Below, in pieces: positions 1 through 37,083 of a DNA stretch of 37,083 nt. The notes under the pieces are model-generated. The model was given only the letters and a program-made list of their open reading frames with translations. It was not told where the DNA came from and did no database searches. The number at the start of each line of letters is the position of its first letter. Positions within the stretch are counted from its first letter, which is position 1. Location of the stretch: IMG/VR virus record IMGVR_UViG_3300017991_000074. One strand, 5' to 3'. This DNA is from an uncultured virus (IMG/VR IMGVR_UViG_3300017991_000074) (taxonomy: Duplodnaviria; Heunggongvirae; Uroviricota; Caudoviricetes). A program made the translations under genes and the position numbers.

Positions 1-2
1 CC

Positions 3-320
3 ATGCTCGAGGTGATTGCCCGTGGGGCGAACAAGGGGAAGACGGAGCGGTGCATTGAGTTGGCAGCGGAACATGACGCCTACATCGTGTGCCCTATGCG
101 TGTGGATGCGTTGAGAATCGTCCGGATGGCGGAGGCCATGGGGCTGAACATTCGATTTCCGCTTACGGTGTATGAGTTCTGGAGTGGGCAATACTGCGGA
201 AAGAACATTCGAGGATTCATCTTCGATGACGTCGATCGGATCTTGGCCGCGGTGTCAAAGACGGTTCCGATTCTCGGTGTGTCAATAACTCTGGAGGAGC
301 CAGGGTGCCTATCGAGCTGA
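3..320 (+). CDS. Small P-loop-like protein (truncated NTPase-type domain)
   Basis: 105 aa; ARGANKGKT (Walker A-like) and FIFDD (Walker B-like); overlaps the next gene. The start is at the window edge, so it may extend upstream. Confidence 0.55.
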   Translation: MLEVIARGANKGKTERCIELAAEHDAYIVCPMRVDALRIVRMAEAMGLNIRFPLTVYEFWSGQYCGKNIRGFIFDDVDRILAAVSKTVPILGVSITLEEPGCLSS

Positions 321-913
321 CGCGGGAGCATCTGACCTACCTCAACATCGGACGACGATACTGGACGGCCGAGCTATCCCAGGCCTCCGAGCAACAGAAA
401 GAAGCTCTTCGCGGCTACGTCATCAGATTCAAGAAGGCGATCCGGGCAGGCGTTGGGCTGTACCTGTTCGGCTCCAACGGTTCGGGCAAGACGTTCCTCT
501 CCTCAGCTCTCCTCAAGGAGGCGTGGAGGCGCTGGGGGATAGCGGGCTACTGTGTCACCGCTGCGGAGCTCAAGGCGGCGTTTGCTCGACCCACGGAGGC
601 TCACGCTGGCTCTGAGGAGTTGATGGTGGAGAGGGCTGAGGCAAGTCGACTCTTTGTCATCGATGATTTGGGGAAGGAGTATCGGGCCACGAGCGGCTTT
701 GCTGAGGTGTCTTTTGGTGCGCTTCTTCGGCATCGGAGTCGGGAGGAGCTCGCCACGATCATCACGACGAATATGGGGCCGAAGGAGTTTGCTGAGGTCT
801 ACGGTGCGTCGACAGCGAAACTGCTCAAGGAGTGCATGCTTCCAGTGAAACTGGGAGGGCGAGATCATCGAGACGATGCTGCGGATGAACTGCGGCGACT
901 GATAAAGGAGTGA
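305..913 (+). CDS. DnaC/IstB-like AAA+ ATPase (putative helicase loader)
   Basis: GSNGSGKT Walker A, VIDDLGKE Walker B and TIITTN sensor, the typical DnaC/IstB pattern; GTG start after a GGAGG Shine-Dalgarno (SD) sequence. Confidence 0.85.
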   Translation: MPIELTREHLTYLNIGRRYWTAELSQASEQQKEALRGYVIRFKKAIRAGVGLYLFGSNGSGKTFLSSALLKEAWRRWGIAGYCVTAAELKAAFARPTEAHAGSEELMVERAEASRLFVIDDLGKEYRATSGFAEVSFGALLRHRSREELATIITTNMGPKEFAEVYGASTAKLLKECMLPVKLGGRDHRDDAADELRRLIKE

Positions 914-916
914 GTC

Positions 917-1936
917 ATGGCTCTGAAGAGGATCGAGTTCAAGCGTTATGCCGGCCTCAAGATCAAGGGCACCATCAATGTTCTGGAGGACGATTTGGTG
1001 AGCCTGGTGGCACCGGCCATCGAGACGCGCCACATCCAGCGCGCCTTCATGGTGACCTTTCTCGTGGAGAGCGGGGGACTGTTCGGCGGGGTGATGAACT
1101 ACGACGGCACCGCGATGACGGCTGGTGCCTGCCAGAACATCTTGGTGTATCCGAGGGAGCTGGCTCACGAGGACTTCAACGCCGAGGATGATCAGGGGCC
1201 TCTGGGGAAGTTGTTGCGGCGACTCGAGGTGATCCCCGGTCTCTATGCCGCTTTTGATGATCTGTGGGATTTGGTCGAGAACGAGGGGTGGTATCTGTCC
1301 CAGGATGGGCAGCTTCGGTGGATCGATTCAGGGGAGCACAGCATCGGCAAGAAAGTTCTTCCCCACCTCGCTGGGAACGTGGTGCACGGTGCCGTGCTTC
1401 GAGACACGATCACGGGTCCTCGTGGAGTGCTGCCTGTTCATGGAGAGCGGAGGCGGCGTTCGTCAGAATGGATCAGGGCCTTCGCCAAGGTGTTTAGTCA
1501 TCCCGAGTCGTTTTTTGCTCAGGCGGAATACGAGATGGAGCACATTGTCAAGTTTGCTACTCGGCGAAAGCTTCGCGGAAGTTGGAATACGATTCAGGAT
1601 TTGGTTTACGGTGACACGCATGTTAGTCGCATCGAGGTTGGTGAGGCCGATTTGATGCTCGAGGTTGACCTGGCCATGTGCATGTTCTGGAGTAATTCGG
1701 TCAATGCGCCCGGGAAGGCGAAGCGTGTGATTGAGAAGTGCCTGCCTTGTACGGATGGACTGACTTTTGCGAGGAAGCTGATTCGGGGTTTGGGCAACAC
1801 GAGCTTTGGTCGTTGGGATGACGACATCAAGAACGGGCGCTATCAGCGCACTCGACGCGCAATGAGGAGGCTCAAGCTCTGGCCAGAGAGTTTCTTCAAG
1901 CCGAAAGGCATCATGCCAGTGAATCTGCCCGGCTGA
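917..1936 (+). CDS. Hypothetical protein, possibly a lysozyme-like cell-wall hydrolase
   Basis: 339 aa with AAGGAG SD; the VESGG...NYDGTAMTAG..Q pattern recalls a lysozyme-superfamily catalytic Glu followed by a beta-hairpin. Function is inferred. Confidence 0.45.
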   Translation: MALKRIEFKRYAGLKIKGTINVLEDDLVSLVAPAIETRHIQRAFMVTFLVESGGLFGGVMNYDGTAMTAGACQNILVYPRELAHEDFNAEDDQGPLGKLLRRLEVIPGLYAAFDDLWDLVENEGWYLSQDGQLRWIDSGEHSIGKKVLPHLAGNVVHGAVLRDTITGPRGVLPVHGERRRRSSEWIRAFAKVFSHPESFFAQAEYEMEHIVKFATRRKLRGSWNTIQDLVYGDTHVSRIEVGEADLMLEVDLAMCMFWSNSVNAPGKAKRVIEKCLPCTDGLTFARKLIRGLGNTSFGRWDDDIKNGRYQRTRRAMRRLKLWPESFFKPKGIMPVNLPG

Positions 1937-1968
1937 TTCTCACATAGCACTAGATACAGGAGGAAGAC

Positions 1969-2313
1969 ATGGCACTGTGTTTCGAGCTTTCCATGCCGAG
2001 CAACAATGCGTGGAATGGGAAGTGGACTGGCGAGGGGACGTGTTTCGCCATCATCAAAAACCTCGGTCGAAGTAAGAAGGCCAAAGAGAAGATCGAGAAG
2101 CTGCTCAAGAAGGGGAGCTGGTACTACAGCTTCGGTGATGGTTGGGCGGCACAGGTCGATGTCCGGGAAATCTTCGGCGCCGAGATCACGGCGATGCGGG
2201 GGAAGTCGCAGGGCTTCTGCGGCTACAACTGGATGGTGGACTCCATCCTGGACTACGGCGAGATCCTCAACTCGGAGCAGCGGAAGGAGATGGCCAGTGC
2301 CGCGGCGACCTAG
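1969..2313 (+). CDS. Hypothetical phage protein
   Basis: Strong AGGAGG SD; 114 aa with an LSMP..NAWNGKWTGEG motif. Confidence 0.75.
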   Translation: MALCFELSMPSNNAWNGKWTGEGTCFAIIKNLGRSKKAKEKIEKLLKKGSWYYSFGDGWAAQVDVREIFGAEITAMRGKSQGFCGYNWMVDSILDYGEILNSEQRKEMASAAAT

Positions 2314-2662
2314 CTTCGATGCGGTGCTCGATCCTCATCGAGACAAGAAGAGTCTTCGTCAAGAGCTCCTCCCTCAGGACGCAAGGGATCTGTTGGCCTG
2401 GTGCTTTGCCGCGAAGATATCGGTCAACGATGAGGTTCCAGAGATCATTATGACCGCTGCCGAGGTGCGGCTTGATGATTCGGTCAAGAACATCTGCGAG
2501 GGAGGGGATGGATTTTTCCGCCATGGCGGTCTTGATGCTTGGCGCTATTTCAAGCATCGGCTTGATACGAACTGGGCGGTAGTGTTCGCCTGGGATTGTG
2601 ATGGAGACCCGGTCAGAGGTCTGTTCTTGGTCAAGGCCATGGGAGGTGGAGATGCTTCGTGA
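2297..2662 (+). CDS. Hypothetical protein
   Basis: 3' part of ORF 2006..2662; GTG at 2297 preceded by AAGGAG; fills the gap between neighbouring genes. Confidence 0.6.
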   Translation: MPRRPSFDAVLDPHRDKKSLRQELLPQDARDLLAWCFAAKISVNDEVPEIIMTAAEVRLDDSVKNICEGGDGFFRHGGLDAWRYFKHRLDTNWAVVFAWDCDGDPVRGLFLVKAMGGGDAS

Positions 2663-2996
2663 CGAGCTCGAGCGATCGGTGTGGGCCTCGGTCTATGCGA
2701 AGATGTGTGATGTGACCGGCTGCTATTCTCGAGCAATGGATTGGGCGCGAGAGCAGAAGCTGCCTGAGGGAGGGCACAGGCATGATCTTGTCAATGAGCG
2801 ATGGCGGTATGAGGAGATGGCGATTACCTCGCAGGCCTGTAAGATGGCAGATGCGGCGATTCTTCGTCTTCGGCGCCACGCGATCTTGAACCAGGAAGTT
2901 CTTGGGACTCCGCACATCATTCTTGCCCAGCAGTATCTGACCGATGAGGGAGAGCTGGACTGGGACGTAGAGCTCGAGGAGGAGAGTGATGAGTAA
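2652..2996 (+). CDS. Hypothetical protein
   Basis: ATG at 2652 after GGAGG; overlaps both neighbours; acidic C-terminus. Confidence 0.65.
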   Translation: MLRDELERSVWASVYAKMCDVTGCYSRAMDWAREQKLPEGGHRHDLVNERWRYEEMAITSQACKMADAAILRLRRHAILNQEVLGTPHIILAQQYLTDEGELDWDVELEEESDE

Positions 2997-3294
2997 GTCT
3001 GTGGCGGAGGACGTGAAGAGGATGGAACACGCGCTGGAGATTCTTCGGCAGCAGGTATCCAGCTTGGAGTCGCAGATCGCCAAACTGAATGGGACGCGGG
3101 CAGAGGTGTACCATCTCCACAGGCATATGTCGGCCATTCAACGCGTGAAGGCTGCGATGGATCTGGGCATTTTGCTTGAGGAAGATTTGAATTTGCGTCC
3201 GGAATTTGGGCGCATGCTTTTTGCTCGAGCCAAGACCCAGGGGTGCTATGACGAGCTCGCGGCAATCATTGAGAAGCACGCGAGGATCGGATGA
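2989..3294 (+). CDS. Hypothetical coiled-coil protein
   Basis: GGAGGAG SD; heptad-like LEILRQQVSSLESQIAKL; ATGA overlap with the methyltransferase. Confidence 0.65.
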   Translation: MSKSVAEDVKRMEHALEILRQQVSSLESQIAKLNGTRAEVYHLHRHMSAIQRVKAAMDLGILLEEDLNLRPEFGRMLFARAKTQGCYDELAAIIEKHARIG

Positions 3295-5006
3295 GGGAAT
3301 TCACGGCACTGTTTCCTTTCGGTGGGCTGGGAGCCGGAGCTCGAGGTTTCCTTGACGCGGAGATAACGATTCTCGGAGAGAGGTCTCGATTTCGATCTCT
3401 TGGGGGAATCGACATTGACGCGGAGGCTTGCCGAGACTTCGAGAGGCTGACCGGGACTCCTTCGCTTCAGGCAGACATCGCTACCTTGACGGCCGGGGAG
3501 CTCAGGGCCTTTGTTGGACCGGAGGTTCCGGACGTGATCTTCACGAGCCCGCCGTGTAAAGGATTCAGCGGGCTTCTGCCGAAGAAGGTGGCGCGTAAGG
3601 AGAAGTATCAGAAGCTGAATCGATTGGTTATTCAGTGGCTTGATTTGGTCCTGGCCGCCTGGAAAGAGCGACCTCGGCTGATCATCATGGAGAACGTGCC
3701 GAGGATCACCAGTCGAGGGAAGGGGCTTTTGGATCGAGTGAAGAGGCTTCTTCGGAAAGAGGGCTACGTCTTCGATGAGAGGACCCATGACTGCGGAGAG
3801 CTCGGTGGTCTAGCTCAGCACCGCGTCAGGTATCTTCTCGTTGCGAGACTCCCTCGAAGATGTCCTCCGCTTCTCTACCAGCCGCCGCACCGAAGAGTGA
3901 AGGGCTGCGGCGAGCTACTCGGACAGCTTCCTCTCCCAGAACATGAGAGTGCCGGTTCGATGCATCAGCTACCGAAGATCAGCTGGCTCAATTGGGTTCG
4001 TTTGGCTTTGATTCCCGCTGGTGGAGACTGGCGGGATTTGCCGGGCGTGGTGAAGGATGGAGAGGAGCGGAGGGCGGTTCACAAGCGTCATGAGGTGGCG
4101 TGTTGGGAGAAGCCTACTGGGACGATTGCTGGGGTGGGATCGAACGGGGTGGGAGCTGTCGCAGATCCTCGGTTGAAGGTGGGGACCTACAAGGGGAAGT
4201 ATGGCGTTGGGGATTGGGAGAAGCCTTCGAGGACGGTGATCGGTGGAGCCAGTAACGGTGCGGCCTACATTGCCGATCCTCGGCCACAGGGCAATTGGCG
4301 CAAGGGCACTCTCGGTGTTGTTCCTTGGGACGAGGCGAGCGGTACCATTATTGGCGAGACGAAGATGGGGAAGGGGAAGTGTTCGGTTGCCGATCCTCGG
4401 CCAGCATCTCTGGATGAGAAGACGAGTTTTCGGAACACGTATCGGGTGCTTGGCTGGGAGGATTCGGCGACAACGGTTATCGGTGCGACGAGACCGGGAT
4501 CGGGGTCCTTGAGTATCAGTGATCCGCGATTGGATCAGCCGGCGTATGCCCATGCGTATCGAGTGCTTCGGTGGGAAGAGGCGAGTTTCACTGTTGCAGG
4601 GAAGTCGTCACCTGGATGTGGGGCCTATTCGGTGTCAGATGAACGGGTGAGAGGGGCTCCAAGGAAGCTCATCTTTGAGGAGTTGATTAGAGCGTGGGAC
4701 GGGAATCCCCGACGGCCACCACCATTTGTTCCAGTGATCATCGCTGACGATGGAACGTGGCATCGACCTATGACGACGCTGGAGCTTGCGATGCTGCAAG
4801 GGCTTCCGGTAGAGCTCCACGGCAAACCGTTGGAGCTCGTCGGATGGGCCTCGAGCCGGTGGAGGGAGAGGATCGGGAACGCGGTTCCGGTTCAGACCGC
4901 TGAGGCGATTGCGACGCAGATGTTGGTGGCGCTTTCCGAAGCAGCTGAAGGGGCGTTTTCTTTTGGGAGCACGCCGGTATGGGTGACTCCTGAGAGACGG
5001 CTTTAG
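3291..5006 (+). CDS. DNA (cytosine-5) methyltransferase with a repeat-expanded variable region
   Basis: Motif I-like FPFGGLGAG, motif IV SPPCKGFS (catalytic PC), motif VI ENV, motif VIII QHRVR and motif X IGNAV. Confidence 0.92.
   Translation: MREFTALFPFGGLGAGARGFLDAEITILGERSRFRSLGGIDIDAEACRDFERLTGTPSLQADIATLTAGELRAFVGPEVPDVIFTSPPCKGFSGLLPKKVARKEKYQKLNRLVIQWLDLVLAAWKERPRLIIMENVPRITSRGKGLLDRVKRLLRKEGYVFDERTHDCGELGGLAQHRVRYLLVARLPRRCPPLLYQPPHRRVKGCGELLGQLPLPEHESAGSMHQLPKISWLNWVRLALIPAGGDWRDLPGVVKDGEERRAVHKRHEVACWEKPTGTIAGVGSNGVGAVADPRLKVGTYKGKYGVGDWEKPSRTVIGGASNGAAYIADPRPQGNWRKGTLGVVPWDEASGTIIGETKMGKGKCSVADPRPASLDEKTSFRNTYRVLGWEDSATTVIGATRPGSGSLSISDPRLDQPAYAHAYRVLRWEEASFTVAGKSSPGCGAYSVSDERVRGAPRKLIFEELIRAWDGNPRRPPPFVPVIIADDGTWHRPMTTLELAMLQGLPVELHGKPLELVGWASSRWRERIGNAVPVQTAEAIATQMLVALSEAAEGAFSFGSTPVWVTPERRL
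4095..4646 (+). repeat. Five ~37-43 aa repeats (V..W...S.TI.G.....G...[AS]DPR) inside the methyltransferase
   Basis: DPR/DER codons at 4164, 4275, 4392, 4521 and 4638; exact 17-nt repeat TTGCCGATCCTCGGCCA at 4270 and 4387. Confidence 0.85.
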
Positions 5007-5009
5007 CAG

Positions 5010-5708
5010 ATGACTCGACTCAAGGAAACTACGGTTGCGGCCTCAGTGGTCAGCTTCTTGGAGGAGAGGGGTTGGGAGGTATTTCAGGAGGTTCAACTCG
5101 GTAATAGTGTTGCAGACATTGTTGCGGTACAGAACAAGAGATACTGGATTATCGAGGTCAAGACCTCATTGAGTTTAGACCTACTTGCGCAGGGCCATAA
5201 CTGGTTGGGACAGGCGCATTGGGTTTCGATAGCTGCGCCCGAAAAACGAAGTTCTCGTAAGACGACTCGGTTTGTTCGAGATCGGCTTCGGGATTGGGGC
5301 TTGGGATTGTTGGAGGTCAGTACCTCTGGGCGTTGGTCTGAGGAGTCGGACGGAGTTGCTCGATGCAAGGAGGTAATTTCTGCGCGATTGATTCGGAAGA
5401 AGTGGAGATACTTGCTTAGGGATCTTCAACGACTTCGAGTTACGTTGCAGGATGAACACAAGACGTTTGCTCTGGCGGGAACAGCTTCAGGAAAACGATG
5501 GACGACTTGGAAGCATACATTGAGAAGTGTTCGAGAAGCCGTGGTGGAGACTCCAGGAGTTACGCTCAAAGCGTTGATTGAAGAGACCCACGGTTTCCAC
5601 TACGCCAATAACGCTAGTGCGCGATCCTCTTTGGCGCATTGGTTGAAGATGGATCGCGTTCCCGGAGTCCAGATGCGGGATGGCCGGCTCTATCCGGAGA
5701 AACTATGA
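5010..5708 (+). CDS. PD-(D/E)XK nuclease-like protein (MmcB-like)
   Basis: E...ADIVAV....WIIEVKTS catalytic pattern. Confidence 0.7.
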   Translation: MTRLKETTVAASVVSFLEERGWEVFQEVQLGNSVADIVAVQNKRYWIIEVKTSLSLDLLAQGHNWLGQAHWVSIAAPEKRSSRKTTRFVRDRLRDWGLGLLEVSTSGRWSEESDGVARCKEVISARLIRKKWRYLLRDLQRLRVTLQDEHKTFALAGTASGKRWTTWKHTLRSVREAVVETPGVTLKALIEETHGFHYANNASARSSLAHWLKMDRVPGVQMRDGRLYPEKL

Positions 5709-5914
5709 GACGAACTATGAGAGTGTATCCGATTGGGTGTACGTCCGCATATTGCGGGAAGATTTATTGCGGCGGTTGTAGGAGAGCGTCGATTCTGAAT
5801 GAGTTCAAGGATTGGGTGCGGAGAACTGGAGCTCGAGTCACGGACGAAATTTGGAATCCTTTGGTGTACACCATTCCGGAGAAGCAAGATGGCACAGACC
5901 TTTCCGAAGCGTAG
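5705..5914 (+). CDS. Small Cys-rich hypothetical protein
   Basis: ATGA overlap with the previous stop; C-x4-C-x4-C-x2-C. Confidence 0.55.
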   Translation: MRRTMRVYPIGCTSAYCGKIYCGGCRRASILNEFKDWVRRTGARVTDEIWNPLVYTIPEKQDGTDLSEA

Positions 5915-6509
5915 AGTAGTGCTCTACATCGCAAGCCTTCCCTTCGATCTACTGGTGTGGACCTGGGTCCTTCTAGTTCGAGTGCTGTGGGGCACGAAGC
6001 TTTGGTGGACGGAGGGGGCGTTGTGGACTGAGCTTCGGCCAGAGTCTTGGCCCTCGAGAACCTGGTATCGGTACAGGCCAGGCGGGAAGCCGCAGAAGAA
6101 TCCTGAGAACAAGGTGAAGACTCATGGGGTGTGGAGGACCTGGGGAGGAACGACCCTGGGTCATGGTGGATGGTACGGGCCAGGAGTGACCGGCGGCGAG
6201 GAGAAGGACACCAAGGTAGAGTTCCACGAGCATATTCATGTGGAGCAGTACGAGGTGTTCTCCTTGATGGGATTCATGATTGCCATCTTGGTCTCGAGCG
6301 TTTTGCTTGCGCACGAGCTCTGGATGCTTGGAGGCGTACTGGGTGGAGTCTTGTGGTTCTTGGGAGGCGGCGCGGGATTCTTGAGCGGGTGGCTCACGGC
6401 TCTTCTTCGTGGAGAGGAAGCCTATCGAGGAAGTGTGCATGAGAAACACGCTGTCGCCCAGGCGCAGGACCTGGTGATGGACTACATGAAACAGCAGCGA
6501 GGAGAGTAG
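5889..6509 (+). CDS. Membrane protein with an HEXXH motif (putative metallopeptidase)
   Basis: Three hydrophobic segments; FHEHIHVEQ plus a downstream Glu (VHEKHA). Confidence 0.55.
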   Translation: MAQTFPKRRVVLYIASLPFDLLVWTWVLLVRVLWGTKLWWTEGALWTELRPESWPSRTWYRYRPGGKPQKNPENKVKTHGVWRTWGGTTLGHGGWYGPGVTGGEEKDTKVEFHEHIHVEQYEVFSLMGFMIAILVSSVLLAHELWMLGGVLGGVLWFLGGGAGFLSGWLTALLRGEEAYRGSVHEKHAVAQAQDLVMDYMKQQRGE

Positions 6510-6510
6510 G

Positions 6511-7431
6511 ATGAACCGGCAGGAGATACAGGAGCATGCATTGGACATCGCCTCGGAGTATGGAGGCAACCTGACGATTCGGCAGCTGTACTACCAGTTC
6601 GTGGCTCGAGGGCTTCTCGGGTCCGGGCAGTCGGTGTATCAGCGTGTTGTCGGGGCGATTTCCGATGCAAGGCTTCGGGGTAACTTCCCCTTCGAGTGGA
6701 TCGTGGACAGGACTCGGACTGTGCACAAGAGCGATCAATTCGAGAACAGCGTTGAGGTCGGCGCTGCTTTGGACCAGGCTTCGGGGTGGATTCGGAGCAT
6801 GCCGGAGTGGGCGCTGAATCGGGCTCGGTGGTACGGTCAGCCTCGGTACGTGGTGGTGGGGGTTGAGAAGGAGGCGCTGGCCGGCGTATTCGAGGAACCG
6901 TGCAACGAGCTCGGTGTCGGCCTCTTTGTGTTCCGGGGCTACAGTAGTCTTTCGGCTCTCTATCAGCTGGCGAAGCATTTGGACCAGGCGGCAGCTGTGG
7001 AGAGTACTGAGGAAGTGGTGATCCTTTACTTCGGAGATTATGACCCGGATGGATGGGAGATTCCGAGATCCGCTGCTCGGAAGCTGGAGTCGATCTCTTT
7101 CGTGGCAGGGTTCAAACGACTGCCGGTTCGATGGGAGCGAGTGGCGCTGAACATTGGGCAGATAGCGGACTATCAGCCACCGCCGTTCGAGGCGAAGATC
7201 ACGAGCTCTCGGTACCAGTCCTATGTGGATGAGCAGGGGACGACGAGTGCGTGGGAGCTTGATGCGCTTCCGCCAGATGTTCTTCAGATGCTCATCCGAA
7301 AGAAGGTCGGGGCGGAATGGCAGGAAGACATCTCTGAGGAGAACCGGCGATTGGTCGGAGAGGTTCGGGAGGAGATGAAGGATAAGATGCGTGAAGATGG
7401 ATGGTTGGAGTCCTGCATCTCGGAGGATTGA
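6511..7431 (+). CDS. Topoisomerase VI subunit A/Spo11-like protein (winged helix + TOPRIM)
   Basis: LTIRQLYY winged-helix motif, VGVEKEAL acidic residue and YFGDYDPDG DxD TOPRIM motif. Confidence 0.75.
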   Translation: MNRQEIQEHALDIASEYGGNLTIRQLYYQFVARGLLGSGQSVYQRVVGAISDARLRGNFPFEWIVDRTRTVHKSDQFENSVEVGAALDQASGWIRSMPEWALNRARWYGQPRYVVVGVEKEALAGVFEEPCNELGVGLFVFRGYSSLSALYQLAKHLDQAAAVESTEEVVILYFGDYDPDGWEIPRSAARKLESISFVAGFKRLPVRWERVALNIGQIADYQPPPFEAKITSSRYQSYVDEQGTTSAWELDALPPDVLQMLIRKKVGAEWQEDISEENRRLVGEVREEMKDKMREDGWLESCISED

Positions 7432-7811
7432 TGCGACGAGGAGAGTTGACGAATGCGCCGGCGCCAGTGCTCGCTGTGGATTGGCGAGTGCTGGTGGATG
7501 CGAGGCCGGCGTGGGGAGGTTTGTCGCGGCGCTACGAGCTACGTGATGGTGCGAGGGGGTGGTTGGAGAGGAACTGGAAGGTTCGAGTCTGCGTGCTGGT
7601 GGATGGTGGAGAGACTCAGTTCAAGGAGGTCAAGAAGATACTGAGGGACCTGGTTGCGGAGTTTGCTTCGATTCCGATCCCGCAGGAATTTAGGATCTGG
7701 ATGCGGCGTACCCCACACATCTTTCGGCTCTACACGAATGATCGAGCTCTGCTTGGGTTGGACGATACTGTTCGGTTGTTTCCCGGGTGGCACGAAGTGG
7801 TAGTGGTATGA
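7431..7811 (+). CDS. Hypothetical protein
   Basis: TGATG coupling and GGAGG SD; lies directly upstream of the helicase. Confidence 0.65.
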   Translation: MRRGELTNAPAPVLAVDWRVLVDARPAWGGLSRRYELRDGARGWLERNWKVRVCVLVDGGETQFKEVKKILRDLVAEFASIPIPQEFRIWMRRTPHIFRLYTNDRALLGLDDTVRLFPGWHEVVVV

Positions 7812-7814
7812 GAC

Positions 7815-9074
7815 ATGGACTACGAAGAAGCATTGATTGCGAAGATCGTTCTCGAGAAGAGTATCCGAGAGGTCTCCGAGCACAATCTTCAGAGTGAGCT
7901 CTTTCTTCAGTGCAAGAAGGAGTGGGAGTATGTCGTCGACTTCTACCGGAAGCACGGCGAGTCCCCTCCCCTAGACCATTTCGAGAAGCTCTTTCCGGAT
8001 TTTGATTTGACGCCGAGCGACGCTCCTATGAGCTTCCTCATAGAGGAGCTACGCAATCGGCTCATGTATAACCTGGCTACGGCGGCCATGAAGGAGGCGA
8101 CGGAACATCTCAAGCAGAAGGATTCGGGGAAGGCTGTCGATGTTTTCAGGAGCATGGTTCTGAAGGCGGAGCTTCAGACTCGACCCTCGAAGGATGTTGA
8201 CTTGGTGGAGAATCCGTTGGACCGGCTCAAGGAGTATGACGAGCGTGTGGAGAAGGGAGGATTGCTTGGACTACCTTCGCCCTGGCCAATTCTTGACGAT
8301 GTGACGCTGGGGTTTATGGCCGAAGAGCTCTGGATGATTGTTGCCAGGGGAGGCGTGGGTAAGAGTTGGTGCGAGGTAGTTGGGTCTCGGTTTCATTGGA
8401 CCATGGGCATTCGATCCTTGCTTGTCACAAAGGAGATGGCGGTTCGGCAGATTATTCAGAGGTTTGATGCCGCGCATGCAAGGATTGCGCATAAACGGCT
8501 TCGTTCAGGCGAGCTGACAACTGACGAATATGAACGGTATCGGGAGACGCTTGAGCAGATGGAGGAGTCTCGGGTTCCGTTTTTGGTGTCTGGTGATGAC
8601 GAGGGCACGGGCGGCGTGAGCGGTATCCTAGCGAAGATTGATCGCTATCGGCCTGGAGTTGTATGGATTGACGGTCTGTATTTGATCGAGGATGAGCGAA
8701 GAGGAAAGGGGGAGGCCGGGTGGGAGAAGTTGAAGAACGTTACCGGTGATCTGAAGGCGGTAGCTCGACAACGGGGGATACCGATCATTGTTTCCCACCA
8801 GTTCAGCAAGGAGGGTCGCGAGGACCAGGGGAGTGCGGATACTCTGGCGTATGGAGATATTCAGAAGTGGTTCGACGGCATTCTTGGGATGTATCAGTCG
8901 GAAGATTTACGCCTCAATCGGGAGATGATGTTCAAGCTGCTGAAGCATCGTGAGGGGGAGCGGTGTGAGTTTGTGGCGAACTGGGATCTCGAGAACATGC
9001 TCTTCGAGGAAAAGGGAGCGGCTCTGGATGATGTTGGAGTAGATGCCGGAGAGGACGATACGATACCGTTCTGA
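7815..9074 (+). CDS. dnaB: Replicative DnaB-like (SF4) helicase
   Basis: ARGGVGKS Walker A, TKEM, WIDGLYLI Walker B, LKAVAR...IPIIVSHQ and KHREG motifs. Confidence 0.9.
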   Translation: MDYEEALIAKIVLEKSIREVSEHNLQSELFLQCKKEWEYVVDFYRKHGESPPLDHFEKLFPDFDLTPSDAPMSFLIEELRNRLMYNLATAAMKEATEHLKQKDSGKAVDVFRSMVLKAELQTRPSKDVDLVENPLDRLKEYDERVEKGGLLGLPSPWPILDDVTLGFMAEELWMIVARGGVGKSWCEVVGSRFHWTMGIRSLLVTKEMAVRQIIQRFDAAHARIAHKRLRSGELTTDEYERYRETLEQMEESRVPFLVSGDDEGTGGVSGILAKIDRYRPGVVWIDGLYLIEDERRGKGEAGWEKLKNVTGDLKAVARQRGIPIIVSHQFSKEGREDQGSADTLAYGDIQKWFDGILGMYQSEDLRLNREMMFKLLKHREGERCEFVANWDLENMLFEEKGAALDDVGVDAGEDDTIPF

Positions 9075-9095
9075 TGATCTGGGGAGGAGACTACC

Positions 9096-9359
9096 GTGGA
9101 ATCGCATGAGTTTCAGGCTCTAACTGAGCAGGAGTTCGAGAAGAGGATAGTCTTGGTCGGCGGTACGATGAATCAGGTGACTCGATTGAGTCTACTGGTG
9201 GATCTTTGTTGGTCGCTGCTATTCTACTTCGAGTCGTCGCCAGAGAACGATAGCCGCCAGGATCGATTTTGCGCGAAATGTAGAGCGGTGGGGATCGATC
9301 CGAGCGTGCCGATTTCGATTTGTCAGGTCGGCATGAAGGTGCGCAACGGGATGAACTGA
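9096..9359 (+). CDS. Hypothetical protein
   Basis: GTG after GGAGGAG; CxxC; TGATG coupled to the primase. Confidence 0.55.
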   Translation: MESHEFQALTEQEFEKRIVLVGGTMNQVTRLSLLVDLCWSLLFYFESSPENDSRQDRFCAKCRAVGIDPSVPISICQVGMKVRNGMN

Positions 9360-10345
9360 TGGACCGTGAAGGCATACTGTTTGTGCTCGAGGAGATTGGA
9401 GCTCGGAATGTGTTGCCCCACGGCACCAACGTCCAGCTCTCCTGTCCCCTAGCACGGTGGACCGACGATCACAAGAACGACTACGACGGTACGCCCTCAA
9501 TGGGTATTCGGGTCAACAATCGATCGGAGAGCCTGGTGCACTGCTTCGCGTGTCAGTACGGCGGCACGCTTCAGATGCTCGTGGAGAAGCTGCACCAGCT
9601 TGGAGACAAGGACCTGACGCAATTGGTTGCGAAGGTCTCCGACATGGAGCAGGCCGATCCTGAGTGGCTCGTGAGTACGATTGAGGATTGGGAAGCTCCA
9701 CGAGGAGTGTATGAGGAGAAGGTGATCTCTGAGAAGGAGATCGCTTCTATGTTGGGAAGCACGCATCCGAGTCTTCTTCGCTCAAGGAAGTTGGAGATCA
9801 AGACCATCAAGGCGTGGGACGGGGGATTTGATCGAGAGAAGAAGCGGACCGTGTTCCCGGTCCGTAATCGCGACGGAGTGTTGGTGGGGATGGTGGGCCG
9901 GGCTATCGGTGGCAGGCAGAAGCCGAAGTACTTGAACTACTTTGATTTCGACAAGGGTCGATATCTGTACGGAGAGCACCTGTTTCGAGAGGGAACGTCG
10001 GTGATTGTGTGCGAGGGCTTGCTAGATGTACTCGCTACGTGGCAGGCTTTGGCACATGCTGACCGGCTCGGAACGTATTCGGTAGTAGCTTTCCTTGGGT
10101 CGATTGCGACCAAGCATCAACTCAAGAAGCTGGTGAGAATGACTGATGAGGTTGTTCTGTTTCTCGACAATGATCCGGCTGGATGGTCAGGCCAGATGGG
10201 AGCAGCAAGATACTTGGGTACGAAAGTGCGGGTCATGGCGGTCCGCTATCCGGCAAGCGTCGGTGGGGACCCCGGGTCGCTGCTTGTGGATGGAGAAGAC
10301 CTCGTATCGTTGATTGAGAATTCCGAGTTGATGTTGGCATCGTAG
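9359..10345 (+). CDS. DNA primase (Zn-binding domain + TOPRIM)
   Basis: CP...H...CFAC zinc domain, FPV...GMVGR, PKYLN, CEGLLD and LDNDPAG motifs. Confidence 0.9.
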   Translation: MDREGILFVLEEIGARNVLPHGTNVQLSCPLARWTDDHKNDYDGTPSMGIRVNNRSESLVHCFACQYGGTLQMLVEKLHQLGDKDLTQLVAKVSDMEQADPEWLVSTIEDWEAPRGVYEEKVISEKEIASMLGSTHPSLLRSRKLEIKTIKAWDGGFDREKKRTVFPVRNRDGVLVGMVGRAIGGRQKPKYLNYFDFDKGRYLYGEHLFREGTSVIVCEGLLDVLATWQALAHADRLGTYSVVAFLGSIATKHQLKKLVRMTDEVVLFLDNDPAGWSGQMGAARYLGTKVRVMAVRYPASVGGDPGSLLVDGEDLVSLIENSELMLAS

Positions 10346-10357
10346 GAGGGACGCGCG

Positions 10358-11071
10358 ATGCGAAAACTTGTGGCGATGGTTGGAGTGGTGACAGCCCTGG
10401 GGATTGCTGCTGGGGTTGTTTGGTCGCTCTGTGCTGGGCCCGCTTTGGCTGAGACGCTTGGACCCGTGAGGGAAGTGGCCCCGCCTCAGATCGAGGAGTG
10501 GGACTTCGACGAGGCGGTAGAGCGGGCTCGAGCCGCGGAGAAGAGAGAACCGCGAGAGGTGGTCGATCAGGTTCAGGTGACGCTTGATGAGATGGTCAAG
10601 GCCATCATCCAGGAGCAGCCCTGGTATCGAACTCGGCCGCAGCGAGCGAAGCGGTTGGCGGGGATCATCTTTGAGGCAGCCACCGAGCATGGCCAGGACA
10701 CCTGGATCGCCTTGGCCATAGCCTACAAGGAATCGTCGCTCTCCCCAGGGGTGGGACGAGCCAAGGTGACAGGAGAGCTCGGAGAGGAGGGGTACTTTCA
10801 GATCATGCCGAGGTCTTATCCTCGGAAGCAGTGTGCGAAGGGGAGATTGATGGGCAATGCTCGAGCGAATGCGGACACGGCTATGTGCTGGCTGGCATTT
10901 GTTCGGGCGAAGTGCGAGACGGATGATCCTTCGCAGTATGTTCCGGCGTACAGCATGAAGACGTGCCCAGAGCCGGGCCGGGGCCACCGCCTGAGGCCTT
11001 CCAAGAGAGCTCGGGCGGTTCTCTGCCGTATGGTTGGAGAGGACCGCTGCGAGGCGATCTGGCCCAGCTAA
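10358..11071 (+). CDS. Exported lytic transglycosylase (SLT-like)
   Basis: N-terminal signal/TM segment; AIAYKESS catalytic Glu and GYFQIMP motif; several Cys residues. Confidence 0.75.
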   Translation: MRKLVAMVGVVTALGIAAGVVWSLCAGPALAETLGPVREVAPPQIEEWDFDEAVERARAAEKREPREVVDQVQVTLDEMVKAIIQEQPWYRTRPQRAKRLAGIIFEAATEHGQDTWIALAIAYKESSLSPGVGRAKVTGELGEEGYFQIMPRSYPRKQCAKGRLMGNARANADTAMCWLAFVRAKCETDDPSQYVPAYSMKTCPEPGRGHRLRPSKRARAVLCRMVGEDRCEAIWPS

Positions 11072-11109
11072 GGTATCTCTTTACAAATCACCTGAAATCT
11101 TACTACAAT
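11070..11109 (+). promoter_or_regulatory. Sigma70-type promoter upstream of the SSB gene
   Basis: TTTACA (11080-85), 18-nt spacer, TACAAT (11104-09); shares AAGGTAYYTCTTTACAAA with two other sites. Confidence 0.7.
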
Positions 11110-11152
11110 CTACCTACATTCACCCTTCCCCACCCTGTGGGTGAACAGAAAC

Positions 11153-11866
11153 ATGTCTCGAGAAAGAGACGAGAAAAAGGACAAGAGCATGCCGGAGAAA
11201 GCGTGGTACGACACAGGTGAGGACGCCGAGAAGGTCCATGACGATGAGGAAGCTCGTCGGGAGAAGGCGCGGGCTGATGGATCGATCCATCGGTTCTGGA
11301 TGCCGGCTCCCCGCAAGGATGATGATGGAGTGATGCAGGACTCGGTTGCGCGCATCACCTTCGTCGACGACGTCACTCATCCGATCCACAAGTTCAAGAC
11401 GCCATTCGTGTACATGGAGCACCAGCTCTTCCTCGATGGATCGTGGAAGAACTGGTACACCTGTCCGAAGAAGCAGCTCGGTTCCTGCCCCCTGTGCGAG
11501 AGTGGCAACGTGCCGTATCTGGCCTCGGCTTTCACCATCATCGACCATAGCGAGTGGTCCGCTCGAGACGGCACGCTGCACAAGGACGAGGTCAAGCTCT
11601 ACATCGCCAAGTCCAAGGTGCTGAAGGTGCTCCGTCGAGCCGCGGCCAAGAAGAAGGGCCTTCGAGGCTGGCTGGTCGAGGTGATGCGGACCAGCGGGAA
11701 GTCGCCGAACACGGGAGACCAGTTCGATTTCGAGGAGCGGTCCAAGCTGTCGGATGAGACCCAGGCGTACGATTACCCCAAGCTCCTGGAGCCGCTCCCG
11801 ATGGAGAAGCTCAAGGAGCTCGTGGGCGACCTCGAGACCGAGGGAGAGGAGGAGGTTCGGTTCTAG
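11153..11866 (+). CDS. Single-stranded DNA-binding protein, T4 gp32-like
   Basis: RFW, RITFVDD, H...C...CPLC zinc site and acidic tail ending EEEVRF; located between primase and polymerase. Confidence 0.8.
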   Translation: MSRERDEKKDKSMPEKAWYDTGEDAEKVHDDEEARREKARADGSIHRFWMPAPRKDDDGVMQDSVARITFVDDVTHPIHKFKTPFVYMEHQLFLDGSWKNWYTCPKKQLGSCPLCESGNVPYLASAFTIIDHSEWSARDGTLHKDEVKLYIAKSKVLKVLRRAAAKKKGLRGWLVEVMRTSGKSPNTGDQFDFEERSKLSDETQAYDYPKLLEPLPMEKLKELVGDLETEGEEEVRF

Positions 11867-12036
11867 AGATAGCGGGCGCCGAGGCTAATCGTTTCCTCCC
11901 CATACTCTCTTTGGAGCAGCTTAGAAAGAATGGGTGGTGTGCTGGGAGTCACGGCAGCATTCGGGTAGGAGGGTACTCGGGTGCACATTCTGTTTGGGAC
12001 AGGTCGCTGAGCGGCTAGACTCATCGGAGGTTTAGG

Positions 12037-13884
12037 GTGGACGTCTTGATTACGCGGGAAACTCTTCCGCGACTCGCAGAAAAACTTGCAAGTTCAGATG
12101 AAGTAGGACTGGATTACGAGACCACGTCCTTTCATCCGATGGAGAAGGCTGCGCTTCAGTTTGATCGATTGAAGCCTGTGGGCTGGGGGTTTGGTTTTCC
12201 GGATGGCGAGGCGTTCTATCTTCCGGTTGCACATCAGATTGGGGACAATCTTCCGTTCGAGGAAACGGTGGAGCTTCTGAGGAAGGTGTTGACAGATCCG
12301 CACAAGATTGTGTGGGCGCACAACGTCAAGTTCGAGGCCATGGTTTCCAATGTTCTTCGGATTGAGCATCGGTGTCAGTGGAGGTGTTCGCTCTTGGCGC
12401 AGTGGCTTCTCGGGAAAGGATTCAGGGGGAAGCGGGGCCATAAGCTCAAGGCTGCAGTGCAGGAGTATCTCGGCCACAAGATGATTACGTGGGAGGAGGT
12501 AATCCCGAACAAGGCCCGAGCCCATATGGTTGCTCCGAGTGTGATGGCTCCCTACTGTGCTGACGATGCGTTGCAGGGTCTTCGTCTTGGTAATCACTTT
12601 CTCAAAGACATCAAAGAGCTTGGCATGGAGAAGGTCTTCGTCGAGCTCGAGATGCCGATAGCCTCTGAAGTGATTCCTCACATGGACGAGGCCGGCGTAG
12701 AGATTGACCGAAAGTTTCTGCGCAATCTGGCCACTGAGTACTCGACTGAGATGAAGGTTCTGCAGGAGGAGTTCTACAAGCTCTTCAAGATTTCGATCTC
12801 GAGCAACGCGAAGATCAGCACCAAGTTTTATGACCAGCTCAAGCTGTGGCCCATCCTCCCCCAGTTCAAGAGGGGGAAGAGTGGCCGTATCTCTGTTGAT
12901 GCGAATCACCGAAAGATGGTTCGAGCTTCGGTGAAAGAGGGAACCGAGGGTCACCGAGCATTGGACCTGAAGGATCGCTACCAACGCCTGTCCAAGATTG
13001 TCAGCACCTACACGCATTCCATCATCAAGAGAGCGGATCGATATGTCGATGGTCGGGTGCGTTGTGAGTGGCGGCAGCATGGAACGGAGACGGGAAGATT
13101 TGCTTCTCGCAATCCGAATCTGCAGAACGTTCCGATTCGGACCGAGGAGGGGCGAAGGGTTCGAGATGCGTTCGTCGCTGCGATGGGGTGGAATCTTTAC
13201 GACAGGGATTATAGCGGGGCAGACCTTCGAGTTTTTGCTCATCTGTGTCGGGACGAAAGGATGCTCGAGCGGTTCAATTCGGACGACGATGATCTCCATC
13301 AGGAGACTGCGGATGCCTGTGGGGTGAAAAGGCAGACGGGGAAAACGGCGAACCTGGGGCTCATCTATGAGATGGGATCAAAAACCTTGGGGAAGGGGAT
13401 AGGGGCCCCGGAGCATGTGGCACAGCGTATCTGGGAGGAATGGCACGCCACCTATCCCAGGGTGCGGCGGTATCATCGACGCCAGCATGCATATGCCAGG
13501 AAGCATGGATTCGTTCGGACCATCACGGGACGGATTCGACCTACGGAGGGGATCGATTCCTCGAAGACGTGGCTCAGGCTCAAGGCGGAGCATGCCTCAA
13601 CCAACACGCCGGCGCAGGGATCGGTTGGAGACATCATCAAGATCGCGATGCGGAACTTGGTCAAGGAGTGGAAGGATCGGGGGGTGCTCTTCAATTGGTA
13701 CACCAAGAAGGGCAAGGCCAAGGTCACTATCCAGGTGCATGACGAGCTGGTCATCGAGCTCAAGGACGGTTTCAAGGAGGAAGGTGCCGCGGATGTCAAG
13801 AGGCACATGGAGGAAGCTGTAGAGCTGCGGGTGCCCTTGAAGACAGACGGTGGTTTTGGTCGAACGTGGTTGGAGGCACATTGA
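12037..13884 (+). CDS. polA: Family A DNA polymerase with 3'-5' exonuclease domain
   Basis: Exonuclease motifs LDYETT, HNVKFE and YCADD; TETGRFASRNPNLQN; motif A DYSGADLR; motif B R..GKTANLGLIY; motif C QVHDEL. Confidence 0.95.
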   Translation: MDVLITRETLPRLAEKLASSDEVGLDYETTSFHPMEKAALQFDRLKPVGWGFGFPDGEAFYLPVAHQIGDNLPFEETVELLRKVLTDPHKIVWAHNVKFEAMVSNVLRIEHRCQWRCSLLAQWLLGKGFRGKRGHKLKAAVQEYLGHKMITWEEVIPNKARAHMVAPSVMAPYCADDALQGLRLGNHFLKDIKELGMEKVFVELEMPIASEVIPHMDEAGVEIDRKFLRNLATEYSTEMKVLQEEFYKLFKISISSNAKISTKFYDQLKLWPILPQFKRGKSGRISVDANHRKMVRASVKEGTEGHRALDLKDRYQRLSKIVSTYTHSIIKRADRYVDGRVRCEWRQHGTETGRFASRNPNLQNVPIRTEEGRRVRDAFVAAMGWNLYDRDYSGADLRVFAHLCRDERMLERFNSDDDDLHQETADACGVKRQTGKTANLGLIYEMGSKTLGKGIGAPEHVAQRIWEEWHATYPRVRRYHRRQHAYARKHGFVRTITGRIRPTEGIDSSKTWLRLKAEHASTNTPAQGSVGDIIKIAMRNLVKEWKDRGVLFNWYTKKGKAKVTIQVHDELVIELKDGFKEEGAADVKRHMEEAVELRVPLKTDGGFGRTWLEAH

Positions 13885-13885
13885 G

Positions 13886-14080
13886 ATGGCGGATTCGTGC
13901 AAGAATTGTCCCTGGCGAAATGCTGATCCGAAGCAGTTGGCTGAGGCGATGAAACAGATTCGGACACGATTGAAGGTGATGGAAGATGGTTTGGACGCGA
14001 TCAACAGTCGGGTGACTCGGCAGGAAATAGGGGGGCCGGTTCAGACGCCAGAGTTTTCTGACGACGACATTCCGTTCTAG
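13886..14080 (+). CDS. Small protein with CxxC, a coiled coil and an SSB-like DDDIPF tail
   Basis: ATG at 13886 with GGAGG upstream; 64 aa ending FSDDDIPF. Confidence 0.65.
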   Translation: MADSCKNCPWRNADPKQLAEAMKQIRTRLKVMEDGLDAINSRVTRQEIGGPVQTPEFSDDDIPF

Positions 14081-14107
14081 ACACAGCAGCAGACAGAGGA
14101 GAAAGAC

Positions 14108-14338
14108 ATGGACAGAGCAATGGAGTACGCAGAGGGAGACGAGGATTTCGGCAGCTGGTTGAAAGAGGTAGACGCCATCGTCTCAGCGAAGATTCCCGTA
14201 TCCGTTTTCGATCTCGAGGACATGCTGTTCCGAGACGCCTTCGACGCAGGCGACTCCCCTCAGGAATTCGTCTCCGACGTGGTTCGGGAGACGGTTGGTG
14301 AGAACTACGGCGAAGAATACGCCGAGCTCTTGAGCTAG
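14108..14338 (+). CDS. Small, highly acidic hypothetical protein
   Basis: GAGGAG SD; 76 aa with 21 D/E versus 5 K/R. Confidence 0.75.
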   Translation: MDRAMEYAEGDEDFGSWLKEVDAIVSAKIPVSVFDLEDMLFRDAFDAGDSPQEFVSDVVRETVGENYGEEYAELLS

Positions 14339-14346
14339 GGGGCGTC

Positions 14347-14535
14347 ATGGTGGAGGCAAAAGAGACGGTTCCGTGCACTATCTGTGGCGACCCGACTTGG
14401 ATGTTGGGGACGAAGCTTTGTGATGCCTGCTGGGAGTTTGATCATCGCGTCGACTACATCTTGCGGGATGCGAAGCCGAGGTATTTGCGGGAGCTTCGTG
14501 ACAAGATCGAGAGGACACTTCAGGCTCGAGGCTAG
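14347..14535 (+). CDS. Small zinc-finger protein
   Basis: CTIC...CDAC. Confidence 0.6.
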   Translation: MVEAKETVPCTICGDPTWMLGTKLCDACWEFDHRVDYILRDAKPRYLRELRDKIERTLQARG

Positions 14536-14550
14536 ACTGGGCAGAAGGGA

Positions 14551-14793
14551 TTGACGATGGGGGAAAGATTTAGTGTCGCAGCGGAGTTTCCGCCGGGGAC
14601 GATTGTTCGGTTGAGGCAACCAGAGAATCGGAAGAATTGGTATTGGACTGGACGGGAGGCGGTGGAGGCTATTCGACGACTTGTTCTGGTGAGTACGGTG
14701 GAACAGCGCTGGCGAGAATTGTCGGATGATCCAGACCCCTGGGGAAATGATGTTGGTGGATGGGCAGAAGATTTTTGCCTGTTCCATGACTAG
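14551..14793 (+). CDS. Hypothetical protein
   Basis: 80 aa ORF that fits the gene packing; start may be 14551 or 14557. Confidence 0.5.
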   Translation: MTMGERFSVAAEFPPGTIVRLRQPENRKNWYWTGREAVEAIRRLVLVSTVEQRWRELSDDPDPWGNDVGGWAEDFCLFHD

Positions 14794-14812
14794 GTTCGGG
14801 GTGGAGGAGTAG

Positions 14813-15415
14813 ATGCACCTGGGATTTGCGGACACCTACGATATTCGCGGCCTTCTTATAGATGAAGTCAAGCGGGAATTCATGCATAAGATGGCTCCGA
14901 TTTGGTCCGAGCGATACATCAATACGTGGGATCGATATAACTGTAGGCTTCGTGAAATAGAGGAGTGGGAGGAGTATTTTCGGTCGACGAAACCCGAGAT
15001 TTGGGGGTTCGTAGATTCGATGGTGCTCACGGTGAAGGAGTTGCCCTCCGAGCATGCTTATGGGTATTGGTTGGAGGTTCGTAGGGCGGGTTGGATCACG
15101 AGCACTGCCGGTAGTCGAGCATGTATTTGGGAGGAAACGAAGTATCTGGTGGATTTCAGGATTTCGGTTCCTTTGCTTGAAATCTTTGACGGCGATTTCA
15201 GGGAGCTTTTTGAGGGGCCTATCCGCTACTGGGTGCTAGCTCTTTGGAAGAAGGCTACCGAAGAGGGTCTAGTTCCTTTTGTACCTTCCCGGGTTTGGCA
15301 CAGGGGGCCTATTGGGTCGCTTGTCGGTGCGATAATGGACACTGCCATAGAGGTAAGACAGGGGATGGACGCAAGAGCGGCTGAACTGCTTCGGCAATTG
15401 ATGGAGACGAGATGA
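14813..15415 (+). CDS. Hypothetical protein
   Basis: GGAGGAG SD; 200 aa; ATGA overlap with the helicase. Confidence 0.65.
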   Translation: MHLGFADTYDIRGLLIDEVKREFMHKMAPIWSERYINTWDRYNCRLREIEEWEEYFRSTKPEIWGFVDSMVLTVKELPSEHAYGYWLEVRRAGWITSTAGSRACIWEETKYLVDFRISVPLLEIFDGDFRELFEGPIRYWVLALWKKATEEGLVPFVPSRVWHRGPIGSLVGAIMDTAIEVRQGMDARAAELLRQLMETR

Positions 15416-16836
15416 CCCTCTACTTTCCGCGCGACATCTCGGTGGACGCAGATGTAGCCGGGTTTATCGGCAGCATGGTTTGGCTTCGATGCGATCGACT
15501 TCGGATGATGGAGATCGAGGCCCTCAAACGTCAGTACACGATCACCTCGAGTGAGGGGGAGGAGTTCCCTCTTTGGAGAGTGGTGGACTGGAGGTTTCTT
15601 GGGGAGGAGCTTCAGTGGCTGCTTCTACCGTGGGAGGAAATTGGACGTACCGAATTTCTTGCGGACCTTCGGACTGATGGAGCTCCGATGAGGAAGGCCG
15701 CGCGATCCTTCTCCCCTAGAGAGGGCCAGCTCGAGGCGGTGTCCTTTGTGATAGCCAGTCTCGGTGGGGACTTTGGGAGCTGTGGGGGGAACTTGATTGC
15801 GCCCTGCGGTTCGGGCAAGACGGTCATGGGAGCGGAGATTGCGCTTCGATTGGGTCGGAGAACTGCCGTTCTCGTGCACAAGGAGTTTTTGGCCAGGCAA
15901 TGGGAGGACGCACTTCGGATGCTGACTGGGGGAACCTTCAACGAGAAGACGCGGCATTGGGAGGGCGGCGAGATTCGCATTGGTCGAGTGCAGAGGGAGC
16001 GATGCGAGTACGAGGACAAGGACGTAGTCATTGTGATGTGTCAGAGCTTGGTGGGGAAGACTACGAAGAGGGAGTATCCGAGGGAGTTCTTTGAGTCTTG
16101 CGGCTTGGTCATTGGAGATGAGATTCATCGGTACGCTGCCGAGGTGTGGCAGGAAGCCTTGATGCAGTTTCCCGCGAGGCGGCGACTCGGACTCACCGCG
16201 ACCTTCCGGCGCAGAGATGGAATGCTGGGAGTGATCGAGAAGCATATCGGGCCGGTCATCTACGAGATGAACGTGGAAACGGTCCCGGTGCGGGTGCATT
16301 TCGTGAAGATCGCTACCACCATGGATGCTCGAGCCTACTCCAATCTATGGGACGGGAAGCTGAATCGGGGCAAGCTCATTTCGAGGTTGGCCGAGAACAC
16401 CCGGCGGACCGAGGTGATCCTCCGCCTCATCCTTCGAGCAACAGGGGCGGATCGGAAGGTGCTGGTGCTCTCTGAGCGGAGGAAGCACCTTGAAGAGATG
16501 GCAAAGGGAGCCGAGAGAGGCCTCTCCTCAGAAGACATAGGTTTCTTTGTTGGAGGGAAGTCTGAGGAGGAGCTTGATATTGCTGCGACGAAGAGACTCA
16601 TCTTCGCCACCTATCAGATGGCGAAGGAGGGGCTGGACATACCGGCTATAGATACTTTGTTTCTGGCCACGCCGATGGCTGATGTGGAGCAGAGTGTGGG
16701 GCGCATTGTTCGGGCTTCTGCTGACAAGAAGGAGCCGGTGGTTATCGACATCGTGGATCGGAACATCGGTCCTTGTGCGGGCTTTGCGATGGCTCGGAGG
16801 AAGCAGTACGAGACCTTGGGCTACGACATCAAGTAG
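15412..16836 (+). CDS. Superfamily 2 (DExH) helicase, UvsW/XPB-like
   Basis: APCGSGKT, GDEIH, GLTAT, EGLDIP and QSVGRIVR motifs. Confidence 0.92.
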   Translation: MTLYFPRDISVDADVAGFIGSMVWLRCDRLRMMEIEALKRQYTITSSEGEEFPLWRVVDWRFLGEELQWLLLPWEEIGRTEFLADLRTDGAPMRKAARSFSPREGQLEAVSFVIASLGGDFGSCGGNLIAPCGSGKTVMGAEIALRLGRRTAVLVHKEFLARQWEDALRMLTGGTFNEKTRHWEGGEIRIGRVQRERCEYEDKDVVIVMCQSLVGKTTKREYPREFFESCGLVIGDEIHRYAAEVWQEALMQFPARRRLGLTATFRRRDGMLGVIEKHIGPVIYEMNVETVPVRVHFVKIATTMDARAYSNLWDGKLNRGKLISRLAENTRRTEVILRLILRATGADRKVLVLSERRKHLEEMAKGAERGLSSEDIGFFVGGKSEEELDIAATKRLIFATYQMAKEGLDIPAIDTLFLATPMADVEQSVGRIVRASADKKEPVVIDIVDRNIGPCAGFAMARRKQYETLGYDIK

Positions 16837-16845
16837 GAGAGCACA

Positions 16846-17082
16846 ATGCCTTCGGTACTGGATTTTGTTCGCGGAGATGTATCTCTGAAAGAGATCAAGA
16901 ATATGCCTGTCATCAGTCAGTCGCAAACTGATGATTTGATCCTCGAGATTGAGGGCTGGCGGGTATGGCATTCTCGGATGACGGTGGCGGACGGAAGTTC
17001 GTGTGACAACAAGGTCACTGTCGAGTGTTTCTATAGCTCAAAGAATCGGTGGGAAGAAATCAAGACCTACGCGGCGAGGTAG
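16846..17082 (+). CDS. Hypothetical protein
   Basis: AGGAG SD; 78 aa. Confidence 0.6.
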   Translation: MPSVLDFVRGDVSLKEIKNMPVISQSQTDDLILEIEGWRVWHSRMTVADGSSCDNKVTVECFYSSKNRWEEIKTYAAR

Positions 17083-17084
17083 AG

Positions 17085-17612
17085 ATGAGCAAGAAGGTGG
17101 ATGCGGGGTTGGTGCTTTACCAGGGGCAGCAGTTGATTGCTGCGAACGACTTGCTCAGGACTCCTCCTGAGGAGCTCGATGATGAGGCCAAGGCGACGGC
17201 TTGGAGTGTGTTGGACCTGATTCAGAAGAAGGTGCTCAAGGGACGCATGGCCGAGCTTCGGAAGGCCTTGCTGAAGAGGGTTAGGGCCACGGGAGATAGG
17301 TCTGAGTCGAGCGGGCGGTTGCCGAAGTACTCGATGAAGATGGGCGGAGCGGTCGTTACATGTACGGACCTTGCCGGGAAGGTGAAGTACGACGAGGAGG
17401 CCCTGAAGGTGGTGCTGGCGCGACGCAGCATCCCGGAGGACCGAGTGTTCAAGACCGTTCAAGTCTTGGATGAAGAGGCGGTGGAAATGTTCATCGCAGC
17501 GAAGATCATCGAGGACTCGGATGTGATGGAGTTCACGGAGGTGGGCGATCCGTCTGAACGCTTGACGGTGAAGAAGTCGAAGGACGTCCTGGCTCTGCTT
17601 CCGAAGGAGTGA
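17085..17612 (+). CDS. Hypothetical protein
   Basis: ATG at 17085 after GAGGT; 175 aa; fits the packing. Confidence 0.7.
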   Translation: MSKKVDAGLVLYQGQQLIAANDLLRTPPEELDDEAKATAWSVLDLIQKKVLKGRMAELRKALLKRVRATGDRSESSGRLPKYSMKMGGAVVTCTDLAGKVKYDEEALKVVLARRSIPEDRVFKTVQVLDEEAVEMFIAAKIIEDSDVMEFTEVGDPSERLTVKKSKDVLALLPKE

Positions 17613-17615
17613 TCG

Positions 17616-18167
17616 ATGGACGAGGAGCGCGACGAAGAGGCCTTGGAAAAGAAGCGGTTCTATGCTCGGAAGTACTACCAGAAGCACCGAGAGAAGATTC
17701 TTGCGGACAAGAAGAAGTACTACGAAGAACACCCGGAGTACCGCGAGAGGCTTCAGGCACGTACCAAGGAGCGCCGTAAGAGGCTCCAGGAGGAGCGGAA
17801 GCTCTTGGGACCAATGCCTCGGAAGACCGGTCCTCGTAAGAAGAAGACTCACCTGGTGGAGATCAACGGTCAAGATGTCGAGGTGATCATGGTCACTATC
17901 GGCAAACTGGCTCAGATGTTTGGGAAAAAGGTCGAGACGCTGAGGAAGTGGGAGGAATTGGGTCGACTTCCGATTGCCCTCTACCGAACCTCTGGTGGTG
18001 TTCGGCTGTACCCGGAGTTTCAGGCCACTCTTCTGGTGGAGGCGTGGAGGAAGGCGAGGAAAGAGGACACGGGCAAGTACCACAAGTGGGAGACCTCCTC
18101 CTTCCCAGCTGAGGCGAAGGAGATTTGGAACGAGTACCCCTACGGAGTTGATCCGGGGGCGATATAG
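17616..18167 (+). CDS. MerR-type HTH DNA-binding protein
   Basis: TIGKLAQMFGKKVETLRKWEELGRLP...RTSGGVRLY matches the MerR wHTH pattern; basic N-terminus. Confidence 0.8.
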   Translation: MDEERDEEALEKKRFYARKYYQKHREKILADKKKYYEEHPEYRERLQARTKERRKRLQEERKLLGPMPRKTGPRKKKTHLVEINGQDVEVIMVTIGKLAQMFGKKVETLRKWEELGRLPIALYRTSGGVRLYPEFQATLLVEAWRKARKEDTGKYHKWETSSFPAEAKEIWNEYPYGVDPGAI

Positions 18168-18176
18168 GAGGAAGAC

Positions 18177-18521
18177 ATGTCAGCGACAGCGAAGAAGACG
18201 ATGGTCACCGTTACCAAGCAGTTCGCAGAGGGCAAGAGGCAGGGTCCCGAGGAGGAGAGCGTCGAGGGGATCGACGTGAGGATCTTCGAGACCGAGAACG
18301 TGTCGAGCATCAGCGTCAAGCTCGGGCTGACGGTCAACCTGGGCAACTACGAGTCCTGCCGAGCCGACGTCATGGTCACGGTCCCTCACTACGAGGAGGA
18401 GCGAGACGACGCCTTCCTCTATGCGCTCGGGCATTGCGAGAGGAAGCTCCAGGCGGTCGTCGGGGACAAGTCTGAGGCCAAGGCCCTGGTCGACCGAGCT
18501 CGGAAGGCGATGAAGGGATGA
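18177..18521 (+). CDS. Hypothetical phage protein
   Basis: AGGAGG SD; LGLTVNLGNYESCRADV motif; strong GC3 bias. Confidence 0.75.
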   Translation: MSATAKKTMVTVTKQFAEGKRQGPEEESVEGIDVRIFETENVSSISVKLGLTVNLGNYESCRADVMVTVPHYEEERDDAFLYALGHCERKLQAVVGDKSEAKALVDRARKAMKG

Positions 18522-19738
18522 GCAGGAAGAAGGCCGAGAAAAAGGCCTTGAAGAAGTCCCCGGGCCTGACGTCGTTGATCAAGTCGATCAATGACCAATA
18601 TGGCCCGGGGACCATCATGCGTGCCGGCGAAGCTCCGTCGCTCGTATTGGATCGCATTTCAACGGGCATCTTTTCGCTCGACATAGGGATCGGGGGAGGT
18701 TGGCCTCGAGGAAGGATTTCGGTGCTCAAGGGGGCCTTTTCTGCCGGCAAGAGCGTGGTCTCCTATCTGGGTGCTGCGAACGCTCAGCGGTGTGATCGAT
18801 TCACTGGGAAGCCGTTTCTGGTGAAGGGCTTGGACGGCTCCATGCGGGAGGTGGATTTCGGCGCGAAGGGTCGGGAGCCGGTTCCCATGAGAGTGGTGGT
18901 CTTCGACGCTGAGAGGAGTTTCGATTCAAGCTGGGCTGCGAAGTGGGGCATCAACGTCAAGGACGTCTTCGTCATCCAGGCGGAGTACGCGGAGCAGGGT
19001 ATCGATGTAGCCGATGCCTGTATCCGATCCGGAGAGTGCGACTTCTTGATCGTGGATAGCGTGGCAGCGCTGACTCCGTCAGTGGAGATCGAGGAGAGTA
19101 CTGAGAAATGGCAGGTCGGAGTTTCGGCTCGGCTGATGAACAAGGCGCTTCGGAAGTGGACCTCGGGACTCAACGCCGGAGGCCTACTGGCGGAGACAAA
19201 GTGCACCATGCTCCTGATCAATCAGATGCGCATGGATCTCAGCGGATTCAAGCCGAGGCTCACTTCCCCAGGGGGGAAGGGGCTTGATCATTACGAGTCG
19301 ATTGAGGTTCGGTTTCATCCGAAGGGGATAGTGATGGACCCGATTACTGAGCGACCTGCTGGATCAGAGGTCGAGTTCTATCTGAGGAAGAACAAGACTG
19401 CGCCGATGTCCAACGGTGGTGAGTTTCAGTTGTTCTACACCAACTGCCAGGCTCTCAATCAGATGGTGGGGACCACGGATCAGGAGACGCAGGTCATTCG
19501 GATGGCGGCGTTCTGGAAGCTGATCGAGAAGTCGGGAGGGTGGTTCAGGCTGGCTGGAGCGGAGAAGAAGTTCCACGGGATGAATCGTTTCGTGGAGTTT
19601 ATTCGAGAGAATCCGAAGACGCTCGAGAGCTTGGCGGCGAAGGTGCGTCAGCAGGAGCTCAACTGGCTGGAGTCGGGCGAGGTCCCCGAGGGATTCAGTG
19701 ATGCCGAAGCCGAAGCCGAAGAGGGAGACTCCGAGTAA
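18518..19738 (+). CDS. recA: RecA/UvsX-family recombinase
   Basis: STGIFSLDIGIGGG.PRGRI, GAFSAGKS, FDAE, IVDSVAAL.P..EIE, ARLMNKALRK, INQMR and SPGGKGL motifs. Confidence 0.95.
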   Translation: MSRKKAEKKALKKSPGLTSLIKSINDQYGPGTIMRAGEAPSLVLDRISTGIFSLDIGIGGGWPRGRISVLKGAFSAGKSVVSYLGAANAQRCDRFTGKPFLVKGLDGSMREVDFGAKGREPVPMRVVVFDAERSFDSSWAAKWGINVKDVFVIQAEYAEQGIDVADACIRSGECDFLIVDSVAALTPSVEIEESTEKWQVGVSARLMNKALRKWTSGLNAGGLLAETKCTMLLINQMRMDLSGFKPRLTSPGGKGLDHYESIEVRFHPKGIVMDPITERPAGSEVEFYLRKNKTAPMSNGGEFQLFYTNCQALNQMVGTTDQETQVIRMAAFWKLIEKSGGWFRLAGAEKKFHGMNRFVEFIRENPKTLESLAAKVRQQELNWLESGEVPEGFSDAEAEAEEGDSE

Positions 19739-20096
19739 GCCCCGTCCAAGAATGTGGGACGAGGATGATCGGAGTCCGAAGAAGAAGTCGCAGGACAACG
19801 AGAAGCGTTTGTCAAGGTCCATCGGCTTTGTGTGCACGCCTGGTTCTGGGAACCAGGGCTGGCCTGGAGCGAAGGGGGACGGGTCGCATCCTCGGTTCAT
19901 GTTCGAGTGCAAGGAGACGAAGCATGCCTCGATTCGGGTGGCGGCTCGAGACATCGCGAAGCTGGTCCGAGAAGCTGCCGTGGTAGGGAAGGAGCCTGCC
20001 CTGGTGATGAGTGCCTACGGGCTCCCTGACGGGCTGCCGAAGGATTGGGTGGCAGTTCCGGCCGAGGTATTTCGATCGATGTTGGAGGAGGAATGA
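19701..20096 (+). CDS. PD-(D/E)XK endonuclease, putative Hjc-type Holliday junction resolvase
   Basis: E...PGSG...KGD...FECKET; start uncertain (19701 or 19752). Confidence 0.7.
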   Translation: MPKPKPKRETPSKPRPRMWDEDDRSPKKKSQDNEKRLSRSIGFVCTPGSGNQGWPGAKGDGSHPRFMFECKETKHASIRVAARDIAKLVREAAVVGKEPALVMSAYGLPDGLPKDWVAVPAEVFRSMLEEE

Positions 20097-20326
20097 AACA
20101 CTACGTCGTAGCCTTGGATGAGAGTGGAAGCCCGATTCAGAACATGCATTTGTTCTATAGCGGAATCGAGCAAGGGCAAGTGACGAAAGACTGGAGCGAG
20201 GCTGTAGAGGTTTGCGGCGGCCAGAATGCACTGCTCGAGAGGGGGCCGATGTGGCTGGGACGACCGATGACTAAGGTTGGAGGGTTTGAGGTTGTCAGCG
20301 AACGGGAGATAGACGATGGGATGTGA
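20093..20326 (+). CDS. Hypothetical protein
   Basis: GGAGGAGG SD; ATGA overlap. Confidence 0.6.
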   Translation: MKHYVVALDESGSPIQNMHLFYSGIEQGQVTKDWSEAVEVCGGQNALLERGPMWLGRPMTKVGGFEVVSEREIDDGM

Positions 20327-20588
20327 GCGAGTTGTCTTCAGGGACAAGGACGGGAAGGTTGTGGGCAGTGGAATTGTTTGCAGCCGAGGTCGGGCTAAGC
20401 GGAAGGAGTGCTGTGTGGCGGGGTGTTTTGATTGGGGGGAGTATCTCTGTGATTACCCCTTGAAGGGGCATAAGGAAGGACAGACTTGCGACCGGCCTTT
20501 GTGTAGGAAGCACGCGAAGCTGATCAAGAATACCGCGGAGGGTGCGATCCACTACTGTCCGGGCCATGTTCGTGCGGAGAAACTGTGA
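20316..20588 (+). CDS. Cys-rich hypothetical protein
   Basis: LCDYP...TCDRPLC..H...YCP.H, putative zinc-binding residues. Confidence 0.65.
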   Translation: MGCERVVFRDKDGKVVGSGIVCSRGRAKRKECCVAGCFDWGEYLCDYPLKGHKEGQTCDRPLCRKHAKLIKNTAEGAIHYCPGHVRAEKL

Positions 20589-21034
20589 TGGAGTTCTCCG
20601 TCAAGACTGAAGCGGATCGCATGATCGAGAGAGGAGCTACGACTAAGCTCATTCGGCATGAGACTCTCGAGGGTGCGGTAGCGCAATTCATCCCTCCAGA
20701 GGTAATAGCAGAGCCCGAGGGGTGGAAGATTGGGGCGGATGATTCTGGGGACGGAAACGAGTATTCTGTCTCGGAGTTCATCGAGCTAATTAGGGTGCAC
20801 CAAACATGCTGGGGCGTGTGTAAGCAGGACGCCAATGAGATTCATTATTGGATCGGCAATTATGCGATCCTGAGCGACGTTGTGTGCCTCTTTGCCCATG
20901 AGTTTGGGCATCTCGAGCCGCATTTGGACGACGAGGAGCTTCGGGCGGAAGCCTTCTGTCGAGTAGCGGTTCGAGCGATGAATGCTGTTCGAGAGACATT
21001 GGGGGATGCGTGGATAAAGGAGCAACTTCGATGA
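20585..21034 (+). CDS. Hypothetical protein with an HEXXH motif (zincin-like)
   Basis: FAHEFGH followed by EE.RAE.F, reminiscent of IrrE/ImmA-type peptidases. Confidence 0.55.
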   Translation: MMEFSVKTEADRMIERGATTKLIRHETLEGAVAQFIPPEVIAEPEGWKIGADDSGDGNEYSVSEFIELIRVHQTCWGVCKQDANEIHYWIGNYAILSDVVCLFAHEFGHLEPHLDDEELRAEAFCRVAVRAMNAVRETLGDAWIKEQLR

Positions 21035-21687
21035 AGACCTACAGGGTGAACGAGATATTTCGGTCCATCCAGGGCGAGGGAACGGGAGCCGGTAGGGTTG
21101 CGACCTTCATTCGATTCAGCGGTTGCAATTTGGATTGCGATTGGTGCGATACGGCCCACAAAACTGGAACCTTGATGACGAAGGACGAGATCTTCGAGGA
21201 GGTTCGTGAGCTCGCACGGTACGGGGAAGAGCCTGAGGATGTTTTGGTGCTGACCGGTGGAGAGCCGCTTCTTCAGGTCGATGGAGAGTTGTTGACCGAG
21301 TTGTTGCGATTTGATTCGGTGTGCATCGAGACCAATGGAACGCTACCGCTTCCAGAGGTGGGGGAGGAGGTAGCGGGTATGGTGGATGAGAAGCTGTGGG
21401 TGACTTGGTCTCCGAAGGACCTAGAGAGCTACAAGGATACGCCTTTGACCTGGGTTGACGAGGTCAAGGTGGTGGTGCCGGGCCACGGTTGGACCAAGGA
21501 GAAGCTGTCGGAGCTGGCGAAGTGGGTGCTCGGTGAGGGTATTGAGGGGGAGTATCCTGAGGCTTGGTTGGTGCTTCAGCCTGAGGCTGGAGCGTTGGGA
21601 GCGGCCGACGCAGTGGTGGAAGCCGCACTGGAGAATTCGAGGTGGCTGGTGGGGATTCAGATGCACAAGGTTCTGGGCCTTCGATGA
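21031..21687 (+). CDS. queE: 7-carboxy-7-deazaguanine synthase (radical SAM)
   Basis: VNEIFRSIQGEG...G....FIRFSGCNLDCDWCDT, LTGGEPLLQ, IETNGT, SPK, LQPE and QMHK.LG motifs. Confidence 0.93.
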   Translation: MKTYRVNEIFRSIQGEGTGAGRVATFIRFSGCNLDCDWCDTAHKTGTLMTKDEIFEEVRELARYGEEPEDVLVLTGGEPLLQVDGELLTELLRFDSVCIETNGTLPLPEVGEEVAGMVDEKLWVTWSPKDLESYKDTPLTWVDEVKVVVPGHGWTKEKLSELAKWVLGEGIEGEYPEAWLVLQPEAGALGAADAVVEAALENSRWLVGIQMHKVLGLR

Positions 21688-22037
21688 TCGAGCTCAAAGA
21701 GATTCGAGAGTGGCCGCTGAAGAAGAGATTGACGCGGCTTCGAGAGCTCGGGCGGAACATTGAGGAGAAGTGGAACCAGGAGCAGGTTCCAAATAACGCT
21801 CTCCTGGATGAAGCCGTGGTCATCTGGCTTGAGATCATGAGGACAGCGTTCCCCGAGGCATCTCCCCTAGACAAGCTTCAGGATCTGGTTGATGTATACC
21901 GAGAACCGTTTCCGCCTTTTGGATTGATGAGTCTTCGATTCATGGAGACGAAGGAGTTGATTGAGCGGTTCAAGGGGGCGGACAGAGTGGAGCGACAACG
22001 GCTTCGACCAACGATGATGGCGAGAGGGATGCTGTAA
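21684..22037 (+). CDS. Hypothetical protein
   Basis: ATGA overlap with queE; 117 aa. Confidence 0.6.
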   Translation: MIELKEIREWPLKKRLTRLRELGRNIEEKWNQEQVPNNALLDEAVVIWLEIMRTAFPEASPLDKLQDLVDVYREPFPPFGLMSLRFMETKELIERFKGADRVERQRLRPTMMARGML

Positions 22038-22075
22038 AGGTATTTCTTTACAAACCCCAATGACTTCCATATAAT
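22037..22075 (+). promoter_or_regulatory. Sigma70-type promoter
   Basis: TTTACA (22047-52), 17-nt spacer, TATAAT (22070-75), in an AT-rich gap. Confidence 0.8.
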
Positions 22076-22138
22076 CATAATAATCATGGTGGTTTATACC
22101 CCATCAAACACAGCAGCAGTCAACACACAGCAGGAGAC

Positions 22139-22846
22139 ATGGTTGAAGACATGGAGAGGGATAGGACCCGCCGCACATACCTAGAGCGAGCGGAAGAAGA
22201 AGCCAAGAGGATCTGTGAGTCCAAGGCCGCCGGCAGTCCAGGAGGGACGTGCTGGAACGGTGAGGGGACGGTTCGTCGGAAGCAGCCGTGGCTGATGGGA
22301 GAGGGATTGGGCATGTCATTGCCGAGCTTCCCGTCAGACAAGGCGACCTGTAGGGGGAGGCCTGTTCTTGGTGACGGGGAGATTTCAGACCACCGAACCC
22401 CGAGGAAGAAGTCGAAGAAGGTGCGACGGAAGCGAAGCAAGAGGGAGACGGCGATACTATCCTACTTCGGTCGCAAAAAGCTGGAGTCAGAGGGCAAGTA
22501 CCTGATTGGACAGCGCGTCTACCATGTTCCGTGGCCCAAAAAGAAGTGGTGGGAGCGGATGCAGGCGGCCGGTGGGATGCCTCACGGAGTGGACGTTGCC
22601 CACACAGAGTTCGGCGATTTGGTCCTGGTGCCGGTCAACGAGACATATGACATGGTGGAGGCCTTGACCGAGGGGAAGGTCGATCCCTTGGCCCCAGAGA
22701 AGCCCTTGGTGGATCGCGAGGGCAGGTCCTTTTGGATTCCGCTCGAGCTCAAGGAGAGGGTGGCGAGGATTTTCGGTGCCATTCGGTGGCGATCGCCGTT
22801 GATGCTGGCAGAGGTCGAGCAGTTTGGTGTAAGGTTGTCGGGCTAG
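22139..22846 (+). CDS. Hypothetical protein
   Basis: First ORF after the promoter, with AGGAG SD; basic central patch. Confidence 0.6.
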   Translation: MVEDMERDRTRRTYLERAEEEAKRICESKAAGSPGGTCWNGEGTVRRKQPWLMGEGLGMSLPSFPSDKATCRGRPVLGDGEISDHRTPRKKSKKVRRKRSKRETAILSYFGRKKLESEGKYLIGQRVYHVPWPKKKWWERMQAAGGMPHGVDVAHTEFGDLVLVPVNETYDMVEALTEGKVDPLAPEKPLVDREGRSFWIPLELKERVARIFGAIRWRSPLMLAEVEQFGVRLSG

Positions 22847-22879
22847 ACACGGCATAGACATAGAAGGAAGCACGGTAGC

Positions 22880-23803
22880 ATGAACATCCAACAGATCAAG
22901 CCGGCTGGATTGGACGGACGGGTACCACCGGGCCCGGTCCTCGGTGAAGAGAAGATCGACGGTCACCGCGCCCTGTTTCATTTTGGGCACGGGCTTGACC
23001 GAGGGTACATGACAGGTCGTCGCGTCTCGAAACAAACCGGGTTGTACACCGAGAAGGGTGAGTGCGTACCGCACATCTTGAACCAGGCCATGCGACTGGT
23101 TCAGAAGAGGTGCGGCTACACCGTGCTGGATGGAGAGCTGGTCCTATCGGGGATGAATTTCGAGTCGATCCAGAGCGTGATGGGTTCCTCTTCTCAGCGC
23201 GCAGTGGATTGGCAGTGCGCCAATCAATTGATGGAGTACGTGGTTTTCGACGTATTGTTTTGGAACGGGATCGATATCCGAACGAAGCCACGAGAGGCTC
23301 GATTCATGGTGGCTCGAGCCATCGTTGGGAAGCTGAGGTCGCCGTACATTCGGTTGGTGGAGCAGAGAAGGCTCGAGTGTCGGGAGGATCGAGTCCAAAT
23401 GTTTGACGAGGTCACGGCTGCTGGAGGAGAGGGCATCGTGATCAAGACAATCAACGGCAAGTACGGTTTCGGTCAGCGTCGGTTGAAGGTGGAGAAGACC
23501 TTTGACGTAGTGATCACAGGCTTTACCGATGCGAAGGAAGGTAAGACTGGCAAGTTCAAAGGGCTCATCGGAGCGGTTCGATTCGGGGCTTATCGAGACG
23601 GAAAGATGGTGGAGCTTGGCAAGTGCTCCGGGATGAGCGACACTCTTCGCCGTCGATTTTCGAGCGCGAAGAAGGAGTTCCTCGGTCAAGTGATCGAGGT
23701 GAAGTGCAATGGGATAACGCGGCATGGCCGATTGCGCCATCCGCAGTTCAAGCGATTCCGGCCTGACAAAGCGTCGGAGGAGTGTTTGGCACCGGCTACT
23801 TAG
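22880..23803 (+). CDS. ATP-dependent DNA ligase (compact)
   Basis: EEKIDGHR (adenylated Lys), LDGEL, VFDVL, EGIVIK and LRHPQFKRFRPDK motifs. Confidence 0.93.
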   Translation: MNIQQIKPAGLDGRVPPGPVLGEEKIDGHRALFHFGHGLDRGYMTGRRVSKQTGLYTEKGECVPHILNQAMRLVQKRCGYTVLDGELVLSGMNFESIQSVMGSSSQRAVDWQCANQLMEYVVFDVLFWNGIDIRTKPREARFMVARAIVGKLRSPYIRLVEQRRLECREDRVQMFDEVTAAGGEGIVIKTINGKYGFGQRRLKVEKTFDVVITGFTDAKEGKTGKFKGLIGAVRFGAYRDGKMVELGKCSGMSDTLRRRFSSAKKEFLGQVIEVKCNGITRHGRLRHPQFKRFRPDKASEECLAPAT

Positions 23804-23817
23804 ATAAAGGAGAAGAC

Positions 23818-24900
23818 ATGCCTGAGTTTCAGACAATCAAGATCGACAAGGTCGACGTGATGGACATGCAGACGAGGTCGAACCTCGGCGACCTGACGGA
23901 TCTGACGGCCAGCATCGCGGCCAGGGGGGTGCAGGAGCCCGTTCTGGTCAAGGCGCTGGACTCCGGGAGGTTCGAGCTGTTCGCCGGCCAGCGGCGGCTC
24001 GAGTCGTCCAAGAAGGCAGGGTTGACGGACATCCCGGCCCTGGTGCATCCCCGGCGCAAGGTGACGCGCCAGATGATGCTCGAGCTCAACATGGTCGAGA
24101 ACGTGCAGCGCGACGACCTCAACGCCATCGACGAGGCGAAGGGTTTCGAGAAGCTGCAGACCGAGTTTGGCCTGAGCGATGACGAGGTGTGCTCCCGTCT
24201 GGGCATCAAGAAGAAGCGGCTGAAGGACCGCAAGCGGCTGCTCAAGATGGCGGATGTGGTGCAGGAGGCGATCCTGAACTGTCGCATCACGCTCAAGGCG
24301 GCCTTCGAGATCGATCGACTGCCCAAGGACCGACAGGGCAAGTTCGTCCGGATCGCCGAGGAGCTCAAGGGGGGCCGGCTGACCAAGATGGTCGACAAGG
24401 AGCTGGAGAAGATCGAGAACAAGGCGGGGGCCAAGGACAAAAAGCCACCGCCGGACAAGGACAAGGCGGCGGTCACCGAGATGATCCGGACCCTGCGCAA
24501 GGCGGGACAGGTAGCATGCAACGGCCTCGGCTACGACGACATGAAGAAGCAGCGGGTCAAGGAGGTCAACTTCCGGCTTCTCGAGATGGACGACCTGAAG
24601 GTGGTCACGCAGTTCGTCGACGACATCGCTGACCAGGTGCCGGATGACGTGGACTGCAACGAGAAGGCCGAGGCCGAGATCGTGGCGGCCGTGGAGGGAC
24701 CGAGGGCTCTGAACGTGGAGTGGCCAACGGTCCGCGCCGGTCTGGTGGACATGGTGATGCGTCGGGCAAGGGAGAAGGCCTTCGATAACGCGAGTGGCAG
24801 CGGGAAGCGCCCCAAGATCACCTTCGCCGTGGCCAAGGAGATCATCGACGAGTTCTTCGAGGAGGTGACGGAAGAGGAGGAGACCCCGTCCGCCGAGTAG
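23818..24900 (+). CDS. ParB/RepB/Spo0J-family protein
   Basis: L.ASI...GV.EPVLV, AGQRRL, ENVQRDDLNAIDEA and an HTH; AAGGAG SD before ATG 23818. Confidence 0.9.
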   Translation: MPEFQTIKIDKVDVMDMQTRSNLGDLTDLTASIAARGVQEPVLVKALDSGRFELFAGQRRLESSKKAGLTDIPALVHPRRKVTRQMMLELNMVENVQRDDLNAIDEAKGFEKLQTEFGLSDDEVCSRLGIKKKRLKDRKRLLKMADVVQEAILNCRITLKAAFEIDRLPKDRQGKFVRIAEELKGGRLTKMVDKELEKIENKAGAKDKKPPPDKDKAAVTEMIRTLRKAGQVACNGLGYDDMKKQRVKEVNFRLLEMDDLKVVTQFVDDIADQVPDDVDCNEKAEAEIVAAVEGPRALNVEWPTVRAGLVDMVMRRAREKAFDNASGSGKRPKITFAVAKEIIDEFFEEVTEEEETPSAE

Positions 24901-24983
24901 TCTTTCCGTCGACGACACAGCTTTGACGAACTGAGCTGAGTGGAGAACGGGTCTTGCTCAAGCCTTAGTTCAGGAGGATAGAC

Positions 24984-26180
24984 ATGTCTCTAGTGCACCA
25001 CGACAACAGGCCCTATGCCGAGGCTGCAGGTGATGCAGCGGCTCGAGCAAAGGACCATCTCGCCGCGCTGATCGAGAACGGGAAGCAGTCGGCTACCTCG
25101 GTGATCGAGAAGGTCATGACAGAGGTTCCCGTCGACCGGATCGTCAGGGGAAAGGCCCTCCGCTTCGACGGAAACATCGAGAAGCGGAACGAAGGGCTTC
25201 CGGCGGGAATCCTTGCAGCCTTTCCCGAATCCAATGGGGAGGAGCAGCGGTCGGAGTTCCCGCTCATCAACCAGACCCTGGCGGACACGCACAAGCTGGG
25301 CATCCACAAGCACGCCCTCTCCCAGGTCTGCCAGCGGGTGGGGTTCCCCTGGAAGTACGCTCAGGCTCTGCGCGAGGTGGAGCTGGAGACCTGGGGCCTT
25401 CCGCTGCTGGCCCACAACCTGAATGAGCTCTACGCTCGAAAGGGGGGACGGTTTCTTCTTCGGAGCCATGACCAGGAGCTCCGTGGATTCCTGAGCGACC
25501 GCTACCGACGCCTAGACTCGAGGCCACTGGTGGAGGCCTTTGCCGGGGCCTGTGAGAAGGTCGGGGCGGTTCCGGTCCAGGGCTACGTCACCGATACCAA
25601 GGTGGCGCTCAAGGCGATGCTTCCGATGGTCTTCGAGCCGGCGCCGAATGAGGTGGTCGCCTTCTATGTCTACTGGGGCAACTCCGACTACGGCAACGGC
25701 GCGCACGAGCTGAAGGTGGGCATCCTCCGCCTTTGGTGCACCAACTACGCCATCATGGACGATGTTCTGCGCCAGGTGCATCTCGGCAAGAGACTGACCG
25801 AGAACATCTCGTGGAGCCAGAAGACCTACGAGCTCGACACCAAGGCCATGGCGTCGGCGATCGAGGACATCGTCTCACAGAGCTTGAACGCGGATCGCAC
25901 CACGGAGCTCTGCGACGCCATCAGGGTGGCCCACGAGGAGAAGATCGACCCGAGGAAGGCGATCGCCCGGCTCAAGAAGGACCTGACCAAGGGGGAGGCG
26001 GCCGACGTGGTCGAGGCCTTCAACTCCCCAGATGTAGAGAATCTCCCCCCAGGGAACACGGTGTGGAGGATGTCCAACGCCATTTCTTGGGTGGCGGGCA
26101 AGACAGAGGACACCGAACGCAAGTTGGATCTGATGAAGGTGGCGGGCAAGGCCATGTCTTGGATTCAGCGAGCGGCCTGA
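24984..26180 (+). CDS. DUF932-like phage/plasmid protein
   Basis: RGFLSDRYRRLD, NSDYGNG, LRLWCTN, RQVHLG and TVW..SNAIS motifs. Confidence 0.7.
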   Translation: MSLVHHDNRPYAEAAGDAAARAKDHLAALIENGKQSATSVIEKVMTEVPVDRIVRGKALRFDGNIEKRNEGLPAGILAAFPESNGEEQRSEFPLINQTLADTHKLGIHKHALSQVCQRVGFPWKYAQALREVELETWGLPLLAHNLNELYARKGGRFLLRSHDQELRGFLSDRYRRLDSRPLVEAFAGACEKVGAVPVQGYVTDTKVALKAMLPMVFEPAPNEVVAFYVYWGNSDYGNGAHELKVGILRLWCTNYAIMDDVLRQVHLGKRLTENISWSQKTYELDTKAMASAIEDIVSQSLNADRTTELCDAIRVAHEEKIDPRKAIARLKKDLTKGEAADVVEAFNSPDVENLPPGNTVWRMSNAISWVAGKTEDTERKLDLMKVAGKAMSWIQRAA

Positions 26181-26199
26181 GGTACGGTTGTAGTTGGTT

Positions 26200-26311
26200 G
26201 GACCATGAGACCTGTCTACTTCCCCCGGACGAGGTCAAGGCAGCGTCGCTGCACTAGGTTTGGTCGCCATGGGTGCCGCGATGAACGTCGGTTCGAATCC
26301 GACCATGGTCC
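26200..26311 (+). ncRNA. tRNA-like element (acceptor stem + T-arm; non-canonical D and anticodon arms)
   Basis: GGACCATG (26200-07) pairs with CATGGTCC (26304-11); perfect T-arm GTCGG-TTCGAAT-CCGAC (26287-26303). Confidence 0.65.
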
Positions 26312-26313
26312 CT

Positions 26314-26481
26314 GCGGTAGAGCTGGTGACGCAGCTCATCTCTCCCGAGGAGCTAGTCCCACATCCGGGTCGTCACAACTCGGAGAAAGCACGCCCGGCG
26401 GATACCCGGGAGGTTTGGTTCAGGGGATGATCGACGGTGGCGTCCAGCCTTCGTGGTGTAAGGTTTCTCGGGAGAGGCCGC
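26314..26481 (+). ncRNA. Candidate multi-stem structured RNA
   Basis: A 15-bp stem (26340-54 with 26462-76) encloses several hairpins; strand inferred from neighbouring genes. Confidence 0.5.
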
Positions 26482-26506
26482 TCCTATTTAGATTTAGGAT
26501 TGAGAC

Positions 26507-27550
26507 ATGTCACTTCGAGATGTAGTTCGACAGATTCATGGGCCAACGGATCTTTCTTCGGATATTGATCGCTTCATATCGACCCAAGAAAAGCAGTTTC
26601 CGAGCAATCGGGAGGAGGGGTGGCATCCCTCTGAGTTCTGTGGAGCTTGTGCTCGAGCTCTCGTGATCAATTCCTTGGTAGTGATCCCGAAGAAGGAGAT
26701 CAAACCAAAGCTTCGGCGCATCTTTGACGTGGGGACCTCGACGCACCGCTTGTACCAGGAGGAGTATCTGGGGCCTATGGGGGTGCTGTGGGGGAAGTGG
26801 AGATGCTCTCGGTGCCATACGGTCAAATGGGGCTTCATGCCGAAGCGTCGATGTGCATGCACAGAAGAGGATCGTGACTCGACATGTTTTCGGGTCTGCG
26901 GTGAGGGGGTAGAACAGCGTACCGCGACCTCGTGGCCCTATACGATTTGGTCCAAGAGGCTCATGGAGAATCGAGGCGGTTGTATTCATTGTGGTGTATG
27001 GGGGCACTGGGAGTTTCGAGAGATTCCATTCAAGAGCGACAATACGTTGTTGTCCAAGCCGATTGTTGGGCATAGTGACGGGCTAATCCGGCTCGGAACA
27101 TTTTGGATCGTATTAGAGATCAAAACGATCAATAGTTATGGATTCGCAGCACTACGTGAGCCGAAGGAAAACCATGTTTTGCAGGGCACAACGTATACCG
27201 AGCTGGTGCTTCGCAAGAAGGTACGGAGACTTCCAGGAGAAATTCAGGTTCCAACGCCGGATGAGCTTTGGATCTTGTACGTGGGAAAGAATACGTCCGA
27301 CGAAAAGGTGTACAAGATTCCGATTGATATGGAGATGCGGGAGAAGGGTGCTCGACTTTTAGAGAAGCCTGAACTGGTCGATCAGTCGATTGAGAAGGGA
27401 GTCCTTCCACTTCGACTGGTGGAGTGCGACAGTAAGAAGGCAAAGCGAGCGAAGAAGTGCGCGGCGAAGAAGTATTGCTTCGCCAAGGAAGTAACCTTCG
27501 CGAAATTGAAGAAACTCGGGGAGGAGCAACGTGGCCGACTCACCAAGTGA
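26507..27550 (+). CDS. Cas4-like PD-(D/E)XK exonuclease
   Basis: HPSEFCGAC, G..TH, EFRE, GHSDG and LEIKT motifs, three C-terminal Cys, and an internal Cys-rich insert. Confidence 0.8.
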   Translation: MSLRDVVRQIHGPTDLSSDIDRFISTQEKQFPSNREEGWHPSEFCGACARALVINSLVVIPKKEIKPKLRRIFDVGTSTHRLYQEEYLGPMGVLWGKWRCSRCHTVKWGFMPKRRCACTEEDRDSTCFRVCGEGVEQRTATSWPYTIWSKRLMENRGGCIHCGVWGHWEFREIPFKSDNTLLSKPIVGHSDGLIRLGTFWIVLEIKTINSYGFAALREPKENHVLQGTTYTELVLRKKVRRLPGEIQVPTPDELWILYVGKNTSDEKVYKIPIDMEMREKGARLLEKPELVDQSIEKGVLPLRLVECDSKKAKRAKKCAAKKYCFAKEVTFAKLKKLGEEQRGRLTK

Positions 27551-28043
27551 TACCAGTAGGAGCTTGAAAAAGGCAGAAGCCAAGATCGATGCTTTGGGAC
27601 TCCCATTGCCGGAGAAGCCGGAATCGGGTGAGGACGATCCCAAGTGGCCCCGAAATATAGCGGACCTCTCCCCAGACGAATTGGCCTACCATCTGACCTG
27701 GTGGAGCGGGTGGAGCTCGTATGCTCGGCATCACCTTGCTCGAGCGCAGACCGATTTTGCTGCCTTCAAGAGAGACTTGAAATTGGAGACGGACACGCGA
27801 GTATTCAAGTCAGTTGGGGACTATAAAACGGTGACTGAGTGCAAGGCCTCCATTGCTCAACGGCCGGACATGATTCGGATGGCGATTCGAGAGCAGGAAG
27901 CCGAGGCCATGGTTACCATGATGAAGTCTTTGCTCGAGGGTTACGAAGACAAGTACGCCACGACTTCGAGAGAGATCAGTCGGCGCGGTTTGGACTTCCA
28001 CCACAGTGTTACTGACGAGGGGAGAGATCGCTGGAATGCCTAA
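27531..28043 (+). CDS. Helical hypothetical protein, possibly UvsY-like
   Basis: GAGGAG SD; coiled-coil-like sequence ending SREISRR; lies between exonuclease and resolvase. Function is a guess. Confidence 0.5.
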   Translation: MADSPSDTSRSLKKAEAKIDALGLPLPEKPESGEDDPKWPRNIADLSPDELAYHLTWWSGWSSYARHHLARAQTDFAAFKRDLKLETDTRVFKSVGDYKTVTECKASIAQRPDMIRMAIREQEAEAMVTMMKSLLEGYEDKYATTSREISRRGLDFHHSVTDEGRDRWNA

Positions 28044-28575
28044 GCGTGCCTGGTTGATGGCGATTGATGCGTCGGTGACGGGGACAGCCATCGTGGTTCT
28101 TGGCGAAGACATGATGTTGCGACAAGAGTTCATAACCAAGGCGTCGGATTGGGAGAAAACCATCGAAGGTCGGGTGGAACGGTTCATGAGTATCGTCACC
28201 CCGATTCAGGCTTTGGCTAGGAAATGGTGGCCTGAGCGGTTGTTGATTGAGGACTATGCGTTCAACGCGAAAGGGAGTAGCGGCATCACTCTCGGAGAGT
28301 TCGGTGGGATTCTTCGGAGAGAAATCATCGGATATTTTGATTCGTCGGCGGAGGTTCCGCCAAGCGTGATCAAGAAATTTGCTACAGGAAAGGGGAATGC
28401 TGGGAAGCCGGCGGTCATCTCGGCGTTGACCTTGCGTTACGGTCTTCGATTCGATACGGACAATGCCGCGGATGCTTTTGCGCTGGCAAAGCTTGGTGAG
28501 ATTGTGGCAGGCTATGAGCAGGCACAGACCAGGTTTCAGCAACAAGCCGCTGATACAGTTTTGAAACTGCTCTAG
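28036..28575 (+). CDS. ruvC: RuvC-like Holliday junction resolvase
   Basis: AIDAS.TGT, IEDY, PPSVIKKFATGKGNA.K and DNAADAFALA motifs. Confidence 0.88.
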   Translation: MPKRAWLMAIDASVTGTAIVVLGEDMMLRQEFITKASDWEKTIEGRVERFMSIVTPIQALARKWWPERLLIEDYAFNAKGSSGITLGEFGGILRREIIGYFDSSAEVPPSVIKKFATGKGNAGKPAVISALTLRYGLRFDTDNAADAFALAKLGEIVAGYEQAQTRFQQQAADTVLKLL

Positions 28576-28587
28576 TAGGAGACAAAG

Positions 28588-28890
28588 ATGCATAGCCGCC
28601 GAGAAGATCTCAGAGGAAATCAAACCGACAACGAGCAGCTGCTGAAGGTGGCAGGGAGCTCGAGTTCCTCGAAGGTGGCTGGGGCCATCGTCAAGTACAT
28701 GAACGAGGGGTGTGTGGTCACGCTGATCGCGATGGGCGCCGGCGCGGTGAACCAGGCGGTCAAGGCCATCGCCATCGCTCGAGGCATGGCTGCGCCTCAG
28801 GGGTGGGACCTCGCGTGCATTCCAGGTTTCTCGGACGAGCTTGTAGACGGCATCAAGAAGACGGCCATAACCTTCAAGGTCACAAGGTAG
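28588..28890 (+). CDS. spoVS: Stage V sporulation protein S family protein
   Basis: LKV..SS...VAGAI...AMGAGAVNQAVKAIAIARG..AP.G.DL.CIP.F, close to the SpoVS consensus. Confidence 0.92.
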   Translation: MHSRREDLRGNQTDNEQLLKVAGSSSSSKVAGAIVKYMNEGCVVTLIAMGAGAVNQAVKAIAIARGMAAPQGWDLACIPGFSDELVDGIKKTAITFKVTR

Positions 28891-28892
28891 GC

Positions 28893-29381
28893 ATGGGACA
28901 GCGACTGAGCGTTACGCGATCCTTTGAGTGGGATGCGACACATCGACTTCTGGGGCATTGGGGTCGGTGCTGCACTCTTCATGGCCACACCTATCGAGCA
29001 GAGGTCACGGTTGAGGCGAAGATGCTGACGCCGGACCTCGGAATGGTGGTCGACTTCAGCATTGTCAAGAGGGTGATCGGCGAGTGGATCGATCAGCATT
29101 GGGACCACACGGCGATTGTCTGCAGAGATGACAAGACCCTTTTGGAGTTTTGTGTCTCGGAGCATCGTGTGGGCAAGAGTTCTCGAGCTCCCTTTGTCTT
29201 GGAGAAAGCTCCGACGGCAGAGGCCATGGCGATGAAGCTGTTGAACATCTCGCAGCATCGTTTCGACAATCTAGAGCAGTTGGGGATTGTCTTGGAGGGT
29301 CCAGAAGTACGTTACGTGGTGACCAAGGTGGTGCTCTTTGAGACGCCTCGGTGTTGGGCAACGGCTACGCGCACAGAGTAG
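28893..29381 (+). CDS. queD: 6-carboxy-5,6,7,8-tetrahydropterin synthase
   Basis: F.WDATHRL, C..LHGHTY, GMVVDF, WDH, PTAE and LFETP motifs. Confidence 0.92.
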   Translation: MGQRLSVTRSFEWDATHRLLGHWGRCCTLHGHTYRAEVTVEAKMLTPDLGMVVDFSIVKRVIGEWIDQHWDHTAIVCRDDKTLLEFCVSEHRVGKSSRAPFVLEKAPTAEAMAMKLLNISQHRFDNLEQLGIVLEGPEVRYVVTKVVLFETPRCWATATRTE

Positions 29382-29404
29382 TAGAACCGGCAGGAGATTT
29401 GGAC

Positions 29405-29779
29405 ATGAAAGAGAAGCAGCCCTATCGAGAGGGAGATGAGGCGGAGAACCTGGAGGAGAAGACGGAGGAGAAGACGGAGACTGAGGAGACTCCGTCGGCT
29501 CCCAAGCAGGATCAGCCGCTTACCGCGTTTCTGGTCATTATCCAGGAGAATGGTAACGCCGAAGCCATGATTGGCGGGGACATCATGGAGATGGTCCAGG
29601 CCAAGCGAATGGCAACGCATCGGGACATTCGTGACGCATCGGCACAGCTGCTGATGGACACCCTCGTCACGATGTTGGTTATGGGAACGGCAACCGAGAC
29701 CTCCAAGTTCATGATGAAGGCGGCCGAGGCGCACATGGTCGAGCGCGTCAAGAACCAGCTGGTCCGCGGACGCCAATGA
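29405..29779 (+). CDS. Hypothetical protein
   Basis: AGGAG SD; acidic N-terminus; ATGA overlap with folE. Confidence 0.65.
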   Translation: MKEKQPYREGDEAENLEEKTEEKTETEETPSAPKQDQPLTAFLVIIQENGNAEAMIGGDIMEMVQAKRMATHRDIRDASAQLLMDTLVTMLVMGTATETSKFMMKAAEAHMVERVKNQLVRGRQ

Positions 29780-30345
29780 CGAGCCATGACGCACAGGCTC
29801 TGGTGGACATTGCTGCGGCAGTGAAGGAGGTCCTTCTCCCAGCCCTTGGAGAGAAGCTTGATCGGGAAGGGCTGAGGGATACTCCGAGACGGTTCGCGAG
29901 CATGATGCTCGAGATGACCTCGGGGCTGCGGGATAGCGCACCGGAGATCACGACCTTTGAGCGCGGTGATTGTGATCAGATGATCACCGTCTTCGACCTG
30001 GACTACTACAGCCTCTGCGAGCACCACTTGGTTCCCTTCTACGGAAGGGCCCATGTTGGCTACCTCCCAGGAGATCGAATTGCGGGGCTATCGAAGTTTG
30101 GTCGGGTTGTTGAACATTTTGCCAAGAGGCCGCAGACGCAGGAGTACATGACGTCGCAGGTTGCGGATTTCTTGATGAAGAAGCTCAAGCCTCAAGGACT
30201 CATTGTGGTAATCGAAGGCCGTCATCTGTGCATGTCGATGCGTGGGGTGAAGAAGCCGAACCACAACACGGTGACCTCAGCTATTCGTGGGGACATTCCT
30301 CGCAAGGAGTTCTTTGACATTATGAAGGCGCGGTCCAATGGCTAG
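29776..30345 (+). CDS. folE: GTP cyclohydrolase I
   Basis: REGLRDTPRR, SLCEHHLVPFYG, GLSKFGR, RPQTQE and HLCMSMRGVKK motifs. Confidence 0.96.
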   Translation: MTSHDAQALVDIAAAVKEVLLPALGEKLDREGLRDTPRRFASMMLEMTSGLRDSAPEITTFERGDCDQMITVFDLDYYSLCEHHLVPFYGRAHVGYLPGDRIAGLSKFGRVVEHFAKRPQTQEYMTSQVADFLMKKLKPQGLIVVIEGRHLCMSMRGVKKPNHNTVTSAIRGDIPRKEFFDIMKARSNG

Positions 30346-30688
30346 GCCACCAACAGCGGTAATCGACATCGACGGAGTCCTGGCTACAGGGGGACCTGAG
30401 GTCTATTCCGATGAGGCTGGGTGGGCATACGAGAAGTGCCGACCGATCTCTGAGGGGATTGAATTGGTGCGAGGCTTGATGACGAAGAAGATTCGAGTCA
30501 TCTTGCACACGGCTCGGTGGGAGAGCGATAGAGGAGTCACCGAGCAGTGGTTGAGGTTGCACCAGGTTCCTTACGACGAGCTCTTGATGGGGAAGCCGAG
30601 TGCGGACATCTATGTTGATGACCGCGGGTATCGATTTACTCCAGGTCTTCTTGGAATCTCGGAGGCGGTGCTCGAGCTGATCGGTTAG
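30338..30688 (+). CDS. Capless HAD-family phosphatase (EcbF/BcbF-like)
   Basis: DIDGVL, HTAR, MGKP and YVDDR motifs. Confidence 0.85.
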   Translation: MARPPTAVIDIDGVLATGGPEVYSDEAGWAYEKCRPISEGIELVRGLMTKKIRVILHTARWESDRGVTEQWLRLHQVPYDELLMGKPSADIYVDDRGYRFTPGLLGISEAVLELIG

Positions 30689-30709
30689 ATCGAAACATAG
30701 GAGAGAGAC

Positions 30710-30940
30710 ATGGCAGAAGCGAAGGTAGTTTCCAAGCATCAGGCTCCTGATGGATGGCGGTTCGTCGTCAAGGTCGAGGATTACGGAGTCATCGACGTTC
30801 TGGTGGCCAGGGGAGGCCTGGTAACGAGTTTCGGGTCGCATCCACCAGCTACCGCGCAGGTTGCATGCAACGCTGCCAAAAAGGCTCACCTTGACCGCTA
30901 TGCGGACATCTTGAAGCGCACCGGCGTAGTTCTCTTTTAG
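30710..30940 (+). CDS. Hypothetical protein
   Basis: AGGAG SD; 76 aa. Confidence 0.6.
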   Translation: MAEAKVVSKHQAPDGWRFVVKVEDYGVIDVLVARGGLVTSFGSHPPATAQVACNAAKKAHLDRYADILKRTGVVLF

Positions 30941-30961
30941 TGAGAGATCTGGGAGGGAGCT

Positions 30962-31669
30962 ATGGGCACGCATGCCGTTGTCCTCTATAGCGGAGGACCC
31001 GATTCGTTCATCACATGGCAGTGGGCAAAGCAGCAAGACTATTTGTCGCTGACCTCGTGTTACGTGCAGTTGGGTCACCGTTACCAGCCGGAGGAGATTC
31101 GAGCTGTTACCGACACGGTTCCGGCGACCTTCATCGAGAAGGTGGTTCAGGGCATGGGCGTGTGGGAGGAAGATGACGCCCATATCTTTGGTCGGAATGC
31201 CTTCCTGTGCCTGGTAGCGGCCCGCCTACTCCCTCAGGGTGTGGACGGTGAGGTTCTTCTCACGGTTCAAGAAGACGAGCTGTTGATTCCGGATCGCAAG
31301 CCGAAGTTTCTGAAGCAGATGAGTATCTTGCTCACCATGCTTCGGGAGTTTCCGACCACGGTGTATTCTCCGTGGTTGCAGATGGACAAAACCGACATGG
31401 TCGAGTGGTATCTCAAGGAGGGGGTTCCAGAGGAATTGAAGAGGACCCATTCGTGCTACTCGGCGCATCGAGTGGAGGGGAAGCAGTGCGGGGATTGTGC
31501 GGCGTGCTTCCGACGAGCGGTGGCGTTTGGGCTCAACGGGATTGCTGAGGAGTATACCGTCGATCCTTTCAGCTCGGCGACGGCTCTTCGTTATGGCAGG
31601 AGGGCCTTGGCTGGAGCGTACAGCGAGAAGAGGAAGGGACGAATTTTGATGGCGATGGGAGGTCTATGA
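30962..31669 (+). CDS. queC: 7-cyano-7-deazaguanine synthase
   Basis: LYSGGPDS PP-loop, GRN, SPW...DK, THSCY and CGDCAACFRR zinc motif. Confidence 0.9.
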   Translation: MGTHAVVLYSGGPDSFITWQWAKQQDYLSLTSCYVQLGHRYQPEEIRAVTDTVPATFIEKVVQGMGVWEEDDAHIFGRNAFLCLVAARLLPQGVDGEVLLTVQEDELLIPDRKPKFLKQMSILLTMLREFPTTVYSPWLQMDKTDMVEWYLKEGVPEELKRTHSCYSAHRVEGKQCGDCAACFRRAVAFGLNGIAEEYTVDPFSSATALRYGRRALAGAYSEKRKGRILMAMGGL

Positions 31670-32721
31670 TGCTTCCGATGGTCACACGAGTGGAGTGGCT
31701 TATCACGCGACGCTGCAATATTCGTTGCAGCTACTGTGCGATTCGGAATGCGAATCTTCGACTTGGAGATCAGCTAACCACCGAGCAGTGCCTCAAGGTG
31801 GTCCGGATTCTTGCGAAGAACTGGCCGGGAGCTCCAGTGAACTTTTTTGGGGGAGAGCCGACTACTCGAGAGGATTTGCCGGAGCTTTTGAGGGAGATGT
31901 CGAGACTCGGACAGATGGCGATTCTGAGCACCAACGGCATCAAGCTCTACGAGAACCGGGAGTACGTGGAGAAGCTCGCAGATTGCGGGCTGACCAACAT
32001 GACTGTGAGCTTCGACGGACTGACGCCGGGCCAGTGTGTCGACAAGAGCACATGGTCTCGAGCGAAGATTGGCCGATGGGTTCTTCAGGCGGCACGGAGA
32101 GCGGGCGTCAAGGATTTGGTCGCCAATATCACGGTGACAAAGCTCAACGTGATGCACCTTCCGGCCATTGTTCAAGCGCTGACGGAGGATGGTATCTGGA
32201 GCATCCTCTGCATGCTTCAGCTGGGGCACAACGGCTACGAGTATTCCTGCGGCAAGCGGTCGATGCTCCCCTCTCAGGAGCAGATGGAGAAGGTGTTCCC
32301 GACTCTAGCTGCGATGGCGTGGTCCAAGAAGTACTTGCTTCAGACCTCTGGGGATTGGTTCAAGTACCTGTTGGAACACGGTGTTGAGGAGCAGAACTGG
32401 AAGTGCAACACCAAGGCGTCACTGACCATTGATTCGGATGGAACGTTGAAGCATTGCGTCGACGTTCCTCTGGAGGTCCCGCTCACGATCTTCGACCTTG
32501 AGCGAGTGGCGGGACAGATTCATTATGAGCGGTTGATCAAGGAGCCGAAGTGCGAAGGATGTCTTTGGGACTCGGCCTACGATTCGATTCGGCGTGGTCA
32601 GTTGACCCTGGGCGAGGATGAGGCGCGGCGCTGGTATCGACACGAGCTGACGGAGAAGGAAGTAGCAAATCTGGTACCTGAGGCTCGGTGGTGGTTCAAG
32701 AAGAGGGAGTGGGACAAGTAG
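31666..32721 (+). CDS. Radical SAM enzyme with a C-terminal SPASM/Twitch-like domain
   Basis: CNIRCSYC, GGEPT and STNG motifs; C-terminal C...IDSDG.LKHC...CEGC. Confidence 0.88.
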   Translation: MMLPMVTRVEWLITRRCNIRCSYCAIRNANLRLGDQLTTEQCLKVVRILAKNWPGAPVNFFGGEPTTREDLPELLREMSRLGQMAILSTNGIKLYENREYVEKLADCGLTNMTVSFDGLTPGQCVDKSTWSRAKIGRWVLQAARRAGVKDLVANITVTKLNVMHLPAIVQALTEDGIWSILCMLQLGHNGYEYSCGKRSMLPSQEQMEKVFPTLAAMAWSKKYLLQTSGDWFKYLLEHGVEEQNWKCNTKASLTIDSDGTLKHCVDVPLEVPLTIFDLERVAGQIHYERLIKEPKCEGCLWDSAYDSIRRGQLTLGEDEARRWYRHELTEKEVANLVPEARWWFKKREWDK

Positions 32722-33519
32722 ATGCAGCAGGATCACATGGTTTCAGCGGTCATTCCGACAGTGGGTCGAGTAGAGACGCTTGCGATGACGCTCTACTCCC
32801 TGGCGACTCAGAGCTATCCGGTGTCCGAAGTGATCCTTCTGGACGAAGCAAAGAAGCCGGTGTCAGAGTCCTTCGTGGTCAACCAGGCGCTGGACCTCCT
32901 CTCCCTAGCTGGTGCGGACGTGAAGATTCTTCGACGCCGACATCGACGGGGGATCGGTGCGGCTCGATTGGAGCTCGCAAGGGAAGCGTCGTGGAACTGG
33001 GTCTTGATGGTGGATGATGACGTAGCGCTTCGGCCGGATTGTTTGGACGGTCTGATGGAAGTGTTGACTGCAAGCGAGCGAGCTTGGGCTGTGCCTTTCT
33101 GCTTCCTGGTCAACGCGGCTCTCGAGCTCGATGGCTACACGGATACGAAGGTCTCGTGCACCGACGTGGATGTGCGGAAGTGGACCGAACGTTATCCCTG
33201 GTTCGTGCCGTACTTCAACTATTCGGAGATATTCACCCAAGAGATTGAGGTGGCCGGGACCCAGGCGATCCTCTGGAAGAAAAAGGAGCTGCTCCGCGAC
33301 GAGTGTGTGCGGGTGCAAGCCTTGGGGAGATTGCCTCGAGAAGATACATACCTGACCAGGGTTACGGGTCCTGGGGTTTTCGTCAGCTCAGCTCGATGTG
33401 ATCATTTCGAGCATGAGAGTCAGGTTACCCGTGGCCAGTGGCAGAACTCGATGTTCTACCGAATCCACACGGCGATCATGAAGGACCCGAAGGGGTTCGT
33501 GGAACTGATGCGAGGATAG
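32722..33519 (+). CDS. GT-A fold (family 2-like) glycosyltransferase
   Basis: VSAVIPT.GR, EVILLD, GIGAAR, MVDDD and PRED motifs. Confidence 0.85.
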   Translation: MQQDHMVSAVIPTVGRVETLAMTLYSLATQSYPVSEVILLDEAKKPVSESFVVNQALDLLSLAGADVKILRRRHRRGIGAARLELAREASWNWVLMVDDDVALRPDCLDGLMEVLTASERAWAVPFCFLVNAALELDGYTDTKVSCTDVDVRKWTERYPWFVPYFNYSEIFTQEIEVAGTQAILWKKKELLRDECVRVQALGRLPREDTYLTRVTGPGVFVSSARCDHFEHESQVTRGQWQNSMFYRIHTAIMKDPKGFVELMRG

Positions 33520-33521
33520 AG

Positions 33522-33704
33522 ATGGGCGTTCAGAGTCAGAGTTTTGCCGAGGCGCAAGTCGAGTGGCGCAAGTGTTTCATGGAGGGGTATCATGCAGCGG
33601 TCCGAGCAGCCCGGGAAAAGAAGCCAACAAGAAACCCCTACGGAGAAGACACCGCAAATGGATTGGCGTGGAGAGCGGGAAGAAATTCAAGGCTCCCGAA
33701 GTAG
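33522..33704 (+). CDS. Small hypothetical protein (GY.A...NPY...W..G pattern)
   Basis: ATG at 33522 after GAGG; fills the gap between the two glycosyltransferases. Confidence 0.55.
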   Translation: MGVQSQSFAEAQVEWRKCFMEGYHAAVRAAREKKPTRNPYGEDTANGLAWRAGRNSRLPK

Positions 33705-33708
33705 GCCA

Positions 33709-34629
33709 ATGGTCGAGCGTGTTCTCATTGGAATTCCGACCAAGGATCGACACGAGTATCTCAGTGGCCTGCTCGCCACGATTTTGTTTCAGACCTATCC
33801 TGCCTTCGACGTGCTGATTGTCGACAGCTCTGAGGAGAGGGGACCTGCTGAAGAGGATGTGCAGGTCGATCGATTCGTCCAGGCGCTTCGAGGAGTGGGG
33901 AGGGATGTTTTCTTCGTAGAGGGAGTTTCGGCCGGGGCTTCAATGGTGGCACCGACCAACAGGATTCTGGTCGAGGCGGAGGACCGGGGATATGACTGGG
34001 TCTTCAAGGTGGACGATGACCACGTGATGCCGCCTGGCACGCTCCACAACCTCCTCCAGGCCGCGATGCTGCAGGAGGCGACTGACGGTCCTGAGGAGGC
34101 GCATAAGCGAGTCTTGGTCAGCGGAGTGACTCCTTGGATGCATCGAGTCTGGAAGGGCGCCTCGGGGCCGGACGATGCTGTTCGATCAATGAGGGATGTT
34201 GCGGAGCCGATTTCGGACATTTGGCTTGAGCCGGCAGACCGACGATTGGCTCAGGGCTACCGACATCACACGGATGTGAATCATTTCGACAAATTCGCTT
34301 CCCATGTAGTGGCGAGAACGACCATTGCGTCGGCCGCGAATTTCTTGATGAGACCCGACACTCGGATCTTGTGGTCGGACATGAGTGGTCGGTCGAATCT
34401 GGCGGACATCGCGTGGTTTCTTCAGTTGCAAAGATACTTGGGCTACGAGCTCTATTTCGAGACTGGCGTATGGGTGTGGCATGTAGTCGCTCCTTCCGGC
34501 GGTACTCGAAAGGGGCAGGAGACTTTTGACAAGGGAACTGGGGAGGATGAGGCTCTTCGGCGAAGGCAGATTGACAAGCTGGTGGAGCAACTGGGATTCG
34601 GTGCCAAGGGTTACAAGTATTGCGTGTGA
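33709..34629 (+). CDS. Second GT-A fold (family 2-like) glycosyltransferase
   Basis: VLIGIPTKDR, DVLIVD, KVDDDH and late H...P.GG.R motifs; start ATG 33709. Confidence 0.82.
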   Translation: MVERVLIGIPTKDRHEYLSGLLATILFQTYPAFDVLIVDSSEERGPAEEDVQVDRFVQALRGVGRDVFFVEGVSAGASMVAPTNRILVEAEDRGYDWVFKVDDDHVMPPGTLHNLLQAAMLQEATDGPEEAHKRVLVSGVTPWMHRVWKGASGPDDAVRSMRDVAEPISDIWLEPADRRLAQGYRHHTDVNHFDKFASHVVARTTIASAANFLMRPDTRILWSDMSGRSNLADIAWFLQLQRYLGYELYFETGVWVWHVVAPSGGTRKGQETFDKGTGEDEALRRRQIDKLVEQLGFGAKGYKYCV

Positions 34630-34650
34630 TACACTGAGAGTGGGTGAAGG

Positions 34651-36246
34651 ATGTCGAGCCCGATTCTAGATTCAGCGGCGATTATCGCTGATGGCGAAAC
34701 GGTTACCGCCGATACTGAGGAAAGTACGAATCCCCTACTCGATACTTTTTTGGATAAGTGGGATCGAGATCTTCAGGAGGACCGCCGGTGCTATGGCATC
34801 AAGATTCTCTTTGCTGGTTGCGAGAATAAGACCTTCCGAGACGGCCTCTATCGGGTAGGCGTTCGCCACATCCTGTTCACCTTTTTCCATTCGTTCAAGT
34901 GGCTGCGGAAATGGGCGGTTCAACGCATTGGTGAGGAGTTTGGGAAGTTTGATTTCGTGTTCCTGGACTCAGGGGGATTCTCGTTCCATCAGGCGAAGAA
35001 GGAGGGGAAGAAGCTCGAGTTCGATCTCCGAGAGTACTCGGACATGTACTACGAGGAGCTGAAGCGAGTAGGACATCTATTCGCTGGATGCGCCGAGGTG
35101 GATGTGTGGAGTCTCGGTGAAGAGTACATGCAGGAGAAGCGGTATGAGATGAAGGATGCCGGCGTTCCGATTGTGCCGGTGATTCAGGGCCACGAGCTTG
35201 AGAAGTACGAAGAGATGGGGTGGTTCGATAATTTCCCATACATCGCCATTGGTTCGGCGCTCATGAATGTGAAGCATGCCGGATATTTGAACAAGGTCTA
35301 CAAGCTGTGCCGTGAGCGAGGGATCATCCTTCACGGCTTTGCGGCAACCAGCGCGAAGGCGATCCTTCGGTCTCAGTTCTACTCGGTAGACTCGACATCG
35401 TGGCTCGGTGGCGGTCGTTTTGGCAACACTATGGTGTTCGAGAATGGCCGTATTCGGCATTACGACAAGGAGCAAAAGGACGTTCGGAAGCGGTTCAAGC
35501 AGCGGTTCGAGCAGAACGGGCTCATCTACGAGAACATCATCGATGATCAGTGGCTCGAGGTGAACCTGATGAACGCTGTCGCCTGGCGGCAGTGGGCGGA
35601 GTCGATTCGATACAACGGAACGAAGTGCTACTGGTTGCGGCCAGAGGAGAAGACGAAGGCGGTTGAGCTCAAGTCGAAGGCCTTCAACACGGAGGGCTTG
35701 ATCGACAGGACAGCTTCGATTCAGCGAGCGACGGACCGCAGACTCTCCCAGGTTGAAGATGCTGGGTATGATGATCGAGCTCATGAGGCGCTTCACTGTG
35801 ACACCTGCCATATCAGTGGGAGGTGTCCGCGGTACAAGGAGAAGCAGCCCTGCGGCTACGACATCAACATTCGGATGGAAACGAAGGCGGATCTCCAGCG
35901 TGCGATTCAGGTGGTGCTGGAGGCCGAGTTTGGCCGAGTGATGACGGGCGTGCTCTTCGAGAAGATTGAGGGGGGCATTCTCGACAAGAATCTTTCGGCC
36001 GAGCTCATGACCTTCGTGCAGCTGGTTGAGCGGGTGAAGAACATCTTTGACATCCGTGGAGAGGAAGAGCTGACGATCAAGGCCAAGGGTGGGGGAGCGG
36101 TTGCGAGCATGATGGCCTCGGTCTTCTCGCAGGGGAGTTCCGGTCTGTCCCAGACACAGCGTGCAGCTGGCAAAGTGGACCAGGTTATCGATGCTGAGTA
36201 CGAGGAGACAACGGATTCTGAGTCCGCGTCATCTTCAGAGGAGTAA
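34651..36246 (+). CDS. dpdA: DpdA-like DNA 7-deazaguanine transglycosylase (TGT fold) with a C-terminal Cys4/helical extension
   Basis: FLDSGGFS, EVD, VPVIQG, YIAIG, LHGFA and YSVDSTSW motifs of TGT/DpdA; clustered with folE, queD and queC. Confidence 0.8.
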   Translation: MSSPILDSAAIIADGETVTADTEESTNPLLDTFLDKWDRDLQEDRRCYGIKILFAGCENKTFRDGLYRVGVRHILFTFFHSFKWLRKWAVQRIGEEFGKFDFVFLDSGGFSFHQAKKEGKKLEFDLREYSDMYYEELKRVGHLFAGCAEVDVWSLGEEYMQEKRYEMKDAGVPIVPVIQGHELEKYEEMGWFDNFPYIAIGSALMNVKHAGYLNKVYKLCRERGIILHGFAATSAKAILRSQFYSVDSTSWLGGGRFGNTMVFENGRIRHYDKEQKDVRKRFKQRFEQNGLIYENIIDDQWLEVNLMNAVAWRQWAESIRYNGTKCYWLRPEEKTKAVELKSKAFNTEGLIDRTASIQRATDRRLSQVEDAGYDDRAHEALHCDTCHISGRCPRYKEKQPCGYDINIRMETKADLQRAIQVVLEAEFGRVMTGVLFEKIEGGILDKNLSAELMTFVQLVERVKNIFDIRGEEELTIKAKGGGAVASMMASVFSQGSSGLSQTQRAAGKVDQVIDAEYEETTDSESASSSEE

Positions 36247-36256
36247 ACGCCAAACA

Positions 36257-36295
36257 AAGGTACTTCTTTACAAATCATTTCCAACCTACTATAAT
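36257..36295 (+). promoter_or_regulatory. Sigma70-type promoter
   Basis: TTTACA (36267-72), 17-nt spacer, TATAAT (36290-95), in an AT-rich gap. Confidence 0.8.
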
Positions 36296-36354
36296 AAAAT
36301 AAAAGGTTGAAATTCAAACAACCAAATCAAGGTCCCAGATACAGGAGAAAGACA

Positions 36355-36681
36355 ATGCAGGGGACGACAGAAAACCTACCAGAGTCAGTCCGACAGTTCG
36401 TAGAAGTGCTCGAGGCCAACGCGAGGAAGGCCTGGGGCGAGGACGACAAGGAATTTGTCGAAGAGATTGTGTACGTGGAGCGCTATCATCCAGCGGAAAA
36501 CGGAGTGGAGGAAGTGTTCTGGGTGATTAGCGACAACTTCGAGAAGTTCTTTTCGTCGACCTACTATTACTACGAGGAAACCAGGAAGTGGTGCCTCGGA
36601 CGGATGTACTCGGGGGAGTCCATGAGGGAGTATTCGCAAGAAGCGGCGATGTCCGATGCCGACATCATGTTCACGGGGTAG
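36355..36681 (+). CDS. Acidic hypothetical protein
   Basis: AGGAG SD before ATG 36355; first gene after the promoter. Confidence 0.7.
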   Translation: MQGTTENLPESVRQFVEVLEANARKAWGEDDKEFVEEIVYVERYHPAENGVEEVFWVISDNFEKFFSSTYYYYEETRKWCLGRMYSGESMREYSQEAAMSDADIMFTG

Positions 36682-36684
36682 AGT

Positions 36685-36891
36685 ATGAGCCTCGGCGATT
36701 ACGAGCATACTTTTCGGGTGGTAGTTTCGGTTGTAGTGCGGAGTAAGCGCGAGAAACCGAATGCTATCGATGAGCCGCGGGATATAGGAGATGTCGTCGG
36801 ACAAGATGGAGTTGATATAACCACGGTGAGCTGCGAGCATGTCGGAACTGTCGATACGATGCCAGTGGAGGTAAGGAGGTCAATAGGATGA
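36685..36891 (+). CDS. Hypothetical protein
   Basis: 68 aa; fits the packing. Confidence 0.5.
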   Translation: MSLGDYEHTFRVVVSVVVRSKREKPNAIDEPRDIGDVVGQDGVDITTVSCEHVGTVDTMPVEVRRSIG

Positions 36892-37083
36892 ACGACAGGA
36901 GAACCAAGAGAGCTCGGCGCCAGTTGATGAGGGCGCAGCAGTTGATCGGCGGTCGGTTGAAGCACGCGATTGGTGGCGCACCGCAGTTGATCCTTCGATT
37001 GGGGCCTGAGTTGGCCTCGGTGGTGTTCTTTGGATCACACAACAACTTCCGACTCTTCGTTCCGTATCCGGGCCACACGCAGG
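36888..37083 (+). CDS. Hypothetical protein, partial (runs off the window)
   Basis: TAAGGAGGT SD and ATGA overlap; open to the window end (MNDRRTKRARRQLM...). Confidence 0.6.
   Translation, partial: MNDRRTKRARRQLMRAQQLIGGRLKHAIGGAPQLILRLGPELASVVFFGSHNNFRLFVPYPGHTQ

Follow-up and report, generated by a model that had tools for sequence, protein, structure and literature searches.

A fold-prone non-coding stretch between a tRNA-like element and a Cas4-like gene in an uncultured phage

What occupies the 186 nt (26314–26499, + strand) that separate a tRNA-like element from a Cas4-like exonuclease gene in the genome of an uncultured phage? A sequence-only reading of the window (the whole 37,083-nt stretch of DNA analyzed here) had proposed a multi-branched structured RNA of no recognized family at this position. 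The window is a replication/recombination module with nearly all of its genes on the + strand; it encodes a DnaB-type helicase, a primase, a family A DNA polymerase, a ResIII helicase, RecA and an ATP-dependent ligase, as well as ParB (23782–24900, +), RuvC (28006–28575) and SpoVS. The 186-nt element sits in a 326-nt gap (26181–26506) between two co-directional genes, and all genes adjoining it are on the + strand. The upstream neighbor is a phrog_1362 family gene of unknown function (24984–26180, +; 398 aa; PHROGs E 1.2e-41), whose protein has 744 homologues at E ≤ 0.001, among them P0003, P0004 and P0005, which are 70–76% identical and encoded on Logan contigs of 1.9–4.3 kb. The downstream neighbor encodes a 347-aa Cas4-like/PD-(D/E)xK exonuclease (26507–27550, +; PHROGs 2506 exonuclease, E 9.6e-21; PHROGs 1706, E 1.8e-18), the product of which has no Pfam match. 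Farther along the window, a 7-deazaguanine (preQ0-type) set consisting of PTPS/QueD, GTP cyclohydrolase I, QueC and a radical SAM protein (28710–32721) is followed by two family-2 glycosyltransferases (32722–34629), a combination that suggests phage DNA base modification.

The stretch is present in eight public runs of sediment and seawater from several studies, none of them listed as RNA. A contig from run X2 spans 25749–26580 with 0 differences, and contigs from other runs are identical wherever they cover the element. These identical contigs establish that the sequence is real and contiguous, and they offer no variation. Runs X6 and X7 yielded no contig over 26228–26403, which carries no evidential weight. 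The phage genotype is widespread.

The 186-nt stretch is non-coding. An open reading frame that runs across it (26205–26525) has no homologue at E ≤ 0.01 in a large protein collection (3 candidates) and belongs to no Pfam or PHROGs family. Its GC content is flat over the three codon positions (0.58/0.61/0.57), as compared with 0.54–0.64/0.34–0.51/0.59–0.90 in 15 real phage genes, and the three frames of the stretch have second-position GC contents of 0.56–0.61 versus 0.34–0.51 in the same 15 genes. On the missing homologue and the flat codon-position profile, we rejected this open reading frame as a conserved protein. A decayed small gene was rejected as well: tblastn of 14 small ORFs taken from the gaps of related phages gave no match within 26181–26506.

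The sequence-only reading had not recognized an RNA family, and covariance-model searches agree, with Rfam 15 (4,227 models) giving 0 matches at gathering thresholds over the whole window. At E ≤ 10, the region 26100–26600 produced three matches, all far below gathering (score/gathering): YrlA (14.4/69), COG2908 (13.6/58.7) and sR53 (10.4/49). The best of these, to the YrlA/bacterial Y RNA-like family (RF02553), is insignificant and covers 26257–26366. The locus resembles YrlA in that a tRNA-like module adjoins a long helix; unlike in YrlA, the module here has an acceptor stem of its own to close it and stands in tandem with the long stem instead of being nested in it. No Ro60/Rsr (TROVE) gene was found among the 48 window ORFs scanned against Pfam. 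The score far below the gathering threshold, the tandem layout and the lack of a TROVE gene in the window led us to reject membership in this family. Identity as a tRNA or tmRNA was also rejected for the 186-nt element, which has no T-arm, gave 0 calls by ARAGORN and has no such Rfam match at E ≤ 10. The large ornate RNAs GOLLD and ROOL often lie beside tRNAs in phages and are several hundred nucleotides long. The element is like them in being a branched non-coding phage RNA candidate beside tRNA-type genes, and it differs in its size (168–186 nt), in having no Rfam match to them at E ≤ 10 and in belonging to no conserved family. We also found no conserved riboswitch-type leader: nine syntenic relatives (L002, L003, L004, L008, L009/L116, L017, L022, L082 and L083/L084) hold unrelated sequence before the Cas4-like gene. 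A 2023 survey reported 10,006 candidates for structured RNA from viruses and phages, leaders and tRNA-like ones among them (PMC10690425). A paper on AcrIIIA1 (PMC11662646) was set aside as not relevant, being concerned with host tRNA fragments.

Immediately upstream lies the tRNA-like element (26199–26313, +), delineated from its sequence and predicted fold. It combines an acceptor stem (GGACCATG/CATGGTCC) and a T-arm (GTCGG-TTCGAAT-CCGAC) with two long hairpins in place of the D and anticodon arms. ARAGORN called 0 tRNA or tmRNA genes in the window, and Rfam gave no tRNA or tmRNA match over 26100–26600 even at E ≤ 10. The T-arm region matches phage tRNA genes by blastn, and the tRNA-like piece folds with z = −2.77 relative to shuffles. 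The 186-nt element directly follows it on the 3′ side, as had been claimed, its first helix beginning 2 nt past the acceptor stem.

We located all of the motifs of the sequence-only reading where it had placed them. P1 pairs GCGGT (26314–26318, +) with GCCGC (26477–26481; pair probability 0.81–1.0), P2 is the hairpin GAGCTG-GTGACG-CAGCTC (26320–26337, +; 0.99–1.0) and P3 pairs CTCTCCCGAGGAGCT (26340–26354, +) with GGTTTCTCGGGAGAG (26462–26476; 0.93–1.0). P3 consists of 15 bp, namely a 10-bp Watson–Crick core, which was also found as inverted repeat I2, and 5 bp holding three G-U pairs; it counts as 16 bp with four G-U pairs if T26339–G26477 is included. A last hairpin, UCCUA-UUUAGAUU-UAGGA (26482–26499, +; 0.69–1.0), covers the Shine–Dalgarno (SD) sequence AGGA, 7 nt 5′ of the ATG at 26507. 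The RNAfold minimum free energy (MFE) and centroid structures both give P1, P2, P3 and this SD hairpin, and all four are stable in three sequence contexts. The element is accordingly predicted by folding to form a three-way junction of P1, P2 and the 15-bp P3, with a three-armed shape.

The proposed multi-branched structure holds up in part. P1, P2, P3, the SD hairpin and the well-defined hairpin CCCGG-CGGATAC-CCGGG (26394–26410, +; 0.96) all have pair probabilities of at least 0.69 and mostly near 1.0, whereas two inner helices, GTCCC/GGGAT (0.30–0.36) and GACG/CGTC (0.04), are weak. Because of these low values and the 0.56 of the hairpin TCCGGGT/ACTCGGA (26364–26384, +), the 107-nt interior of P3 (26355–26461, +) is not well defined. 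The 3′ strands of P3 and P1 (26462–26481, +) can alternatively fold into small local hairpins in competition with P3, and terminator-like local hairpins are found at 26462–26479 and 26470–26485. A U-rich stretch, TCCTATTT (5 T in 8), lies directly after P1.

Folding of the + strand over 26314–26499 gives an MFE of −84.9 kcal/mol (RNAfold; z −3.43), and none of 200 dinucleotide shuffles is as good; the corresponding values for the minus strand are −69.9 and z −2.88, with 2 of 200 shuffles as good. Because the borders had been fitted to the stems by the earlier reader, we applied a correction for window choice, comparing the element with the best 186-nt window of each shuffled 326-nt gap (z −2.10; 5 of 110 shuffles as good). 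The claim that the stretch folds better than shuffled sequence is thus borne out at the nominal z and falls to a significance of ~0.05 after correction. Measured against 1,191 native windows of 186 nt from the 37-kb stretch, the element has a GC-corrected residual of −3.0 sd, and three of these windows, mostly coding, are as extreme (9983, 18477 and 18508). Seven other non-coding gaps of the window have folding z values of −1.0 to +0.7 and 26314–26481 has −3.4; the element's gap is the sole one of eight with a clearly negative z (below −2).

The earlier proposal that G-U pairs point to an RNA on the + strand is confounded by base composition. With 34.1% G against 22.5% C (GC skew +0.21), the + strand holds 93 stems of at least 12 bp (G-U allowed, within 220 nt) versus 16 on the minus strand, about a sixfold difference; five + strand stems reach at least 16 bp under the same rules. 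This G excess means that G-U pairs are no independent pointer to a + strand RNA, a caveat that applies to every G-U-based strand call in the window. At 21 bp with seven G-U pairs, a stem inside the DNA polymerase gene (12571–12765) is the longest G-U-tolerant one of the whole window, so such stems arise in coding sequence here. We read the folding propensity as real and moderately unusual, not as statistically compelling. The stretch is a genuine spacer, non-coding and prone to fold; its identification as a new structured RNA relies on one sequence and an energy statistic that is marginal.

The 186-nt element appears to be unique to the window among the DNA searched. By blastn of the gap against 117 loci, the best match had E 0.15 over 21 nt. 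A single-sequence covariance model (R1, with the window stretch entered twice) was run on the window together with 99 of these loci and matched the element alone, everything else scoring at most 12 bits (E ≥ 1.1). Loci L100–L117 were outside that run; for L102, L112 and L116 the complete records were searched with R1 instead, and the other 15 were searched by blastn only. R1 matched none of five complete or near-complete relatives, and its best score on 12 loci with filters off was 9.3 bits (E 0.63). In a phage collection searched by blastn, all 20 matches listed of 264 matching records fell in query positions 96–142, the T-arm of the tRNA-like element, and a 3-kb query against the same collection gave no match. 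The plasmid collection returned eight weak, chance-level matches by blastn. Four exact or degenerate patterns had 0 matches each in viral_contigs, where the Cas4-like protein also had no relative, and no second copy of the element was found within the 37-kb window.

To place the locus among its relatives, we fetched 116 loci around homologues of the upstream phrog_1362 gene; the relatives are mostly contigs of ~80–115 kb with terminal repeats. The closest of them, L002, has a phrog_1362 protein 75% identical to that of the window and the same gene order (ParB, phrog_1362, Cas4-like, a 170-aa protein and RuvC). Its gap (3704–3810) is 107 nt long and lacks both the tRNA-like element and a counterpart of the 186-nt element. 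What it does contain is a plain hairpin of 20 bp, rich in G+C and lacking a U tail (MFE −62.5 kcal/mol, z −7.5), located 33 nt 5′ of the same Cas4-like gene. The window is thus not alone in having a structured intercistronic RNA at this junction; the L002 hairpin may be a tail-less terminator or an mRNA processing/stability hairpin. At other syntenic loci, the slot is about 200 to 1,275 nt long and carries unrelated cargo, namely tRNAs, Zn-ribbon ORFs and other small genes, and in L082 a long hairpin followed by TTCTTATT comes after the same gene.

Of the 107 loci whose flank is long enough, 8 carry a tRNA or tRNA-like element no more than 400 nt past the upstream gene; the junction is therefore a recurrent home for tRNA-type elements. 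In this slot, ARAGORN identifies tRNA Thr-TGT and Asp-GTC in L010 (3753–4084; same as L102), tRNA Lys-TTT in L012 (1698–1772) and tRNA Asp-GTC in L017 (2938–3009). Elements of a tRNA-like kind, 82–87 nt long, directly follow phrog_1362 in L004 (1747–1828), L008 (3660–3746) and L082 (3728–3814), and a similar one lies in L090 near 3678–3765. Those of L004, L008 and L082 have a 7-bp acceptor stem, a canonical T-arm, a long ‘variable-arm’ hairpin and a loop of 4–5 nt at the anticodon-loop position. ARAGORN called L008 alone among these anticodon-less elements, as tRNA-???, and the group may represent one family of tRNA mimics that do not decode. A conserved Zn-ribbon ORF of 64–68 aa (CDGPY...CPxCF...C..C; L008 3771–3977, L082 3839–4045, L004 1853–2047) starts exactly 25 nt past the acceptor stem of each element, and tRNA-like element and small ORF look like a cassette. 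In the window, the 186-nt element stands in place of the Zn-ribbon ORF.

Our preferred reading, to which we assign a probability of roughly 35%, takes the stretch for a leader of the Cas4-like mRNA that acts in cis and is specific to this lineage; excision of the tRNA-like element would expose it, and it would then cap the 5′ end and mask the ribosome site. The 186 nt would form a non-coding part of a + strand polycistronic transcript of the replication/recombination module. This operon transcript would be cut as the tRNA-like element is removed by RNase P/RNase Z-type processing, and the closed P1/P3 helix would then provide the Cas4-like–RuvC mRNA with a base-paired 5′ end that shields it from 5′-end-dependent decay. 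The adjoining UCCUA/UAGGA hairpin would damp translation initiation, and once P3 opens, local hairpins formed by its 3′ strand (GGGAG with CUCCU) could release the ribosome site. Beyond the predicted fold, each of these steps is one that we infer. We prefer the leader because it uses most of the constraining facts: the stretch is non-coding and holds no remnant of the relatives' small ORFs, no promoter separates it from its co-directional neighbors (0 sigma-70-like promoters in 25900–26700), its first helix begins 2 nt past the acceptor stem, its last is followed immediately by the SD hairpin and L002 has its 20-bp hairpin at the same junction. No classical terminator was seen around the element, and with only 25 nt from the end of P1 to the Cas4-like ATG, the downstream gene must be read through it. 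The nominal z of −3.43 in the sole clearly negative gap and the stability of the helices in three contexts are consistent with a functional leader, and the tRNA or tRNA-like elements at 8 of 107 loci fit tRNA-type processing at this junction.

Precedents for parts of this model exist. In phage T4, helices that sequester the SD or AUG of e, soc, 49 and I-TevI are documented as lowering translation (PMC3014915). As in those genes, the predicted helix pairs the SD just 5′ of the start codon; unlike them, it is appended to a 168-nt three-way junction and has only 5 bp, three of them A-U, so it would block weakly. Intercistronic hairpins that stabilize or process mRNA include the REP stem-loops of E. 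coli operons and the RNase III sites of the T7 early region. Stacking of P1 on P3 would give a comparable 20-bp helix between two genes of a polycistronic transcript, but here the predicted helix is broken by P2 and capped by the 107-nt interior. The nearest functional likeness of the element is to intercistronic or leader mRNA structures. Several observations weigh against a cis-acting leader all the same. No search returned a homologue, and there is consequently no covariation and no sign of selection on the fold; the nearest relative, L002, manages without the element; and the corrected fold is marginal, with three native windows its equal. The 107-nt interior has neither a defined fold nor a role in the model, and processing is assumed for a tRNA-like element that neither ARAGORN nor Rfam calls a tRNA.

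Several of the same observations make it almost as likely that the stretch is neutral filler, inserted or left over in this lineage within a cargo slot that is hypervariable, and transcribed only as part of the operon. The G-rich composition, together with one 10-bp inverted repeat arising by chance, would then account for its fold; by our own estimate, a perfect inverted repeat of 10 bp within 220 nt is expected several times per 37 kb, and the five + strand stems of at least 16 bp with G-U pairs point in the same direction. Absence from the 107-nt gap of L002, a slot that ranges from ~107 to ~1,275 nt among syntenic relatives with unrelated cargo, and the lack of a homologue in any search all fit a passive insertion, as do the marginal corrected significance and the comparable folds of coding windows. 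Neutral filler accounts less well for the sole gap of eight with z < −2 and for the nesting of P1, P2 and P3, which are bounded exactly by the tRNA-like element and the ribosome site. The genomes of such compact phages also retain few long non-coding stretches. The 0-difference contigs of other runs mark the stretch as real DNA and are silent on function.

It is unlikely, in our estimate, that the element is a stable small RNA of a new class, cut from a precursor common with the tRNA-like element and acting in trans in the manner of T4 RNAC and RNAD. Those two are small stable RNAs from the T4 tRNA gene region, described as of unknown function (PMC3014915). The likeness lies in a structured non-coding RNA beside tRNA-type genes in a phage, probably with a common precursor and processing; the difference is that the element adjoins a non-canonical tRNA-like element instead of a tRNA cluster, and abuts the ribosome site of a protein gene. 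No relationship to RNAC or RNAD in sequence or through Rfam was found. P1 joins the ends of a 168-nt unit (26314–26481) that begins 2 nt past the acceptor stem, and the unit fits no Rfam family. Closed ends are typical of stable processed RNAs. However, the only 3′-end signal is a weak U-rich stretch, there is neither a homologue nor a second copy in the window, and no gene for a partner protein is evident among the 48 ORFs scanned. With the ribosome site of the next gene directly against the structure, a leader is a better fit than a separate gene. The fuller proposal, that 26314–26481 is a new class of stable, tRNA-linked phage small RNA, freed from a shared precursor by the tRNA-processing enzymes that would trim the adjacent anticodon-less tRNA-like element, and acting in trans during infection as a metagenomic counterpart of RNAC/RNAD, strikes us as a little less probable again; in trans, the 168-nt unit would, for example, guide an RNA-binding factor of host or phage or serve it as a decoy.

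Equally improbable as that fuller proposal is a partial terminator/attenuator, or a barrier to 3′ exonucleases, between the ParB/phrog_1362 (and tRNA-like) unit and the Cas4-like/RuvC unit, with the P1+P3 helix as its stem and UCCUAUUU as its tail. The U-rich tail (5 T in 8) directly 3′ of P1 speaks for this reading, and 25900–26700 holds four terminator-like local hairpins versus 0.4 ± 0.6 in shuffles. The strong L002 hairpin at the same junction and the long L082 hairpin followed by its TTCTTATT tract also lend themselves to this explanation, although the former has no U tail. The form departs strongly from that of a terminator, however: the ‘loop’ would be at least 107 nt and branched, as against 3–8 nt in an intrinsic terminator, the enclosing structure is 168 nt, and only the small competing local hairpins satisfy the rule of the intrinsic-terminator scan. 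An efficient terminator would, moreover, silence the recombination genes, there being no room for a promoter before the ATG and none detectable.

A DNA-level element, with the stems as terminal inverted repeats of a MITE/REP-like palindromic repeat or as a protein-binding inverted repeat, is very unlikely: the 10-bp perfect inverted repeat CTCTCCCGAG/CTCGGGAGAG (117-nt spacer) has the same arm pair at 100–130-nt spacing as REP-like repeats of Methylobacterium, Bosea, Enterovirga and others, but these genome repeats share the seeded arms alone (best blastn 18–24 nt, E ≥ 0.048), extension of the stem requires G-U pairs, which are mismatches in DNA, no target-site duplication lies beside the arms, and a MITE/REP-type repeat was rejected on copy number, since the 37-kb window holds just one copy and neither the 117 loci nor the five whole relatives hold any. 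The P3 arm-pair pattern occurs at 116 loci in genome_contigs, many of them in a single genome. Among these loci (L118–L233, for example L127, L129, L130 and L139), a REP-like repeat of ~145 nt with CCCCTCTCCCGAGTGGGAGAGGGG-type hairpins at its borders is multicopy in Methylobacterium oryzihabitans and relatives (Bosea, Enterovirga, Microvirga), and a different repeat, GGACGGCTCTCCCGAGCCGTCC, occurs in actinobacterial MAGs; both are unrelated to the 186-nt element. Direct repeats TGAGACCTGTC/TGAGACATGTC (26206 and 26501), AGGTTTGGT present twice and short inverted repeats were considered as an insertion scar and dropped, because their number is that estimated for chance in a 500-nt region.

If the fold is functional, the locus would illustrate tRNA-type ‘punctuation’ in a phage operon, in which excision of a tRNA-like element would create a structured, self-capped 5′ leader for the mRNA of recombination genes. 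The element is at present an orphan sequence, and its main value is as a pointer to a slot that holds tRNA-type elements in related phages and is open to comparative study. Within that slot, the anticodon-less tRNA-like family is the more promising lead, since it offers, unlike the 186-nt element, several diverged copies to compare.
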